From a virus (lineage: Duplodnaviria; Caudoviricetes), in the IMG/VR virus record IMGVR_UViG_3300020440_001565, positions 9,619-73,618 of that record: 64,000 bases of DNA; one strand, given 5' to 3'. How positions within the stretch are numbered: position 1 is the stretch's first letter; the number at the start of each line of letters is the position of its first letter. Below the pieces are notes generated by a model. The model saw only the letters and a list, made by a program, of their open reading frames with translations. It had not been told where the DNA came from and made no database searches. The position numbers and the translations under genes were made by a program. Below are positions 1 through 64,000 of this stretch, one piece after another.

Positions 1-303
1 ATTAAGTGTAACTACTGCTCTTAGGTATAAAAAATTTCCAGTGAATGTATAAGCATCAACGACCGTTTGTGCTGTATAATCAGCTTTATCACCGTCTTTA
101 AGTTGTAATTTAAACCAATCGTTGTCTGTAGGCTCTGTGGCTAAGGTTGCTTGAATCTCGACGCTACCTGTAAAATTGTTAGGATAGATAGCAAAAGTGT
201 GAACACCGTCTGTGAATCCATAGAAAGAATCTCCAGGAACCTTGTCACCAGTTACTGAAGTCGTTGCTGTAGATGATAATAAATTTACACTAGTTCTTGA
301 CAT
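1..303 (-). CDS. Probable virion/structural protein, 3'-truncated by the window edge (not in ORF track)
   Basis: Hand translation from ATG at 303 is open to base 1 (MSRTSVNLLSTATTSVTGDKVPGDSFYGFTDGVHTFAIYPNNFTGSVEIQATLATEPTDNDWF...). TATAAATA lies just upstream. Confidence 0.7.
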   Translation of the reverse strand, partial: MSRTSVNLLSSTATTSVTGDKVPGDSFYGFTDGVHTFAIYPNNFTGSVEIQATLATEPTDNDWFKLQLKDGDKADYTAQTVVDAYTFTGNFLYLRAVVTLN

Positions 304-308
304 ATATG

Positions 309-316
309 TATTTATA
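309..316 (-). promoter_or_regulatory. T4-type late promoter TATAAATA
   Basis: Exact TATAAATA 5 nt upstream of the ATG at 303. Confidence 0.7.
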
Positions 317-323
317 ATAATAG

Positions 324-2102
324 TTAATTAACATCTATCGATACTCCAGCGGATAGTGTAATACCATCGGACATTTTTAATATGTTTCCTGATGCATCAA
401 TTGTAATTGCATAATCTTTAGTTTCAGTTTCATAATCATTTGTAGCTGACAAATTAAAAGTATATGTTCCTGGTACTGTTGTTGTACCATCTAATACTGC
501 TGTTGATGTATCTAAACTTGTACCTGTTGGTATTGAACCAGATGCAACACTATAAGTTACTGTGTGTAGTTGTTCCGAAGCCGCATTTCTGAATTCAGCT
601 GATAGAGTGTAATTAACTGTATCTCCTTGTGAAATATTTGATCCGGCATTTATATCATGTGTGCCAGATGTTCCATTGCCTATATTCCATGTTGTTGTAT
701 AATCCTGCCATGGAGTATAAAGTTGTTTTTGATTATCAGCATCATTTGTAATTGGCATTGCTGTGGCAGACATATTTGTTAACCAGTTCTTTGCGTCAAC
801 CTGATTTGTGTTACCTCTTGCTTTATCCCAAGCGGTTATGTCTTTACTCATGTAACAAGCCAATGCACCTGTTACTTGCGGAGATGCCATTGATGTTCCT
901 GATAATTTATAAATGTAATAACTTGAATTTTGTGGATGTGCTAATGGTGTTATTGAATTTGCATTTGGATCTGTGTAAGCACCTTGTATATATTGTCCTC
1001 CTGCATATATTGTTGTACCTGCACCATAGTTTGAAAAACTAGCTTTTGCATTTGAGTTATCACAGGCCGCTACTGCAATATCAAATTGTAAACCTGCAAC
1101 ATTGTTAGTTGCATTTGATGGTGACTGACCTCTATGTAAAGGCATGAAGTATACCATTTCACCATATGGTCCATTAGGTCCTACTGCTGATGTTGTGTAT
1201 GTCATTGTTTCACCATTATAATAATAATTGTAACCTACATCATATAAACTCATTGCATTGTTAGGACTGTCAACTGCAAAACTATTATTACCTGCTGAAC
1301 ATACTACTACTGCACCTGCATTGGCTAAATCTACAATCATACCATCTACTGTAGTATTTCTTACAGGATGTTCTTCACCTGAGTTTGGATGGTTGTAAGG
1401 ATAGTCAAGTGTTGTGCCCCATGAGTTGTTTACAATAGTTGGATTAGGTTCTGTTTTGTTTAATACCCAATCTTTAATTAAAAAATAATCACTGATAGCA
1501 TAGGCATCAGTATAGCCTGCCCCAAGAGCTAATTTGAATGAATATATATTTCCTGCCAATGCCCAGCCATTGTATGAACCTGCGGCTATTGATGCAACGT
1601 GTGTTCCGTGTCCTGATTGGTCGCTGTAATGGTTAGGACCTTGTCCAGCTGTCCAATTAATCTGTTGTAGTCTTCCGCCAAATTCAGGATGGTTTGGTGT
1701 AATGCCTGAGTCAGCAATAACTATATCAACATTTGTAGCATCGTATAGATATGTGTAATTGTATGCTAGTGATGTATTTCTTTGTGTATGTCTAGCTAAT
1801 CCCCAGTTGGTGTGATTGGCGTTTGCTGAAGATGAAGTTGATGGTGTTAATGCTCTACTACCATCTTCTTTATATTTGATTGCTTTTAATAATCTATCTG
1901 AATTTATTGATTCTACTCTTGGATCATTTTTTATTGCTACTAATTCGTTGTCATCTTCAATCTCAACTTCAAATGCTCTTGATGATCCTAATTCTTTAGT
2001 GACTTCAATTTTACGTGATACAGGACCTTGTCCTTGTGTGTTTAAATCATTCTTAATTTTTTCTAAATCTTTGTCAGACTTTACGGTAATGGTAGCTTTC
2101 AT
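324..2102 (-). CDS. Subtilisin-like S8 serine protease with N-terminal prodomain and C-terminal putative Ig domain
   Basis: Catalytic motifs IADSGI (D), HGTHVASIAAG (H), GTSMASPQV (S); C-terminal GSIPTGTSLD...GTYTFNLSATN resembles a putative-Ig repeat. Confidence 0.9.
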   Translation of the reverse strand: MKATITVKSDKDLEKIKNDLNTQGQGPVSRKIEVTKELGSSRAFEVEIEDDNELVAIKNDPRVESINSDRLLKAIKYKEDGSRALTPSTSSSANANHTNWGLARHTQRNTSLAYNYTYLYDATNVDIVIADSGITPNHPEFGGRLQQINWTAGQGPNHYSDQSGHGTHVASIAAGSYNGWALAGNIYSFKLALGAGYTDAYAISDYFLIKDWVLNKTEPNPTIVNNSWGTTLDYPYNHPNSGEEHPVRNTTVDGMIVDLANAGAVVVCSAGNNSFAVDSPNNAMSLYDVGYNYYYNGETMTYTTSAVGPNGPYGEMVYFMPLHRGQSPSNATNNVAGLQFDIAVAACDNSNAKASFSNYGAGTTIYAGGQYIQGAYTDPNANSITPLAHPQNSSYYIYKLSGTSMASPQVTGALACYMSKDITAWDKARGNTNQVDAKNWLTNMSATAMPITNDADNQKQLYTPWQDYTTTWNIGNGTSGTHDINAGSNISQGDTVNYTLSAEFRNAASEQLHTVTYSVASGSIPTGTSLDTSTAVLDGTTTVPGTYTFNLSATNDYETETKDYAITIDASGNILKMSDGITLSAGVSIDVN

Positions 2103-2147
2103 GGTATAACCCTTTTATTTAAACTATTTATTATTTTTCCAAAAGCC

Positions 2148-2178
2148 AAAAAAAAAGGCGACCCGAAAGCCGCCTTTT
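2148..2178 (-). terminator. Intrinsic terminator
   Basis: GGCGGCT-TTCG-GGTCGCC hairpin followed by T9 on the minus strand. Confidence 0.9.
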
Positions 2179-2202
2179 AATTTTATGTGTGAACTACACG
2201 GA

Positions 2203-2562
2203 TTAGTAAGTGAAGTCAGCCACTGTCGCACCTGTTAAGTCGATGCTGTTTGGACCTACATCGTCACCTAAAGCTCTAAAAGCCGCTTGTAATGATGCCG
2301 CTGTCCAACCTGCCGCACCTGTTTCAAATGCTACTCTGATTGACTGATTGTCTGCTTGTAATGTACCCATTATTACTGGAGTACCTTTAGTTGCCATTTC
2401 TTCATACATTTTGTCGATTGCACCGTCAACACCAGTTTCTGCTGAAATGTTTACACCTGCATCGATATCAAAGTGTACCAAACCTGAGTTCGGTTCACCT
2501 ACTAGCATCTGTCTACCTAAAGTAGCAGAGCCATGTGTTCTACCTGGACCAAATCCTGCCAT
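2203..2562 (-). CDS. Hypothetical protein, likely late/structural
   Basis: 119 aa, Ala/Gly-rich, RBS AGGAG, upstream TATAAATA (2631-2638), own terminator. Confidence 0.7.
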   Translation of the reverse strand: MAGFGPGRTHGSATLGRQMLVGEPNSGLVHFDIDAGVNISAETGVDGAIDKMYEEMATKGTPVIMGTLQADNQSIRVAFETGAAGWTAASLQAAFRALGDDVGPNSIDLTGATVADFTY

Positions 2563-2630
2563 GATATATTCTCCTTTAACTATAGCGATGTTATATGATC
2601 ACTGCGATCATTTGTGTTCGCCTGTGCTAA

Positions 2631-2638
2631 TATTTATA
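2631..2638 (-). promoter_or_regulatory. T4-type late promoter TATAAATA
   Basis: Exact motif upstream of the 2203-2562 gene. Confidence 0.65.
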
Positions 2639-2645
2639 CTTTTAG

Positions 2646-3506
2646 TTATAAATTATATGGTAATATAACAGAAATAACAGGAATCTTCATCATTCTTTCA
2701 GTATTTTCTATTAAATCGCGGTATGGCATAGTAGTTAAATTTATTTTTTTCTTTAAAAAAGATTCAAAACCGTAACCTTCATGTGTGCTATATGGAGAAT
2801 TCAATAACAATGTCACTTGCGATTCTGTTTTTGTTAGTTGATATAATCTATCAAAAAAAGAATTCCAATGTGTAGGCATCCATACTTTTTCTTCTCCACC
2901 TTTGTTAAAGTATCTATGAAACTCACTTGAAATAAAAAATTTATTTGGTTTCATATGTGCATAAGGAAAATAAAATTTTTTATATCTAATGTCATTTGTT
3001 CTAGAACGATAAACACTCACCCCTATTGCATCAGACAATGCTTTTGACTCTTGTTCACGCTCATCTTCTACATTGCTTGGTAATCTGAATGTGGAACATT
3101 GTAAACCTAACTCTCTACATATTGCTTCAAGTATACCTGATGTTTCACCAAAATCTACTATGACATCTGTAGGAACAAGATCTGTTGATAAAAGATAGTA
3201 TATTGATTGTCTAAAAGACTTTTCGATATGTTCTTTTATAGTATCACTACCTTTGTTATAAACGTCAGCCAGTTTGATCATTACATTATCTTTTGCTCTA
3301 ATAATTTTGATAAAAGAAGAATAGTTTCCATTCCAGATTTCTGGCATAATAGTTTTTGTAGATCGTCTATAGTCAGCGACAGCCTTTTCAAATTTGAAAT
3401 GCATTTGAGAGTTGAAATCATTTTTCAAACCACCTATTTGACTAATTTCAATATCAAAATCTATTAATGAATCTAGTGTTTTTGTTATTTGTATATTGTC
3501 TGGCAT
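2646..3506 (-). CDS. Hypothetical protein
   Basis: 286 aa ORF with no recognised motif. Confidence 0.7.
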   Translation of the reverse strand: MPDNIQITKTLDSLIDFDIEISQIGGLKNDFNSQMHFKFEKAVADYRRSTKTIMPEIWNGNYSSFIKIIRAKDNVMIKLADVYNKGSDTIKEHIEKSFRQSIYYLLSTDLVPTDVIVDFGETSGILEAICRELGLQCSTFRLPSNVEDEREQESKALSDAIGVSVYRSRTNDIRYKKFYFPYAHMKPNKFFISSEFHRYFNKGGEEKVWMPTHWNSFFDRLYQLTKTESQVTLLLNSPYSTHEGYGFESFLKKKINLTTMPYRDLIENTERMMKIPVISVILPYNL

Positions 3507-3534
3507 AGTAATATTTAGTTATAATAAATATTAA

Positions 3535-3610
<76 letters not shown>

Positions 3611-3631
3611 ACATTCAGATGCTGAATGGTA

Positions 3632-4060
3632 CTAGTTTAGTCCTGCTGATTGTGATTCAGCAAATGTTTTTGAACCTGTTTGTTTCGGTGATCCTTTTTC
3701 ATAGAATATATCACAACCATTTTCGCCATCTTCTGAAACTTCAATCCTAACTGATCTATTTGGATATCTTGAATTAATTTGTGCATAGATATCATCTGAT
3801 ATCATTTCACAAGACTTATAGTCTAGTTCTAATGTGCCTTTATCATAAAGACTTTCTAACCATCTTTTAAATTGTATAAATTCAATGTCTCTGTCATTGT
3901 GAAACACTTCAATTGCTACTTTGAAATGAAAAATATGTCTGTGAATATAACCTAAGAAACTTACATCATCTTCGCCACCAGTTGCTAGTTTTGGATCATC
4001 TAGTGCCGCAGGGTATTTGTGCAAACCTTCTTTTCTATACGTTACCCAAATCATTCTCAT
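3632..4060 (-). CDS. QueD/PTPS-like T-fold protein
   Basis: HRHIFHFKV His motif, HNDRDIEF and SCEMISD segments resemble phage QueD-like proteins. Confidence 0.65.
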   Translation of the reverse strand: MRMIWVTYRKEGLHKYPAALDDPKLATGGEDDVSFLGYIHRHIFHFKVAIEVFHNDRDIEFIQFKRWLESLYDKGTLELDYKSCEMISDDIYAQINSRYPNRSVRIEVSEDGENGCDIFYEKGSPKQTGSKTFAESQSAGLN

Positions 4061-4185
4061 TATACAAACTCCTTAAAGAAAGCAATATAAACTAAAAGAC
4101 CAATGATTAACAATTTACCATAGTCTAAATCTGCGGCTGAACCTTCGCCATATTTTTCTTGGAATTTTTTTAATAAATTTTTCAT
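4060..4185 (-). CDS. Small membrane protein, 41 aa (below ORF cut-off)
   Basis: MKNLLKKFQEKYGEGSAADLDYGKLLIIGLLVYIAFFKEFV; TAATG coupling to the next gene. Confidence 0.55.
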   Translation of the reverse strand: MKNLLKKFQEKYGEGSAADLDYGKLLIIGLLVYIAFFKEFV

Positions 4186-4268
4186 TACATCAATGCTCCT
4201 ATTATTATTAATACAATCAATGATATTCCTACCAAATCATATATCCATTCTTTGTGATTCATATAGTT

Positions 4269-4297
4269 ATTATACAGTGATTTGTTTTCTTTGTCAA
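4269..4297 (-). promoter_or_regulatory. sigma70-type promoter
   Basis: TTGACA-N17-TATAAT with TG directly before the -10; perfect consensus. Confidence 0.85.
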
Positions 4298-4311
4298 TAT
4301 TACTTTTTTCC

Positions 4312-4719
4312 TTAAAATCCTATCCTAATTCCTATGTTATGATTATCCCTTACAACATCATAATTATAAACAATATTATACGTGTGCCAGACACTTCTGT
4401 ATTTCTGTGGCATCATCTTTGTTGCTTCATAATGAGCAAAGCCTCTGATAATAAAATACGTAATAACTTGTAATTCATTTGGATGTTTTCCTAGTATAGG
4501 ATTCTTTTCATAATAATCATCATTATTTGCTATTTCTAAAGTTTGCAACATATCTATTGTTTGTAACATATTAAAAGCAATTATACCTTTTTTATCTGTT
4601 TCTGTTAATGGTTCTTTGTAATACTTTGATAGTTCTATTGCGTTTGCATCTTTGTATGTTATAATTACTATCAAAAGAAACAGTACATATATTGCTAATA
4701 ATGTTCTTAACGGTTTCAT
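4312..4719 (-). CDS. Hypothetical membrane/secreted protein (start probably MKPLRT at 4719)
   Basis: Hydrophobic N-terminus; RBS AGGA before 4719. Confidence 0.65.
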   Translation of the reverse strand: MKPLRTLLAIYVLFLLIVIITYKDANAIELSKYYKEPLTETDKKGIIAFNMLQTIDMLQTLEIANNDDYYEKNPILGKHPNELQVITYFIIRGFAHYEATKMMPQKYRSVWHTYNIVYNYDVVRDNHNIGIRIGF

Positions 4720-4726
4720 ATTTTCC

Positions 4727-4933
4727 TTAACTGCCCCACCATCCAAAATCATCAAATGGTTCTTCATATTTTATTTTTTTATTAGTTTTAGTATTCCAGA
4801 TATAAAAATGTGGCCAAGCCTTTGGCCTTTCTTCTTTTAATTTCTTCATTGAAATTTGTGCATCTGATATTGTTTTGAATTTCCACATGAGTACCTCATT
4901 ATGTATTCTCGGTATATACCAAATTTCATACAT
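4727..4933 (-). CDS. Hypothetical protein
   Basis: 68 aa ORF in a tightly packed operon. Confidence 0.55.
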   Translation of the reverse strand: MYEIWYIPRIHNEVLMWKFKTISDAQISMKKLKEERPKAWPHFYIWNTKTNKKIKYEEPFDDFGWWGS

Positions 4934-5297
4934 TTACAACCTTGCTCACACGATCATAAACAAAAGAACGCCAATCATGTGCATTAAGATCCCATACCGT
5001 TATATTTTCTGGTTTGGTTTCTATATCTGTCTTAGGTTGATTCTCTTTAGGAATAACATCAAAACTTTTTGTACACGTCATTGCTCTTTCATCACCATTT
5101 AGTTTTTTGAAAGTTACAACATACACACCTTCACGTAACATTTCTAACAATGCTTCTTTTGTAGGTATGCCTTTCATACGTGCAATTTGTTCTTTAGGAC
5201 TACCAAAGTAACCCCATTGGTTGTGCCTTGGATCCTGTTGTTGCTTTTTTAATTCAGCATCATATTCTTCTTGTGTCATCTTTGTCATATTAATCAA
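4926..5297 (-). CDS. WYL_2/DUF2693-like SH3-fold protein of T4-like phages
   Basis: VVTFKKLNGDERAMTCT and VWDLNAHDWRSF pattern. Confidence 0.65.
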   Translation of the reverse strand: MINMTKMTQEEYDAELKKQQQDPRHNQWGYFGSPKEQIARMKGIPTKEALLEMLREGVYVVTFKKLNGDERAMTCTKSFDVIPKENQPKTDIETKPENITVWDLNAHDWRSFVYDRVSKVVNV

Positions 5298-5484
5298 AGT
5301 CCGATCGTACTATGTGTTTCCTTAATGCTCTTACAAGTTCTTCTATTTTATCAATTACTGAAATCAAACTCTTGTCTGTAATGTAAGATTGTCTTTCTCT
5401 TAACTTATCGTATTCTTTCAAAGTTATTGTTACCTTGCCGCCTTCGTTTTCATAACTTAGGTCTTCTGATCTATCGTCTGTCAT
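5290..5484 (-). CDS. Hypothetical protein
   Basis: 64 aa, coupled ORF. Confidence 0.55.
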   Translation of the reverse strand: MTDDRSEDLSYENEGGKVTITLKEYDKLRERQSYITDKSLISVIDKIEELVRALRKHIVRSDFD

Positions 5485-5846
5485 ATTTCTCCTATAAAGT
5501 AGTAGTTGATTAAACCCATTACAATTAGTGTTACTAGTACGCCATTGAGCATAATAAGAGCTCTGTCATGCCAAAGCATACCAACCCAAAACCAACCCAG
5601 AGTGCCAAACAACCCAAACCATAAATCAACTAGTGGTAGAACACCTGTTGATCTGGCTATTGTTGCACCAAGAATTAATATACTTGCTGTCCATTTGATG
5701 TACCAAGATAAATCACCTTTAGGTGTTACCTTTTTAAAAACTCTAGTTGAGTTTAATTCTTTAATCTTTTCGTCTAGCTTTTTTGTATAATTCGACATTT
5801 TCTTTTGTATCAAGTATGTTACCATAGTCCGGCCATCCATAGACAT
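5481..5846 (-). CDS. Small multi-pass membrane protein
   Basis: Three hydrophobic segments; true start may be MSNYTKK. Confidence 0.65.
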   Translation of the reverse strand: MSMDGRTMVTYLIQKKMSNYTKKLDEKIKELNSTRVFKKVTPKGDLSWYIKWTASILILGATIARSTGVLPLVDLWFGLFGTLGWFWVGMLWHDRALIMLNGVLVTLIVMGLINYYFIGEI

Positions 5847-5943
5847 CTGGACTTTCCCCTATATATCTCCAACGAATTACGCCTGTGTCTGGATTGCGTT
5901 CGTAAATTTTTGGTTTGTTATCTTTTTGATCTGATTTAATCAT
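5761..5943 (-). CDS. Hypothetical protein
   Basis: 60 aa, IYERNPDTG motif. Confidence 0.5.
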   Translation of the reverse strand: MIKSDQKDNKPKIYERNPDTGVIRWRYIGESPDVYGWPDYGNILDTKENVELYKKARRKD

Positions 5944-6128
5944 GACTGCCTTTTCTTGAGCTTTTCAACTTCGTCATTAAGCTCTTTAACTCTTTTGTAA
6001 AGAGAGTATTTCTCTTTTACTTCATCGGCTATTGTTTTTTTAAGAAGTTCTATTTCTTGCTTGAGGCTGTCAACTGTAGGTGTACTAGTTGTTGGCTGGC
6101 TCTGGCTGTTTGTCTGATACTGTTTCAT
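5940..6128 (-). CDS. Hypothetical coiled-coil protein
   Basis: 62 aa, heptad pattern. Confidence 0.55.
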   Translation of the reverse strand: MKQYQTNSQSQPTTSTPTVDSLKQEIELLKKTIADEVKEKYSLYKRVKELNDEVEKLKKRQS

Positions 6129-6330
6129 CTTGTTCCTTATCTGCGTCTAGCTTTACAAGTCTAAATGTTAATGCTTTCTTTTCGCCTTTTGATGTATGTA
6201 TTACAGGCTGTCCGTGGTTGTCAAGAGTTATTTTGGTAATGTTAGTTCTGACGTTTCTAAACTTGCCCACATCAATCTTATCACCAACTTTTAGTTCTAT
6301 TTTAAATGTTTTCTTCTCTGTCATTATCAA
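6085..6330 (-). CDS. Hypothetical protein
   Basis: 81 aa, coupled ORF. Confidence 0.55.
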   Translation of the reverse strand: MIMTEKKTFKIELKVGDKIDVGKFRNVRTNITKITLDNHGQPVIHTSKGEKKALTFRLVKLDADKEQDETVSDKQPEPANN

Positions 6331-6841
6331 TAGCCGTATCTTTTGTATACTCTTTCCAACCTGTGTAATTAGTATCTGTCATTATTTGACTTAATGGCAA
6401 ACACCAAACACCTGTATTTGTTTTATTAAAATCTTCATCATCTATTTTTATTATAGCACAATCTTTTAGTTTGTCAACATAAGGAATTGCTACTGCAAAA
6501 TTTATTTGGAATCTTGGATTTGAGAACAATGGTTCTAAACATTGTATTGGTGCATTGTGAGGAACATCAATAGTCACATTAAGATTTGCTTCTATTAGAG
6601 AATCAATAGTTGGCTTGACTAACATATAATCATGTGCTTCATATGTTTTCCAACTTTGATTAGCACCTAAATAGATGTGACCAATCTTATAGTCTTTAGC
6701 ATATTGTACTATAGATTTAACTTCTGGAGTATCTACTACAAACAAAGTCAACAGGCCGTGAAATTTTGTTTTCTCAACTTCAATACCTGTAAAAAATTTG
6801 ACTGCATCTGTTGATGCCTTGTTTGTGTAGTCTCTTATCAT
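6302..6841 (-). CDS. Phage hypothetical protein
   Basis: 179 aa; FTGIEVEKT...TLFVV...HIYLGANQS. Confidence 0.7.
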   Translation of the reverse strand: MIRDYTNKASTDAVKFFTGIEVEKTKFHGLLTLFVVDTPEVKSIVQYAKDYKIGHIYLGANQSWKTYEAHDYMLVKPTIDSLIEANLNVTIDVPHNAPIQCLEPLFSNPRFQINFAVAIPYVDKLKDCAIIKIDDEDFNKTNTGVWCLPLSQIMTDTNYTGWKEYTKDTAIDNDREENI

Positions 6842-7041
6842 TATTCTGCTATTTTCTTACAAGTAGTTTCATTTGCTTTCAGACCTGCTTCTTTATCAAA
6901 CAACCATACATAACTGTAGGCTATTTGTCCATCGTCTGTTTCAGCACACTTCTTACCAAATGACAGTTTCGGATTACTTGGTACTGCTGAACAACCGACA
7001 AGAAAAGCAAAAACAAATAAAAACGATATTATTTTAGTCAT
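6841..7041 (-). CDS. Small lipoprotein
   Basis: Lipobox FLVGC after a hydrophobic signal. Confidence 0.65.
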   Translation of the reverse strand: MTKIISFLFVFAFLVGCSAVPSNPKLSFGKKCAETDDGQIAYSYVWLFDKEAGLKANETTCKKIAE

Positions 7042-7243
7042 TTTGTTCTCCTATATGTTTTTCGATTTTTGTAACTTGTTCTTTAATATCTGGAACCCAA
7101 AGAATTCTGTCTGTAGGCATGAGAGAAATAAGTTTCCTGACGTCCTTTTTAAGTTCTCCATATTTGTACTTCCAACCACTGGCTTCATTTCTGTATTCAT
7201 TTGCCATATACTCGGCAGTATATCTTGCGGCATTATCACTCAT
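7034..7243 (-). CDS. Hypothetical protein
   Basis: 69 aa, coupled ORF. Confidence 0.55.
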   Translation of the reverse strand: MSDNAARYTAEYMANEYRNEASGWKYKYGELKKDVRKLISLMPTDRILWVPDIKEQVTKIEKHIGEQND

Positions 7244-7986
7244 TATTGAGATGTTCTTGCTGGCAATATATAATCATATTTGCCAAGTCCTGAATCAATT
7301 GATATCTGCATAGCACCTTGATCACTAAATGACATAAATGTTTGCGATGTATCACTTAATTTTAAAATACTTAATACTTGATTTAGTGGCCAAGCCCAAC
7401 CTTTTGTTAGTTGACCTGAAACATTTTGAGCAAAAGGAATTTCAACTCTATCATTGGATCCATCACCAATGTAAAACTTTAATGTTGTTCCATCTGTTTT
7501 TGCTACAAATGTTGATTCATGACCTACCATAATGCCTGCAAAGTAAGACAAGTCTTTTAGATTCTGTTGTGTAGGCTGTACTGTGACATCCCAATTAACA
7601 CCTTTAAACTTTACTGATTTAAGTTTTTCATCTAGTAATGAGCTTACCATAAATCTATAATTTGCTGAATAACCTAACGGAGATGCAAATTCAATTTCTT
7701 CTGGTGTGGAGTCTCCATTCCTTTGTGATCTTTTAACTTTGATTGTTGACTCACCATTTTTGTAAGGCTCAAAGTTTAAGTATCCGCTTAATACTCCAAG
7801 TCTGCTTAATCCAGCAACACCTTCTAACTCTGATACTGGCGTGTGTAGTTTTCCTTTAAGTACTACTGTCTTATCTTCATCCATTGCTTCTACACCAGTT
7901 TCTGTTGTACTACCTTCAACTTTTACTGTTTGAATAAAGCCAAGACTATGTGTATGTTTCACAATGTCTAATAGTATATCTCTCAT
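7243..7986 (-). CDS. DNA polymerase sliding clamp (gp45-like)
   Basis: 247 aa; clamp-like size and pattern, C-terminal GKYDYILPA; near PolB; clamp loader in window. Confidence 0.65.
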   Translation of the reverse strand: MRDILLDIVKHTHSLGFIQTVKVEGSTTETGVEAMDEDKTVVLKGKLHTPVSELEGVAGLSRLGVLSGYLNFEPYKNGESTIKVKRSQRNGDSTPEEIEFASPLGYSANYRFMVSSLLDEKLKSVKFKGVNWDVTVQPTQQNLKDLSYFAGIMVGHESTFVAKTDGTTLKFYIGDGSNDRVEIPFAQNVSGQLTKGWAWPLNQVLSILKLSDTSQTFMSFSDQGAMQISIDSGLGKYDYILPARTSQ

Positions 7987-8009
7987 GTTGTTCTCCTTAA
8001 TTATAGTTA

Positions 8010-8038
8010 ATAGTACAATAATTTATAGAAATTGTCAA
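8010..8038 (-). promoter_or_regulatory. sigma70-type promoter
   Basis: TTGACA-N17-TACTAT. Confidence 0.8.
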
Positions 8039-8213
8039 TATTTTATTGTTTGATTTATTGAACCAGTTTTCCAAATTCTATTGCCTTCTTTTTCTTCACT
8101 TTCAATTTGGATATAAAATCCCTCCTGTTGGAGATCATAATAAATTTGGTTCATCTGTTCCAAATGTTCTTTAAGTTTTTCAACCTTTTTTAATAAAATT
8201 GGATCTTTCATTA

Positions 8214-8735
8214 TTATCCTTCCCCTCTAGCCATTTCAATTGCTGATGTTGTGGTCTCCTCATTTCTTCTTGTCCAACCTCGACCAAAAGTTGCAAATGT
8301 AGATAAAGATTCATAGTATTCTTGACGTGCTTGTTGATAACTGTGAATAACTGCTTCAATATCATTTACATCAAGATAATCGTTTAGTTTGGCTAATGTG
8401 TTTGGTCCAATACCACCATCAACTACTGTGCCAATCATTGCTTGTAATTTCTTGGCCGCTCTGCCTGTTCCTGCATTTACTCCAAAGTCAAACAAACACA
8501 AATCTAAGCCAACTGGTAATTGATCACCTTTTACTCTATCCCAATAATTCTTTTTGTAAATTGGTGTTACATCTTCGACTGTTAATTCTTTCATACTTTT
8601 GGTTCCACCAAAATCTTCATATACTCTTTTGGTTACTCCCAAGTTAGTTTCTCCACCTGGATCTTGTGGGTGGTTTACATATCCACCTTCATGATGTAAA
8701 ATTAATTCTAAACACTTATCAAAATTTCCTTGCAT
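8214..8735 (-). CDS. Glycoside hydrolase family 108 endolysin with peptidoglycan-binding domain
   Basis: EGGYVNHPQDPGGETNLGVT motif; LQAMIGTVVDGGIGPNT; FGRGWTRR. Confidence 0.92.
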   Translation of the reverse strand: MQGNFDKCLELILHHEGGYVNHPQDPGGETNLGVTKRVYEDFGGTKSMKELTVEDVTPIYKKNYWDRVKGDQLPVGLDLCLFDFGVNAGTGRAAKKLQAMIGTVVDGGIGPNTLAKLNDYLDVNDIEAVIHSYQQARQEYYESLSTFATFGRGWTRRNEETTTSAIEMARGEG

Positions 8736-9055
8736 TATGCTCTCTCCCTTTCAAAATCTTTGTATAATGTATATTTGGCTGTAAGCTCTTCTCCGGCTTG
8801 TATTGGTTTTATTGTCTGCAAGTATTTAACCGGAAGTTGGTGCCAAAAGCCCGAAACATTTTTACAATTAGGATCGTCAGAGTGATTATAAAATGCTCCC
8901 AAGGCAGTTCTAATGCTACCGTGTGGAAAGTTTTTGTCTAATACATGAACGATACCTAATATTGTCCATGGATCAAAATCTTTTGTAGCAAATAAGCCTA
9001 AGCCTTGTACATTTGATTCTTTAATTGTTAATCCGTCTGGTAATGGTCTATACAT
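8735..9055 (-). CDS. Minimal SET-domain protein (putative protein-lysine methyltransferase)
   Basis: GLGLFAT, FYNHSDDPN, IQAGEELTAKY. Confidence 0.88.
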   Translation of the reverse strand: MYRPLPDGLTIKESNVQGLGLFATKDFDPWTILGIVHVLDKNFPHGSIRTALGAFYNHSDDPNCKNVSGFWHQLPVKYLQTIKPIQAGEELTAKYTLYKDFERERA

Positions 9056-9100
9056 AATAATAACTTAACATATTTGAAATAATAAAGCAACCTTTTTGTT

Positions 9101-9151
9101 AGGGCACCGTCCAGTCTCCCTTTGGTGCCCTTCCTGTATCCTAGCTAGGAT
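9101..9151. repeat. Inverted repeats downstream of PolB
   Basis: AGGGCACC...GGTGCCCT 8-bp stem (9101-9131) and 14-bp palindrome ATCCTAGCTAGGAT (9138-9151). Confidence 0.7.
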
Positions 9152-9154
9152 TCG

Positions 9155-11896
9155 TTATGCCATTTCAAATAAGTTTCCAAATACTGTTGTTTCTGTTTTG
9201 GTTTTGGATAAATCCCAACCCATTACACCAATCATATTTGATACTTTTTGATCAATAATTGTTTGTTCCATTGCTTCATGATCAAACGGCAATTCTTTAA
9301 ACCAACTTGGAATATTCAATTCATCAATTGGATAAGCTACTGATGTATATCCCATTGGATTATCTCTCAGTTTACATACAATCACTTTCTGTCCATCATT
9401 AATAGGCAACGAATAGTGATCCTTATGTGCTGATCTTAATGTGTTCCAATTCATAGATGCTCTTACGTGTCCTGGCAAATTCACCTTATTTGATTGTGCT
9501 TTACCATCTGACATTTCTAGAGTAAATTCTTTTTCAAACTGTCTTTTCACTTTTTTATTCATGTCATCAATCTTATTGTAATACATTGTCAAGTTGTTTA
9601 CTCTTTTTGGAGTACCCTTTTCCCAACCTGGCTTTTCAGTAAACTCTTCTTTGAAAGATGTAATTGCTTGTAGAATATCTTCTTTTGTTCCGCCGATCAA
9701 TACCATTCTTAATAGTGTTGACAAAAACTTCTGCATAAATTCTGGAGTATCAGATCTTTTAATGTCAATACCCATAATTTTAACTTTGCCTTCATTTTCA
9801 ACATCTTTGCGAACACCTTCTTCATCATACACAAGAATAGCATATCTTTTCTTTGTAATGAATAGTCCACTTGACCCAACTACTTCTCTACCACCAACAA
9901 TTATTTCACCTTTTTGCTGTGATGTTTGAAATGCTTTTTTCATGAAAGATGGAAAAGACTTGTTTACTTCTTCTGCTATAGTGTCATACAAATCAACTAC
10001 AGACTCTTTGTTCCATTCTATTTCACTATTTTCAACTTGTTCTTTCACCATTGGCCATGCTGAGAAATAAACAGAGTCAGTATCACCATATATAATACCC
10101 TTGCCTCTATAGTCATATTCACCTGCGACAACTTCGTTTGTTTTAGACGCCATATGTTTTGTAATTGCTCGACCTGTTAGTGTTACTGACTGCCCAATTC
10201 TCATATCAAAGAATCTACAACCAGGATTTAATATCGCACCATACAAACTGTTCAAGTTAATCTTTTTCACAAGCTGTCTTTTATCCCAGAAAGCTCTTTC
10301 TTCTGGATCTGTTTGTTCACGCATTGTAGCCTGCATAACTTTTCTTTGTGCATACCAACTTTCAAGTAATCCTGGAACAATACCTTCGATGTCTGTTCTG
10401 AACAAAGTACCGTTGGCACTTAAACACCAGTTCTTTCCTGAATTAAAGATCACTTCATATAGTTCTGCACCGGACATAACTTCTGTTTGTCCATTTTCAA
10501 AATCAACTGTAATTTCTGTTCCTTTGTCTTTTGCCATTACTGCCGTATATTCTAAACTACCAAAAATACCTTCCCAAGCATCTGCGGGCGATTTCTTTTC
10601 ATTGTTTATTTTGTTGCTAATATATCTTGTAGTGTGATCTTGTCTTAACTGTCCAATAATAGTTTCTGGTCCCATATTCAAAGATCTAATAACTGATGGA
10701 TATAGAGAATTAATATCTATAGATCCTATCCATTCATGTTTACCTTTTTTAGGATATGCCACATAGGCTCCTACTGCCGCTGGGTGATTATGGCCATTAC
10801 CGTTCTTGCCGTTGCGTTTTCTGTCTGGAACCACTACGCCACGTTTATGTGCTTCATTAATAATTGCCTGCTCAGTAACAGCCACCGCTCCCATTGTAGT
10901 TTGGAGAAGCACCGTGTTGGCATGAGCCAATTCGTTAGCAAGATCTACAAACCTCAATTTCTTATCTAGTCTTTTTAGAATCTCTACGTCCTGTCTATTG
11001 TATGCAATAAACTTTTCAAAGTCATCATTATAAAGTTGCTCAATTGTTCCTTCATATGGAATCTTCTTTTCACCTACTTCATACTCACCAATAGCATCAA
11101 GTCTATATGAATGCATTTCATGATACGTATATTTTCTATAAAGCTCTAAGTAGTCTAAATGTACTCGACCAAATAGGTCATATGTTTCTTGTGTGTTACC
11201 ATATTTGATATATTCTCTTTTACGTGGATATAAGTTCCACAAACAATATCTATTTGTTGACTCTTTACCTAATACCATAGCTGTTCTGTTTACCATGTAC
11301 GGAATATCAAAACCTTCTGAGTTCCAACCACTCAATACATCTGCATCTTTAATAAGATCTAAAAATGTACTAATAAGTTGTGCTTCAGAATCACATAACA
11401 TTGTATCTTCAAATCTTTCTACAATACTTTGTGCTTCTTCTTTAGACATAGCTTTAGGTTTAATTACTAATGTTACTAGACTATCAAGCCAATCTAAATA
11501 TACTGTAATACCTGTAACAGGTTGGTGTGGATCATCTGGTTTTGCGAAACCTAGCTTTGGATCAAAGTCAACCTCAATATCAAATAATGCTAAATGCAAT
11601 TTAGGAGCATTTACATCTAGATAGTTTTTTTCTAAACTTCTAAAGATAGGGTTGATATCTGATTCATGCAATTTCTGATTACTGTGAATCTTTAGTTCTC
11701 GTTGGAACTCTTTTCTTCTTTTAGTTGCAAATCTGCTCAACCTGTGCCCAAGCATAGACTTATATTGACCATGTGGATCGTTGTAGTAAAAGAGATACTC
11801 AACAGGATAGTTTACGTAATTCCTTTTACCATTTACTCGTTCAACAATATTAACCTGATCTTTTTCTCTATCTAAATATGCGTCAACATAACTCAT
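9155..11896 (-). CDS. Family B DNA polymerase
   Basis: FDIEVD exonuclease motif, DINSLYPS, KINLNSLYG, YGDTDS. Confidence 0.98.
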   Translation of the reverse strand: MSYVDAYLDREKDQVNIVERVNGKRNYVNYPVEYLFYYNDPHGQYKSMLGHRLSRFATKRRKEFQRELKIHSNQKLHESDINPIFRSLEKNYLDVNAPKLHLALFDIEVDFDPKLGFAKPDDPHQPVTGITVYLDWLDSLVTLVIKPKAMSKEEAQSIVERFEDTMLCDSEAQLISTFLDLIKDADVLSGWNSEGFDIPYMVNRTAMVLGKESTNRYCLWNLYPRKREYIKYGNTQETYDLFGRVHLDYLELYRKYTYHEMHSYRLDAIGEYEVGEKKIPYEGTIEQLYNDDFEKFIAYNRQDVEILKRLDKKLRFVDLANELAHANTVLLQTTMGAVAVTEQAIINEAHKRGVVVPDRKRNGKNGNGHNHPAAVGAYVAYPKKGKHEWIGSIDINSLYPSVIRSLNMGPETIIGQLRQDHTTRYISNKINNEKKSPADAWEGIFGSLEYTAVMAKDKGTEITVDFENGQTEVMSGAELYEVIFNSGKNWCLSANGTLFRTDIEGIVPGLLESWYAQRKVMQATMREQTDPEERAFWDKRQLVKKINLNSLYGAILNPGCRFFDMRIGQSVTLTGRAITKHMASKTNEVVAGEYDYRGKGIIYGDTDSVYFSAWPMVKEQVENSEIEWNKESVVDLYDTIAEEVNKSFPSFMKKAFQTSQQKGEIIVGGREVVGSSGLFITKKRYAILVYDEEGVRKDVENEGKVKIMGIDIKRSDTPEFMQKFLSTLLRMVLIGGTKEDILQAITSFKEEFTEKPGWEKGTPKRVNNLTMYYNKIDDMNKKVKRQFEKEFTLEMSDGKAQSNKVNLPGHVRASMNWNTLRSAHKDHYSLPINDGQKVIVCKLRDNPMGYTSVAYPIDELNIPSWFKELPFDHEAMEQTIIDQKVSNMIGVMGWDLSKTKTETTVFGNLFEMA

Positions 11897-12702
11897 TTTT
11901 TAAACACCTGCCCAAATTTATTTGCTTGTAATAAATCAAAATTAACATCGCTTGGTTTTATTATTCCATTACCCGATAATTCATTTACGCAATACATTAA
12001 CACTATAGCACAAATAGATGATGCTGTCGATCTTTCTTGTGCATTAAAATTGTTATCGCCTTTAATTTTTTTAAAATAATATTGATTAACCAACTTATTA
12101 TTTTTCATACCATTCACATTTACTAATATTATAAAACTGTCTTGTCCAAAATTAATTGTTTCATTTTGTTGTCCAGGATATCTAATATGCTTGTAATCAA
12201 ATATATCTTTGGAATTTAATATATCATCGCTAGTTGTATAAGATTCATACATAACTCCATTAATGAAAACTAAATTATTTTGATAGTCAGATTCTGAAAT
12301 TAAATAATCTGGCAAATGTCCAGTTCTAATTTTAACACTATCAACTGAATCAAATCCTTTTATCATATCTTCTGCAATAATATCTGTTATTCCAGGTGAT
12401 ACTCCGCAACAAGGCATAATGAAAGAATTTTTAGCATGGCTTTTGTCAATCACACTTTTATCATTACCTAAATCAAAATATGTTCTTCCTACATCGTCAC
12501 ATAACTCAGCTAATACGTGATTTGTTTTTCTTTCAGCAGAAATTAATAGGTCTTTGTCTGCAACAAAATAATTCAAAGAACGTTTACTATCATGCTCGAC
12601 ACTTGAACTATCAGCATAATGAACATCAAAGTTAGAAGATCTTAGATAACTTCCTACAGCTCTACTAATATTGTTCTTACCAACTATGCCAACTGTTTTC
12701 AT
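11893..12702 (-). CDS. Saccharopine dehydrogenase-like oxidoreductase, divergent/shortened
   Basis: Rossmann-like start, CGVSPGITDII, VKIRTGHLP, YKHIRYPG. Confidence 0.6.
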   Translation of the reverse strand: MKTVGIVGKNNISRAVGSYLRSSNFDVHYADSSSVEHDSKRSLNYFVADKDLLISAERKTNHVLAELCDDVGRTYFDLGNDKSVIDKSHAKNSFIMPCCGVSPGITDIIAEDMIKGFDSVDSVKIRTGHLPDYLISESDYQNNLVFINGVMYESYTTSDDILNSKDIFDYKHIRYPGQQNETINFGQDSFIILVNVNGMKNNKLVNQYYFKKIKGDNNFNAQERSTASSICAIVLMYCVNELSGNGIIKPSDVNFDLLQANKFGQVFKK

Positions 12703-14480
12703 TAATATACTCTTGCTTTCGGTGGCACCGGTTCCATTTCATTTGTTAAAGGTTCAAGAACTACTGCTCTATATCCAATCCTACTGTTGTGTCCACCTGC
12801 CCATGCCAAAGTATGTTTCATCCAGTTCTTATCATCTCGTTCTGGATAATCATCTCTTGTGTGAGCACCCCTAGATTCTGTCCTAACAAATGCTGATTTT
12901 AGAGTTACCTGTGCTTGTAATAAAAGGTTTTCAAGTTCCATTGCTTCGGTTAAGTCTAAATTAAATATCATTCCAGTATCTTTAACAACACCTTGTTTAA
13001 AATCTTGTAGTGGCTTTTCTATTTCATTCATGCCAACACTGATATTTTCACCAGTTCTAAATACTGCCGCTCTTCTTTGCATGATCTCTTGCATTTCATT
13101 TCTAACTTCAGCTAGAACTACATCTGATCTTTTTGTATGAATATCATCTATTCGTTGCAATGCTTTATCAACTGCTTCTTTAGTTGACTCTTGTACATTT
13201 CCATTTCTTTCTAATATATCTCCACATCTTTCAGATGCCGCTTTACCAAATACTACTAAATCAATTAGAGAATTAGATCCTAATCTATTTGCTCCGTGTA
13301 CAGACACACAGGCCGCTTCACCTATTGCCATTAGTCCACCAACTGTTTGTACTTTGTCGTTGTCATCTAACGTTACTACTTCTCCATTTATATTTGTAGG
13401 TATACCACCCATATTATAATGTACAGTAGGTACAATGTTAATAGGATCTTTTCTAACATCAACACCACCAAAGTGTTTTGCTTCTTCAACAATACCCGGT
13501 AATCTTTCCATTATTGTCTTTTCATCTAAGTGCATTAAATTTAAATGAACATAATCTTTTTTAGGTCCGCAACCTCTTCCTTCATTTATCTCTACAGTGA
13601 TAGCTCTGGATACAACATCTCTTGATGCAAGATCTTTGGCATTGGGAGCATATCTTTCCATAAATCGTTCTCCCTCTGAATTAGTTAGGTAACCACCTTC
13701 ACCACGAGCACCTTCTGTAATTAAACAACCGACACCATATATTCCTGATGGGTGAAACTGTACAAACTCCATATCTTGCATAGGTAGTCCTGCTCTTAGA
13801 ACCATGCCTCCGCCATCGCCTGTGCAGGTATGAGCTGATGTGGCACTTTGATAAACTTTACCGTAACCACCTGTAGCCAATACTGTCATGTTAGCATCAA
13901 ACTGATGTATCTCACCTGTCTCTAAACAAATAGAAAGTGAACCTGTACACTTACCATTATCCATTAGTAGATCAGTTGTAAAGTATTCATCAAAAAATGT
14001 AACATTCTTTGATAAACATTGTCCATATAATGTATGTAATATTGCGTGTCCTGTTCTATCGGCCGCGGCACAGGTTCGTTGTACTATGCCTTCTCCATAA
14101 TTTGATGTCATACCACCAAATGGTCTTTGGTATATTTTACCTTCATCAGTTCTACTAAATGGAACTCCATAATGCTCTAATTCTAATACTGCATCTTTGG
14201 CATTCTGGCAAAGGAACTGAACTGCATCTTGATCAGATAACCAATCACCACCTTTAATAGTATCATAGGCGTGCCATCTCCAGTCATCTTCACCCATATT
14301 ACCAAGTGCGGCTGATATACCACCTTGTGCGGCCACTGTGTGACTTCTAGTAGGATAAATTTTAGATACTACTGCTGTCTTTAAACCTTTCTCTACCATA
14401 CCTAGAGCGGCACGAAGGCCTGAACCTCCGCCACCAATAATTACCACATCAAATTTATGTTTGTGCGTTACTTTTTTCAT
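12702..14480 (-). CDS. sdhA: Succinate dehydrogenase flavoprotein subunit
   Basis: [20 protein letters not shown] (FAD-His), [24 protein letters not shown]-terminal PPKARVY. Confidence 0.97.
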
Positions 14481-14795
14481 TTACTTCTTTTTTCTTTTTT
14501 TCTTTGGCTTCTGCCCATTTTCATCTAAGTTGTATGCTTTTGCAAGTTTAGTTGGCTCCATGCCATCAACTTTAACAACATCTTTTAAAACCATCCACTC
14601 TTGTTGTCCATCGTTAGTGCTTCGACAATTAAAAACGTACTTACCATTAATCTTCTCAATTTTATCAATTCCGAATGTACCAACCTTCTGAAAATTTGCA
14701 CCACCAAATTCCTGTGTCCAGTATAGACCATCAATTTCTGTGTCTACACCTATGATATTTTTTTCAATTAGTGATACTGCTAGTTTTTCATTCAT
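14481..14795 (-). CDS. Hypothetical protein with basic C-terminus
   Basis: 104 aa ORF. Confidence 0.65.
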   Translation of the reverse strand: MNEKLAVSLIEKNIIGVDTEIDGLYWTQEFGGANFQKVGTFGIDKIEKINGKYVFNCRSTNDGQQEWMVLKDVVKVDGMEPTKLAKAYNLDENGQKPKKKRKKK

Positions 14796-15430
14796 TATTC
14801 TTCTCCTAAAAAGTTTAGTTCTGTTTTTTGTTTAAGGTGATGTTTTGTTGGCCAACATTTCTTTACAGTTGCTTGTGGCAAGGCCAACTTTGCCATAAAC
14901 ACATCTCTTTCATCATTCAAATAGATATTGCCCATTAAGTATGGACTCTGTCTTTTGTTTGTTGAATGAAATATTGCTCTTCTTATGCTATGATCCAAAT
15001 GATACTCAGCTCTTGATCTTTCTTTAAAGTGTGACGATACCCAACCAACTGCTGATTCATCTGTAATATAAGGTACATCTATCTTTGTTGTATACTTTTT
15101 AAAATATAATACAGATGTAATATCAACACTACTGTCATTAATCATTTTTTTATGTTCTTCATTGTATACTGTTTCAATCAGTAATATACAATTACGAAAC
15201 TCTTTGACAAAGTTCTCATAATCTGAATCATATTTAAAAAAGATATTCCATTTAAGTCTTTTGTAATCTCTTTTAATAAACCAATTTGTATTGTTCAGTT
15301 TGTGCTTGTAGGCAAACTCTGATATCATATCACGACCTTCAATATGAGGTTGCTCTATTACCACTTTGTGATAATACCAGTTGTAATATTTTTTTCTTGC
15401 CGGTTTAAGTATCTCTTCCAACATAGTCAA
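14795..15430 (-). CDS. Hypothetical protein
   Basis: 211 aa ORF. Confidence 0.65.
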   Translation of the reverse strand: MTMLEEILKPARKKYYNWYYHKVVIEQPHIEGRDMISEFAYKHKLNNTNWFIKRDYKRLKWNIFFKYDSDYENFVKEFRNCILLIETVYNEEHKKMINDSSVDITSVLYFKKYTTKIDVPYITDESAVGWVSSHFKERSRAEYHLDHSIRRAIFHSTNKRQSPYLMGNIYLNDERDVFMAKLALPQATVKKCWPTKHHLKQKTELNFLGEE

Positions 15431-17633
15431 TTTTTAATTTTCCTTCTTTAGTTGACACTTTTACCATACCACCATTTATTAGTTTTCCAAATAATATTTC
15501 TTTTGATATTGGTAATTTTAATTGTTGTTCATAAACTCTTTTTAATGGTCTTGCACCCATGCTAGGATCAAACCCTTCTTTCATCAGCCATTGTTTTGCG
15601 GAATCATCAAGTTCTACTTTAACATTTTTTTCTGTCAACATTACATTTGTTTCATTATTGACTTTGTCGATAATTTTCAAGATGTTGTCTTCAGATAGTT
15701 TGTTAAAACCTACCACCGCATCTAATCTATTTCTAAATTCTGGAGCAAAGAACTTTTTAACTTCTTCAGTACTTGCATCCATATTTGCCTCAGCACCAAA
15801 TCCGATACTTTGTTTATCTGCCAAGGCCGCTCCTAAGTTTGAAGTCATAATTAAAATAACTTTGCCAAAGTTTACAGTTTTGCCTGTTGAAGATGATAAT
15901 CTTCCGTCATCCATAACTTGTAATAATACTTGTAATACTTCAGGCGCCGCTTTTTCAACTTCATCTAATAGTAATACACAGTTTGGATTATCTTCAACAT
16001 CATTAATAAGTTGTCCTGATCCAACTGATCCTTCTGCATAGCCTACATATCCTGGAGGAGCACCAATTAATTTTGATACTGAATGTCTTTCTTGATATTC
16101 AGACATATCATATTTTAATAGTTTTATTCCTAGATTGTCTGCTAGTTGTTTACAGGCTTCAGTTTTACCAACACCAGTTGGCCCTACAAACAAGTATGAT
16201 CCAATAGGTTTGTTTGCTTCTCTTAATCCTGCTTTAGCAACCATTATAGAGTTTGTAAGTTTTTCAATAGCATCGTCTTGCCCAAATACCTTCTTCTTCA
16301 TTTTACCTTCAAGGTCAGCATAGTTTTCTGTTTGTTTGTTTACAATCATCTCTAGAGGCACTTTACTAATTTTAGATACTTGTAAATGTATGCCATCCAT
16401 ATCTACGTTTGGCTTGTCTGCCAAGTTTGATGTGGCGCCAGCGGCATCCATTACGTCAATTGCTTTGTCTGGTAAATGTTTACCATGTAAATGCTTGTCA
16501 GCCATTTTTACAATTTCTTCTACTGTACCAATATCATATTTGACTTGGTGAAATTTTTCATATAAAGGTTGTATACCTTTTAAAATTTTAATTGTATCAT
16601 CTATACCTGGTGGATCTAAATCATACTTCTGAAATCTTCTCATTAATGCTCTATCTTTTTCGATATTCTCTCTATATTCTGTAGGTGTTGTTGCACCAAT
16701 ACATAATAGTTTGCCTTTTGCTAGTAAAGGTTTTAATAAGTTTGCCATATCAATGTTTGATTGTCCGGCGGAACCTGCACCAACAATCATATGTATTTCA
16801 TCAATAAACAAGATAGCATTTTCTTTTTCAGCAAGTTCATCTAGTACTACTTTGGCTCTTTCTTCAAAATCACCTCTAAACTTTGTACCTGCTACCATAC
16901 CTGCAAGATCCAAACTCCATACTGTTTTGTCTTTAAGTGTTTTTTGTACATTACCGTCAACAATCTTTTTTGCAAGTCCTTCTGCCATTTGTGTTTTACC
17001 AACTCCTGACTCACCGCAAATAATTACATTGTTCTTTTTTCTTCTTGCAAGTACGTGTGTAATCTCATCTAGTTCTACTTCTCTACCAATTAACTCATCA
17101 ATGTTACCTGCTTTTGCTTCTTCATTTAAATCTGTACAAAAATCTGTAAAAGAAACTTCGCCGCCGGCTCCTTGCTGACTTTGTTGCATACCTTTTTTCT
17201 GATATGAATCTTTAGTTACTCTTTCAATTACTCTTTGTCTTGTAACTTTGTGTTTCTTTAAGAAATATTGTGCATAAGAATTCTTCTCACTTAATAAGCT
17301 AATAAAGATATCTACTATCTCTAGTTGTTTCCTACCTGAGAATATTACCTGTGTTACTGCTCTGTTAAACACTCTTTCTGTTGATTGTGTTTTTCTTGGA
17401 TTAGAGCCTTTTTCAATAATAATATCTGCAAGTTCTGTATCGACGTATGTTACTAAATCGTTAGTTAGGTCTTGTGGATTGACTGATAAGTTTCTTAACA
17501 GTTCTTCAATTTCTTTTTCTTGTACTACTGATAGTAGTAAATGCTCTAGTGTAACGTATTCGTGACTTCGTTCCGATGCATAAGACATCGCACGATCAAG
17601 CATCATTTCTATTCTATCTTGCTCTTCTGGCAT
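15405..17633 (-). CDS. clpA: ATP-dependent Clp protease ATPase subunit ClpA
   Basis: Clp N-domain (HEYVTLEHLL), two Walker A motifs (GESGVGKT, GPTGVGKT), IGF loop, no long middle coiled coil. Confidence 0.93.
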   Translation of the reverse strand: MPEEQDRIEMMLDRAMSYASERSHEYVTLEHLLLSVVQEKEIEELLRNLSVNPQDLTNDLVTYVDTELADIIIEKGSNPRKTQSTERVFNRAVTQVIFSGRKQLEIVDIFISLLSEKNSYAQYFLKKHKVTRQRVIERVTKDSYQKKGMQQSQQGAGGEVSFTDFCTDLNEEAKAGNIDELIGREVELDEITHVLARRKKNNVIICGESGVGKTQMAEGLAKKIVDGNVQKTLKDKTVWSLDLAGMVAGTKFRGDFEERAKVVLDELAEKENAILFIDEIHMIVGAGSAGQSNIDMANLLKPLLAKGKLLCIGATTPTEYRENIEKDRALMRRFQKYDLDPPGIDDTIKILKGIQPLYEKFHQVKYDIGTVEEIVKMADKHLHGKHLPDKAIDVMDAAGATSNLADKPNVDMDGIHLQVSKISKVPLEMIVNKQTENYADLEGKMKKKVFGQDDAIEKLTNSIMVAKAGLREANKPIGSYLFVGPTGVGKTEACKQLADNLGIKLLKYDMSEYQERHSVSKLIGAPPGYVGYAEGSVGSGQLINDVEDNPNCVLLLDEVEKAAPEVLQVLLQVMDDGRLSSSTGKTVNFGKVILIMTSNLGAALADKQSIGFGAEANMDASTEEVKKFFAPEFRNRLDAVVGFNKLSEDNILKIIDKVNNETNVMLTEKNVKVELDDSAKQWLMKEGFDPSMGARPLKRVYEQQLKLPISKEILFGKLINGGMVKVSTKEGKLKIDYVGRDT

Positions 17634-18105
17634 CTTTTTGCATCCTTTTCTTTGCCATATCTAGTACTAGCCTAGATACTCGTTTATCAAATGTTACACC
17701 CTCCAAATGGTCATATTCATGTTGGAATATTCTTGATATCCAACCTTGTAATTTATCTTCATGTAACTTTTCTTGTTCATCGTAGTATTTAACAAAAACA
17801 GTTTCAGGTCTTTTAACTTTCATAAACAAATTAGGAAAACTTAAACAACCTTCTAATAACAGTATATTATCACCAGTTGAATCAACTATTTCTGGATTTA
17901 CTACTGTAAATTTTTTATCATTATACTGCATTACAAACATTCGAATCTTTTTATTAACTTGTGGTGCCGCTAAACCAATACCTTTATTGTATGACATAGA
18001 CTCATGCATTGCAACACTTAATTTTTCTATATCAACGTTTTTAAAGTCTACCATATCACACTTTGTATGAAGAATATCTGCAGGATCTTTTACTACATCT
18101 AGCAT
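17614..18105 (-). CDS. def: Peptide deformylase
   Basis: GIGLAAPQ, EGCLS, QHEYDH. Confidence 0.97.
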   Translation of the reverse strand: MLDVVKDPADILHTKCDMVDFKNVDIEKLSVAMHESMSYNKGIGLAAPQVNKKIRMFVMQYNDKKFTVVNPEIVDSTGDNILLLEGCLSFPNLFMKVKRPETVFVKYYDEQEKLHEDKLQGWISRIFQHEYDHLEGVTFDKRVSRLVLDMAKKRMQKDARRAR

Positions 18106-18947
18106 AAATTTTTGACATCCTCCAACATTTTCTTTTGTACATCTGTTAATTTTTTTGGCATATCATAATCTATTGTAACAATCATATCACCAAATGTTCC
18201 GTTCTTTTTAGGCATACCTTTGCCACGTAATCTTAGTTTAGTACCTGGTGCTGTCATTGATGGTATCTTCAACGTTGATTTTACATCGTCTAGATGCTGA
18301 ATTGTATAACTTGTTCCTATCATAACATCAAATACATTTACATCTACTGTTTTAAACAAATTAGATCCTTCTTTTTGAAACTCTGGGTGAGGTACAATGT
18401 TTAATGCAATTAGTAAGTCTCCAGGATTCATATTACTATATCTATTATCACCTAGTCCTCTATATCTAATTATTGTATCATAATCAGCATTAACAGGTAT
18501 CGAAACATTTAAACTTTTTGTTGATCCACTAGGCATTCTTACAACAATATCTTTGGACTTATTAAAATAGATATCTTCTAACGTAACATTCATTGTGATC
18601 TTTATATCTTTATTTCGAATTCTATTACTAAAAGGGCTTGTTTCTCCTCCAAAGTGTTGCTGGAATATTTCATTTATTCCATCCATGTTTAGTACTACTT
18701 CTTCAAACGAGCCGAAGTTTTGCCCAAACCCACCACGTTGATTACCAAACTGTCTTTCTAAATCATACTGCTGTCTTTTCTTTTTATCTTTGAGTACATC
18801 ATAAGCTTCACTAATTTCTTTAAACTTTTCTTCGTTTCCATGTTGTTTATCTGGGTGATACTTTATCGCAAGTTTTTTATACGCCTTTTTTAAATCGGCG
18901 TCTTCAACGTTCTCAGGTACTCCTAATATTTGATAAAAGTTCTTCAT
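18099..18947 (-). CDS. DnaJ-class (CbpA-like) co-chaperone without zinc finger
   Basis: J-domain with HPD; DnaJ C-terminal domain. Confidence 0.93.
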   Translation of the reverse strand: MKNFYQILGVPENVEDADLKKAYKKLAIKYHPDKQHGNEEKFKEISEAYDVLKDKKKRQQYDLERQFGNQRGGFGQNFGSFEEVVLNMDGINEIFQQHFGGETSPFSNRIRNKDIKITMNVTLEDIYFNKSKDIVVRMPSGSTKSLNVSIPVNADYDTIIRYRGLGDNRYSNMNPGDLLIALNIVPHPEFQKEGSNLFKTVDVNVFDVMIGTSYTIQHLDDVKSTLKIPSMTAPGTKLRLRGKGMPKKNGTFGDMIVTIDYDMPKKLTDVQKKMLEDVKNLC

Positions 18948-18970
18948 GGTTCCTGTATTAGTATACAGGA

Positions 18971-19366
18971 TTATTGACTTTTGTCAACAGTTTTTTTGGA
19001 TTCTTCTGGTTCATAATATTCTTTGTACTTTTCCAGAAGAGTATTTGATTCTTTTAAATGTGCTCTAATTCTTGCAAAGTTTTTGGATAGTAATTGATAG
19101 TCTTTATCGGTTAACCCAAATAATACAGCATCATATCCTTGTTTTTCCAATTCTGCAAATACCTCAGCTGAGTTTTCTGAATTAATTATTATCCATCTAA
19201 TATCTTCCAATGTTAATGGAGCCGGTTTATCTAAATTCAGTTTGGCTCTTTCTTGTTCAATTGAAAAGATATCCAATTTTTTTACTGACGAGCAACCTGT
19301 TATTAATGTGAAAGATAATAATATAACTACACACCAAATCAATCTGTTAAATTTTACTGCTTTCAT
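18971..19366 (-). CDS. Outer-membrane lipoprotein, probable o-spanin
   Basis: Lipobox ITGC; downstream of a coiled-coil membrane protein. Confidence 0.65.
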   Translation of the reverse strand: MKAVKFNRLIWCVVILLSFTLITGCSSVKKLDIFSIEQERAKLNLDKPAPLTLEDIRWIIINSENSAEVFAELEKQGYDAVLFGLTDKDYQLLSKNFARIRAHLKESNTLLEKYKEYYEPEESKKTVDKSQ

Positions 19367-19367
19367 T

Positions 19368-19856
19368 TTAGTTTATTCCATAAGGGACATAATTCGGATT
19401 TGCTATTGATGGACATTCCGGATTAATTTGTGATTTCCTTGTTGCATTTTTTTCTTCATCTGTTAATGGAGATCCTGATGCTATTTCCATACATCTATTA
19501 GCATTCTTGCCTGCGTTATTAAGAATTTTTTCAAATGCTTCTGGTTTCTTTTCTGCTATCTTGCCAATATCCCTATTTTTTTTAGTAAATCGTTTATCTA
19601 AATCTTCAAAGTCCTTTTGTAAGTTTTTTATAAGAAGATTCATTTCATTGTTTGCTTTTACAATTTCGACTATATCTTTTTTGTATTGTTCAATTACAAC
19701 TTTTTGTGTTTCGATACTTTCTTCTAATACTACTTGATTAGCTTTAAGTTTTGCATTATCATTAACAATAGCATATACTTTATAGGCCCCGCCCATAATA
19801 CCTGCGACAAGGCCCATGACCATAATTCCTTTAAGTGCCGAAAAAATCCCAAACAT
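19368..19856 (-). CDS. Probable i-spanin (Rz-like)
   Basis: N-terminal TM segment, long coiled coil, two C-terminal Cys. Confidence 0.65.
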   Translation of the reverse strand: MFGIFSALKGIMVMGLVAGIMGGAYKVYAIVNDNAKLKANQVVLEESIETQKVVIEQYKKDIVEIVKANNEMNLLIKNLQKDFEDLDKRFTKKNRDIGKIAEKKPEAFEKILNNAGKNANRCMEIASGSPLTDEEKNATRKSQINPECPSIANPNYVPYGIN

Positions 19857-20029
19857 TATTTTTTGCTCTCAGGTTTCCAAATAGTCCATGCTCCATAGGC
19901 AATGGCACCGTAAGCTACAATACTTGCAATCGGTTTGAAAATTAAAAAGGCAATACCTGCACCGATTAATATTGCTCCATCAAGTGTTGTTCTTTCTTTT
20001 ATTCTTTTGTTTATCCAACTTTGAATCAT
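19856..20029 (-). CDS. Small two-TM protein, holin candidate (57 aa, not in ORF track)
   Basis: MIQSWINKRIKERTTLDGAILIGAGIAFLIFKPIASIVAYGAIAYGAWTIWKPESKK; TAATG-coupled to the spanin. Confidence 0.55.
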   Translation of the reverse strand: MIQSWINKRIKERTTLDGAILIGAGIAFLIFKPIASIVAYGAIAYGAWTIWKPESKK

Positions 20030-20030
20030 A

Positions 20031-20273
20031 TTATTTCTCCAGTTTCTTTAATCTAGTTTCCATTTCTTCAAGTCTCTTTTTAAGAGTTGGAAACTTGGCC
20101 ATACGTTTTTCTTCTTCGGTTAATATTTTTATATTATAACGTTCGGCCGCCCAGTTGTACCATCCATCTACCTTATTGTAGAACCAGACACCAACTTTGG
20201 TTTTTTTAAACCAAGTAGCTGTAGCATTTCCAATAATACTTCCTGTAATTGCTTTAACTAGAAAAAACCACAT
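20031..20273 (-). CDS. Hypothetical protein
   Basis: Likely start MWFFLVK. Confidence 0.6.
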   Translation of the reverse strand: MWFFLVKAITGSIIGNATATWFKKTKVGVWFYNKVDGWYNWAAERYNIKILTEEEKRMAKFPTLKKRLEEMETRLKKLEK

Positions 20274-20274
20274 A

Positions 20275-20751
20275 CTACCACTTCCTTGCCATTGAATTCT
20301 TAATAGCAAATCTTCCAAATGCTCTCACAGCCCAATAGGCACTATATTTTTTCCATGATGCTACTAGTGGTTCTGTTTCCGCCATACCTTGCTTAAAGAC
20401 ATCGTCAGCAAGTTTTCTTAACTCTGCAAATTCTTTTTTACTGATATCATTTCTTTTAGCATTAATTCTTTCATATAGAATATCATGTACTACAGCTGGT
20501 CTGGCCACATCAAATGGTGCAATGAAGGCCCAACAAGCTCTTGGTACTGATGCTAAATCTGTGATGTATCCGGTTGGTACAGTAATCTTACCACCTGATG
20601 AAATCTTTACATCTACTTTTGCTGTTTTGAATTTTTTAATTTCTTCTGCTGTTAAATCACTTTGGAAAACAAGATCCTTTTGTAGTTTCCATTTTTTCGG
20701 TCTTTTGAACTTACCGTATAAAAGGTCGTTCCATTTCTTTTTCTCTGCCAT
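20275..20751 (-). CDS. DUF1353-family protein
   Basis: ITVPTGYITDLASVPR...AVVHDILY...ADDVF...AVRAFG. Confidence 0.8.
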   Translation of the reverse strand: MAEKKKWNDLLYGKFKRPKKWKLQKDLVFQSDLTAEEIKKFKTAKVDVKISSGGKITVPTGYITDLASVPRACWAFIAPFDVARPAVVHDILYERINAKRNDISKKEFAELRKLADDVFKQGMAETEPLVASWKKYSAYWAVRAFGRFAIKNSMARKW

Positions 20752-20759
20752 TATAATTC

Positions 20760-21167
20760 CTATCTCATTAATTTTTTTACTTGATCTTCATTTATAGAAA
20801 GTACATCGTCTCTACCATGAAACTTGACATTCCATTCTGATAACCCAGTTATATTTTTTACATCATATAGTATTTGTCCAAGTGTTTTCATTATATCTGA
20901 ATCCTTATTGACTTCTACAAATACTTTAAACTTGCCATCTTTACCTGGACCAGGTGATGCTTCTGCATCAATTACGTCATAGTAACTTCTGTCTATGTAT
21001 CTTGCTAAATCATCTGCTGGTTCTTTGTCTTTTACAGAAAAAGCTATGACACAAACTCTGTCTTCTGAGTCTGTTTTAGGTTCAAATTCGTTAATAGAAA
21101 CTATGTTTTCAATAAGCCCATCTAAGTCGTTTGTTTTTAATCCTTCATATAATTCTTGTTTATTCAT
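20760..21167 (-). CDS. Hypothetical protein
   Basis: 135 aa ORF. Confidence 0.7.
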   Translation of the reverse strand: MNKQELYEGLKTNDLDGLIENIVSINEFEPKTDSEDRVCVIAFSVKDKEPADDLARYIDRSYYDVIDAEASPGPGKDGKFKVFVEVNKDSDIMKTLGQILYDVKNITGLSEWNVKFHGRDDVLSINEDQVKKLMR

Positions 21168-21168
21168 T

Positions 21169-21657
21169 TTACTCCTCCGGATTATTAATCATTGTGTCTG
21201 CGACTGTTTGTGTTGGCTTGTTATCTTCAGTGTCATCATCAGTTAGCTCAGAATCTATTGTAACATATTTCTTTGGCATTTTGATATTAACAATCCATAC
21301 AGGAACCTCGTCTACTTTTGGTTTTTTACTTCCGTTTTCTTGGTAATCTGCTGGTTCTTCAACTCTACGTGGATCTAAATAATAATCTTTCTGATATGAT
21401 ACTTTGCAATCTTTTTTGATTAATCTCATGCCACCTGTTGGATCAGGCATCTTTTCTCTTGGATACATTAGTGAAAGTTCAATCCAATATCTTGAAAGAT
21501 GTGGACCTTCAACTATTTCACCCTCTATCCAATTCTGATAGGTATATAGACCTAGCTCATCTAGTACACGTTCAAACTCGATAAGAATATCAGTCAGACC
21601 CGTACTTTTGCTAATCTTATAGTGGTTTTTTACTGTATCTGTACTTTGTATTGGCAT
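21169..21657 (-). CDS. Phage hypothetical protein
   Basis: 162 aa; TAATAAATA upstream. Confidence 0.7.
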   Translation of the reverse strand: MPIQSTDTVKNHYKISKSTGLTDILIEFERVLDELGLYTYQNWIEGEIVEGPHLSRYWIELSLMYPREKMPDPTGGMRLIKKDCKVSYQKDYYLDPRRVEEPADYQENGSKKPKVDEVPVWIVNIKMPKKYVTIDSELTDDDTEDNKPTQTVADTMINNPEE

Positions 21658-21676
21658 AACAATAGTATTTATTATC

Positions 21677-21901
21677 TTATTTCAGATATGCTACTAGTTC
21701 TTGATAGCCACCAATATATTTGTCATCAACAAAGATCTGAGGTACAGTTCTTACAGTATTACCTACTTTCTCTTCCAGCTTATCTTTGTCAATATCTTTA
21801 CCAACTTGATACTCTGTAAAATCGATACCTTTGCTTTCTAACAAATTCTTAGCCAGCTTACAAAAATTGCATATCGGCGTTGAATAAATTTCCGCTTTCA
21901 T
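21677..21901 (-). CDS. Glutaredoxin
   Basis: CNFC active site, TVPQIF, IGGY. Confidence 0.92.
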   Translation of the reverse strand: MKAEIYSTPICNFCKLAKNLLESKGIDFTEYQVGKDIDKDKLEEKVGNTVRTVPQIFVDDKYIGGYQELVAYLK

Positions 21902-21909
21902 GATTTCTC

Positions 21910-22944
21910 CTATTTTGGTTGTAAATTTTTAGACTTCAGATGTATAAAGAACTGCTTTATTTCTCCATCTCTCCAAACTTTAACTTCTATTGTGTCACCT
22001 GGGTTCTTTCCCCATAGTGCTTTGATAATATCTATAGTGGTTTCAACCTTCATGTTATTTACTTCGGTTATCATATCTCCAACTAATATACCAGAAGTTT
22101 CTGCTCCATATCCTGGTTGTAATGCACCAACTTTTACAATAGTATCAAGGCCGTATTCATCTCTAATAACAAAGTATTCATCTTTATCTGTTATCTGTTC
22201 CATTTTAATTCCAATAACAGGATACTCCACTTTACTGTCTTTTATAAGTTCATCAACGACCCATTTAGCAAGGTTACTTGGTAATGCAAATCCATAACCT
22301 ATATATGTTCCTGTTGGTGAGACAATCAATGTGTTGACACCAATTACTTCGCCTTGCATATTAAACAAAGGACCGCCTGAGTTACCTCTGTTTATGACAG
22401 TATCAGTTTGAATGTATAGTGAGTTACCTGAATCTTTAGCTCTATCAAGTGCTGATACAATACCTTTTGTTACTGACCATATTTGTCCGCCGCCATGCCC
22501 AATAGCATAAACTTCATTGCCAACTTTCATATCTCCTGAATCACCCCAGTCAACAATTTCTTCTGGTTGTTCGGGTAAGTCGATTTTTAATACTGCTATA
22601 TCATATCTTTCATCAATACCAATTATCTCAACATCTTCAAACAAGAAAGGATAGTCAAGTAATGCTACATTTACCTTGACTGCATTTTTGATTACATGAG
22701 CATTAGTAACAATGTAACCTTCTTTACTGATTATAAATCCTGTACCTTGACCTATTTGTGTTTTTTGGTCTTCTTTTAAGAATTTGTTATATGGAGTATT
22801 TGGATCTACTGTTGATGCTGTCGAAATTATATATGCTACTGCTCTTGATGTATCATCAACTACTTTTGAAAAACTGTCAGTAGATGCTTGTAGAGAAGAT
22901 GTTAATCCTACTACAAATACCAACATTATAAAAAATCTTTTCAT
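21910..22944 (-). CDS. HtrA/DegQ-family serine protease with one PDZ domain
   Basis: Signal peptide, TNAHV, YDIAVL, GNSGGPL, PDZ. Confidence 0.95.
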   Translation of the reverse strand: MKRFFIMLVFVVGLTSSLQASTDSFSKVVDDTSRAVAYIISTASTVDPNTPYNKFLKEDQKTQIGQGTGFIISKEGYIVTNAHVIKNAVKVNVALLDYPFLFEDVEIIGIDERYDIAVLKIDLPEQPEEIVDWGDSGDMKVGNEVYAIGHGGGQIWSVTKGIVSALDRAKDSGNSLYIQTDTVINRGNSGGPLFNMQGEVIGVNTLIVSPTGTYIGYGFALPSNLAKWVVDELIKDSKVEYPVIGIKMEQITDKDEYFVIRDEYGLDTIVKVGALQPGYGAETSGILVGDMITEVNNMKVETTIDIIKALWGKNPGDTIEVKVWRDGEIKQFFIHLKSKNLQPK

Positions 22945-23153
22945 TAAAAATTACCTCCGTCAGCCTCCACCATTTCATCTTGTTTCTTTAATGGGGCCTC
23001 TTGCTTTACCTTATCTTTACTATCAAGTAACAGTCTATTAACATCTGATACAATCGCTATAGCATCAGCCATTGTCAGTCTTAATTCTTTCGATTTTGAC
23101 TGCATTGCTCCTGTTACCATTTTGTTAAACTTATAAAGGTTCGGGTACTGCAT
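22944..23153 (-). CDS. Hypothetical protein
   Basis: 69 aa, coupled ORF. Confidence 0.6.
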   Translation of the reverse strand: MQYPNLYKFNKMVTGAMQSKSKELRLTMADAIAIVSDVNRLLLDSKDKVKQEAPLKKQDEMVEADGGNF

Positions 23154-23637
23154 CTTTTAATTTTGTTTTTGTCTCTTTTTTAAATGTACTTAAATTAATA
23201 TTTAGTTCCATTTCTGATCTAAAAGGACCAACAAACTCTAAACATTTTTCTGTGAGTGTTATTAGTTTAGGATTATTACTTGGAAATATACCGCCTTCAA
23301 ACCTTACACCATAATATCCTGCACAATATCTGTCATGAGATTTCTCAGTTTTAGTAAATGTAGGAATTTTATCAAACCACTGTACATTGAAAGGTTTTAC
23401 TTTTGTAGGAAAACCTTCTACATCATGTTGTGTTGGTGCATCTATTTTTGTAGATATTTTTTGAAATATATCTGTATCAAAATTTTTAATTACATCTTGT
23501 TTTGATTCAAATACTTGTATGTCTTGTTCTTGCTTTACATGATACTGATTTTTCTTAAATTCGATTGTACCGATGTTAATTTCACCATCTTTTAGTAACC
23601 AAAATTTTTCTTTCAGTATTTGTTTTGCGTGTATCAT
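23131..23637 (-). CDS. Phage hypothetical protein
   Basis: 168 aa ORF. Confidence 0.7.
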   Translation of the reverse strand: MIHAKQILKEKFWLLKDGEINIGTIEFKKNQYHVKQEQDIQVFESKQDVIKNFDTDIFQKISTKIDAPTQHDVEGFPTKVKPFNVQWFDKIPTFTKTEKSHDRYCAGYYGVRFEGGIFPSNNPKLITLTEKCLEFVGPFRSEMELNINLSTFKKETKTKLKDAVPEPL

Positions 23638-23640
23638 TTT

Positions 23641-24609
23641 TTAATTATATCCAGCATTTAAGTACTTTGCATGATCAGTTGGATTTTCACTGAGTCTTGT
23701 TAAACTGTATTTACTACAAAACTTCATAAACCTTATTCCTACTTGATCAATTGACTTAGAATTCTGTGCATTAGCTATCTGTTCAAATACTTCAGCTCTA
23801 ATTTCATCTGGTTGTAATGTTAAATCAATTAGATGCTTGTTTCTTTCGTACACATCACCGACTCTGTGTTCATTGCCATTATGATCAGTCCATCTCTGCA
23901 TCATAATATTGTTCCATGTAAATCCTTTATTTTTCCTATCGTCATATGCTTCTCTAATTTTTGTTTTTCTTACTTTAGGATAGGCTGTAAAAATATTATC
24001 AGATGAGTCACCACGTATGCATTTTTCAAACAATAACCACTCAGGCTCAGGTGCCGACATAGGCTTTTTAGTTTTCTTATCTATTACGGGTTGATTCTTT
24101 TCATCATAAACACCATCATACATGACAATTTGATTTGTCATGCCATTATACATTGAAACGTTTTGATTAATCAATTGATAAAAGTCAGAGTCTGTACTCA
24201 CTATAATATTTTTAGAATCTTTGTGTGCTTCAATCCATAATGCAATTACATCATCTGCTTCTGCATTTGGAGATCTAATTGCTGAACAATTCGTTTGCTC
24301 ATTTACAAATTTTAAGAAGTCATCATATGCTTCCCACCAAAACTGATCTTCTTCTTGTTCATTTGGTGATCGTTTATCTAGTACGACTTTTCTATTTTTC
24401 TTGTAAGGTTCATAAACATCTTTACGCCACGAACGTCCTTCAAGACAGAATATAACATGAGATCCAGAAAATAAATTTGTTGCTTTTTTAACTGAATTAA
24501 ACATGATATGAAAAGCAAGACCAATTTTCTCATCAAGAGAAGCCGCACGTCCGGCCACGTGTCTTGCTCTAAAAAACATATTTTGTGAATCAACTAGTAT
24601 ATATGTCAT
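23641..24609 (-). CDS. RNase H / 5'-3' exonuclease (T4 rnh-like)
   Basis: ILVDS, EADDVIA, STDSDFYQL, GDSSDNI. Confidence 0.92.
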   Translation of the reverse strand: MTYILVDSQNMFFRARHVAGRAASLDEKIGLAFHIMFNSVKKATNLFSGSHVIFCLEGRSWRKDVYEPYKKNRKVVLDKRSPNEQEEDQFWWEAYDDFLKFVNEQTNCSAIRSPNAEADDVIALWIEAHKDSKNIIVSTDSDFYQLINQNVSMYNGMTNQIVMYDGVYDEKNQPVIDKKTKKPMSAPEPEWLLFEKCIRGDSSDNIFTAYPKVRKTKIREAYDDRKNKGFTWNNIMMQRWTDHNGNEHRVGDVYERNKHLIDLTLQPDEIRAEVFEQIANAQNSKSIDQVGIRFMKFCSKYSLTRLSENPTDHAKYLNAGYN

Positions 24610-25133
24610 TACGAATACTCAACTTTACCATCTCCAACTTCCTTTTTATCTACTGGTCCTGTATCTTCGCCTGCTTTCATTTGTTCTTGCAATTCTGCTA
24701 AGACATCTGGATCAGTTGTTTCTAGTGCAATGTTTCGACAAAGTTCATCAAACCATTGACTTACTACTTGGTCATCTTCTGGTGCTGTGTATCCATTTGA
24801 TTTTAAGTTTTCAATAAAGTGTTCATTCCAATCTAGTTCAAAGAAACCTTTCTTTGGATTCTTTGGATCAAAATTTGTTTTAACTACTACAACATAAGGC
24901 TCGCCTTTAATTGTTGCTAGTTCTTTATTGAATTCATCTTTTGTTAGTTTGCCATATTTTAGATCAACGTCTAACAATTTGAGTTTCAACTCAGCTTCAT
25001 TATCAGCATACTTGATCTCAAGTATTTTTCTCTCTAGTGCCTCTCCAGATAATTCATGTTGAGCTTTAGCAATTTCTTTTGCTTCGCTTTTCATAAACCA
25101 TCCTTTAGGATTTAGTATAAACGGTATTTTCAT
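24609..25133 (-). CDS. Hypothetical protein
   Basis: 174 aa ORF with upstream TTGACA promoter. Confidence 0.7.
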   Translation of the reverse strand: MKIPFILNPKGWFMKSEAKEIAKAQHELSGEALERKILEIKYADNEAELKLKLLDVDLKYGKLTKDEFNKELATIKGEPYVVVVKTNFDPKNPKKGFFELDWNEHFIENLKSNGYTAPEDDQVVSQWFDELCRNIALETTDPDVLAELQEQMKAGEDTGPVDKKEVGDGKVEYS

Positions 25134-25171
25134 AATTATAATATACTATCCTTTCCTGTTTCTGTCAAGTA

Positions 25172-25306
25172 TTATCCAAATATATTTCGAATATTTTCTG
25201 GAAGTTTTGATTTAATTGGGTTCCAGATTGCTTCTTCTATTGGACCCAAATATTTAGGTCTTGGTGTTAACCAACCTATTAATATTCCAATTAATATGTA
25301 TTCCAT
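25172..25306 (-). CDS. Small membrane-anchored protein (44 aa, not in ORF track)
   Basis: MEYILIGILIGWLTPRPKYLGPIEEAIWEPIKSKLPENIRNIFG; RBS AGGAG. Confidence 0.55.
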   Translation of the reverse strand: MEYILIGILIGWLTPRPKYLGPIEEAIWNPIKSKLPENIRNIFG

Positions 25307-25314
25307 ACTACTCC

Positions 25315-26220
25315 TTACGTTCCTATTGCATTACCAAAAAGATAAACATGAACTCTTGCCGCAACATTGTATCCACGTTTAAATGCCTTTTCAGCCACTT
25401 TACCTGCTCCTGCTGTTTGTTCTTCTTCTCTTGCACCTGTTGGCATAACCCATATGGGCCAGTCAACACCTGCTTCTTTAAACTGTTTGATTACGGATTC
25501 CATTTCATCCCATTCTCTATCTTTTGGACCTACCACAAACTTCAACTGTCCTTTGCTAGATAATTTTCTATATTCTGCAACCACTTCAGGCTTAATTGCC
25601 TTTTCTGGCTTTTCTCCTGATACTGTAAATAGTTTAGGGCTTACACTAAAAAATATTTCTGTATCAATTCTGTTTACCCAATCAATAAATGGTTGTCTAA
25701 TTTTTTGTGTACCGTTAGTTTCAAATGTCATCGACTCTGGCAAATTACCTTGTCTTTCAAGTTCTTCATATATTCCTACAGTTGCAAATTGTCCTGTTGC
25801 CATCAATGGTTCACCACCTGTTATACATAAGTGTTGTCTTTGTTTTGTAATAGGATGTAGAAATAATCCTTCAGGATTACTTTCATTCTTCATTATGTCT
25901 ACAATTTTGTTTGCTAATGTTGATGGAGTCTCATGCCCCATTAAACCTTTAAACTTCTTTGCCCAAGTATAAGAACTATCACAACCTTTTTCCCACACAG
26001 GCAAGTCTTCTACTCTTTTTACTGTTGATATATCAAAGTCTTCAAATGGCAATTCATATGTATCAGGATTAGTTGGATCTATTTGTCCAAATCCGTTGCA
26101 TTGTAGATTGCATAGAAAAAATCTTATCCATGCTGTTGGAACACCCGTGTAATGTCCTTCACCTTGAATAGAGTGAAATATCTCCGAATAATAATATTTT
26201 TTTTCTTGCATCTTATCCAT
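25315..26220 (-). CDS. queE: 7-carboxy-7-deazaguanine synthase-like radical SAM enzyme
   Basis: EIFHSIQGEG...WIRFFLCNLQC, ITGGEPL, FETNGT, SVSPK, ARVHVYLFG. Confidence 0.88.
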   Translation of the reverse strand: MDKMQEKKYYYSEIFHSIQGEGHYTGVPTAWIRFFLCNLQCNGFGQIDPTNPDTYELPFEDFDISTVKRVEDLPVWEKGCDSSYTWAKKFKGLMGHETPSTLANKIVDIMKNESNPEGLFLHPITKQRQHLCITGGEPLMATGQFATVGIYEELERQGNLPESMTFETNGTQKIRQPFIDWVNRIDTEIFFSVSPKLFTVSGEKPEKAIKPEVVAEYRKLSSKGQLKFVVGPKDREWDEMESVIKQFKEAGVDWPIWVMPTGAREEEQTAGAGKVAEKAFKRGYNVAARVHVYLFGNAIGT

Positions 26221-26234
26221 GATTATAGTATATA

Positions 26235-26687
26235 CTATTTAGGTTTTTTGTCAATTAGATTTTCAGGATTGTAAGGATCAATTTCTCCTACTGCATTCCT
26301 GATACCAGCATTCCTGCCTTTTACATCACCTGTATGTCTTGGTAAGAAATGAATATGTGGCCAAAATATACTTTGTCCGGCCGCGGCATTTTGATTCATT
26401 GCAATATTGAACCCATCTATTTTGCCTTCTTTAACCATTTCCATTCCATCTCTGTATGCTTCTTGGAAACATAATCCAATCATACCGGGTGCATCATTTG
26501 TTTTTGGAACATACAATTTATGTCCTTCAACTGCTGGATACTTGTCCATAAACACAGAATACTGTGGTTCATCTCTTAACGGCTCCGAATTCTGCCACCA
26601 AACTGCATCTTTATATTCTTTTGGATGTTTGTTATAATCTTTAGTTTCATCCTGGTAAACTTCCCAAGGCCATTTTTTATCACTCAT
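26235..26687 (-). CDS. HIT-family nucleotide hydrolase
   Basis: GHKLYVPK; GQSIFWPHIHFLPR. Confidence 0.88.
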   Translation of the reverse strand: MSDKKWPWEVYQDETKDYNKHPKEYKDAVWWQNSEPLRDEPQYSVFMDKYPAVEGHKLYVPKTNDAPGMIGLCFQEAYRDGMEMVKEGKIDGFNIAMNQNAAAGQSIFWPHIHFLPRHTGDVKGRNAGIRNAVGEIDPYNPENLIDKKPK

Positions 26688-27196
26688 CTTTTACTCCACC
26701 AATTTTCCCATGGGTATACATACCAGACAGGATCTTCTGTTTTGTTTACTGCATGAGAATAATAATCCACATCACCAAACTCTGATGCTTCATTTTCTGT
26801 TAATACTGCAAATCTAATGTTTGCTAACCAATTAATTTGAGTCTTACCATCTGTGATGATCTTACCTCTGTTATCCCAATCATCAACAAGATATTTCAAT
26901 GTTGATCCTGAATCATTGATATCGTCGACAATTAAAATATTTTTTCCATCAAGTGCATCTTGAGGCATCCATTCATTTACAACAATCTGTTGATGATCTC
27001 GTAGTTGTATCTTTAAAGGGTGAAATGGAATATCAAAATAATGACTCAACATAACTCCCGGTATTAATCCGCCTCTACATAGTCCTACTATATAATCTGG
27101 TTTAAAATTATCTCTGTCTGTTGCAACCTGTCTTAAAATATCGTGTGTCATGTTGTCAACATCTTGCCAAGTATAAAAATGTTTTTTAATTGACAT
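26684..27196 (-). CDS. Type I phosphoribosyltransferase (Gpt-like)
   Basis: VGLCRGGLIP, ILIVDDINDSGST, YVYPWE. Confidence 0.9.
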   Translation of the reverse strand: MSIKKHFYTWQDVDNMTHDILRQVATDRDNFKPDYIVGLCRGGLIPGVMLSHYFDIPFHPLKIQLRDHQQIVVNEWMPQDALDGKNILIVDDINDSGSTLKYLVDDWDNRGKIITDGKTQINWLANIRFAVLTENEASEFGDVDYYSHAVNKTEDPVWYVYPWENWWSKR

Positions 27197-27608
27197 TGCA
27201 AACTCTCTTTCTGAGATCTGTTGTACTAAATCTATGATCTCTTGTATTGAAGTACAATTCAATACCACGTTGATTACAAACATTTTTGCCTGTAAAATCT
27301 TTATCCCTATATTCTTCTCCTAATATTCTAACATCAATAGGAAGTGTCTGTAGTATATCAATAACATCTTGCTCAGTTTGATATGGTAGTACTTCGTCAA
27401 CATAATTAATTGCTTTAAGTTGTAGATATCTTTCAAACATTGTTTGTATAGGCTTATTCTTTGTGTCTGGTCTATCAATTGTTGGATCACTTTGTAATCC
27501 TACAATCAAATAATCGCATTGAGATTTTGCTTCACGAAGCATTGCTACGTGACCTGCGTGTAATAAATCGAATGTACTAAATGTAATTCCTGTTTTGAAT
27601 ATGCTCAT
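27186..27608 (-). CDS. Cytidylyltransferase (TagD-like)
   Basis: TFDLLHAGH, ERYLQL, RDHRFSTT. Confidence 0.9.
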   Translation of the reverse strand: MSIFKTGITFSTFDLLHAGHVAMLREAKSQCDYLIVGLQSDPTIDRPDTKNKPIQTMFERYLQLKAINYVDEVLPYQTEQDVIDILQTLPIDVRILGEEYRDKDFTGKNVCNQRGIELYFNTRDHRFSTTDLRKRVCNVN

Positions 27609-28009
27609 AGATCTCCATCTTTTCTATTTTCAGAATTTGAAATATTAAACATTCCTCCTGGATATCTTGATTCTAATTTTTTAACATTTTCTTTTATTAC
27701 TTCATCAGGATCCAAACCCAAAGCACGGCAAGAACTAATCCAATACCATATAATGTCCCCAAGTTCTCGTTTAAAATGAAATACAGTTTCATCATTAAGA
27801 GGTTTACCTTGGAATATACATTTTTTAACAATTTCATTAAATTCTCCTGTTTCTGATGATAACCCTATACCACCTGTTAAAAGCAATGCCATGTTTACAC
27901 CACTACTGTTCTCTAGCCCTTCTAATTGTGTGTTGAGAGCTTTTGTTTCGTTGCTTTGTTCTGATGTGACTGCTTCTACAAATTTTTTATATTCATTTAA
28001 ATTAATCAT
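27605..28009 (-). CDS. MazG-like NTP pyrophosphohydrolase
   Basis: SETGEFNEIVKK, ELGDIIWY, NVKKLESRY. Confidence 0.9.
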   Translation of the reverse strand: MINLNEYKKFVEAVTSEQSNETKALNTQLEGLENSSGVNMALLLTGGIGLSSETGEFNEIVKKCIFQGKPLNDETVFHFKRELGDIIWYWISSCRALGLDPDEVIKENVKKLESRYPGGMFNISNSENRKDGDL

Positions 28010-28299
28010 TCATTCTTCTCCTTGTTATCATGTGCTGGTCTTGAATCGTATAACTTAGAATCAAAATGTGGATATAGATGAGTAGATTCCTCACCAGGTT
28101 CTTTGCCCCATTTTATCCAATTCCACCCACGTTCGTGAGCATAGTATAAAATCATTTTAGTTGCCACTTCAATACCTGCGATTGCTCCTGCCCAATTGAG
28201 TTTACCTGTAATTAACCATGCAATTAAAAACGTATCTGTTGTTGCTAGTATCCTCCAGGTTAATGTCTTGGCAAGACTTCTCTTTGCCTGTGACTTCAT
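28006..28299 (-). CDS. DUF2061-family membrane protein
   Basis: RSLAKTLTWRILAT...YYAHERGW. Confidence 0.85.
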   Translation of the reverse strand: MKSQAKRSLAKTLTWRILATTDTFLIAWLITGKLNWAGAIAGIEVATKMILYYAHERGWNWIKWGKEPGEESTHLYPHFDSKLYDSRPAHDNKEKNE

Positions 28300-28303
28300 T
28301 CAC

Positions 28304-29011
28304 CTACCCATGTCCTTTCATCGCAAAACAAATCTTGTAGAACTCTTCTCTTAACGCAGGATCTTTTTTAAATGCTCCATGCAATATTGAAGTAGTCATA
28401 TCAGATTCATGTTCTCTAACACCTCTATGTGTCATACAATGATGTTCTGCTTTTAGTATTACTGCAATATGTTCTGTCTTTGCATATTTCTTTAACTCTT
28501 CTGCTACTTGAGTTGTCATTTCTTCTTGTATTTGTGGACGTTCAGCAATATGATGAACTATTCTATTAAACTTAGATAATCCTATTACTTCACCGTTAGG
28601 AATAATACCTACCCAACAATTACCTACAATGTTCTGAAAATGGTGAGCACAGGTTGATCTAACTGATATAGGACCAGAAGTATATAAACTCTTGTATCCC
28701 ATGTTAGGAAATGCTGTTACTCTAGGAGGTTGCTGATACCTACCACCAAATACTTCTTTAAGCCACATCTTTGCCACTCTCTTGGCTGTGTCTTGTGTAT
28801 TATGATCATGCTCTGTGTCAATCACTAAAGAACTTAGAACACCTTGCATAGCTTCTTGTACTTCTGCTTGTAGTTCTTCTAGTTCACCTGGTAAAATGTA
28901 GTCTGCAATATTATCGTTGCAATGAAATCTTATGTTTTCTTTCTTAAGTCTTTCTTTGATCTTGTCTGATATTTTCACTTTGTTTCTCCGAGTTATTGAC
29001 GAGGATGTCAC
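28304..29011 (-). CDS. folE: GTP cyclohydrolase I
   Basis: TAKRVAKMW, CAHHF, GLSKFNRIV, QIQEEMT, AEHHCMTHRGV. Confidence 0.95.
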   Translation of the reverse strand: MTSSSITRRNKVKISDKIKERLKKENIRFHCNDNIADYILPGELEELQAEVQEAMQGVLSSLVIDTEHDHNTQDTAKRVAKMWLKEVFGGRYQQPPRVTAFPNMGYKSLYTSGPISVRSTCAHHFQNIVGNCWVGIIPNGEVIGLSKFNRIVHHIAERPQIQEEMTTQVAEELKKYAKTEHIAVILKAEHHCMTHRGVREHESDMTTSILHGAFKKDPALREEFYKICFAMKGHG

Positions 29012-29014
29012 TTA

Positions 29015-30121
29015 TCATGCTGGTAACTTTTCCAAGTTTATTTCTTTATAATTATTACTTTCTAACCATTTTACAGTATCTTGACATATGACGTCAATCT
29101 CTGAGTACTGAGGTTTCCAAGATAATAATTCTTCTGCTTTGGTTACATCTGCCGCAACATGAGATGGGTCACCTTCTCTTCTTGGTTCTTCCTTAATTGG
29201 TATTGATCTTCCTAAAGACTTTTCCATGGCTTGTACTACTTCTCTAACACTAAATCCTTTACCAGCACCAATATTAAATTCTTCTGCTACTGGTGATTGT
29301 GCATTATCTAAATATTCATATGCTAATTTGAAAGCTCTAGCAACATCCCATACATGAGTGTAATCTCTAATGGCTGTGCCATCAGGCGTATCATAATCTG
29401 TTCCAAAAATAGAAAAATGTGATTTACGACCTGCGGCCACTTCAACTATGTTTGGTATTAAGTGTGTTGGCTTGATTCTAACTTCGCCTATTTGTGCATC
29501 TGGCGATGAACCACAAACATTAAACAATCTCATTGATGTTGATTTTAATCCATAAGCTCTTGCATAGTCTTTTAATACACCTTCTATCATTAATTTAGAT
29601 CTGCCATAACTTGATAAAGGTTGTGTTCTATCACTTTCTACTATCGGCGGATTATGTCCTTCGCCGTATACTGAAGATGTAGAAGTAAAGATAAATTTAT
29701 CTGTACCATTCTTTATTGCTAGGTTCAAAAGTTTAATTGTACCTATTACATTATTTTTATAATATTTTGCTGGCTCTGTAACTGAAGGACCTACTAAACT
29801 ATTTGCCGCTAAATGAATTACTGCATCAAAGTTATACTTTTTCCACATCTCATCAAGTTCAGCTCTATCCTCTTTGACAGTATAATCTAACTTAAAATAA
29901 TTGCCGTACTTGTTTGCAAAAGGTCTTGAATCTAGATTTCTATCAATTGAATATACAGTGAAACCTTGCTCCATTAAATATTTTGCTACGTGTGATCCAA
30001 CGTAACCTGTTCCGCCTGTTAACAATACACTTTTATTTTTCATACTACTATTCATTATTAGTTTATATTTTTGCTGGAGCGACATGGTCTCTGTATCTTG
30101 AATCGTTCCTTGCATAATCAC
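29015..30121 (-). CDS. galE: UDP-glucose 4-epimerase
   Basis: TGGTGYVGSH, YGRSK, GTDYDTPDGTAIRDYTHV; real start probably MKNKSV. Confidence 0.92.
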   Translation of the reverse strand: MIMQGTIQDTETMSLQQKYKLIMNSSMKNKSVLLTGGTGYVGSHVAKYLMEQGFTVYSIDRNLDSRPFANKYGNYFKLDYTVKEDRAELDEMWKKYNFDAVIHLAANSLVGPSVTEPAKYYKNNVIGTIKLLNLAIKNGTDKFIFTSTSSVYGEGHNPPIVESDRTQPLSSYGRSKLMIEGVLKDYARAYGLKSTSMRLFNVCGSSPDAQIGEVRIKPTHLIPNIVEVAAGRKSHFSIFGTDYDTPDGTAIRDYTHVWDVARAFKLAYEYLDNAQSPVAEEFNIGAGKGFSVREVVQAMEKSLGRSIPIKEEPRREGDPSHVAADVTKAEELLSWKPQYSEIDVICQDTVKWLESNNYKEINLEKLPA

Positions 30122-31238
30122 TACCCTTTCCTAAGAACACATCTACAGTTCTATCTATTGTTCCATCTTGATAGTCTGATATGATACCCTGTTTAGGGTG
30201 AGGCTGTTCCATCCATAATTTAATTTTTGAAATTGCATCTTCCATTGACCACGGAACATACATTCTTGTACCATCATTACCAAATACTTCTGGAAACGAT
30301 CTGTATGCAGGATAAACAACATTACAACCTAATGTATCACCTTCTGATACTGTGTTGGATACCCAGTCTTGTAAAGCACAATTAAACAATACTCTTGAAT
30401 CATTTAGTATATTGTAATAATCATTCTTTTTAAGATTTTCATAAATTTTAAATAATCCTTTTGATTCTAATTCTTTTGCTCTTGTTACATAAGCAGGATT
30501 ATTACTTCTTAATGCACCACCAGAACAAATTGCAAATTCTACATCAGGATCAACATCTGCTTTATACTTTTCAATTAGATCCATAAAAAATCCTGGTTGT
30601 TTTTCTTGATCCCATCTTGCCGCAAATACTACTCGCTTTGCTCTTTCATTAAATGGTTTGATGTTTGGAATTCGTTCTTGTACTTCTGACTTACCAAACG
30701 GCAATCCTGTTACATATAATGGAGAATCAAACAAACTAATTCTTAAATGTGATGCCATTTCTTCTGACGCAATTAATATACCGTCTACAAAATTATCACA
30801 AATCATTTCATAGTGTCTCATCCACTTTGTCATTCCCCATACATTAACAAAGTCATCTGGATCAATTGTTTGTGCTAGACATCTCACATAGACTCTTGGT
30901 TTATATTCTGCTGGAGATTGATCCATAATATATGGCAATGATTCCATACCTGGTTGAAACATATCTTCAAAGAATATTACGTCTTCATGTGTTACTTCAC
31001 CATTACGCATCATTTTAACTAAATTTTGTATTTGGCTCATACCAAAATATGATCTACCATGTGCATCAAGAACTTGTCCTGTTACAATAGCTTTTGAATC
31101 ATCTAAGTTATCGCCTGGAACAATAACATAATCTATTCCTCTTTTTTCAAAGACTCTTTTGTTCCACTCTGTTAGCTGTAGTGTATATCTGGCTTCGTAG
31201 GCTTCTAAGCCCATGTAAAATAATTTTCTCATACTCAT
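30063..31238 (-). CDS. GT-B fold glycosyltransferase
   Basis: RVVFAARWDQEKQP, VSEGDTLGCNVVYPAYRSFPE. Confidence 0.8.
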   Translation of the reverse strand: MSMRKLFYMGLEAYEARYTLQLTEWNKRVFEKRGIDYVIVPGDNLDDSKAIVTGQVLDAHGRSYFGMSQIQNLVKMMRNGEVTHEDVIFFEDMFQPGMESLPYIMDQSPAEYKPRVYVRCLAQTIDPDDFVNVWGMTKWMRHYEMICDNFVDGILIASEEMASHLRISLFDSPLYVTGLPFGKSEVQERIPNIKPFNERAKRVVFAARWDQEKQPGFFMDLIEKYKADVDPDVEFAICSGGALRSNNPAYVTRAKELESKGLFKIYENLKKNDYYNILNDSRVLFNCALQDWVSNTVSEGDTLGCNVVYPAYRSFPEVFGNDGTRMYVPWSMEDAISKIKLWMEQPHPKQGIISDYQDGTIDRTVDVFLGKGSDYARNDSRYRDHVAPAKI

Positions 31239-31253
31239 AATATAACAAACTCC

Positions 31254-31640
31254 TTAGGTATTGTCAACAATTTTATTTTTCTTATAATCCTGATTTATAT
31301 GACTTTTGTAAGAATGACAGACTTTGCAAAGTGTCTGTATATTGTCTTGGAAATTATTTTTTTGATTTCCATCTTTATGATCCAATTCCAATGCTCCAGA
31401 ATATGGAATATAGGTTGTACATTCATATCCCAATCTAGAATCTATATTCTCACAATAGGTTTTTTTGAAAAAGGTTACGCCTTCTTCGAGTTGTCTTGCT
31501 CCATATGATGCTTGATGACATTTCCAACATACTGGTCGTAGTTTGTATTTTCCACTTTTTGTTACTGGTCTTTCACAACCATAATTTATACAGATAGGTA
31601 ATACATCTTGCACGTTACTATAAACTTCCAATATAGGCAC
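31254..31640 (-). CDS. HNH endonuclease
   Basis: LELDHKDGNQKNNFQDNIQTLCKVCH plus N-terminal Cys motifs. Confidence 0.85.
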   Translation of the reverse strand: MPILEVYSNVQDVLPICINYGCERPVTKSGKYKLRPVCWKCHQASYGARQLEEGVTFFKKTYCENIDSRLGYECTTYIPYSGALELDHKDGNQKNNFQDNIQTLCKVCHSYKSHINQDYKKNKIVDNT

Positions 31641-31703
31641 AAAGCAGATAAAAAGAAATCAGTCCAACTATTCCGCCAAAAATATATGCTTTAATTAATT
31701 TCA

Positions 31704-33173
31704 TCATTCAAATAAATTTCCAAAATTTGTAGTAACTTCTTCTTTAACTTTTTTCTCTTTCATTACCATAGCTGGTACTTCTTCAACAAGTTGATCAAAT
31801 GTTGTTGTTCTTGGTGCTCCTGAAAACTTTGCTTTTGATAAAGCATTTAACAATGAACTATTTTTATTAATTAGATCCATTGGCTTTTCACTAGCAAATA
31901 CTTCTTTGGTCAAATCAATAAACTCTAAAACATTTTCTGGAATAGATCTAATATCTTTTGCATCTGTTCTTCTATTTGCTTCTTGAACAGCATCAATATG
32001 TTGATAGATATTATGAGCCATGAGTAACACATAACTCAAACTATCCCAAGACGTTTTGGATTCGTAGTCTGTGCCCCGGCAACAGATATCGCCTTCCATG
32101 TAACAATCCATAACAGGTGTATTGGTAACAAATGTTTCGTACTCGCCCGGGATCTTATCTGCGTACTTTCTCGAAAAGTTTCCTGCGTACTTCTTGTTAT
32201 CTTTGGCTTTGTCCATTGTGAATCCAAAACGTGGGTTCTTTCTCATCATGTCAAATTCATTTTCAGTATATACTAGCCCTCTTGCTACCGATACAAATGC
32301 TGAAGCTGAATCAAATGAAACTTCTATATTAGGATTGATTTTTACAAGTTCTCTCTTGATTGCTGTCAACATGACAGCTGGTTCTAGTGCTGATGTGCCT
32401 AAGAAGTGTATCCAATCTTTCCCATCAAAATGATTACCATCTCTCATTTTAATCATTCTATATAAAATTAGTTTCCACCATCTCATATGTTCACCACCCA
32501 TAGCCCAACCTTCGAATGCTTTATCACCATATATTTTTGGATCACTAAATGGAGCCATAGTATCAAACCATTCATCAGCTGATGCTATATCATTACCTTG
32601 AATAACATTTAAGAATTTTGTTGCTCCTGGTACTCTGTGTTTCATAAACCATTCATTATTATAGGCTGTGTAAGCCATACAATCTCTCACAGTATTAACA
32701 CCAATACCTAGACTGACTGAAAAACTAGGAATATCTAAACACATACTCCAATCGGCAGTATGTTCTAACCATCTAAGAATTTGCATTCTTATATCATCAT
32801 TCTTATGTCCAGGAGTAAGAAAGTTCTCCCAATCAAATTTAAGAATACCTTTTGCTACTTGAAAGCCACCTGAGTCACCTAGTATGATAGTTTTGTCTCT
32901 CGGTCTTTTTTGTACAAATGCTTCTTGTTCATTTGACTTTGCAATATCTAATTTTGCATGACCCGCCGAATATAGAGACCATTTATAATTGAACATTCCT
33001 TTATCTTCATAGAGATACTTAAGACTATCCAATCCTTTTGGTAATCCTTTTGGAACTCTGTCTCCATATTTTTCTTGTGCGTTCTTTGAAAGTAAGTCTG
33101 CGTATATAAAACTTATTGCTGGTAAAAACACAGCATAGTCTTTATTTTTTATTGTTAGGTTTTCCGATTCCAT
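31704..33173 (-). CDS. tRNA-guanine transglycosylase-fold protein (DpdA-like)
   Basis: GDSGGFQ, CLDIP, NVIQG, WAMGG, HFLG, SFDS, LMAHN. Confidence 0.8.
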   Translation of the reverse strand: MESENLTIKNKDYAVFLPAISFIYADLLSKNAQEKYGDRVPKGLPKGLDSLKYLYEDKGMFNYKWSLYSAGHAKLDIAKSNEQEAFVQKRPRDKTIILGDSGGFQVAKGILKFDWENFLTPGHKNDDIRMQILRWLEHTADWSMCLDIPSFSVSLGIGVNTVRDCMAYTAYNNEWFMKHRVPGATKFLNVIQGNDIASADEWFDTMAPFSDPKIYGDKAFEGWAMGGEHMRWWKLILYRMIKMRDGNHFDGKDWIHFLGTSALEPAVMLTAIKRELVKINPNIEVSFDSASAFVSVARGLVYTENEFDMMRKNPRFGFTMDKAKDNKKYAGNFSRKYADKIPGEYETFVTNTPVMDCYMEGDICCRGTDYESKTSWDSLSYVLLMAHNIYQHIDAVQEANRRTDAKDIRSIPENVLEFIDLTKEVFASEKPMDLINKNSSLLNALSKAKFSGAPRTTTFDQLVEEVPAMVMKEKKVKEEVTTNFGNLFE

Positions 33174-33498
33174 GTTTATCTTGCTCTACTAGTTTCATAA
33201 ATTCAGTCATTTGTTGTGGATAATGTTTTTTACAATGCTCAATCATTTTTTCTGGTGTGAATTCATCTACTCTGTTTTTTACCCATTCCATTGTAACACA
33301 TTCTAATATTGATGTTGCTGAGTCCATATGCCTTCTTTTTACTCTGTCTACAAAATGTACTTCTTCAAACATTTCGTACTTTCCTTCTTGCCCAAAGTTC
33401 TTCATCGATGGATTCGAACCTTTCTTGGGAGAGTAACTGTGCATTATCACAATAAACTTACCTTTGTTCTTTGTATACACTCTGCTTCTTTCTAACAC
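33142..33498 (-). CDS. Hypothetical protein
   Basis: 118 aa ORF; start uncertain. Confidence 0.6.
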   Translation of the reverse strand: MLERSRVYTKNKGKFIVIMHSYSPKKGSNPSMKNFGQEGKYEMFEEVHFVDRVKRRHMDSATSILECVTMEWVKNRVDEFTPEKMIEHCKKHYPQQMTEFMKLVEQDKHGIGKPNNKK

Positions 33499-33571
33499 CT
33501 AACAGATAACCCATTGTGAATGCTAACCCAATGAATACTACTATTATCAATGTGTGCCATGCTAAAAACAT
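33458..33571 (-). CDS. Small TM peptide (37 aa, not in ORF track)
   Basis: MFLAWHTLIIVVFIGLAFTMGYLLGVRKKQSVYKEQR; TAATG coupling. Confidence 0.45.
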   Translation of the reverse strand: MFLAWHTLIIVVFIGLAFTMGYLLGVRKKQSVYKEQR

Positions 33572-34500
33572 TATTTAGATTTCCTTATATATTCCAGTTC
33601 GACCATAGTAGCCGCAAGATTAATTTCTGGGTCAACCACTACAGAGTGATTGACTAGCCCTTCACGAAGTGTGAGTAAGGCTTTGTTTTGTTTCTCTTCA
33701 GTTTCCCCAAACCATTCTAAATTTTCATACATTTTTCTATAGACCTTTTCATATTGTTCAGGGTCGGCGTGTTCAATAATATATTGTCTTGCCTGTTTAA
33801 TTTGTCCATTTTGAAAGAATGCTATATATTTAACTTCTACGTCTGTTTCAGATACATCACCTTCTGAAGGTGGTTTTAAATTGCCTGTCTGCGAATTCAT
33901 CTGACATATATTAATACATTTTCTTAAGTCAGGGTATGATGCTTTTACATAAGTCTGTAAATCTTCCATATCAAATTTGATGCCTTCAGTTTGTAATACT
34001 TCACCTATTCTAACTGTGAACATTGTTTGATCAAGTTTCAATATTTTAAAACCTTGACATCTTGAATGGATAGCTGGAATTATTCTTCTCTCATAATTAC
34101 AAGTCAACAAAAATCTACAAGTCGATGCAAACATTTCCATAACACCACGAAGTGCCGCTTGACCATTTGGACTTATATAATCTGCTTCATCAAGTAACAC
34201 ATACTTGAATTCACCAAATGGCATTGTTTGTGAAAAGTTTGTAATCTTATCTCTAATTGTATCAACAGAGTTTTCTGACGATGCATTAATTTGTAATACA
34301 TCACCCCAATCAACTTTTAGTTCATGTAATAGTAATTTTGCTAGTGTGGTTTTACCTGTGCCTGGTGCACCTGAAAATAACAAATGTGGAATTGCATTGG
34401 ATTTTATCCAACTTTGTACTTGATTCTTTTGTACATCATCTCTGAATACATATTCCGATATCTTTTTCGGTCTGTATTTTTCAACCCATAAATCTTTCAT
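33571..34500 (-). CDS. Clamp loader subunit (gp44/RFC-small-like)
   Basis: LWVEKYRP, GAPGTGKT, LLDEAD, HSRC. Confidence 0.95.
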   Translation of the reverse strand: MKDLWVEKYRPKKISEYVFRDDVQKNQVQSWIKSNAIPHLLFSGAPGTGKTTLAKLLLHELKVDWGDVLQINASSENSVDTIRDKITNFSQTMPFGEFKYVLLDEADYISPNGQAALRGVMEMFASTCRFLLTCNYERRIIPAIHSRCQGFKILKLDQTMFTVRIGEVLQTEGIKFDMEDLQTYVKASYPDLRKCINICQMNSQTGNLKPPSEGDVSETDVEVKYIAFFQNGQIKQARQYIIEHADPEQYEKVYRKMYENLEWFGETEEKQNKALLTLREGLVNHSVVVDPEINLAATMVELEYIRKSK

Positions 34501-34501
34501 G

Positions 34502-34795
34502 TTACCACCTTAGCTTTTCGATTGTCTTCAGTTTAGCATCTTTAAATCGAATTGTCAACTCATCGCAACCACAATTTTCCCAAACAAAGTCTTTACCATA
34601 TTCCAACCCAGCTTTTCCAAGTGTGTTGCATACAATGGCTACTGCTTCAACGTCTTTGTAATTGGCGTTCAAGGCACCTCCTTCAACGGAAGTACCTGAA
34701 TGCTCACCTATATAGGTTTCTCTATTTGTAATTTTATCTGTATCGAGTGTTAGCTCGTGTTCAAATTTAGAGATAATCTGTTGTAGGCTTTTCAT
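34502..34795 (-). CDS. Hypothetical protein
   Basis: 97 aa ORF. Confidence 0.6.
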   Translation of the reverse strand: MKSLQQIISKFEHELTLDTDKITNRETYIGEHSGTSVEGGALNANYKDVEAVAIVCNTLGKAGLEYGKDFVWENCGCDELTIRFKDAKLKTIEKLRW

Positions 34796-35108
34796 CCGAT
34801 ATTCCCAAAATGTCTTTGTTGTCCACTAATCTTAAATCAAAAGTTTCACCGTCTTCGTCTTGCATTTGAATTCCTTGTGTCCATCTTCCATGGTCAATTA
34901 AAATCCAATCACCGGTCTTAAAATCTGTTACTTCAGGTCCAACAGCATACACTTGAGCCCATCTGGAACGAATACCTCTTTCGCCATCACTCGCATTGTC
35001 GCTGGAAGGTATAATAATACCACCTTTGGTCTTACCCATACCCTTTTCAATATTTCTAACTAGTATACGATCCTTTATGGGACGGATCTTCCCGTAGACT
35101 GTATTCAT
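34767..35108 (-). CDS. GroES-like co-chaperonin
   Basis: IRPIKDRILV, TKGGIIIP, VYAVGP, GDWILI. Confidence 0.9.
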   Translation of the reverse strand: MNTVYGKIRPIKDRILVRNIEKGMGKTKGGIIIPSSDNASDGERGIRSRWAQVYAVGPEVTDFKTGDWILIDHGRWTQGIQMQDEDGETFDLRLVDNKDILGISDEKPTTDYL

Positions 35109-35114
35109 AATATA

Positions 35115-35462
35115 TTACTCTTCAGTTTCTCTAATTTCAATATCACCGTTTGGTAATTCCACTTCAACTGTTTTTTTCACTTTTGCTTTCGCAGGTGATT
35201 TTTTAAGAACAGTTTTTTGTCCTGGGTGCTCTTGTACTGAAGCTGTAACAGGGTCTTTTATCGACATTGTTCTTGACACAGCTTTTGGATTATTTTGGTA
35301 ATATGCTGTGGCTTCTTGTTTCTTAGATGATACTACTTGACCACCTTTGATTTTGTCACCTCTGGCATTCACGCCCATGTTACCAAGTGCTATTGCTTCT
35401 TCGTTTTGAAGAGCAAGAACATCCATATCAACAACTTTGCCTCTGTTTGATCTTCTTTGCAT
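35115..35462 (-). CDS. Phage hypothetical protein
   Basis: ALGNMGVNARGD motif. Confidence 0.7.
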   Translation of the reverse strand: MQRRSNRGKVVDMDVLALQNEEAIALGNMGVNARGDKIKGGQVVSSKKQEATAYYQNNPKAVSRTMSIKDPVTASVQEHPGQKTVLKKSPAKAKVKKTVEVELPNGDIEIRETEE

Positions 35463-35495
35463 AATGCTTCTCCTTAATATACGTATATTATGTAT

Positions 35496-36008
35496 TTATT
35501 TCAAAAAATCCTTAATATCAAGATTATACTTCATACTATCAACTTTATGAACACCCATTAAAAATAACACATATGATGATACTGATGAACCTCTTCCAAC
35601 ACCCCAAATTATGTTATTTTTACGCATTAAATCTATAATGTACTTTAACACCTTTAAAACATTTTGTAAACCGAATTCTTTATATAATTGCATTTCATAT
35701 TCCACTCTTATTTGTTCTTCTGGTGTTTTAATCAACTCTTTGATGTATTGCTCAATATCCATATCTAGATATTCTTGTGGAATATGCCAATTTTTCTGCT
35801 GTTCTTTATCAAACTCTTCTATGCTTATATCCTGCTTATTCGTGCTTAAAAGGGCCCTATAATCCAATTTAAACGCCTTTACAGCGTCATTGTGTTCTTC
35901 TGCTATACTTTGAGCTACCAAAACATTATCTAGGGGCAAATCTTGGTATAGTGCTTCAACTATATCAGATCTGTCTAGTACACATTGTCCATATTTGTTT
36001 GTTACCAT
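35496..36008 (-). CDS. Stand-alone fragment resembling DNA polymerase III alpha (DnaE)
   Basis: RVEYEMQLY...YIIDLMRKNNIIWGVGRGSSVSSYVLFLMGVHKVDSMKYNL. Confidence 0.8.
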   Translation of the reverse strand: MVTNKYGQCVLDRSDIVEALYQDLPLDNVLVAQSIAEEHNDAVKAFKLDYRALLSTNKQDISIEEFDKEQQKNWHIPQEYLDMDIEQYIKELIKTPEEQIRVEYEMQLYKEFGLQNVLKVLKYIIDLMRKNNIIWGVGRGSSVSSYVLFLMGVHKVDSMKYNLDIKDFLK

Positions 36009-36058
36009 AGCTTTATTATATACTATGTTATTAAAAATGTAAAGAGTTAATTTAAATC

Positions 36059-37183
36059 TTATTGATTATTTTTCGATGTCTTATTATATTTCGTATGATC
36101 GCTAGTAAGTCTTGAGCTGTGATTACTATATTTTTTATTGTGAACGCAAAACTCATTACATATTTTTGAATGCTCTTTTTCAATAATACTATATAAACTT
36201 CTACCATACCAAGAATTTGATAATATTTCTAGTAATTTATGTCCATGCAAGTTATTGGAATTTACATCAAATCCTGGCAACAAATCACCTGTAATTGCTT
36301 TTGCCTGTGGTGCCCCTTTGGCTGTCCAACAACAAGGCCATACTGTACCCCATGGATCTATTTGTACTCGTTTATCCTGATACCATTTACATGGTGTAAC
36401 CATCGCGGCTTTACCTTTAAGTGCAATATGTCTATAAGGATCTTGTTTAAAGTATACAAACTTCGCACCAAAGTTTTTAGTTTTTGTATGTTTAATTTGA
36501 TAACTTCCATCATGTACATCTATCGACTCCTCGTTTCTATCAAAACTTGGTCTCATAAAATGTCTAGTAGCACCTAGCTTTTCTGCTAAAGCTGAAATTT
36601 CATCTAGTTGATCTATGTTGTGATCAAATACTGTTGTGACTATATCTGCATTACCACCTGCATTGGTAAATGCTTTTATATTCTCACATATCTTTTTAAA
36701 ACTTGTATTACGTCTATATAAATGGTGTGTATCTTCTAGGCCGTCCATAGCAAATTCAACTTTATGTGAATATGCATTTGCTAGTACTTTAGCAAACTCT
36801 GTCCACCATGCTGGATTCCTTATACTTCCGTTTGTGTCTATTTTAATATTTGTTTCAGGATGACTATCCGTAATACTTTGACAAATTTCTGTTATCTGAG
36901 GATGCATAATAGCATCACCCCAAACACCATTAAAATTAATTTTTACAAGTTTTATTGTTTTTGTATCTTCCGTCATAACTCTTTTCCACAAGTCAAGATC
37001 TAAATGAGTAAATTTTAAGTGAGGTATTGGATCACCACCCTTGTAGTTTCTAACACAGCTAACACATTTGGCATTACAATAGCTTGTGGCATCTACTTGA
37101 AGATAGGCTGTACGTTGAGCCCATCGAAAAGCCCGGGTAGTTGGCCGGGCTTCTCCATATTGTATTTTATTTCGTTTCGTCAT
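36059..37183 (-). CDS. Radical SAM protein with SPASM/twitch domain
   Basis: CNAKCVSC; GTVWPCCW; terminal CNEFC. Confidence 0.9.
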   Translation of the reverse strand: MTKRNKIQYGEARPTTRAFRWAQRTAYLQVDATSYCNAKCVSCVRNYKGGDPIPHLKFTHLDLDLWKRVMTEDTKTIKLVKINFNGVWGDAIMHPQITEICQSITDSHPETNIKIDTNGSIRNPAWWTEFAKVLANAYSHKVEFAMDGLEDTHHLYRRNTSFKKICENIKAFTNAGGNADIVTTVFDHNIDQLDEISALAEKLGATRHFMRPSFDRNEESIDVHDGSYQIKHTKTKNFGAKFVYFKQDPYRHIALKGKAAMVTPCKWYQDKRVQIDPWGTVWPCCWTAKGAPQAKAITGDLLPGFDVNSNNLHGHKLLEILSNSWYGRSLYSIIEKEHSKICNEFCVHNKKYSNHSSRLTSDHTKYNKTSKNNQ

Positions 37184-37445
37184 TATATTCTGCGTCTTCT
37201 ATCTCATCAGTAACGTCATATTCAAAATCATCATCGTCGTCACACTCGCATTCGCCTTCGCAACCACATGATAATTCTTCATCATCTTCGTCATCCATAT
37301 TAGTTTCATCTTCGTGAATTTCTCTAACTTTTTCTATTAACTCTTCAACATCCCATTTGATATCATCCATCATATCAAGTTTCTCTTGGATCTTCTCTAG
37401 AGCTTCGTCTACTGTATAAATTTCATCAATATTGTAGTCAGCCAT
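37167..37445 (-). CDS. Very acidic Cys-containing small protein
   Basis: 92 aa, D/E-rich, SCGCEGECEC cluster. Confidence 0.65.
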   Translation of the reverse strand: MADYNIDEIYTVDEALEKIQEKLDMMDDIKWDVEELIEKVREIHEDETNMDDEDDEELSCGCEGECECDDDDDFEYDVTDEIEDAEYNDETK

Positions 37446-37531
37446 ATTTATTCCCTCCTGCATAAGAATTTAACTATTCAATAATATTTAAGATGTACCA
37501 AACAAAAATTAGTACTCATAGAACAATAATG

Positions 37532-38728
37532 TTATGCTTTATTATATTGAATTCCTAAGTCATTAAATATAAATTGTCCGTTTTGATTTCTTAAAGTATC
37601 TTTTATCTGTGTGTCTGTAACTAGCTGATTCATCATTTCATTTTGCCATGCTTCAGGATCTCGTTCTTTAAATGTGTAGTTTTGACCAGATTGTGTTCTT
37701 GGTTCATACTTAATTTGTTTTAATAGTTGTTTACTACAATGTCCTTTTCCTGTTGCAAGATACTCTTTTATATCTTCTAAAATTTTCTTAGGAAGATTTA
37801 ATGGATTGTAATACCAAGGCCAATAAGCTATTTCAATGTTATGCCACCAACCATCTTCCATCGCCCAATTTTCCCATTCAACAAGATTCTTAGCATTTAA
37901 AATTGAAATAGTATTTTTTAGTTGAATATCAATTTTATCTCTATATGGTTTTAGTTTTTCTATATTAGTTAGAAACTTATCCCAGGTATGAGGATAACGA
38001 ATATAATTGTAAACATCTTCTGTTCCGTCAACACTTATATTTAAAATTGCTTGTTTAAAATTCAACATATCATCATATAATTTTAATCTTTTGTTTGTGT
38101 TGTTTGTTGTTATTATAATCACAGTATGTTTAGCATGACCTGTTTTTGCAAACCATTCTACTAGATCATGTACTGGTTCTATTAATGTTGGCTCTCCACC
38201 TGTAAATTTTAACGTCCTTACTTGATCTGCGTGTGCTTTTATATCTTCATAAAAAGCAGGATCTTTATACCAACTATTATCTTTATATTTTAACGAACTG
38301 AGTGGTCCTTTTAAATTCTTTGATGACGGCCAATTAAGATGTTTGTTATTGATCAGTTCTTTTTCTATTAGTGATGATGAACCTGGACCACACATTCTAC
38401 ACATTAAGTTACACTTGTTACCTAACTTTAAATCTAAAAAAGAATAAGGATCTGTTGTAATTTGGCCTTTTTTATATTTGTTCCAGCCATTTAATCTATA
38501 ACTGGTTAGTCCGGCTTTTTCTTTAGTCCAACACGTTTCGCACCTTTTATCTTCTATACCTTTATCAAGATTATCTTTTAACAATTTTGTCCATACATGA
38601 TTTTCATAATCTTCGCCAACATGAACCATTGCCATTCCTGATGGAATTTGACAACAGGGTTTTATATTGCCATTCGCTGAAACTGTTCTACCACCATCAA
38701 CATAGATGCATTTTTTTGAATCTTTCAT
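37532..38728 (-). CDS. Radical SAM protein with N-terminal twitch-like Cys domain
   Basis: GNIKPCC...CETCW, CNLMCRMC, FTGGEPT. Confidence 0.9.
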   Translation of the reverse strand: MKDSKKCIYVDGGRTVSANGNIKPCCQIPSGMAMVHVGEDYENHVWTKLLKDNLDKGIEDKRCETCWTKEKAGLTSYRLNGWNKYKKGQITTDPYSFLDLKLGNKCNLMCRMCGPGSSSLIEKELINNKHLNWPSSKNLKGPLSSLKYKDNSWYKDPAFYEDIKAHADQVRTLKFTGGEPTLIEPVHDLVEWFAKTGHAKHTVIIITTNNTNKRLKLYDDMLNFKQAILNISVDGTEDVYNYIRYPHTWDKFLTNIEKLKPYRDKIDIQLKNTISILNAKNLVEWENWAMEDGWWHNIEIAYWPWYYNPLNLPKKILEDIKEYLATGKGHCSKQLLKQIKYEPRTQSGQNYTFKERDPEAWQNEMMNQLVTDTQIKDTLRNQNGQFIFNDLGIQYNKA

Positions 38729-38749
38729 ACTAGTATTTAAGACTAATAT

Positions 38750-39052
38750 TTAGGATTTATCTTTCGCTTTTTCTTGTCTTTTTTGGAGCATATCAACATA
38801 CCGCTTGAGCTGTACATCTAGTCTATCTTTGCTATCTGTGTCATAGTATTCTTGAATAAACTCAAACATTATTGCGGCAGTTTCTTTTGGGGAATAATTA
38901 AGTACTAATTTTTGAAGATGATAGTGGCATCTTTTTTTGATTTCATCACTTGTCAGTACAACCTTGTCTGACACTTCTTTTCCTTCAATACCCATCTTTA
39001 TGGGTTCGGGAGGTGCTTTCTGTGACTCTTGCTCGTCTGAGTACTTACTCAT
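38750..39052 (-). CDS. Hypothetical protein
   Basis: Likely start MSKYSDEQ. Confidence 0.6.
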   Translation of the reverse strand: MSKYSDEQESQKAPPEPIKMGIEGKEVSDKVVLTSDEIKKRCHYHLQKLVLNYSPKETAAIMFEFIQEYYDTDSKDRLDVQLKRYVDMLQKRQEKAKDKS

Positions 39053-39308
39053 TGTATCCTTCTTGCCTATCTTCTTCACCGATAGTCAAATTTTCTCTAA
39101 ATGTTTTAGGTAGCATTTCATATTGTTTCTTCATCAATCTATCATGCCATTCCATTTGTATCGTAAACTGTTGTTTTGCTAACTGTTCACGAACTCCTTG
39201 ATAGCCACCAAACCTCATAATATAATTTAGTTTCTTGTTGATACTTTGCTGTTTCTTAACAAGATCCTGATTATTCATTTGTTTAAAATCTTCTTTATAC
39301 TCACTCAT
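39045..39308 (-). CDS. Hypothetical protein
   Basis: Likely start MSEYK. Confidence 0.6.
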   Translation of the reverse strand: MSEYKEDFKQMNNQDLVKKQQSINKKLNYIMRFGGYQGVREQLAKQQFTIQMEWHDRLMKKQYEMLPKTFRENLTIGEEDRQEGYNE

Positions 39309-39939
39309 TCCACAACGTCCTTGATATGGCACTAATTCTATCAAAATCATATTTCTGTTCTGGAACTTCGTGCCAAGTTTGTTCTGAGTTTGGGTAACAA
39401 AAATATGTACCTGGATTACATTTTATTTGTGTTACTCTTTTTTTCTTACTTTCAGACAACCATATTCCTGATTCTTTGCAATCACATTCATTGTCAGCAT
39501 AGCATTTTGTTTCAGGAAAATAAATCTGTTGAGTAAACATTCTATTGAAATTTTCACCACTCTTTTTATTAATATTGTCTATAACGTGCATATCATTGTG
39601 TGGTATTTGTTTTGCACCTTTTCTGTGCCAAGAAAACGACCACGTTGAATCAAATTCTTTTGGTAGTGTCATATTAAATCTTTTTATTAGATTAGCAAGA
39701 AATTCATATCTTGTCAATGGCTCAAATATCATTTTTATTTCTTTGTCCACATCATTGTCCAGCCATATATTAGAAGATACTCTAGAATCTAATTCCCAGT
39801 TTACTCCTGTTTTTAATCTATTATGTATTATTAAAGATGTATCATTATTAATCATCTTTTCAACAACCAAATACGGCCATGGAGCAAATTGGATCTGCTC
39901 GTTCGTGATTAGTGCTGTGATTTTATCAATTGAAAACAT
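39301..39939 (-). CDS. 2OG-Fe(II) oxygenase-like protein
   Basis: PHND (HxD) ... TWHEV ... R. Confidence 0.75.
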   Translation of the reverse strand: MFSIDKITALITNEQIQFAPWPYLVVEKMINNDTSLIIHNRLKTGVNWELDSRVSSNIWLDNDVDKEIKMIFEPLTRYEFLANLIKRFNMTLPKEFDSTWSFSWHRKGAKQIPHNDMHVIDNINKKSGENFNRMFTQQIYFPETKCYADNECDCKESGIWLSESKKKRVTQIKCNPGTYFCYPNSEQTWHEVPEQKYDFDRISAISRTLWNE

Positions 39940-39945
39940 AAAATT

Positions 39946-40269
39946 TTATACCGCGAAAGATTCACCGCAACCACATGATGAAGTTGCATTAGGATTTCTA
40001 ATTTGAAAACTTGAGCCTACTATTTCGTTTACATAATCAATCGTGGTACCTGCTACAAATAGTACACTTTGGGAATCTACTGCAAACTGTCCTTGTGGAA
40101 ATTCAATAACTTCATCTTTGTCTGTAAGTTCATTTTCAAGTTCCCACTTGTACTGATAACCAGCACAACCGCCACCTTTCACACGAAGGCGAACAGCCGA
40201 TACGTTATTTTCTTGGCATAGTTTTGCTATCTGCTCTTTGGCAGACTCAGTTAATGTAAACAAGCTCAT
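39946..40269 (-). CDS. Fe-S cluster assembly accessory protein (IscA/HesB family)
   Basis: VKGGGCAGYQY; NPNATSSCGCGESF. Confidence 0.95.
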   Translation of the reverse strand: MSLFTLTESAKEQIAKLCQENNVSAVRLRVKGGGCAGYQYKWELENELTDKDEVIEFPQGQFAVDSQSVLFVAGTTIDYVNEIVGSSFQIRNPNATSSCGCGESFAV

Positions 40270-40286
40270 ACAATTATTTACCTAAA

Positions 40287-40907
40287 TTATTGCTTTATTT
40301 TAACATCTATTATTTGTTTTCGCAAGTCTAAAATACGTTTGTTTTTCCTTTTATTTCTTCTATTTCTTGCTTTTGATGTTTGGCTGAGTAGCCTGTCATG
40401 TTTGGTTAATTGTCTATTTTGGTCGTTAAACCATCTTACATATTGGATAGCTTTTGTTTTGGCTGTTCCATTTTTCTTATAATCAACGTCAACTGGTGTA
40501 AAACTTGGATCTATATGACTAACTTTCTTTAGTTTAATATAGTAATTTCCTTTGTGAGCTATTATATCTTTTCCAATTTTTACATTGTAATCTAAGCAAT
40601 CGTCATCTACTTGTACTACAGGAACAGTACCTTCTGGAAACTCGTCAGGCCAGAAGTATCTAGGAAAATAGCTTTTATACCCATCCCAAGATATTGTTTC
40701 GGTTTTGTCTGCTTCAACTTCCCAAGCCATGAAATAACCCGTGGTACCTCTATTAGTACCACGAGCTACTACTAATTCATCGCCATGAACATTTAGACGA
40801 CCCGAACGCCAAACTGTGTGACTTATATCACAATCAGCCTTATATCTCGTTGTTGCCTTCTTTTCTTCGATCTTAACAAATCTTCTTTTGTCTGTTATCC
40901 CGACCAT
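40287..40907 (-). CDS. Hypothetical protein
   Basis: 206 aa ORF with basic C-terminus. Confidence 0.65.
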   Translation of the reverse strand: MVGITDKRRFVKIEEKKATTRYKADCDISHTVWRSGRLNVHGDELVVARGTNRGTTGYFMAWEVEADKTETISWDGYKSYFPRYFWPDEFPEGTVPVVQVDDDCLDYNVKIGKDIIAHKGNYYIKLKKVSHIDPSFTPVDVDYKKNGTAKTKAIQYVRWFNDQNRQLTKHDRLLSQTSKARNRRNKRKNKRILDLRKQIIDVKIKQ

Positions 40908-40912
40908 TGATA

Positions 40913-41113
40913 TTACTTCGATTCGTTTTTAATGTCTTGTATCTTTTTTCTAAGACCCTTACCAATTTTTGTCATTTCTGACAATGCTTTTCTGGCTCTT
41001 GTACCGGCCGCTTTATTGCCTGAGTCAAAGAACTTTGATACATTTTCTTTATATTCATCAATCTGTAATTCAATTTGCTTTCTTAATCCTTCATCTCTAT
41101 TGTCTTCTGACAT
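40913..41113 (-). CDS. Histone H1-like (Hc1-type) small basic protein
   Basis: GNKAAGTRARKALSEM. Confidence 0.75.
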   Translation of the reverse strand: MSEDNRDEGLRKQIELQIDEYKENVSKFFDSGNKAAGTRARKALSEMTKIGKGLRKKIQDIKNESK

Positions 41114-41139
41114 ATCATATCTCCTTTAAATCGAGTTAT

Positions 41140-41327
41140 CCTTGGAACTTCAACCATGATAGATGATCAATAAATCATACCTCCATCCCAAGGACCACTC
41201 TTATACATATCTAATACCAGGTATGTAAGCCGGAGTGAGTATCCGCTCATGGTATCAGTCCATGTGCGTGGGTCTACACCAATATACCACTTCGCCCGCC
41301 TGTGGGTGAGCTGACCGATAAACGGCT
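41140..41327 (-). ncRNA. Candidate structured ncRNA downstream of hfq
   Basis: Gene-free; roughly 50% GC in the 5' half (hand count); nested stems AGCCG/CGGCT, ATCGGTC/GACTGAT, TGAG/CTCA, TCCTTGGGA/TTCCAAGGA. Confidence 0.45.
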
Positions 41328-41331
41328 ACTA

Positions 41332-41541
41332 TTATTTATTATGATTAGCCTCGTTTGAAACGGGCATAATAGTGGATACGGCGTGTTTATTCACTAATTG
41401 TGTTACATTATCACGTTCTAATAAGAAGCTCTTATCATCGTGTTCTGTAATTTTACCAATCAGCTTTATGCCGTTTACTAGGAAGGCTGTAACTTCTTTT
41501 TTCTCTGCTATTATTTTTTCGAAAAATGCTTGTTGTGTCAT
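41332..41541 (-). CDS. hfq: Hfq-like RNA chaperone
   Basis: Sm1 VTAFLVNGIKLIGKI; Sm2 QLVNKHAVSTIMP. Confidence 0.88.
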   Translation of the reverse strand: MTQQAFFEKIIAEKKEVTAFLVNGIKLIGKITEHDDKSFLLERDNVTQLVNKHAVSTIMPVSNEANHNK

Positions 41542-41578
41542 TATGTAAAAATCCTGTTATTATATTTATTTATCCAGG

Positions 41579-41586
41579 TATTTATA
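41579..41586 (-). promoter_or_regulatory. Late promoter TATAAATA upstream of hfq
   Basis: Exact motif. Confidence 0.6.
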
Positions 41587-41618
41587 CTTTAGTTCTTGTG
41601 GATATTCCACTAGGTTCA

Positions 41619-41903
41619 TTAGTCCGAACACAATCTCTTTGCAAACTGTAGTTTCTGGTATGCTTCTTCAACAATAGGATACCTTCTACGAAGATATTGC
41701 TCGTTCTTCTTTTGCCTCTCCCATTTGCGAAGTTTTCTTATCTGTGTCATATATGCTCCCGGAACAGGTGCTGAAGGTAAGTGATATTCTCCTCTATCAA
41801 ATAAATCTTTTTGTGCAGGATCTTTGAAAGAACCTTGATTGCTTTGTAGTTGAGATTTTAATTTTTTGATTTCTTCTTTTAGATCGTTTATCTCATCTTG
41901 CAT
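41619..41903 (-). CDS. Hypothetical protein
   Basis: 94 aa ORF. Confidence 0.6.
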   Translation of the reverse strand: MQDEINDLKEEIKKLKSQLQSNQGSFKDPAQKDLFDRGEYHLPSAPVPGAYMTQIRKLRKWERQKKNEQYLRRRYPIVEEAYQKLQFAKRLCSD

Positions 41904-42352
41904 TAGTTTCTCCTCATCTGCGAAATTTCAGTTGCCGCTTTTGAACCGTCTTTGTCATTTTCATCTGCAAATACTGGTACTAGATTGCTTTTATGCATCA
42001 TAGCAATACCAACTAGTTTACGTTCACCTGTGTATTGCATTGCAGGTCTTTTAGTAGCCGTACCAATACCGCTTGTTGAATTACTACTAGGGATATGCGG
42101 TATTTCTTTGCGATGGTTTGAATCTACATGATGCCACGGAGTACTAATGGCACGTGGCTCTGTTTTAGGTTTCCAGTTGCCATGTACATATTCAATATAC
42201 TCTGAAAGTTTCATTGTAGGAAGATTATGCTTCTTCCAAAACTTGTTTTGTTCACGCCAACCATCAACATAAAAAACATCAGGCTTTCTTTTGGCTTTCT
42301 TTTTCTTTTTAGTGTTTAAAGTGGTAAGACCACGTTCTAAATGCATAGTCAT
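41903..42352 (-). CDS. Phage hypothetical protein
   Basis: YTGERKLVGIAMMHKSNLVPVF motif. Confidence 0.7.
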   Translation of the reverse strand: MTMHLERGLTTLNTKKKKKAKRKPDVFYVDGWREQNKFWKKHNLPTMKLSEYIEYVHGNWKPKTEPRAISTPWHHVDSNHRKEIPHIPSSNSTSGIGTATKRPAMQYTGERKLVGIAMMHKSNLVPVFADENDKDGSKAATEISQMRRN

Positions 42353-42358
42353 AATATT

Positions 42359-42387
42359 ATTATATTACCTTCCTTAGAATATGTCAA
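42359..42387 (-). promoter_or_regulatory. sigma70-type promoter
   Basis: TTGACA-N17-TATAAT. Confidence 0.85.
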
Positions 42388-42524
42388 CGACCTTGTGAAT
42401 TGTAGGCTTTAAAACTTCTTTTTCTGTGTTTGTTCATAGAAGAAAACTTTACTCTTTTTCTTTTACCTTGCGAAGTTCTTTTTTTTACTGTTTCATGTGC
42501 TACGAAATTCTTGTGTAATTTCAT
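42384..42524 (-). CDS. Small highly basic protein (46 aa, not in ORF track)
   Basis: MKLHKNFVAHETVKKRTSQGKRKRVKFSSMNKHRKRSFKAYNSQGR; RBS GGAGG. Confidence 0.65.
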   Translation of the reverse strand: MKLHKNFVAHETVKKRTSQGKRKRVKFSSMNKHRKRSFKAYNSQGR

Positions 42525-42536
42525 AACCCTCCTTGG

Positions 42537-42848
42537 TTACATTTTTATTGTTTCATCTTCATCTTTGTAATCATAAACTGGAAATTCTGCTTTGCCTTTT
42601 GATGGCTCATAGAATCCAACTGCTTTATCATTTTCTAAGATTACCCAATAGTTAACAGGATTTTCTGCTCCAGGCCAACCTTTATGCCCAACCATTCTTT
42701 GTCTAATTTTAACCTTGCTATATTGTTTTGCAGGAATATCTTTTTTCTTATACTTTCCCATATTCCACCACCACTGGAAATCTTCTCCAAGTGTTTCTTC
42801 CATTATTATTGGACGTGGTGTTGATTTTTCATTAAATGGATCTTTCAT
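42537..42848 (-). CDS. Hypothetical protein
   Basis: 103 aa ORF with own sigma70-type promoter. Confidence 0.65.
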   Translation of the reverse strand: MKDPFNEKSTPRPIIMEETLGEDFQWWWNMGKYKKKDIPAKQYSKVKIRQRMVGHKGWPGAENPVNYWVILENDKAVGFYEPSKGKAEFPVYDYKDEDETIKM

Positions 42849-42921
42849 TGAGTACCTCTTTATTTTTATTATTACTGACTATAACATATTTTAGAAATAT
42901 GTCAACTGCTAATTATTAGCA

Positions 42922-43137
42922 GATCATGGGTCATATAAGCCAACCAATCTTATTCCTTCGGTGGGGAGCAAGTCAATTCCATCAACCTTAACGACTTGGC
43001 TCCCCCGGCTGTTAAGGTTGGGTAGTATCTATATTTCGGTCTATGATTCCCTGAGTCCTACCAGACTTGTAAATCCCTGTACTGTAGTTCTTATGGCATC
43101 CAGTACACCAAACCGTTACTTTTGCTATGTCATGATC
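42922..43137 (-). ncRNA. Candidate pseudoknotted ncRNA
   Basis: Own promoter (43162-43189); terminal GATCATG/CATGATC pairing; TGTACTG/CAGTACA stem; 10-bp + 12-bp H-type pseudoknot. Confidence 0.6.
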
Positions 43138-43161
43138 AACTCTCCTACTCTCTATATTTTA

Positions 43162-43189
43162 ATATTAACACAGAAAGCATATCTGTCAA
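43162..43189 (-). promoter_or_regulatory. sigma70-type promoter
   Basis: TTGACA-N16-TAATAT with TGn extended -10. Confidence 0.6.
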
Positions 43190-43205
43190 CCAAAAACTTA
43201 TAGAC

Positions 43206-43213
43206 TATAAATA
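43206..43213 (+). promoter_or_regulatory. Late promoter TATAAATA for plus-strand pair
   Basis: Exact motif upstream of 43308. Confidence 0.65.
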
Positions 43214-43307
43214 TTTGTAGAAATATGAAAGCCCAGAACAAGCTGGGCTCTCAGTAAAGGTTGTATGTCGCCGTTGGGACACTATTACTTATAGGATATT
43301 AAAAATT

Positions 43308-44009
43308 ATGAGCATTGATGGTAAAAATATTAATGAATTAGATAGTGAGACACGTAAGCTTCTCTTTTCAGTAACAAATAGTTTTGATATTCAAAACTTT
43401 AGAATCATAAGAGCTGATATCAAATGGAGAGGTCATCTTGTTGTTGAAGATGGTGATTTTGTATACAAAATAAAAGATGGTAACAGTAATAGAAGATGTT
43501 GGAAACTTGTTAAAGAGTTTTTCGAAAATTGGCATGAACAATATTATGTGTCAACACAATTTCACGAAAACTGGATTTGTGAAAAGTTTAAAAAGTTGCC
43601 AGGACTGGGAGCTGACAGCTATAAAGATTTATCAAATCCTGAGACTGAATTATTTCGAAAAATGATTAACTGGCTTGAGGATGAAATAATAAGGATTGCT
43701 ATCAATGGATCTAAAATGAAAAGCAAAAGATATCCTACACAAGACTACATCTTAACTTGGTTTGATCCTAATATATGGAATATTATATACGATGAAAAAC
43801 AAGATAAGTTTACTCTTATTGACTTTGATCAAATTGATTGGATTGGCTATGATGCTTGGAAGATTGCTGTAACAGATATTATTGCTTATAACTTTGGACT
43901 CGACAAAGTATCAAAAAAACTATTTTCCGATTCTATTCAAAAAAAATTAATATTGGCTATCAACAATGACTTTTCATTGTCTAGCGGAGAAAATAATAAT
44001 GTCAGATAA
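43308..44009 (+). CDS. Kinase-like (APH/choline kinase fold) protein
   Basis: DPNIWNII...FTLIDFD. Confidence 0.55.
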   Translation: MSIDGKNINELDSETRKLLFSVTNSFDIQNFRIIRADIKWRGHLVVEDGDFVYKIKDGNSNRRCWKLVKEFFENWHEQYYVSTQFHENWICEKFKKLPGLGADSYKDLSNPETELFRKMINWLEDEIIRIAINGSKMKSKRYPTQDYILTWFDPNIWNIIYDEKQDKFTLIDFDQIDWIGYDAWKIAVTDIIAYNFGLDKVSKKLFSDSIQKKLILAINNDFSLSSGENNNVR

Positions 44010-44889
44010 AATAAAAGTAGCCTGGTTCGGTAGTAGTCATGTACAAGGCGGATATGACACTTATGCAGATGAGTACGATGATATCAATCCTTTTCATACT
44101 TCTCCACCTGGATATTTTCAAAAATTGTTCAACGAATCTGACGTAGTCAATTATGGACATGGAGGAACTGGCATTGATTATATGCAGTTGATTTTACCAG
44201 ATGTCTTAAAAAATAATAGGCCTGATATTGTGTATGCTGAAATGAGTACATTGTTTCGTGGATCTTTATATTATGCCATGGACAGATATGCTAGTGAAGT
44301 ACTTGACGGTACATGGTATAACTATTCAACAAGAAGAGGACTACATAATCCGGTAGTGCAATCACAATATCATAGCACATATGGTGACGGATTTGACTCA
44401 TTAACATCAGCTATGGTCAAAAAAGGTACAGAAGAATCATATAAAAAATACGTTAAACAAATGACAAAAGTAAATCGAGTTGATAGTATTGTACCAAGAA
44501 AAGTTTTCTTTGCAAATAGCGTAGGACGAGACTCAGTCGACTATATATCTGATTTAGTAATTTACTTCAAAAGAATAATTCAAATGACAGAGTATCTTGA
44601 ACAACATAATATACCAGTATACTGGTTTCCTTGGTCAAACAAAGACTTTTTGTTCTTAAAAAAAAACAAACAGGCTTGGAATATTAAGAAAAAATGTGAT
44701 GATCAAATAAAAATAGTAGATGGACTACAAAATCAAAGCTATTTTCAATATCTAAAAACAAAATATCAAAAAGACGTACATGATTCTTTTACTGTTGACA
44801 GAGCTCATGTACAACACAAATTTAACAAAGAAGCTGTTGATACATTTTTTGCACCACATTTCAAAAAATTATTAAAAATTACTTATTAA
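43999..44889 (+). CDS. SGNH/GDSL hydrolase-like protein
   Basis: FGSSHVQG, NYGHGGTG, C-terminal DRAH. Confidence 0.7.
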   Translation: MSDKIKVAWFGSSHVQGGYDTYADEYDDINPFHTSPPGYFQKLFNESDVVNYGHGGTGIDYMQLILPDVLKNNRPDIVYAEMSTLFRGSLYYAMDRYASEVLDGTWYNYSTRRGLHNPVVQSQYHSTYGDGFDSLTSAMVKKGTEESYKKYVKQMTKVNRVDSIVPRKVFFANSVGRDSVDYISDLVIYFKRIIQMTEYLEQHNIPVYWFPWSNKDFLFLKKNKQAWNIKKKCDDQIKIVDGLQNQSYFQYLKTKYQKDVHDSFTVDRAHVQHKFNKEAVDTFFAPHFKKLLKITY

Positions 44890-44903
44890 CTTTCTTGTGC
44901 CAT

Positions 44904-46007
44904 TTATACAAAATTCTTCCCCCATACACACGTCTTTGCACAAGTGTCTAATCTAGGAGTGTCTGGATCATTTCTGGTGCTGTTAAAAGTCTTGTCTAAA
45001 TAGCTGACAAAGAACTCATGATTGAGTATGTCATCAAATGAATGATAGTGTAGATTGTTAAAATGTTTGCCAAAACGTTTTGTAATGTGTTTCCATTCTT
45101 GTGATATTTTGTCCATGCCAAACAGTTGATTTTTACGTTTATGCATATCACCTGTCCAACAGCACATCCACACAGTACCATCATACTCAACATACATACC
45201 TTTGGAATTGTAATACTGACAAGATATGTTTGCTGTGTCTAAAAAGTCTTTTGGTGCTTCACCTACAATTTTTTTTGCTTCTTGATATCCTTTGCGACCA
45301 TCAATGTGAACAACTACTTCATTGTTCTTTTTTGTTTTTGCACCCATTCCGCCATCTTTGTGTTTGTTAACCGCTTTGGTAAAATTTCTTGCGGCGCCGG
45401 ATCCGGTTGTCAAACCTCTAAAAAATATACTGTTGAATCCTATTTCTTTGGCAATTTGTTTTGCTTCTTCTACTTGATGTTTGTTATGATCAAATACAAT
45501 GTATTGCCAATCTGCATGACCACCTGCATCAATAAAAGCCTTAACATTATTGATCACATTTTCATACTTTGTATTTCTTCTATAAATATGATGGGTATCT
45601 GCAAGTCCATCTATACCAAATATAACACCGTGTGTTATATTTTTCAACACATCACCAACCTTTGTCCAGTATTCTGAGTCAAACATTGCTCCATTGGTTG
45701 AAATATTTAATCTTAAATCTTTATGTGCATGATCAACAATGTATTGACAAATATCTAAAAACTGCGGATGAATACAAGGGTCTCCGAAGTTGCCATTAAA
45801 CAAAATTTTCTGTAAATTATTAGACAGCATTTCAGGAGTAACTGCTTTTTTAATGACATCAAGAGGCATATCCCAACTGTGAGGTTTACCAATAAAAGGG
45901 TTTACGTCTTTGCCGTCTATGTTACGAGCACATTCAAGACACATAGCTTGACACCTTGCTGTGATATCTAGTTGGATCCAATTTAGTTTATTCTTGTTAA
46001 TTTGCAT
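44904..46007 (-). CDS. Radical SAM protein with SPASM/twitch domain
   Basis: CQAMCLEC, GNFGDP, GTVWMCCW, CAKTC. Confidence 0.9.
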   Translation of the reverse strand: MQINKNKLNWIQLDITARCQAMCLECARNIDGKDVNPFIGKPHSWDMPLDVIKKAVTPEMLSNNLQKILFNGNFGDPCIHPQFLDICQYIVDHAHKDLRLNISTNGAMFDSEYWTKVGDVLKNITHGVIFGIDGLADTHHIYRRNTKYENVINNVKAFIDAGGHADWQYIVFDHNKHQVEEAKQIAKEIGFNSIFFRGLTTGSGAARNFTKAVNKHKDGGMGAKTKKNNEVVVHIDGRKGYQEAKKIVGEAPKDFLDTANISCQYYNSKGMYVEYDGTVWMCCWTGDMHKRKNQLFGMDKISQEWKHITKRFGKHFNNLHYHSFDDILNHEFFVSYLDKTFNSTRNDPDTPRLDTCAKTCVWGKNFV

Positions 46008-46013
46008 CTCTAG

Positions 46014-46021
46014 TATTTATA
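46014..46021 (-). promoter_or_regulatory. Late promoter TATAAATA
   Basis: Exact motif 6 nt upstream of the ATG at 46007. Confidence 0.65.
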
Positions 46022-46091
46022 AGTCATAAAAAGGGCCATGTATTTCTATTAAAGAAAAATTAATGTCTGCTACCGAAACTGACTTTGAAGA

Positions 46092-46781
46092 TTAAAGATT
46101 TTTCTTAGAAAAATTAGCTTTGCCGGTTTTTGTTGTTGAAGTTGGCTTAGGTGGATTTGCATTTGGATCAGCAGGATCAACTGTGATACCTCCACCATCA
46201 ACGTCTGGATCTACATCAACATCTTTTCTGGTACCACCAAGTGTTTGTTTGTTCCAATTATCTACTGTTTGTCTCATATCGTTTTCTAAATCTTTTCTTG
46301 GATATGGCTGACCACTTTGGAACTTAGGCATAATCTTTGCAGGAACATAATCCCAAAATCCTAAATTCTTTAGAGTAAGAACTACGTCTGCCGCTGGTAA
46401 TTGTTTGTTGTAATCCATTGGAACTGCTTTTGGATTACCTTGTGCGTCTTGTCCTTTAACTAAAGGTGGCTTACCTTGATTTGAAGCCATAACTGTGGAA
46501 CTTACTTTCTTAACTAGTGCATCTGTATATTTTTGTAAAGCTGTATTAATTTTATCTGCTTGACCTTGTGCCTGTGCTTGTCTGTAGTTTGCACCAAAGT
46601 TTTTTACCGCAGATTTGGCTAATGTGCCTAATCTTTGATTAGCAAAACGATCAGTATCTGGTCCACCTGTACCTACTTGTTTGTACTGTTGTCTTGCTTG
46701 ACTTATAGTTCTAGCTGTTCCGCCTACTATATTTCTAGCAAAGTTAATTGGACCTTCATTTGTAACCTCTTTTATTTTCAT
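46092..46781 (-). CDS. Hypothetical late protein
   Basis: 229 aa; TATAAATA at 46787-46794. Confidence 0.7.
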   Translation of the reverse strand: MKIKEVTNEGPINFARNIVGGTARTISQARQQYKQVGTGGPDTDRFANQRLGTLAKSAVKNFGANYRQAQAQGQADKINTALQKYTDALVKKVSSTVMASNQGKPPLVKGQDAQGNPKAVPMDYNKQLPAADVVLTLKNLGFWDYVPAKIMPKFQSGQPYPRKDLENDMRQTVDNWNKQTLGGTRKDVDVDPDVDGGGITVDPADPNANPPKPTSTTKTGKANFSKKNL

Positions 46782-46796
46782 ACTAGTATTTATATC

Positions 46797-47498
46797 CTAT
46801 ATAAGAATTAGATTATCTCTAGAACCTTCTTTGATCTTTTTCCATGTATTTTCTGTAGCTGTACCTGTAATTTGTAGTGCTGGCCTCTTCTTCCACGACC
46901 CATTCCACGTTGCGTGTGGTAGTGTTGACCATTCCCAAGTAACAATATCTCCTGCTCTCCATTGAGTATGCATATAGTTACCAAACTGAAATAACTGTCC
47001 TGGTTCCCAATCATTTAGGAATACAAGAAATCTTACTTTGTCTTTAGCATATTTAAATTCAGGATTATCAATAACTCTGTCTTTTCTTGGCTCACCTGGC
47101 AAGTTATCAATATGTACCATCAGTTGCTGATTAGGTTTCTGATCATGGAACTTCCAAGTATACTTTTTGTCTTTGTCTAGTTCAAACCATTCTGCTACTG
47201 CTCTAAATTTTACTAATCTTTCATCTTCTTCGTATTTGTATAAGTGAAACATTTCTGCTTTTGGATCACCATCTGGGTTATCAGCGTCTTCAACTGCATG
47301 ATAAACACCATCTACTGTAGATGCAGGATTGGCCGCGTGTCCATAGTTTTGTTTATTGTAAGCACCTGCTTTTAATTTTGAAGCTCTAGCTATTTCAATC
47401 TCATCTGTGAAGTCGGCACTAAATTGTCCTACTACTTTAAAGAAGTCGCCTTCTTTATCTTTTCTCCATTTGTCAAAGTGATAAGTTTTAAACATCAT
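46797..47498 (-). CDS. 2OG-Fe(II) oxygenase / Asp-Asn beta-hydroxylase-like protein
   Basis: MVHIDN ... LPHATWNGSWKKRPALQITG. Confidence 0.75.
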   Translation of the reverse strand: MMFKTYHFDKWRKDKEGDFFKVVGQFSADFTDEIEIARASKLKAGAYNKQNYGHAANPASTVDGVYHAVEDADNPDGDPKAEMFHLYKYEEDERLVKFRAVAEWFELDKDKKYTWKFHDQKPNQQLMVHIDNLPGEPRKDRVIDNPEFKYAKDKVRFLVFLNDWEPGQLFQFGNYMHTQWRAGDIVTWEWSTLPHATWNGSWKKRPALQITGTATENTWKKIKEGSRDNLILI

Positions 47499-48120
47499 TT
47501 CTTCTCCATACCCATACCAAGCATTTAATATCTTGGCCATTTTTACCCATTGCAATCTCTTCTTCTACCTCACTAACCACAGTAAGATCTCTAAGTTTCT
47601 TTGTAAAGTATTTAACATCTTTCTTCTGCCAGTCATAGTGTAGTGTTTTATCTGTTTTGTTTCCATTGTCAACCTCTTCTTCTACTACTCTAACTCTCAT
47701 AACAAACAGTCCTCCAGGCTTTAACCATTTTTTACAAAAATTAAGTTGTTGGTATATTTGTGTATCACCACCTATGTTAATTGAACCCAATGCCATTACT
47801 GCATCAGCACACCCAGGCTTAAAAATTTTATCTGCATCTCTTATACCTACGTTTATATCAGCGGTAGGGTAAGGAGCAATATCTATACCTACTAAATTTT
47901 TAATTCTGTGTTTTAAATGATTACCGCCGCAACCAACATCAATTACTAATGTAGGATTAAGTTCATTAATTTTGTCAACAAGATTTAATGAACTTTTAGT
48001 ATGAGAAATAAATCTTTCATAAGGATATGGATTGTCTTTAAAGAAATTTGATATTTTTTCTTCAAGTGTATCACCTTCTGAATTTAATATTCCTAATGAT
48101 GCAAATGTATGTTTTTTCAT
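47488..48120 (-). CDS. Class I SAM-dependent methyltransferase
   Basis: LVIDVGCGG, GIDIA, LKPGGLF. Confidence 0.88.
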   Translation of the reverse strand: MKKHTFASLGILNSEGDTLEEKISNFFKDNPYPYERFISHTKSSLNLVDKINELNPTLVIDVGCGGNHLKHRIKNLVGIDIAPYPTADINVGIRDADKIFKPGCADAVMALGSINIGGDTQIYQQLNFCKKWLKPGGLFVMRVRVVEEEVDNGNKTDKTLHYDWQKKDVKYFTKKLRDLTVVSEVEEEIAMGKNGQDIKCLVWVWRRNDV

Positions 48121-48132
48121 TTTCTACCTTTC

Positions 48133-48207
48133 TGGAGCGGGTAATGGGGTTCGAACCCATGACCTTCTCGTTGGCAACGAGACGCTCTACCACTGAGCTA
48201 CACCCGC
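48133..48207 (-). tRNA. tRNA-Gly(GCC)
   Basis: GCGGGTGTAGCTCAGTGGTAGAGC...TT-GCC-AA...GGTTCGAACCCC...TACCCGCTCCA. Confidence 0.97.
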
Positions 48208-49610
48208 CTACTAACTTTATTATATTTAATCTCACTTCGTTTGTCAATAAAATCCTGTTTCCATTGATCAAATTCTGGGTATAACTCTAATACGTCTGTG
48301 TTGAATAGCTTGTCCATTCTTACCAAATAGTCAACTGCTACTTCAGGAAAACGGTCTCCTCTGTCTTCTCCACCGTCCATATAATCTAAAGATTGATATC
48401 CGTGTTTGTGTACTCTTCTCAACATCTGTTTCCACATTTTATCGTTCTTCCAAATCTCATGTTTAGAAATTGCATACTCTTGATCAAATCCAGATAAGTA
48501 AGTATCAAAGTTTATTCTTGCTAACTTTTTTAAACTGTTTGGTAAAAATCTTGGATTTACACCTTGGTTAAACTGCACCACACTTGTATGAAATAATAAT
48601 CCTAATTCAAGCCACCAATCTATTACATCTGGAAATCTAATTACGTTAAGATTTGTTGTGGTACAAGTTCCTGTCATTAAAACATTGCTAGTTAACTCGT
48701 GTAACTTTTTAACATTTTTTTCTAGCAACGGTGTTTTACTTCCTTCTCGAAAGTACTCATAAGTTTTTTTATCAGCATCAATACTAACTCTCATTAATAT
48801 TTTTCTAAATGGTTTCCATAGTTCAGCAAATTTTTCTATAATAGATTCTTTTACATTTAAATTTGAATTGTAATCAAGTTGTATATCTTTTGCATTGTGA
48901 TGTAATTCTTTTACAAACTCTGCGTGTGCTGGTTCTATTAAAGGTTCGCCTCCGGAAAATTGAATAATTCTACAGTATTTGGAAACATCAAGTACATCAC
49001 GTAGGTACTCGTCCATAACTTGGTTTTTAAAATATAACAACCATTTATAATCTTCTTCTGTTTTTGGAACTCCGAGACTCCAGTCACCTATTGTAGGATC
49101 TTGTTTGTAAACCGATAACCATTTGCTTGAACTTTCTGCACCACAATGTCGACATTGTAAATTACACAGAATACTTTTTCTAACCTCAAGCCTGTCAATA
49201 TCAGATACTTCTGCTGTTATATTTTTGGATTTTATTTTTTCTAAGACTGCTAGAGCTTTAGGATCATTTTCTTTACAGTCTCTAACAAAGTCTTCTAGGA
49301 ATTCATGTCTTGTTGAAAAATTACCATAATCTTCTTTGTCCCAACAAGTTTGGCATGATCTAGGTTTTTCATTGTTATGGAACATACCTCTAAGTTTTTG
49401 ATAGTTCTTACTATTAAACTCTTCTGAAAATAATTGATCTTTCCAGTTGCCTAGAGGTAGTTTCTTATCATCATATCGATGACAAGCGAATATTGTTCCT
49501 AGTTGATCTAGATCTCCATTAATCCAAGGTGCTATACAAAAGTTTGCAGGTAATCCATTTTCAGATAAAAAAGATTGAATCTCCTGTGACCTCGAATCCT
49601 GTGCTTTCAT
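48198..49610 (-). CDS. Radical SAM protein with N-terminal twitch-like domain
   Basis: FCIAPW...CHR...CQTCW, CNLQCRHC, FSGGEPL. Confidence 0.9.
   Translation of the reverse strand: MKAQDSRSQEIQSFLSENGLPANFCIAPWINGDLDQLGTIFACHRYDDKKLPLGNWKDQLFSEEFNSKNYQKLRGMFHNNEKPRSCQTCWDKEDYGNFSTRHEFLEDFVRDCKENDPKALAVLEKIKSKNITAEVSDIDRLEVRKSILCNLQCRHCGAESSSKWLSVYKQDPTIGDWSLGVPKTEEDYKWLLYFKNQVMDEYLRDVLDVSKYCRIIQFSGGEPLIEPAHAEFVKELHHNAKDIQLDYNSNLNVKESIIEKFAELWKPFRKILMRVSIDADKKTYEYFREGSKTPLLEKNVKKLHELTSNVLMTGTCTTTNLNVIRFPDVIDWWLELGLLFHTSVVQFNQGVNPRFLPNSLKKLARINFDTYLSGFDQEYAISKHEIWKNDKMWKQMLRRVHKHGYQSLDYMDGGEDRGDRFPEVAVDYLVRMDKLFNTDVLELYPEFDQWKQDFIDKRSEIKYNKVSRRV
48219..48247 (-). promoter_or_regulatory. sigma70-type promoter for tRNA-Gly
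   Basis: TTGACA-N17-TATAAT inside the 3' end of the radical SAM gene. Confidence 0.8.
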
Positions 49611-49618
49611 AACTATAT

Positions 49619-50047
49619 TTACTTGATTTCAATTTCAGCACCTGTTTCAGCTTCGAATTTTTTCTTAAAAGCTTCAGCATCTTCTTTGGAAAGATCACCT
49701 TTAATTTCTTTTGGTGCTCCTTCAACAAATTCTTTAGCTTCTTTAAGACCTAAACCTACTTCCGCCCTAACTGCCTTGATAGACGCAATCTTTCTATCAT
49801 CTGGATAAGACTTCAACCATACTGCGTAATCTGTTTTTTCTTCTGCTGGTGCTCCGCCTACTGCTCCTGCGGCCGCTGGTGCCATCATTGCTGATGCTGA
49901 TACACCCCATTTATCTTCCAGCATTTTAGAAAGCTCAGATGCTTCTAAGACTGTTAGTTTTGATAGCTCTTCTACGAGACCATCAAGTTTTGGATTTGCT
50001 GTCTTTGGTGCTTCTTGTACTGCTTCTTCTGACATATTGTTCTCCAT
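49619..50047 (-). CDS. rplL: Ribosomal protein bL12 (L7/L12)
   Basis: [21 protein letters not shown]; [23 protein letters not shown]. Confidence 0.95.
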
Positions 50048-50113
50048 TGTTTTAGTCTATTTATCACTGTAGAATTAAAACCCGTTTATAATTAAAATGT
50101 ATTGTTAGTACAA

Positions 50114-50290
50114 TTAGAAAATTTTCTTTTTGTCAAAAAATCTAGAAGCGGCTTTTATAGGATTTCTCAATCCTGAATAAACTTCATCAATAAACTCTAT
50201 ATGTTTATCTAACTTACCATTGAGCTCGTCAAACTTCTTTTCTATTCTATCCATTTGATCTTTGAGCTCTTTGGCTTGTTTTTTATCCAT
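50114..50290 (-). CDS. Small coiled-coil protein (58 aa, not in ORF track)
   Basis: MDKKQAKELKDQMDRIEKKFDELNGKLDKHIEFIDEVYSGLRNP...; TAATG-coupled to the TctA gene. Confidence 0.55.
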   Translation of the reverse strand: MDKKQAKELKDQMDRIEKKFDELNGKLDKHIEFIDEVYSGLRNPIKAASRFFDKKKIF

Positions 50291-51858
50291 TATGCATAAT
50301 CCATATTTTTATTTTTACTGAATATTCCATAAATTAATAATAATATAGAACATACTAAACAGAATGACATAATTGGATGTTGCACCCAGATTCCATTGTT
50401 TAAGAAATAGTTCTGAGATATTTTATCAAAACTAAATGTTGATGTAAAGTGGTCAAATGCTTTCAAGTCTTTCCAGAAAAATATACCTGTCAATTGATAT
50501 ACACTGGTTTCTATTCTTTCAAATAGAATATAAGCCATTAGCAAACCAGGTCTTGAAAACTTCCAATGCCTACAAATAAAACCTATAATACCAAATACAC
50601 ATAGCATTAATAAGTCTTCCCATACATTTACATAATAACGAGATGCCAATACTGCCCATATTGTTAGTGCTAACATTGGTGGCATCCAATACCTTGCAGG
50701 GAAATAAACAATTTTTGTACATTGTCTTGCGAAAGCAATCATTAGTATACCTGCGAATAGAGTACCTAACATATAGCCACCTAGCAAGTGACTAATAAAA
50801 GCCTGGTCATTCATAATAGAAGAGTTACCTACTTCAAACCCTACATACAACCATAGTGCCATTAATATAGCATACATCTTACCGCCTGGTATACCAAACA
50901 TGATAGTAGGGAGTAATCCGCCCATTTTACCAGAGTTATTTGCTCCTTCAGAGCCGATTACTCCTTTGATGTTTCCTTTTCCAAATGGAACTTCTTCTTT
51001 TTTGTTTGTTGCAACAGTGGCCGAATATGCTGACCAGTCGCCAACACCACCACCTGTACCTGGTAGGATACCAACTACCCAACCAATTGCACCACCCATA
51101 AGTGCTAACCACCTATGTTTCCAAACTGAATATATACCTTCCCATGTTTGTCTATTATGAGTTTTATTATCAATTTTTGCTATTTTAAAGTTTGTTACCA
51201 TGGCTTCATATAATTCTGGTAATGCAAATAATCCGGCGGCTACAATTACAACCGGTATGCCATCTTCTAAATATTCCCAACCAAATGTGTTTCTTACTTC
51301 TCCCATCATTCCATAACCTATGGAACCAATGAATAGTCCAAGACCAATTGCACATAAACTTCTTATTGTGTTTTTTGTTGTTACTGTAGATATAAGTGCA
51401 AAGGCTAAACATACCATACCAAATATTTCTGGTACTCCTACATATTGACTTATCTTTCCGTAGAAAGGAATGATTGCCATACCTAGCAATCCAAATAATA
51501 AACCATTTACTGTTGAACAAAATAATGCTGATGATAAGGCGTAAGAAGCCCTACCTTGTTTTGCTAATGGAAAACCGTCGACCATTGTTGCGGCGGCTCC
51601 ACTGGCACCTGGTATACCTAAGAGTACACCTGCAAACGAATCACCTATACTACAAGATACAACCGTGGCTATACTGAATAGTACAAATAGGTAATTGGCG
51701 CCTGGAAAATCAAAATACGATACAATAACAAAGAGTAGAATAACTGCTTTGCCTGGACCTGCTGATGGAATCAGCCCAATGATGCCACCATAGATGATAC
51801 CTGCTATCAACATGATGGCCCATTGAGCTACTACCGGTAATGCTACCAGCCATTCCAT
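50290..51858 (-). CDS. Tripartite tricarboxylate transporter large permease (TctA family)
   Basis: GILPGTGG, GVIGSEGANNS, FGIPG, LLGIPGASGAAATMVDGFPLAKQG. Confidence 0.92.
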   Translation of the reverse strand: MEWLVALPVVAQWAIMLIAGIIYGGIIGLIPSAGPGKAVILLFVIVSYFDFPGANYLFVLFSIATVVSCSIGDSFAGVLLGIPGASGAAATMVDGFPLAKQGRASYALSSALFCSTVNGLLFGLLGMAIIPFYGKISQYVGVPEIFGMVCLAFALISTVTTKNTIRSLCAIGLGLFIGSIGYGMMGEVRNTFGWEYLEDGIPVVIVAAGLFALPELYEAMVTNFKIAKIDNKTHNRQTWEGIYSVWKHRWLALMGGAIGWVVGILPGTGGGVGDWSAYSATVATNKKEEVPFGKGNIKGVIGSEGANNSGKMGGLLPTIMFGIPGGKMYAILMALWLYVGFEVGNSSIMNDQAFISHLLGGYMLGTLFAGILMIAFARQCTKIVYFPARYWMPPMLALTIWAVLASRYYVNVWEDLLMLCVFGIIGFICRHWKFSRPGLLMAYILFERIETSVYQLTGIFFWKDLKAFDHFTSTFSFDKISQNYFLNNGIWVQHPIMSFCLVCSILLLIYGIFSKNKNMDYA

Positions 51859-52940
51859 TATTCAGCCAGCTCTGGTCTAATTTTTGCTTTTTCACCAAAT
51901 GCTTGTCTTATTTTTATTACATTTAAGTAAGTATCTGGATTCAAAGTTGCCCAAACTTTCTGAGTAATAGTTTGTGCTTCATCACCTAATTTCCAATCAT
52001 ACTTTCCTAACTTCTTTGTAAGAATTTTCATTGCTTCTTTGTCTGCAAGTACATCATTCCATGCTTTAATAAGAATTTCTTTGTTAGGATTGTTTTTCAT
52101 TGTGTAGACTGATTTACCCATACTTGATCTAGCTTTAATAATCAAGTTGTAAGCATCGTAAAATTCACCTGATGGTTGTTCGCCCCATCTGGCCACGAAA
52201 GCATCATTGAACCATGATTCTGGCTCATTAGGATCTGCTATCATGTCACCATTGTTGTTTACTGTACCATGTGAATACCATACGACTGTTTTACCAGCTT
52301 TAAGTTCATCTTTGTATGTTTTTCTTTTGTGTGCAAAACCATCTCTTGAAATCTGTAATTGATTTACAAGATATGCTTGACGTCTTTCACCAGAACCTTT
52401 GAAGCCTTTTACTAGTCTCATTGTTGATTTCATACAAGCGATTGTTTCATCAACAGATTGATTACCACATACCATTAGTGCATGACCCATTATGTCAACC
52501 AACACTTCTGAACCACCATCAATGTGTACTGCTGGATTATCTGTTTCTGGATTTACTCCAGACTTTAAGAACACAAATGTTCCTTGAAGTTGAAGACCAA
52601 TTGTATCAACATTTTTTATTGGATCGAAACCTGCCCAACCATCTGGCTTTGTTAACCATCCAATAAATCCACCTGAGCTTTGTACTACCACTGTTGGATC
52701 ACTGGACATATTCTTTTGCCATTCTGAGTTTGCTTTTCTACCTTGTTGACCTGGTAGATATCTTATTACCATGTTGTGGCCATATGCTTGTAGTTTTTTG
52801 TCCCATTGTTTCACAAAATTTTGTGCCCACTTACCATTGCCGCCATCTGGGCCAGCTGGAACTACGTAAGTGAATGTCTCTGCTACTGCTTGAAAAGAAA
52901 ACATTAGAGAGAATAACATTGCTATTGCTATTTTTTTCAT
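51858..52940 (-). CDS. TctC/Bug-like periplasmic binding protein, divergent
   Basis: Signal peptide, VVPAGPDGG, KGFKGSGE; adjacent to TctA. Confidence 0.7.
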   Translation of the reverse strand: MKKIAIAMLFSLMFSFQAVAETFTYVVPAGPDGGNGKWAQNFVKQWDKKLQAYGHNMVIRYLPGQQGRKANSEWQKNMSSDPTVVVQSSGGFIGWLTKPDGWAGFDPIKNVDTIGLQLQGTFVFLKSGVNPETDNPAVHIDGGSEVLVDIMGHALMVCGNQSVDETIACMKSTMRLVKGFKGSGERRQAYLVNQLQISRDGFAHKRKTYKDELKAGKTVVWYSHGTVNNNGDMIADPNEPESWFNDAFVARWGEQPSGEFYDAYNLIIKARSSMGKSVYTMKNNPNKEILIKAWNDVLADKEAMKILTKKLGKYDWKLGDEAQTITQKVWATLNPDTYLNVIKIRQAFGEKAKIRPELAE

Positions 52941-53000
52941 ATTGATGTTCCTCCTTAGAACTTATATTATATTACTTTGTTAAATTGTATTTGTCTACCT

Positions 53001-53029
53001 AAAAAAAAAGGCGCCGTAGCGCCTTTTTT
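53001..53029 (-). terminator. Intrinsic terminator (possibly bidirectional)
   Basis: AAAAAAGGCGC-TACG-GCGCC-T8. Confidence 0.85.
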
Positions 53030-53037
53030 AGTGTAGC

Positions 53038-54150
53038 TTACTTTAGAAGTTCGGTTTTAACATACGCATCTGAATAACCAAACAGCCTCTGAGCCAACTC
53101 AACAAGTGTGTTAAGTTTATCCTCGGTCACCAATGATAACAAGTAATCGCTGTGAGCATTCACATCGTCACCTGCTAACCATTCGAATTTACCAAGCTTC
53201 TTATCCAATCGTGCCATTGCTTCTTTGTCAGCAAATAGATCAGCGATTGCCGAATTAAGATCTGCTAGATAAGGTGAATTTGGTGCTGTCCAAATTGTTT
53301 TTTGGAAACCATCTCTATAACCTTGGAAGGCTACATAGGCATCATAAACAATTCCTGACGGCGCCACGCCCCATACACTTTCGTATACTTCCGGAAAACT
53401 TTGTACACCAGCTGGTGCATTAATATCAGGACCTACTCCACCATTTTTACTATCAACGATACCGTGAGCAAACCATACTCTTAATTTGCCTGAGTCATAA
53501 CCGTCTTGATAAAAACGCATTGAAGTTTGAGGTGTGTCCCTTGTAGAATCAAGTTGACCATTGTTGAATGCAATACGTCTGTCACCGTGACCGCCTGATC
53601 CACCAAATCCTTTGATAAATCTTAGACGTTCATCTGTACAAGCGATAAAGTCATCAACAGTTGTAGTTTGGTCTGGTCCACACATAATTAGACCTACTGC
53701 GACCATGTCTGCCGCAAACCCTGTTCCACCTGTCTTTGGAAATGTCATCATTTGATTTTTGAAATCAGCTGATGAATTAATTGATACCCAAATGTCAGTA
53801 TTCATTACTAACACTGGTGCATACTTACGATAGTCAAATCCACCAATGTCTTCTAGTAGATATGCTTCTCCGTTACCACCATGTGCAATAACTAAGACTC
53901 TAGGATCATTTACACCATTCTTGGCGTATTCTTTAAGACTCTTTTTACCTCTCTGTCCTGCTAGGTATTTTGGTACAATAGTGTGACCGTATTTTTCCAG
54001 CTTCGCATTAAGCTCAGCCATTACTGTGTCACCCCAAAAAGCTGTACCGCCCTTACCTGGATTGCCCGGATATTGAAGTACAAGAGTTTCTGCTGTAGCT
54101 GAAACGGTAAACATTACTGCCGCAACAAATGATAAAATAAATTTATACAT
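53038..54150 (-). CDS. Second TctC/Bug-like periplasmic binding protein
   Basis: Signal peptide; paralogous segments (GQRGKKS, IKGFGGSG, VWFAHG, KKLGKFEW). Confidence 0.7.
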   Translation of the reverse strand: MYKFILSFVAAVMFTVSATAETLVLQYPGNPGKGGTAFWGDTVMAELNAKLEKYGHTIVPKYLAGQRGKKSLKEYAKNGVNDPRVLVIAHGGNGEAYLLEDIGGFDYRKYAPVLVMNTDIWVSINSSADFKNQMMTFPKTGGTGFAADMVAVGLIMCGPDQTTTVDDFIACTDERLRFIKGFGGSGGHGDRRIAFNNGQLDSTRDTPQTSMRFYQDGYDSGKLRVWFAHGIVDSKNGGVGPDINAPAGVQSFPEVYESVWGVAPSGIVYDAYVAFQGYRDGFQKTIWTAPNSPYLADLNSAIADLFADKEAMARLDKKLGKFEWLAGDDVNAHSDYLLSLVTEDKLNTLVELAQRLFGYSDAYVKTELLK

Positions 54151-54185
54151 ATTTGAGATCTCCTTTTTTGTATTTCATCTTCATT

Positions 54186-54214
54186 ATAGTACTAAATTAC
54201 AACTGGTTTGTCAA
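54186..54214 (-). promoter_or_regulatory. sigma70-type promoter
   Basis: TTGACA-N17-TACTAT upstream of the Tct operon. Confidence 0.8.
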
Positions 54215-54215
54215 C

Positions 54216-55166
54216 TTAAAATTTAAATTTTATTCCTGTTGAAATTCCAGTTGTATCAGTGCCACTGTTTACGTCCACAGATTGAAACTCTGTATAAAGA
54301 GTTACTTTCTTATTGATACTATACTGAGTACCTGCAGTCATGTATGTATTACCATCTTTAATTTTTCCATAACCACCAAGTAATTTCAATTTGTCAGTCA
54401 TTTGATATGAACCAATATATTCATTACCAGTTTTGTCTGACCCTGTTGTTGGATCTTTGATTGTGTGTGCATATCCAATTGATACACGGTCCATGCCAAT
54501 CACTCTACCATCTAGATTAAATCCAAAACCGTATACGTCATATTTTGATGCATGATTTCTTGACATACCAGCTGTAACTTTTGTATCACCAAAATCAGCG
54601 ATTGAAATACCTTCGCCAAGTTTATATGTTACTGTACCTTCTGCTATATCTGTTCCGTCTTCGCCTGAAGCACCATCAATCTTTACTAATCCAGTAAGTT
54701 CTACCCCACCAAAGCCAACACTATATTTGGCTGTACTGATATCTCTTTTGAAAGATTTTTGAACAGAGTTTTGACCATATGCTTCAAACTGTTTAACTAG
54801 ACCACCAACATTATCAAAGAACGGTGATGATTGTCTACCAACAGATAAAGCACCTAGGCTGTCATGTTTCAATCCAACATATCCTAGACGTGAGTCTAAC
54901 GGATTAGATCCTGTATCTTCTGTATCTACTCCAAATTCAAACTTACCAAAACCTTCAAGGCCTTCGCCCATACTTTGTGTTACACTTACGCCAACTCTAG
55001 ATCCTTGATTTTCTAATTTTGATACTGATGTACCATTTGAATCTTCATCATTACTGTATTTGTAGTTGAATTGACCATTGACTTTCACTTTTGTGTCAGC
55101 ATTAGCAATCGATGAAATTGCAATGATTGATGCCGCTAAAAGTGTTGTTATTGTTAATTTTTTCAT
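54216..55166 (-). CDS. Gram-negative porin
   Basis: Signal peptide, SRVGVSV, RLGYVGL, LSVGRQSSP, C-terminal Phe. Confidence 0.9.
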   Translation of the reverse strand: MKKLTITTLLAASIIAISSIANADTKVKVNGQFNYKYSNDEDSNGTSVSKLENQGSRVGVSVTQSMGEGLEGFGKFEFGVDTEDTGSNPLDSRLGYVGLKHDSLGALSVGRQSSPFFDNVGGLVKQFEAYGQNSVQKSFKRDISTAKYSVGFGGVELTGLVKIDGASGEDGTDIAEGTVTYKLGEGISIADFGDTKVTAGMSRNHASKYDVYGFGFNLDGRVIGMDRVSIGYAHTIKDPTTGSDKTGNEYIGSYQMTDKLKLLGGYGKIKDGNTYMTAGTQYSINKKVTLYTEFQSVDVNSGTDTTGISTGIKFKF

Positions 55167-55282
55167 TGTTTACTCCTTCGCTTTTTAAGGCTTTTTCTAT
55201 TAACTTGAGATATTTAATATTGTGTTTATATTGATTATATGCTATGTTAATGATAATTAACACCCACTATAATATACAAGAG

Positions 55283-55290
55283 TATAAATA
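55283..55290 (+). promoter_or_regulatory. Late promoter TATAAATA
   Basis: Exact motif upstream of 55309. Confidence 0.65.
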
Positions 55291-55308
55291 AAGTAAAGAG
55301 GAAATAAC

Positions 55309-56640
55309 GTGGAATTTATCAATTCTAATGAAAAACAAAAATTTCGCCTAATAGAGAAGGGCGATGCTAAACTTTATATCTACGGATATACTAATCTTGA
55401 TGACAAATATATTCTATCCACATTAATCAAGAAAAAGTTTCCAGAAAAGATAAGAGGACAATTTGCTTTCGTTTATATTAATGGAGACGATTGGATTGGC
55501 TGTGTAGATCATTATTGTAGTACAAATCTATATTACAACGATAACGTTATTTCACCGCTTTACAGATCTGTAATGGAAATGACTCCTAGAAAAACTATAG
55601 ACAGAATTTTTGAACAACAGATGAAAATTTTAAAAACTCATACTGTTGGTCCTTTTACCAAGTATAACGAAATAAAATCAGTTGAAGCAGAACACTATGT
55701 AAAAGGCGATAAGAGTTATAGATACAGTGACATACTAAATGAGCCAATGCAAAAATTTGATAGTGAAAAAGGTTTTGAACTATTTGTTAATGCAAGTAAA
55801 AAAGTTGATTTATCAAAGTCTGCTATATGTTTGAGTGGTGGTAAAGATAGTGCGTGGGTGGCTATGCTTATGCATGAGCTTGGATATAATCCACGTCTAG
55901 TACATATTACTAGTGAGAGAAATAGTCATAGCATTGACGACCAACAATGTAAACTTTATAAACAAGAATTAGGTTGGCCTGTTAATCACTATGAAATTGA
56001 TTATACAGGAATGATTGTAGGTGAAGATGATGTTTTCTATGAGCTATGGAATGACTCAACTTTTCCTGTAAAAAGACATTCTGTAAAAAATCATCCTGGA
56101 TATAAAATCACAGGCGAAGTTGGTTGTCCAGGACAACAAGCTCACAAGTTTGGAACCTACCTTGCTAACAATCGTGATAACATTCATGATGATGACATTA
56201 TAAATTTATATCTACATATACATCATATATATGGTAAAAAGCATAATGTGGTTCCTACTACAAGAGAAATGTGGGGAGATGACTTAATGAACGGCGTAGG
56301 CTTTCAATATATATTTGAATACTTCAGAGATGCTATCAAAAGAACTGACAAGCCCGATGCTTACAAATATTTTAATTTTCAGTTTCCAAGTTTTGCTATA
56401 CACAGATTATGGCCACAAACACAAGATACTATGAACTCATGGTTTAACTTTTATAGTGATTATGATGTTTCGAATTATCTATTGAATATTCCATGGGAGG
56501 CAAAGTATGCCGATGATGGTACAAAGAAATTTTGTTTATATGAGATAGGAAGAAAACATTTTAAAGATTGGAGTGATATCTCTTGGAGATTCCCAACAGA
56601 AGGTATGGGTATACCTGCAAAGGAGAAATATAGTGTCTAA
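55309..56640 (+). CDS. Asparagine synthetase-like PP-loop amide ligase
   Basis: Degenerate Ntn-like N-terminus (RGQFAFV) and LSGGKDS PP-loop. Confidence 0.75.
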   Translation: MEFINSNEKQKFRLIEKGDAKLYIYGYTNLDDKYILSTLIKKKFPEKIRGQFAFVYINGDDWIGCVDHYCSTNLYYNDNVISPLYRSVMEMTPRKTIDRIFEQQMKILKTHTVGPFTKYNEIKSVEAEHYVKGDKSYRYSDILNEPMQKFDSEKGFELFVNASKKVDLSKSAICLSGGKDSAWVAMLMHELGYNPRLVHITSERNSHSIDDQQCKLYKQELGWPVNHYEIDYTGMIVGEDDVFYELWNDSTFPVKRHSVKNHPGYKITGEVGCPGQQAHKFGTYLANNRDNIHDDDIINLYLHIHHIYGKKHNVVPTTREMWGDDLMNGVGFQYIFEYFRDAIKRTDKPDAYKYFNFQFPSFAIHRLWPQTQDTMNSWFNFYSDYDVSNYLLNIPWEAKYADDGTKKFCLYEIGRKHFKDWSDISWRFPTEGMGIPAKEKYSV

Positions 56641-57646
56641 TATATTAAATGGTATACCAATTAACTTTGATAAAGTTGTTTTTCTAGAAAATGAAAAGGT
56701 AGCAGATTATTTTGTTAAAAATTTATATCCTTATCATTCTAACTTTATTATAATGACTGCTGATAAAAAATATCCAAAAGATGAATCGCTTAATAAAAAA
56801 ATGTGGAACTTACTAGAAACTGATAAAAATGTGACTATTGCTGTTCTTGGTAGAGGTTGTGCTAAGGCATTATCAAATGTAAAATCTGAAAGAATATATG
56901 TACTTGATCATTTACTAGCTTTTGATATGAGAAAATTAGGTTATGGATTAGTAGATACAGAATACAATAGAAACAAAAGAATAAACTTTAATAAAGTCAA
57001 CTTTATGAATCTTATTCATACTACGTTAATCAATAATAAAAATCAGTGGCATCATCAAAGTGAAGCTGTTGACGGATCAAGAGCTTACAGTTCTTTTGAA
57101 ATAGATGATGATTGTAGATCCGTACCAAACTGGAAAGCTGTACTAATATCAAATATATCTCCAAACGAAATATATCAAGTTGATGACGAACTGACATGGG
57201 AAGAAATTGAAGAAGTATGGCGTAAAGAATTATGGCCCGGAAGAAGAACACCCATCAAACAGATGAGTTCAATGACCTGGATTCAACCTGACTATATTGA
57301 TACTGATATGGAAATCTATAAAAAATATAAACCAACTTTCTTTGGAGTACGTGATCCTTTCTCAAAAGAAATTGTTGGTGTTAACAGCGGACATAGAACT
57401 GACGATACCACTTACCGTAGAGAGGACTAATGGGTCAATCAAAGTTTTAGAGGTAAAAAAATAGGTCAAATACTTTTACAAGAAACTATACATCAAGCAA
57501 AGAAAGAAAACTGTAAATGGATATGGACTTGTCCTAGAAAGAAAAGTCTTAAAACTTATCAGAATGTTTCTTTTAAAAGAAAATCAGATTGGTTTGATGA
57601 AGGTATGGAGTTTGGACCTAATTGTATCGCGGCAAGAAAAACTTAA
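56633..57646 (+). pseudogene. Two-domain protein with C-terminal GNAT acetyltransferase, interrupted by in-frame TAA at 57428-57430
   Basis: GTG start after AGGAG; frame continues after the stop as WVNQSFRGKKIGQILL...WTCPR...TY. Confidence 0.6.
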
Positions 57647-58272
57647 AGTTTTTTCCACCAATAAACACCTAGCAACATTCTTTTATTTTTTAATCCCGAC
57701 CAATGAACTTTGTGCATAGCTCGTTCATACACAGGTTCTTTGTAATACTCAACTCTTGTTTTAAATGTTTCAGTTGCTTGGTGAATTTCATCTAACGTCC
57801 AAGGATACCAATGTATACCAAGTTCGTGTTTGAAATTTTTTTTTCCTTCTGGAAATACTGTTGCTTCTTCGCCAGCCAGTCTGTTTCTCATAACAATTAT
57901 TCCGCCTGGCTTACATAAATTAATTACTTTTTCTAAATGTCTGTAAATTCTTGGCTTATCACCAACATTGATACTGCCTAATGCTAGTACTACATCAGCA
58001 CAATTATCTTTAAATATATTTGGTAGTTCATCATGTGTGGCTTGTATATCAGCTTTTTCGTATTTGGCCGCATCTACTCCAATTAAATTTTGTATTTTAC
58101 CTTTGAGATGATTTCCACCACATCCTACATCAATTACTAATTTTGGGTCTAGTGCATTAATCTCGTCTACAAGATTATAAGAACTTTCAGTGTGAGAATT
58201 AAATGTATCTTCTTTGTAGTTAAATCTTGAGTAGAATCTATCTACTCCTTTGTCTAAGTTGTTTTCAGTCAT
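57643..58272 (-). CDS. Class I SAM-dependent methyltransferase (paralog of 47488-48120)
   Basis: LVIDVGCGGNHLK shared with the paralog. Confidence 0.88.
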   Translation of the reverse strand: MTENNLDKGVDRFYSRFNYKEDTFNSHTESSYNLVDEINALDPKLVIDVGCGGNHLKGKIQNLIGVDAAKYEKADIQATHDELPNIFKDNCADVVLALGSINVGDKPRIYRHLEKVINLCKPGGIIVMRNRLAGEEATVFPEGKKNFKHELGIHWYPWTLDEIHQATETFKTRVEYYKEPVYERAMHKVHWSGLKNKRMLLGVYWWKKL

Positions 58273-58594
58273 ATTTCCTTACCACGCCTTCTTTCAATAG
58301 TTGTTTATTAATGTTAGTTTTATTTACAAAAATTTCACCAAGTACTCTGCCAAACTTACCTTTTTTATCTAGTTGTGTTTTTAATATAATTTCTTTTGAT
58401 AGTAGTTCTTTTAATCTTGCCTTTGCTTTCAGCCCAAGTTTCTTTTCTTCAAGATCTCTGGTTCTTGTTTCAGGTGCATTAATACCTACCATTCTCACTC
58501 TAGCTTTATGCCAAATGCTAAATCCTAGATCTATTTCAACATCTATAGTATCACCATCAACTATTTTTGTTAATTTTGCATTGTACTCATACAT
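58265..58594 (-). CDS. Thermonuclease (SNase-like)
   Basis: IVDGDTID...RVRMVGINAPE...DKKGKFGRVL; TATAAATA at 58624-58631. Confidence 0.92.
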   Translation of the reverse strand: MYEYNAKLTKIVDGDTIDVEIDLGFSIWHKARVRMVGINAPETRTRDLEEKKLGLKAKARLKELLSKEIILKTQLDKKGKFGRVLGEIFVNKTNINKQLLKEGVVRKYD

Positions 58595-58626
58595 GATATT
58601 TTATTCCTTGTTTGGTTTTAGTATAT

Positions 58627-59604
58627 TTATAACTTTAACTTTTTAACTGCGTATCTGATGTTGACTCTATTATAAGTTCCGTTACGTGAAAAGTATTCCC
58701 ACCCAGGCCCGCCGATTGCTATGTGAACTGCATTTGATAATGTTAATCCATAATGTTCACATACTTGCTTTGCTTTTTTATTGTACTTGTTCCATTGTGT
58801 ATCTGGAGAAAAGTTTTGCATAAGTTCTAAACCTATTGCATTATTTAAATGTACACCATGCCCCCATTTGGCAGTAATAGATAAACTATCATTATACGGA
58901 TGCCTACTAAATCTTACTCCGTTCCTATAGTCACCACAGCTCAAACTTTTTGTTGTAGAAAAGCCAACCCACTCAACAGCAGGATGATTTAGTGCTATAT
59001 CTATTCCGTTGCAAGTACCAAACCATGCAATATCTAAAAATACTTTTACACCTTTTGTTTCTGCTTCGTCAAGTGTTTCTTCAAAACGATTTGGTTTGTT
59101 ACCATTGGCACTAAAAGGTACACTCACTAATAATAAATCATTTTTTTCCAGTGGACCATTTTCAACCCAGTCTTCACCAAACTTAAAATTATGTCTATCG
59201 TAGTTGTAAGGAAACTCGCCTTTAAACATTCTTAATCTTAAGTTATTTCTTAAACAATAATAGTGTAACTCATCTAACTGATGGCTAACCCCTACTGATG
59301 GATAAGCATGAGGAAAATCTTCAATTCCTGTAAAGTTGTTTAGCTTTGATGTTGTAATCCAATGTCTTGCATATTCGCAATATTCTTTTGTAATATTAAG
59401 TTCTCTGTCAGCAATACTTTTAAAAAATTCTGTGTTTATTAAATGGTCCATTGTTTCACCATTGTATATGGCGTTGCCTGTGATACCTAGAAGAGTATTG
59501 TAGTCCTCTTTAAAAGGAGCGTCAACTGGTATTGTTCCTTTTGTGTACATAGAATTTTTAATTGTAATTAACCTTTTATTGTTTTTATTAAATGGTCTGC
59601 CCAC
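58627..59604 (-). CDS. PLP-dependent enzyme (fold type I-like)
   Basis: SVPFS, FLDIAW, FSTTKSL. Confidence 0.7.
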   Translation of the reverse strand: MGRPFNKNNKRLITIKNSMYTKGTIPVDAPFKEDYNTLLGITGNAIYNGETMDHLINTEFFKSIADRELNITKEYCEYARHWITTSKLNNFTGIEDFPHAYPSVGVSHQLDELHYYCLRNNLRLRMFKGEFPYNYDRHNFKFGEDWVENGPLEKNDLLLVSVPFSANGNKPNRFEETLDEAETKGVKVFLDIAWFGTCNGIDIALNHPAVEWVGFSTTKSLSCGDYRNGVRFSRHPYNDSLSITAKWGHGVHLNNAIGLELMQNFSPDTQWNKYNKKAKQVCEHYGLTLSNAVHIAIGGPGWEYFSRNGTYNRVNIRYAVKKLKL

Positions 59605-60005
59605 TGATCTGAGCCATAATCATCGCCGTCACATTCATGTCTTGGTACAATAGATGTGGCACCTAGTTCAGATAAAATTGTATCAACTTTTCTACCTGCT
59701 CCACAAAAATCTTTATGGCTGGTATCTCCTAAAGCACAAACACTATACTTTACATTTTCAAATTTTAAGTCTGTTTTTTGTAGTTGAGAATAAAAGGCTT
59801 CACCATTAGTAGGTAAATCGCCATGTCCTGTTGTTGAAGTTACAATAGCAACATTGTCCATTGTTTGTAAATTTTGCATTGTTACTGAATTCATTTCCAT
59901 CATATTGACTTCAAGACCTTGCTCAATTGCTTTTTCTTCTGTCATTTTTGCAACATCTTCTGCGGCTCCCCACATTGACGCCCAAAGTATATTTAATTTT
60001 GTCAT
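59568..60005 (-). CDS. Flavodoxin
   Basis: ASMWGAAE, TSTTGHGD, ALGDTSH..FCGAG. Confidence 0.92.
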   Translation of the reverse strand: MTKLNILWASMWGAAEDVAKMTEEKAIEQGLEVNMMEMNSVTMQNLQTMDNVAIVTSTTGHGDLPTNGEAFYSQLQKTDLKFENVKYSVCALGDTSHKDFCGAGRKVDTILSELGATSIVPRHECDGDDYGSDQWADHLIKTIKG

Positions 60006-60349
60006 TATGTTTCCTTACTTTGTTCTAATTTATCATTGTTGTATTTTATAACAGTATTCCACAAAGAACGACCTTTTTCTTTATCGCATATCTTTTTGCA
60101 TATTGGATCAGCTTTATTTTCATCATTCCAATGAGCTTCATTGAAATGTTTAGTGTATGCTTCGTGTTTCAATATATCTTTCAATTTATGTTTTTTTAAA
60201 TTGTTCCAATCTTTTGGTAAACTGTCTATATATTTGCTCCTAGTTCCATTTGATTTTTTTACTTTTTGTCTGGCCAGAACGTGACAACATGGCCATACTG
60301 TACCATCATAATCAACCAGTATTGATTCAGAATAACACTTTATTTTCAT
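60005..60349 (-). CDS. Stand-alone SPASM/twitch domain protein
   Basis: KC...GTVWPCC...CKKIC. Confidence 0.8.
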   Translation of the reverse strand: MKIKCYSESILVDYDGTVWPCCHVLARQKVKKSNGTRSKYIDSLPKDWNNLKKHKLKDILKHEAYTKHFNEAHWNDENKADPICKKICDKEKGRSLWNTVIKYNNDKLEQSKET

Positions 60350-61044
60350 TATGCTACTACCTTATTTTGTAAATGTTTATACTGTTTGTATTTTTCTGTA
60401 TAAAAGTTATAATCATTAGTACCTGGTTCTATTTTATGTTTATATGATCTGTCATTTATTCTAAGCTCAAAGCAGATGTTGTTTTTATCACAATATTCTG
60501 CTATGTTATCAACATGATCTAAATTATAATCAAACAAGAGAAATTGCCACCTTGCATTTGATATTTGTCCTTTTCTGTGTTTGTTTGATTCTGTAGAAAA
60601 TGCTTCTAAATTTGCTAGAGATTTATTAAAGTCTACACCTATTCTATATCTAGAACTTGTTGCATGATCAAAACCATCCATACCAAACGCCACACATAAT
60701 TTTTTATAAGACCCTATTCTAGTCCAGAACTCTGTGTTTCTTATGCCACCATTAGTATCAATAGAAATCTCCATGTCTTGACTAGATGCATATTCTATAA
60801 TTTTTTCAATATCAGGGTGCATCATAGGATCACCCCATTCGCCTACTAATTCAATACCTGTCATATTATTTTCAGAGGCTTGATATACCCAATCTAAAAT
60901 ATTATTTGTATTGACATGAGTTAAAGGTAAGAAGTCTACCTTTTTACCTGTTACTTTGTCTGTTCTTGTACAAAGCGGACACCCAGCATTACAATGAGTA
61001 GTAATATCTAGTTTTAGTATTTCTGTTTGATTCCAGTCTCTCAT
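60349..61044 (-). CDS. Radical SAM core domain protein
   Basis: CNAGCPLC, GEWGDPMMHP. Confidence 0.88.
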   Translation of the reverse strand: MRDWNQTEILKLDITTHCNAGCPLCTRTDKVTGKKVDFLPLTHVNTNNILDWVYQASENNMTGIELVGEWGDPMMHPDIEKIIEYASSQDMEISIDTNGGIRNTEFWTRIGSYKKLCVAFGMDGFDHATSSRYRIGVDFNKSLANLEAFSTESNKHRKGQISNARWQFLLFDYNLDHVDNIAEYCDKNNICFELRINDRSYKHKIEPGTNDYNFYTEKYKQYKHLQNKVVA

Positions 61045-61086
61045 ATATGTATTTAATGAGCTACATATATGAATTTGTATATATAT

Positions 61087-61545
61087 TTAGGATAGTTTTT
61101 TGATTCTAGTTAAATGCCTGCCGCCTTCAAACTTTGTTAAGAAAAAAGCCCGAACCATTTTAAATGCCTGCACAGGTGAAGTAAAATCTGCACCTAGACA
61201 AAGTACATTTATATTATTATGTTTTCGAGCCATTTCAACTTCTTTAACTGTTCTACAAGTTGCCGCTCTAATATGCTTATGTCTGTTAACTGCTATATTA
61301 ACGCCAAATCCTGACCCGCAAACAATCACACCGTGTGAAGTTATAGACATTTCATCTGCAAATTTATTTGCAATATCAGGATAGTCAACTTTCTTTTTAT
61401 CACTGTACACACCAATATCGTGCATTACCGCAATATTAAGTTTTGTACCTTCTTCTTCATCAAGAGGACAAATCCAATTATTAATTTTATCTTTAAGTTC
61501 CATGCCTCTGTGATCAGAAGCTAATAGTAATTCATTTGTTTTCAT
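61087..61545 (-). CDS. rpiB: Ribose-5-phosphate isomerase B
   Basis: SDHRG, DYPD, CGSGFG, HNNINVLCLG, FEGGRH..R. Confidence 0.93.
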   Translation of the reverse strand: MKTNELLLASDHRGMELKDKINNWICPLDEEEGTKLNIAVMHDIGVYSDKKKVDYPDIANKFADEMSITSHGVIVCGSGFGVNIAVNRHKHIRAATCRTVKEVEMARKHNNINVLCLGADFTSPVQAFKMVRAFFLTKFEGGRHLTRIKKLS

Positions 61546-62306
61546 CTTGATCCTACAAATGCTTTTTCAACAACGTATGTACCTAATTCTTTTGTACTTC
61601 CTTCTTTCATGCCCAACGAATCAAAATGATCCATTAAGTCGTGATTAAGTCCTTCTGACCCACATATCATAAATCTATCTTGTTCTACATCTAGTGCTTG
61701 GCCTCTTGTTTCAGAAAATAATCGATTATTTTTTATCCATTCCGTAATTCTACCTTTACGTGGCCAATCTTGCTGAGTCAATGTATTAAAGTATCTAAAG
61801 TTTCCTTGTGTTACTTGTTTCCATTTTTCATTAAAAGAGTTTAGTTCATCATGATATGCTAACTCATTTTCATATTGTACTGTATGAGTAAGTACAACAT
61901 TTTTAAATCTTTCGTATGTTTTAGGATCTTTTATGATACCTAAGAAAGGAGCCAACCCGGTTCCTGTAGCAATCAAATATAAATTACGTCCTGGTTCTAA
62001 ATAATCAATTACTAGTGTTCCGGTAGATTTTGTATTAATTAAAACTTCGTCACCTACTTGAATATGTTGTAATTTTGATGTTAGAGGTCCATCTTCTAAT
62101 TTTATAGATAAAAATTCTAATTCATTTTCATGATTAGCTGATGCGAAAGAATATGCTTTCAGTTTAGGCTTACCATCTATCATCATACCAATTAATGAAA
62201 ACTCACCATTAGCGAATCTGAATCCTGGATTTCTTGTTGTTTTAAAACTAAATGTTTTATCACACCAGTGTTTTATCCAAGTAACTTTTTCTTTGTTTAC
62301 TGCCAT
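61542..62306 (-). CDS. fpr: Ferredoxin/flavodoxin-NADP+ reductase
   Basis: KAYSFAS, GPLTSKL, ATGTGLAPF, MICGS, terminal VEKAFV. Confidence 0.95.
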   Translation of the reverse strand: MAVNKEKVTWIKHWCDKTFSFKTTRNPGFRFANGEFSLIGMMIDGKPKLKAYSFASANHENELEFLSIKLEDGPLTSKLQHIQVGDEVLINTKSTGTLVIDYLEPGRNLYLIATGTGLAPFLGIIKDPKTYERFKNVVLTHTVQYENELAYHDELNSFNEKWKQVTQGNFRYFNTLTQQDWPRKGRITEWIKNNRLFSETRGQALDVEQDRFMICGSEGLNHDLMDHFDSLGMKEGSTKELGTYVVEKAFVGSR

Positions 62307-62308
62307 TA

Positions 62309-63358
62309 TTACCCCTCGTACTGATTAAACACTTGATTTACCTGATTGTTTACTTGTACGAAAGTTGCACACTTAGGCATATATTTAATCTTACTTGCAC
62401 CTATATATGTACAGGCAGATCTAACACCGCCTAGTATTTCAGTTACAGTTGCTTCAACTGGTCCTTTGTATGGTAATCTTACAACCTTACCTTCAGCACC
62501 TCTATAACCATCTTTACGTGAACCATGTTTACTCATTGCGGCATCTGAACTCATACCATAGAATTCAATTTTACCGTTGTTAACTTCTCCTTCTGATTCA
62601 TCATGCCCAGCTAACATACCACCTAGCATTACAAAATCAGATCCGGCCGCAAATGCTTTTGCTACATCACCTGGATATACACAACCACCATCAGCAATAA
62701 CTTGTCCACCAACACCGTGTGCCGCATCGGCACATTCAATAATACCTGATAGTTGCGGAACACCAACACCTGTCATTAATCTAGTTGTACAAACAGATCC
62801 AGGACCAATACCACATTTTACAATGTCGGCACCACTTAGAATTAATTCTTCGGTGGCTCCTGCTGTAATAACATTACCAGCAATAATAGTTTTATCAGGA
62901 AATTCATCTCTAACTTTTTTAACAAAGTCTATAAAGTTTTGATGATAACCATTTGCAACATCAACTGTTATAAATTTGATATCTGGATACCTATTGAGAA
63001 CTTCACGCATTACTGTATAATCTTGTGCTTCTTCACTCCAAATTTTACCTGTACCTGTACATATTGAAACATATTTTAATTTTATTCCGTTGCCAACAGC
63101 ATTATCCCAATCTTCAACTGTATAATGTTTTCGCATTACAGTAATCATTCTATGTTTTTGCAAAACTTTTGCCATTGAAAATGTACCAACGCCGTCCATG
63201 TTAGCGGCCATAATTGGTACTCCTGTATATGTCCTACCCGAGTTTATAAAAGAAAATTCTCTTTCCATCTCAACGTCTCTACGTGATGTAAGTTTTGATC
63301 TTTTAGGTTCTAATAATACATCTTTATAATCTAACTTGATATCAGGCTTGATTCTCAT
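62309..63358 (-). CDS. guaC: GMP reductase
   Basis: [44 protein letters not shown]. Confidence 0.95.
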
Positions 63359-63907
63359 TTAACTAACCTTCTGTTGTAAATACTTTATCATGTTATCTGG
63401 TGTTGATTCAATGTAAGGGTCATCATCTAATCCTTCGTTATTGATACCTGGCTCTTGCCACCATTTCTCAATTTCGCCATTATTAATAACACACATATAT
63501 CTCCAGCTTCTGTTTCCAAAACCTAGATGATTTTTACCAACTAACATTCCCATGAATCTTGTAAAGTTACCTGAACCATCTGGTATCATCTTTACATTTT
63601 TTATTTTCATATGTTCAGCCCAAGCATTCATTACATAAGAATCATTTACTGATACACAATAAATCTCATCTATATTCATGCTTTTAATATTTTCATATTC
63701 CTGTTCAAATCCAGGAAGTTGTTGTGAAGAACAAGTTGGAGTAAATGCTCCAGGTAAACTAAACAATACTACTCTTTTACCTTTAAAGTAATCGTCAGTT
63801 GTTTTGTTAATCCATTGTCCACCAATTGCACAACCACCATCAGTTTCTACTTCATCACCTTCTCTGGTTCTAAATGTTACCTTTGGAATTTGTAAGTCTC
63901 TTTTCAT
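63359..63907 (-). CDS. Peroxiredoxin (Prx5-like)
   Basis: LPGAFTPTCS, VSVND, RSWRY. Confidence 0.93.
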   Translation of the reverse strand: MKRDLQIPKVTFRTREGDEVETDGGCAIGGQWINKTTDDYFKGKRVVLFSLPGAFTPTCSSQQLPGFEQEYENIKSMNIDEIYCVSVNDSYVMNAWAEHMKIKNVKMIPDGSGNFTRFMGMLVGKNHLGFGNRSWRYMCVINNGEIEKWWQEPGINNEGLDDDPYIESTPDNMIKYLQQKVS

Positions 63908-63928
63908 TTTATTTTTCCTTTTTGTTAA

Positions 63929-64000
63929 TGGTGCCGCTTCACGGATTCGAACCGCGGACCTACTGATTACAAATCAGTTGCTCTACCAACTGAGCTAAAG
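63929..64000 (-). tRNA. tRNA-Thr(UGU), 5' end cut by the window edge
   Basis: ...TAGCTCAGTTGGTAGAGC AACTGA TT-TGT-AA TCAGT...GGTTCGAATCC...GCGGCACCA. Confidence 0.93.

Follow-up and report, generated by a model that had tools for sequence, protein, structure and literature searches.

A Surface-Remodelled Hfq Encoded by Giant Marine T4-like Phages Lies Beside an Uncatalogued RNA Family

Introduction

In many bacteria, Hfq serves as the central RNA chaperone. Structured leaders and operators are known from T4-type phages, including the pseudoknot operator of gene 32 and the alternative early and late transcripts of gene e and I-TevI. In Chlamydia, the small RNA IhtA reportedly acts in trans, pairing with the start region of hctA, which encodes the histone-like protein Hc1.

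The proximal uridine pocket of Hfq is formed by Gln8, Phe42, Lys56 and His57 (PMC5379935), and F42 and F39 lie at the pore and the edge of the proximal site (PMC3936774). The recognition of polyuridine at this site has been described as 'strongly conserved' across Hfq proteins, and the annealing activity tracks the number of arginines at the rim (PMC6561178). The basic rim of Caulobacter Hfq consists of R18, K19, K21, R49 and R50 (PMC6561178). Gram-positive Hfq proteins with a weak arginine patch have little or no annealing activity (PMC6561178, PMC10628458).

Virus-encoded Hfq is essentially undescribed in the literature. Full-text literature searches returned no paper on a phage-encoded Hfq, and a detectable Hfq homologue was present in 5 of 50,697 deposited phage records, most of which look like bacterial contigs. 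In the present work, an hfq gene and the adjoining non-coding RNA were analysed in a 64,000-nt stretch of viral DNA (hereafter, the window). The original prediction for this locus, made from the sequence alone, held that the phage supplies both an Hfq chaperone and two structured RNAs, or else that its Hfq poisons the host protein.

Results

Organization of the hfq Locus

The window comes from a 73.6 kb IMG/VR record with a CheckV completeness of 20%. It has a coding share of 89% and encodes a T4-type family-B DNA polymerase (PolB; phrog_262, E 4e-195) as well as a Clp-type ATPase. The features of the locus are listed below in the direction of transcription.

42906–43189, minus strand: second structured RNA, a separate unit with the promoter TTGACA-16-TAATAT at 43189–43162
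42537–42848, minus strand: p103
Between p103 and p149, minus strand: ORF of 46 aa
41903–42352, minus strand: p149
41619–41903, minus strand: p94
41579–41586, minus strand: T4-type late-promoter box TATAAATA, an exact match, 37 nt upstream of the hfq ATG
41332–41541, minus strand: hfq, encoding a 69-aa Hfq/Sm core with the Sm2 motif NKHAVST and without a C-terminal tail
41331–41340, minus strand: candidate promoter-like box AATAAATAAT, overlapping the hfq stop codon; a candidate start signal of the RNA
41114–41331, minus strand: hfq-hc1 gap, 218 nt, non-coding
41201–41331, minus strand: 5′ domain of the intergenic RNA, about 129 nt, GC-rich and lineage-specific
41133–41200, minus strand: conserved hairpin with covarying stems, 68 nt, in the 3′ part of the gap
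41121–41126, minus strand: Shine–Dalgarno sequence AAGGAG of hc1, read from the sequence, 6 nt past the hairpin base
40913–41113, minus strand: Hc1-like gene (hc1), 66 aa, histone H1-type, abutted by the intergenic RNA
40287–40907, minus strand: p206
39946–40269, minus strand: iscA

The product of hc1 matched the Pfam family PF07432 (Hc1) with 58.9 bits against a cut-off of 23.5, over profile positions 5–56 of 57. The phage Hc1, 66 aa in all, comprises the 57-residue N-terminal domain only, the Lys/Ala-rich C-terminal tail of the chlamydial type being absent.

The exact TATAAATA that had been predicted before hfq is present. In the window as a whole, this octamer is not enriched (nine copies found vs. 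10.7 expected). Seven of the nine copies are intergenic and oriented toward the next gene in spite of the high coding share, as is expected of a T4-type late promoter. The copy before hfq is retained in the sister strain L088 despite a 34-nt deletion just upstream. The hfq gene is preceded by a T4-type late-promoter box, in a phage with a T4-type PolB.

Relatives and Phylogeny

Relatives were gathered from viral contigs and metagenomes using Hfq, Hc1 and p206 as queries. About 20 loci (~16 distinct) were obtained, and all of them share the order hfq, gap, hc1, p206 and iscA. The relatives can be regarded as giant phages, since one of the loci belongs to a 328-kb genome that is complete and has terminal repeats. 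Overall identity between the window and the sister strain L088 is ~94%, and no nucleotide match to the window was found among deposited phage genomes. No member of the lineage without hfq was found, the p206 queries returning the same five viral contigs only. The other 75 Hc1-carrying viral loci have no further cluster genes in common with this one.

A tree that also included 85 cellular sequences placed the phage Hfqs in one group (support 87/52, recovered in 88% of bootstrap trees) consisting of two well-supported halves with very long branches. Their identity to any cellular Hfq is about 45–60%; the nearest cellular proteins are alphaproteobacterial (53–60% identity), in a sampling that was steered by the search patterns. 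Within this clade of giant marine T4-like phages, hfq has been transmitted vertically. Between the window and L088, the Hfq protein is 100% identical and all eight nucleotide differences in the gene are synonymous. On sequence grounds, hfq is a genuine phage gene under purifying selection.

Fold and Surfaces of the Phage Hfq

The hfq product, which contains ...QLVNKHAVSTIMP..., matched the Pfam family PF17209 with 62.1 bits (cut-off 27) over residues 3–63 of 69. A PDB search returned 35 Hfq sequences at E ≤ 1e-3, the best of which was that of Caulobacter (6gwk, E 3e-11). The AF2 single-chain model, built from a 47-row alignment, had a pLDDT of 91.3 and consisted of a helix (residues 3–13) and five strands; Foldseek superposed it on Caulobacter Hfq 6gwk with a TM score of 0.85 and an rmsd of 0.8 Å. 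The phage product has the Hfq/Sm fold and resembles alphaproteobacterial Hfq most closely. The protein ends nine residues past the core Pro60, and the C-terminal tail is absent. Both the identification of a 69-aa Hfq with Sm motifs and the lack of a tail were thus correctly predicted.

The Sm2 motif [YF]KHA[IV]ST reads NKHAVST in the window (Y55 to N) and YKDAVST or YKNAIST in the relatives (H57 to D or N), with K56, A, S and T invariant in the phage clade. This motif had been labelled 'distal' in the original prediction; the label is wrong, because K56 and H57 line the proximal uridine pocket (PMC5379935).

The surfaces were compared column by column in 15 phage and 32 cellular Hfq sequences, with the roles of the residues taken from PMC5379935, PMC3936774 and PMC6561178. 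Q8 is found in 32 of 32 cellular sequences and is replaced by E in 14 of 15 phage sequences. Position 42, which is F or Y in 29 of 32 cellular proteins, is aromatic in none of the 15 phage proteins (K in the window), and none of these has F at position 39 (H in the window). H57, present in 31 of 32 cellular sequences, is changed to D or N in 14 of 15 phage ones. The window Hfq is the exception that keeps Q8 and H57, yet Y55 and F42 are lost. With Q, K, K and H at positions 8, 42, 56 and 57, its proximal pocket lacks F42 and is less degraded than in the relatives.

At the rim, the positions equivalent to R16 and to Caulobacter R49 carry no basic residue in phage Hfq, apart from one K at R49. 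The positions of Caulobacter R18, K19, K21, R49 and R50 read I, A, K, E and R in the window, and the R50 equivalent is the single constant basic position across the phage clade. In contrast, the distal A-R-N site (Y25, G29, I30, K31, Q52, T61) reads F, G, I/V, K, Q and T without exception in the 32 cellular and 15 phage sequences; phage Hfq has lost Q33. Judged by these residues, neither the proximal uridine pocket nor the basic rim survives in the phage clade, and the distal A-rich face is intact. Such residues, read together with the published role of the rim (PMC6561178), suggest that the clade should bind A-rich RNA but hold the 3′ tails of sRNAs poorly and be a weak matchmaker.

Caulobacter crescentus Hfq (6gwk, PMC6561178) is 47% identical to the phage protein. 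The two have the Sm fold and the core length in common, with one extra residue ahead of strand 4; both carry F in place of Y25 and end in STIMP, and their distal-face residues are identical. The Caulobacter protein differs in having an acidic C-terminal tail, and its rim residues R18, K19 and R49 are replaced by I, A and E in phage Hfq. Further, F39 and F42 of Caulobacter correspond to H and K in the window, with Q8 to E and H57 to D/N changed clade-wide. Unlike the Caulobacter gene, phage hfq is phage-borne, driven by a putative late promoter and fast-evolving. Hfq proteins of B. subtilis and S. aureus (PMC6561178, PMC10628458) have few or no rim arginines, as does phage Hfq, but they keep the proximal Q8/F(Y)42/K56/H57 pocket that the phage clade has lost. 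By analogy with these proteins, the role of the phage Hfq is likely to be RNA binding rather than matchmaking.

The Intergenic RNA

The gap between hfq and hc1 has a GC content of 44%, compared with about 34% locally, and contains no ORF of at least 30 aa on the gene strand. In the relatives, it is 134–309 nt long and somewhat GC-enriched. The GC-enriched non-coding segment that had been noticed directly after hfq is therefore real, and the expectation of a structured RNA in it was borne out: the element is conserved, strand-specific and present in every relative found.

In each of the 21 relatives, a TAAATA motif is found no more than a few bases from the hfq stop. The box at this place reads TATAAATA in the eight type-2 loci, CTAAATATAAT in type-1 loci and AATAAATAAT in the window. 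The 11-mer CTAAATATAAT occurs in one copy per genome, at the hfq stop, in the relatives G002 and G003. We infer that the TAAATA-type box is a candidate promoter of the intergenic RNA.

Upstream of the hairpin, the conserved RNA extends over a further 60–230 nt. In the window, this 5′ domain folds no more stably than shuffled sequences (z −0.6) and is 96% identical to that of L088. The gap as a whole diverges from L088 by 3.3%, as against 7.7% at third codon positions (p = 0.023). The sole sequence counterpart of the 5′ domain in types 1 and 2 is a UAGUAG motif near the 5′ end, and RNAalifold gave no consensus structure for the type-1 5′ part.

The window hairpin has an MFE of −25.4 kcal/mol (z −4.1). 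It comprises about 21–24 bp in three stacked stems and is irregular. The basal stem P0 (GAGU/ACUC, 4 bp) is separated from P1 by a small, conserved, asymmetric interruption, with GG opposite UA in the alignment. P1 has roughly 9 pairs that covary, and as many as 11 pairs in the MFE fold; it is followed by the inner stem S1 and an apical loop of 9–13 nt (13 in the window), which contains UUGAU in the window and UUGCU in the relatives. In an alignment of 19 hairpin sequences, 95.5% of the cells pair, compared with 76% in shuffles and at most 53% when the partners are slid. Compensatory double changes occur at 10 of 14 pairs, and none of 500 shuffles reached the observed values. Frequent G-U pairs in the covarying stems place the RNA on the hfq strand. 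An RNA on the opposite strand was considered and rejected: the plus strand has the better z in the window, but five of five relatives favour the gene strand, in agreement with the G-U pairs.

The covariance model built for the element (R1) recovered L091 and L094, two copies withheld from its construction. Five phage records, the complete 328-kb genome among them, each gave a single hit, and neither the 72 viral loci with Hc1 only nor the 24 hfq loci of cellular origin gave a match. An element tied to hc1 generally was rejected on the absence of matches in the Hc1-only loci, and a generic repeated terminator or REP-like element on the single copy per genome. Rfam 15 gave nothing at the gathering score in the hfq-hc1 gap of the window; at E ≤ 10 over 40900–43320, nothing overlapped the gap, and three weak matches lay elsewhere. 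In ten relatives, only tRNAs were found at E ≤ 1, and ARAGORN detected neither tRNA nor tmRNA in the gap. A known RNA family was ruled out by these searches. An H-type pseudoknot GUUGCU/AGCAAU, seen in type 1, was also discarded, because neither type 2 nor the window conserves it and the inner stem with which it competes is better supported. The hairpin after hfq is an uncatalogued conserved RNA family, present in a single copy on the hfq strand.

Signals Around hc1

At the hairpin, terminator prediction gave no canonical intrinsic terminator in the window, L115 or L004. A run of at least four U follows the hairpin in only 12 of the 19 copies, in AT-rich DNA, and the GC stem P1 sits 6–7 nt from the U run. 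AAGGAG or TAGGAG precedes hc1 in most of the 21 relatives (the gaps listed for L092 and L122 end before it). It is worth noting that the type-1 hairpin loop carries CUCC opposite the Shine–Dalgarno sequence; type 2 and the window are without it.

A promoter between the hairpin and hc1 is absent in the window and in type 1. In contrast, the eight type-2 relatives have a conserved sigma-70-like promoter (TTGACT-17-TAAAAT) there, starting about 10 nt past the hairpin, where UUUU is usual. A run of ARN repeats was also seen in the hc1 leader; such runs are expected in DNA of 33% GC, and this one overlaps a promoter.

Base pairing was assessed between the RNA and the hc1 start region only, with z values from −2.0 to +1.2 against shuffles in 13 loci. 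An IhtA-like pairing with this region is unsupported, being no better than that of shuffled RNA.

The Second RNA

A second structured RNA, about 1.4 kb from hfq, had been proposed as part of the same regulatory system. Its existence was upheld: it has its own promoter, and its 98.9% identity to L088, compared with 92.3% at third codon positions, indicates that it is real. Its membership in the hfq system was not. Searches with blastn and nhmmer found no counterpart within 3–4 kb of hfq in relatives other than L088, and upstream of p103 in seven relatives there was neither a window-like gap nor a second RNA. The suggested check of the co-occurrence of hfq with both RNAs thus placed the second RNA near hfq in the sister strain only. 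Based on this, it is a chance neighbour in the sublineage of the window, outside the hfq module.

Discussion

The hfq-hc1 RNA shares several properties with the structured leaders of T4-type phages. It occurs in a T4-like phage with a late TATAAATA-type box, stands just before the ribosome-binding site of a gene for a nucleic-acid-binding protein and, in the type-2 loci, is combined with alternative promoters that include or exclude the structure. It differs from them in having no sequence or Rfam similarity, and here the late rather than the early transcript would carry the structure. The IhtA/hctA pair likewise associates a small RNA element with a late-made Hc1-type histone-like protein; in the phage, however, the RNA lies in cis beside hc1, its pairing with the hc1 start stays within the range of shuffles, and Hc1 is reduced to the N-terminal domain. 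With the enterobacterial class I/II sRNAs, the phage RNA has in common the size range, a promoter-like box of its own (a candidate here), a 3′ hairpin often followed by U, and the location beside the hfq gene. It differs from them in lacking a compact GC hairpin with an adjoining U-tract and a seed-target match (in the hc1 start region), and the phage Hfq is without the surfaces that such sRNAs use.

With moderate confidence, we interpret the intergenic RNA as the late leader of hc1, or an RNA processed from it, beside a specialised Hfq that binds A-rich RNA. The RNA would form the structured front of a late transcript that carries hc1, or else be released from that transcript as a stable product, and may tune the stability or translation of the message for the histone-like Hc1. 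The phage Hfq, in predicted rings, would bind A-rich single-stranded RNA and function in mRNA binding or in the modulation of translation, not in canonical sRNA matchmaking. Hfq and the RNA would then be neighbours in one late 'nucleic-acid handling' cassette and could possibly interact, but the RNA would not be a classic Hfq-dependent trans-acting sRNA.

A leader or processed end of hc1 fits the window, because the hairpin lies 6 nt from the Shine–Dalgarno sequence and no promoter stands between them. The TAAATA box at the hfq stop in all 21 loci and the use of T4-type late boxes in the window also count for this interpretation. On the other side, the promoter between the hairpin and hc1 in type 2 means that hc1 can be made there without the RNA, which looks like its own unit. 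In type 1, the box CTAAATATAAT occurs at this locus alone and does not recur as a promoter would. In addition, the leader interpretation leaves the conserved apical loop (UUGCU) without explanation, the window Hfq keeps Q8 and H57, and the 5′ domain has no significant fold.

The alternative closest to the original prediction is a private Hfq-RNA pair, in which an independent late sRNA of 130–300 nt would be bound through a non-canonical surface and regulate phage or host messages. It draws on the adjacency of hfq and the RNA, one copy each, in all ~16 distinct genomes, on the conserved promoter-type box at the RNA start, and on the type-2 hc1 promoter ~10 nt after the hairpin, where the RNA unit seems to end, usually with UUUU; the apical loop and the 5′ UAGUAG motif are also conserved, as a binding or seed site might be. 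We nevertheless consider such a pair unlikely, given that a canonical terminator is absent (the U runs being confined to 12 of 19 copies in AT-rich DNA), that this Hfq clade lacks the pocket for sRNA 3′ ends and the annealing arginine rim, and that no target pairing was found in the hc1 start region. Moreover, hfq, the RNA and hc1 occur together in every known lineage member, and none lacks either part, so the link between the RNA and hfq is positional only and inseparable from shared ancestry. Of the predicted phage chaperone with its RNAs, the genuine hfq and the adjacent RNA stand, while the canonical sRNA traits and the link to the second RNA do not; the lost pocket and rim, the missing terminator and the missing hc1 pairing speak against classic sRNA regulation.

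The hairpin may also be simple punctuation, that is, an RNase III-type processing or stabilising site or a weak terminator that parts the hfq message from that of hc1 and shields the ends of both, without having any regulatory content. The RNase III sites of phage T7 are comparable to the window hairpin in size and internal loops, and the hairpin is strand-specific, stands between two co-directional genes and is often followed by a U-rich stretch. This is quite unlikely in view of the single copy even in the complete 328-kb genome with its hundreds of gene junctions; nor would a pure spacer or processing hairpin need the conserved apical loop, the P0–P1 interruption and the extra conserved RNA upstream. 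The other idea of the original prediction, that tail-less phage subunits mix into host hexamers and disable host sRNA regulation late in infection, appears very unlikely to us. In its favour, the interface strands (TQLV.K, STI.P) are kept in a protein that has no C-terminal tail and has lost the pocket residues shared between adjacent subunits, and the nearest cellular relatives are Alphaproteobacteria at 53–60% identity. Against poisoning, the distal-face residues are invariant and hfq is under strong purifying selection, which indicates an RNA-binding role of its own, and the phage branches are long, with about 45–60% identity to any cellular Hfq.

A bolder form of the interaction, which we consider quite improbable, is that a dedicated ribonucleoprotein is assembled from the phage Hfq and the RNA. 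In it, the rebuilt proximal face would bind the hairpin or its UUGCU loop in place of U-tails, and the complex would time the late synthesis of the DNA-condensing Hc1. If true, this would be a virus-owned Hfq-RNA switch with a binding mode not seen in cellular Hfq.

Returning to the interpretation of the RNA as a late hc1 leader or processed product, what is new in either case is a surface-remodelled, virus-borne Hfq beside an uncatalogued RNA family. As a natural experiment, the clade has kept the A-rich distal face and dismantled the otherwise strongly conserved uridine pocket (PMC6561178). If the two parts do not interact, they are still a new RNA family and a surface-variant Hfq. If they do, the locus may reveal a new mode of Hfq binding and how giant phages time the compaction of DNA.

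Promoter signals and a structured RNA around hfq

The following signals were found in the window:

42359–42387, minus strand: sigma-70 promoter TTGACA-17-TATAAT, just upstream of p149
42906–43189, minus strand: structured RNA in a gene-free segment, with a sigma-70-like promoter of its own (43162–43189)
42878–42905: second promoter, for p103, directly after the structured RNA
46014–46021, minus strand: TATAAATA box, 6–7 nt ahead of the listed ATG of gene 44904–46007
46787–46794, minus strand: TATAAATA box, 6–7 nt ahead of the listed ATG of gene 46092–46781

The promoter before p149 matches the sigma-70 consensus at 12 of 12 positions, and the hfq block thus mixes early-type with late-type signals. 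The window and the sister strain L088 differ by a 34-nt indel (41587–41620) that falls after p94 and ahead of hfq's TATAAATA box, a T4-type late-promoter box; apart from it, the two are 94% identical. Within the block, p94 is the least conserved gene (84% nucleotide identity). The structured RNA shares 98.9% identity with L088, against 92.3% at third codon positions, and no such RNA was found in the hfq neighbourhood of relatives other than the sister strain.

A spacing of 6–7 nt between TATAAATA and ATG leaves no room for a promoter and a leader with a ribosome-binding site. Consequently, either the start codons of genes 44904–46007 and 46092–46781 are misplaced or their messages are leaderless.

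Other features shared with phage relatives

The tRNA-Gly(GCC) gene (48133–48207, minus strand) is letter-for-letter the same in the relatives L004 (1309–1380) and L096 (1645–1716), the proteins of these phages being just 40–75% identical. In relatives, stand-alone DnaE N-terminal-like fragments with a GRGSSVSS motif recur some 2 kb downstream of hfq (L003, 6033–6539; L004, 6020–6592) and correspond to the fragment at 35496–36008 of the window. The complete 328-kb genome L008 carries two tandem p94 paralogues, sharing the motif EQYMRRRYP.V.EAY, ahead of hfq (2936–3442), compared with one p94 in the window.

Phage-like Hfq in contigs labelled cellular and the Hc1-like protein

Three short Hfq sequences labelled cellular, from alphaproteobacterial MAG contigs (L178–L180), form the nearest branches to the phage Hfq clade. 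They share phage-like substitutions in the proximal uridine pocket (F42 is replaced by E and F39 by H or Q); L179 additionally has the phage-like YKN. These sequences could represent either intermediates or phage DNA that was mis-binned.

The Hc1-like protein (40913–41113, minus strand; loci L011–L087) consists of the 57-residue N-terminal Hc1 domain only. Since its 386 relatives in IMG/VR lie in unrelated gene contexts, it is a small DNA-binding protein widespread in phages.

Follow-up and report, generated by a model that had tools for sequence, protein, structure and literature searches.

A double-pseudoknot RNA behind a two-codon open reading frame in large marine phages, a candidate leader of early operons

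The locus and its transcription

The window, as we call the whole stretch of 64,000 nucleotides that was analysed, belongs to a 73.6-kb IMG/VR viral record with an estimated completeness of about 20%. Close copies of the locus occur in many marine assemblies, Tara included. Nearly all genes of the window lie on the minus strand. The RNA described here sits in a 459-nt gap between a 103-aa minus-strand gene (42848-42537), which is the next intact gene after the RNA, and a pair of plus-strand genes that starts at 43308. The G+C content of the RNA region is 44-45%, against about 30% nearby. Farther downstream on the minus strand come a gene for a 149-aa basic protein (phrog_27048; 41903-42352) and, 1.4 kb from the RNA, a gene for a phage Hfq (41332-41541; PF17209, 62 bits). 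The plus-strand pair (43308-44889) comprises the sole two plus genes within a 55-kb minus-strand run, and no family was found for it. Strains with a 224-aa variant lack the second gene of the pair, the first then abutting a 229-aa gene, and the pair looks like a small mobile or replaceable module. For a 233-aa divergent gene, relatives outside the window's species group were not found.

Sigma-70-like promoters with a perfect -35 box precede genes and one tRNA across the window, always on the coding strand. The labels P1 and P2 are used here both for promoters and for helices of the three-way junction described below, and the noun is always given to keep them apart. Promoter P1 (43162-43189, minus strand) is of the sigma-70 type, with a -35 box TTGACA at 43189-43184, a 16-nt spacer with a TG extension, and a -10 box TAATAT at 43167-43162. 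All homologues of the RNA have a similar promoter at the same distance. Promoter P2, which together with its start spans 42870-42905 on the minus strand, serves the 103-aa gene. The stretch 43227-43198 repeats the spacer and -10 box of promoter P2 (77% over 30 nt) and may be a third, weaker promoter. Several haplotypes lack a 68-nt segment at about 43225-43290, in which a terminator-like hairpin lies on the minus strand (43253-43226); the repeat of promoter P2 comes just after it.

Parts of the locus were contained in 15 metatranscriptome runs, and contigs of four of these were compared with it. Contigs of the four runs cover the element, from 42877 to either 43140 or 43155, so the transcript that an initial annotation of this DNA had proposed from the letters of the promoter does exist. 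As the RNA evidence consists of assembled contigs, from which 3' ends and levels cannot be read, uncovered parts and contig depths were excluded as evidence of level or ends. One contig, from run X4, extends unbroken from 43155 to 42877, beyond the palindromic hairpin with which the transcript had been thought to close, and a loose adaptor sequence is joined to it directly at 43155. The same loose sequence stands at four contig ends of this run (43155, 42870, 42352 and 41327), and we take it to be the reverse complement of the template-switch oligonucleotide, a marker of RNA 5' ends. All four fall 6-8 nt downstream of a -10 or late-type box, which indicates that promoter P1 fires at 43155, 7 nt after its -10 box, and promoter P2 at 42870, both on the minus strand. 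The promoter of the RNA, first recognised from its boxes, thereby gains a mapped start. A promoter-only stretch, 43223-43339, has no RNA contig cover in three of the four runs, which speaks against carried-over DNA. Three runs share a contig end at 43140, 15 nt into the transcript, and one of these contigs is joined to a sequencing adaptor; this position may be a processing site, or an assembly break from strain differences at 43138-43139.

Constraint, homologues and fold

Eighteen loci of close relatives represent six haplotypes of the gap, and 14 of these loci, with all six haplotypes, were aligned over 2.7 kb. The alignment has 175 variable columns, none of them within the 231 nt from 42947 to 43177 (minus strand), and the flanks of this invariant block show indel variation among haplotypes. 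As judged from these strains, the RNA core is under strong nucleotide-level constraint. A nested minimum free energy fold of 250 nt is not exceptional (z = -0.97 against shuffles), a value that is uninformative because pseudoknots are ignored in it.

The 3' tail (42906-42948, minus strand) behaves differently from the block. What is left of a 29-aa ORF lies in it, as do one arm of an end-pairing stem (42928-42922) and a palindrome (42922-42906), and these features are not conserved in other clades. An indel of 46 nt falls between 42948 and 42947. Where the extra 46 nt are present (L008:1503-2000, L010:1570-2000 and L031), they complete a strongly hydrophobic ORF of 29 aa that follows the RNA immediately and has a good ribosome site of its own; the shorter form is that of the window and L016-type strains. 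Since the insertion creates the ORF elsewhere, the window carries a deletion that removed the start of that ORF. Several elements of the initial annotation lie in this tail and fared accordingly. The heptamers said to pair the two ends of the RNA are in the sequence, but the downstream arm is strain-variable and absent from other clades. A proposed alternative pairing, read as a switch, has its partner in the same variable tail, is likewise absent elsewhere and is not supported. The closing hairpin exists in the window as an 8-1-8 palindrome, but substitutions at 42916 and 42919 break it among strains and other clades lack it. The palindrome was also considered as an operator and rejected, there being no second copy within the window.

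The lead to divergent relatives was a loose-end contig in run X3 that matches only 43042-43075 and represents a divergent, expressed relative. Two initial exact-word scans returned no matches, because the chosen words differ in other clades. Four pattern scans, built on the hairpin of helix P3 and on the 5' motif, found the family in IMG/VR, with 41 stretches from the last scan, as well as in JGI metagenomes and one MAG contig. Altogether the divergent homologues occupy more than 50 marine viral and metagenome contigs, with 34 distinct sequences in about 10 clades. A covariance model, R1, made from five sequences and limited to nested helices, gives E values below 1e-10 for 40 loci, of which 34 differ in sequence. 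Conservation of helix P3 and of the 5' mini-ORF is partly inflated, as each served as a search pattern, although each pattern scan confirmed the element used by the other. Matches at L032, L043, L049, L055 and L064-L066 were discarded, being coding DNA that fits the pattern by chance.

The complete 328-kb genome G008 has a single copy of the RNA. In another complete relative, G001, also of 328 kb, the RNA was not found, and a weak R1 match there is coding sequence. Four relatives detected through the 103-aa protein (L002-L005, about 60% identity) lack the element both beside that gene and elsewhere in their records. Among species-representative genomes, the sole match is L063 (CAXDOW010000136.1), a contig of 5 kb that has the whole RNA, in its L033 form, and that belongs to the bin of a Flavobacteriales MAG. 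This is probably a phage contig that reached the bin through its composition, at best a weak hint of the host and no host assignment.

Searches of Rfam 15 with the window and with divergent members, L084 included, gave no match to the RNA: only tRNAs reach the gathering score, and at E values up to 10 nothing overlaps the RNA core (42963-43155) or the homologous region of L084. The classes without a match there include tmRNA, RNase P, 6S, SRP, known ribozymes and riboswitches, and phi29 pRNA; ARAGORN detected no tmRNA. This agrees with the initial annotation, which had not recognised the element as tmRNA, RNase P, 6S, SRP or a known ribozyme. When the region and two homologues were compared by BLAST with 50,697 deposited phage genomes, only chance matches were obtained, and no description of the family was found in the literature searched. 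A 2023 catalogue presents about 8,500 RNA candidates from IMG/VR, with motifs of at most 151 nt (PMC10690425), and may include a fragment of this family.

Judged by covariation, the RNA folds as a three-way junction with two pseudoknots. From 5' to 3' the order is helix P1, helix P2, helix P3, a linker, and the stems S1 and S2. The three-way junction occupies 43037-43115 on the minus strand, as do all features of the fold. Helix P1 (43115-43111 / 43041-43037) has changes on both sides in 5 of 5 pairs; helix P2 (43107-43101 / 43084-43078), which had been noted at the outset as an internal 7-bp stem, in 7 of 7; and helix P3 (43075-43045), which carries a nearly invariant internal loop, in 3 of 8. 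The apical loop of helix P3 (43062-43058) pairs with the linker (43025-43021) to make the second pseudoknot, PK-A, paired in 34 of 34 distinct sequences. Its window pairing, GGUAG/CUACC, is replaced elsewhere by GGUAC/GUACC and GGUUG/CAACC, with a GC pair turned to CG in 11 sequences and an AU pair to UA in four.

Directly after the PK-A linker comes the H-type pseudoknot. Its stem S1 is the perfect 10-bp stem of the initial annotation (43020-43011 / 42992-42983), with an 18-nt loop and double changes in all 10 pairs. Stem S2 pairs the loop segment 43005-42993 with 42974-42963, a complementarity that had also been seen from the window alone; here the duplex reaches -21 kcal/mol (z = -3.5 against shuffles). 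The same loop-to-downstream duplex recurs, with z between -2 and -5.5, in every clade except three, formed by about 11 different helix sequences. The exceptions, L027, L069 and L079, have no S2, and a U-rich run comes after their S1. Both S1 and S2 have thus been maintained in evolution through sequence change in many clades, as an H-type pseudoknot calls for. Pairing holds in 98.3% of cells across the 34 distinct sequences, and 27 of the 35 pairs have changed on both sides. The covariation score reaches 0.645, whereas shuffles score 0.184 and slid partners 0.05-0.12. For the nested helices, the counts come from an alignment that had been fitted to the covariance model. PK-A and S2 are not part of model R1, yet both covary. 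The mapped 5' end, the invariance among strains, the absence of a match in Rfam and the covariation in distant homologues together support the central proposal of the initial annotation, a promoter-driven, functional phage RNA with an H-type pseudoknot outside the known families. That annotation, whose listed features all occur at the positions it gave, had missed the three-way junction, the second pseudoknot and the two-codon ORF described next.

The two-codon ORF, the downstream genes and candidate functions

Upstream of the fold, a Shine-Dalgarno-like AGGAG (43142-43146, minus strand) stands 8 nt before the AUG of a mini-ORF, AUG-ACA-UAG (43125-43133, minus strand), that is conserved across the family. 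In every clade a purine-rich Shine-Dalgarno sequence precedes the AUG by 7-9 nt, the sequence of the spacer between them being variable. Most members use ACA as the sense codon, two clades UUA or UUG; in L073 four sense codons follow the start, and UAG stands at the same position. From the UAG to helix P1 runs a conserved spacer of 9 nt (43116-43124, minus strand), fixed in most clades, with 8 nt possible in the L028 clade. From the known footprint, a ribosome whose A site holds the UAG would extend to the base of helix P1 and leave it closed. The layout is that of a two-codon leader minigene, with a Shine-Dalgarno sequence, a start, a sense codon and a stop within a 5' leader. The transcript had been called gene-free, and indeed no minus-strand ORF of at least 25 aa lies in 43151-42906; the term overlooks the two-codon ORF, and it also does not suit most relatives, in which the RNA is the 5' leader of the next gene.

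That status follows from the position of the element. In most clades the Shine-Dalgarno sequence and start codon of the next gene come 16-38 nt after S2, which leaves no room for another promoter, so that read-through must occur. The element is always co-oriented with its neighbours, and with the short gap this marks the RNA as an early-operon 5' leader. The genes behind it are small, differ between clades and have no known family. In at least two otherwise different clades (L028, L045, L050, besides the window), a phrog_27048 homologue is a recurring neighbour, 0.4-0.8 kb downstream of the RNA. Seen as a possible riboswitch, which would have a conserved aptamer ahead of genes with a common metabolic theme, the RNA combines a conserved core with a variable 3' platform and precedes these diverse genes. 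U-rich runs follow S1 or S2 in several clades and leave room for partial termination, and hence for a free RNA as well; within 42906-42990 of the window, no terminator-like site is predicted.

The RNA had also been suggested to be a client of Hfq. A phage Hfq is encoded in G001 and G004 as well (loci L093 and L094), and is absent from G008. Of the two complete genomes, G001 therefore has Hfq without the RNA and G008 the RNA without Hfq, with no co-occurrence, and this does not favour the phage's own Hfq as the partner.

We put at somewhat better than even, roughly 0.55, the probability that this RNA of about 170 nt, a member of an undescribed but widespread family of large marine phages, acts in cis as an early-operon leader. 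The host sigma-70 polymerase transcribes it from promoter P1, starting at 43155. A ribosome would load on the mini-ORF and terminate flush against the folded core without opening it, and the leader would act in cis on the early genes that follow, setting their translation, mRNA survival or read-through as the minigenes of LEE1 and axe-txe do. The nearly invariant internal loop of helix P3 would be the likely docking site of a state-setting factor, whether ribosome, protein or small ligand. In the window lineage the 46-nt deletion took the start of the first downstream ORF, and the gene after it has promoter P2. Counting against a leader, the next intact gene of the window has a promoter of its own and the RNA is still invariant. 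There is also no common regulated product downstream that would point to a signal, and in L027, L069 and L079 the combination of S1 and a U-rich run looks like a terminator, which would make the RNA free-standing.

Translated two-codon minigenes that act in cis on the next gene are described from the LEE1 leader of EHEC (AUG-AAA-UAG; PMC3262186) and from axe-txe, where mg2 reads AUG-ACU-UAA and encodes Met-Thr (PMC8708949); how strongly the next gene is expressed depends in these leaders on translation of the minigene and on where its stop codon lies (PMC3262186; PMC8708949). The marine-phage RNA resembles both in having a Shine-Dalgarno-driven start and one sense codon in a long 5' leader, and it resembles mg2 also in encoding Met-Thr. 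Unlike them, it puts about 150 nt of covarying double pseudoknot between the stop and the next gene, its conserved distance is that from stop to fold and not to the next start, and there is no sequence homology. By analogy of layout, the two minigenes would be the nearest functional analogues. The pseudoknots of the T4 gene 32 leader and of the preQ1 and SAM-II riboswitches share with the phage RNA a hairpin loop that pairs downstream, just before an A/U-rich stretch and a ribosome site. The stems of the phage RNA are much longer (10 plus 7-12 bp), its pseudoknot is set within a larger fold, the genes downstream are mutually unrelated, and there is no Rfam match. Like lambda bar, HK022 put and viral shunt structures, taken up below, the T4 leader pseudoknot has no more than single traits in common with the phage RNA. 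To our knowledge, a two-codon ORF and a double pseudoknot at a fixed distance are not known together from bacteria or phages.

A tentative reading, possible but clearly the less probable, takes the element for a new ribosome-coupled riboregulator. A ribosome parked against the double pseudoknot would be shunted onward, or the loop of helix P3 would sense a ligand or protein; alternatively, the RNA could be a new class of riboswitch or ribozyme. Orphan structured RNAs with such covariation are rare, and past cases have been riboswitches, ribozymes or protein-binding regulators. A geometric likeness exists to the shunt of the cauliflower mosaic virus 35S RNA, a eukaryotic scanning mechanism in which a short ORF ends just before a stable structure. 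The phage RNA likewise has a very short ORF that closes a few nucleotides short of a compact structure, with the next start on the far side; the likeness is one of geometry only, and we know of nothing comparable established in bacteria. If the riboregulator reading were true, the fold would decide the fate of the early operon, and the hand-over would be the counterpart, in bacteria, of the ribosome shunting known from viruses. Ocean metatranscriptomes show the RNA to be expressed, and it is found in many uncultivated large marine phages, including one with a complete 328-kb genome, and it offers a route to how very short upstream ORFs and folds jointly control phage early genes. Since it can be cloned as a piece of about 200 nt whose promoter is of the sigma-70 type and whose ribosome site is standard, it should be amenable to tests in laboratory E. 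coli.

A free-standing small RNA acting in trans, which would end after S1 or S2, hit host or phage targets or titrate a protein, possibly with Hfq, and use its 5' ribosome site as protection from decay, we regard as rather unlikely. It would account for a promoter of its own in every clade, for the terminator-like S1 and U-rich tail in L027, L069, L079 and the L051/L067 clades and the U runs after S2 in several others, and for an RNA kept unchanged in the window lineage although the adjacent ORF has lost its start; the hfq gene 1.4 kb downstream would also suit it. Yet the next gene of most clades, without room for a promoter, requires read-through, the window transcript passes the hairpin to at least 42877, and no terminator is predicted at the 3' end of the RNA there. 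Moreover, Hfq and the RNA are not together in either G001 or G008, and beyond segments already paired no conserved single-stranded seed is evident. The position of the RNA immediately behind an early-type promoter, where a run of co-directional genes begins, would suit an RNA that modifies the polymerase in cis, as in processive antitermination by HK022 put, or a pseudoknot-dependent attenuator. Such an element would govern the reach of early transcription, and it would also be in keeping with the U-rich runs after S2 in several clades and the tandem promoters of the window, one with and one without the element. HK022 put, like the marine-phage RNA, is structured, follows early phage promoters immediately and acts in cis; it consists, however, of two simple stem-loops with no mini-ORF or pseudoknot, and shares neither sequence nor fold with the phage RNA. 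As there is also no likeness to other known antiterminator RNAs and no Rfam match, and as the conserved ribosome site and the fixed stop position would be left unexplained, we think such an element unlikely.

Catalysis is quite improbable. A new self-cleaving ribozyme or other catalytic RNA, with the double pseudoknot and invariant loop as its active site, would fit the compact fold with its invariant unpaired nucleotides, and the shared contig end at 43140, in one run joined to a sequencing adaptor, could be taken for a cleavage product. This position lies in a non-conserved part upstream of the AUG, strain differences at 43138-43139 alone can break assembly graphs there, the X4 contig is unbroken from 43155, and no known ribozyme class matches. 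The mini-ORF also recalls the lambda bar minigenes, phage-borne two-codon ORFs with a Shine-Dalgarno sequence on an early transcript, whose effect depends on a particular tRNA and appears in hosts deficient in Pth. A toxic minigene of this type, draining one host tRNA by drop-off of peptidyl-tRNA while the structure is incidental, would need just the strong Shine-Dalgarno sequence, start, single sense codon and stop that are present. It is a most improbable explanation, however, as the codon varies (ACA, UUA, UUG, and four codons in L073), so that no single tRNA is targeted, and as about 150 nt of covarying structure attached to the ORF would go unexplained. The stop is UAG, which is reported to be less toxic than UAA (PMC8708949). 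Finally, the plus strand has an ORF of 80 aa (42961-43203) with almost the same extent as the conserved block, and similar antisense ORFs exist in the closest clades. That this ORF encodes a protein, and that there is no RNA gene, has next to no probability: no family or homologue was found for it, it has zero synonymous changes among strains whose genes differ by 2-8%, it is absent in the L027, L028 and L051 clades, changes between clades are compensatory in stems and not codon-wise, and the mapped 5' end shows transcription of the minus strand.

Other RNA 5' ends near the locus

Two of the adaptor-marked ends of run X4 belong to neighbouring transcripts. The 149-aa gene has a perfect sigma-70 promoter (12/12; 42359-42387, minus strand), and the RNA 5' end at 42352 is the A of the gene's own ATG, so that its mRNA is leaderless. 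Promoters at 25168 and 31267 resemble this one. A second non-coding stretch (41140-41342, minus strand) lies directly after hfq. There the adaptor-marked 5' end at 41327 falls 6 nt after a late-type box, AATAAATA, that overlaps the hfq stop, and this end supports a second RNA starting directly after hfq.
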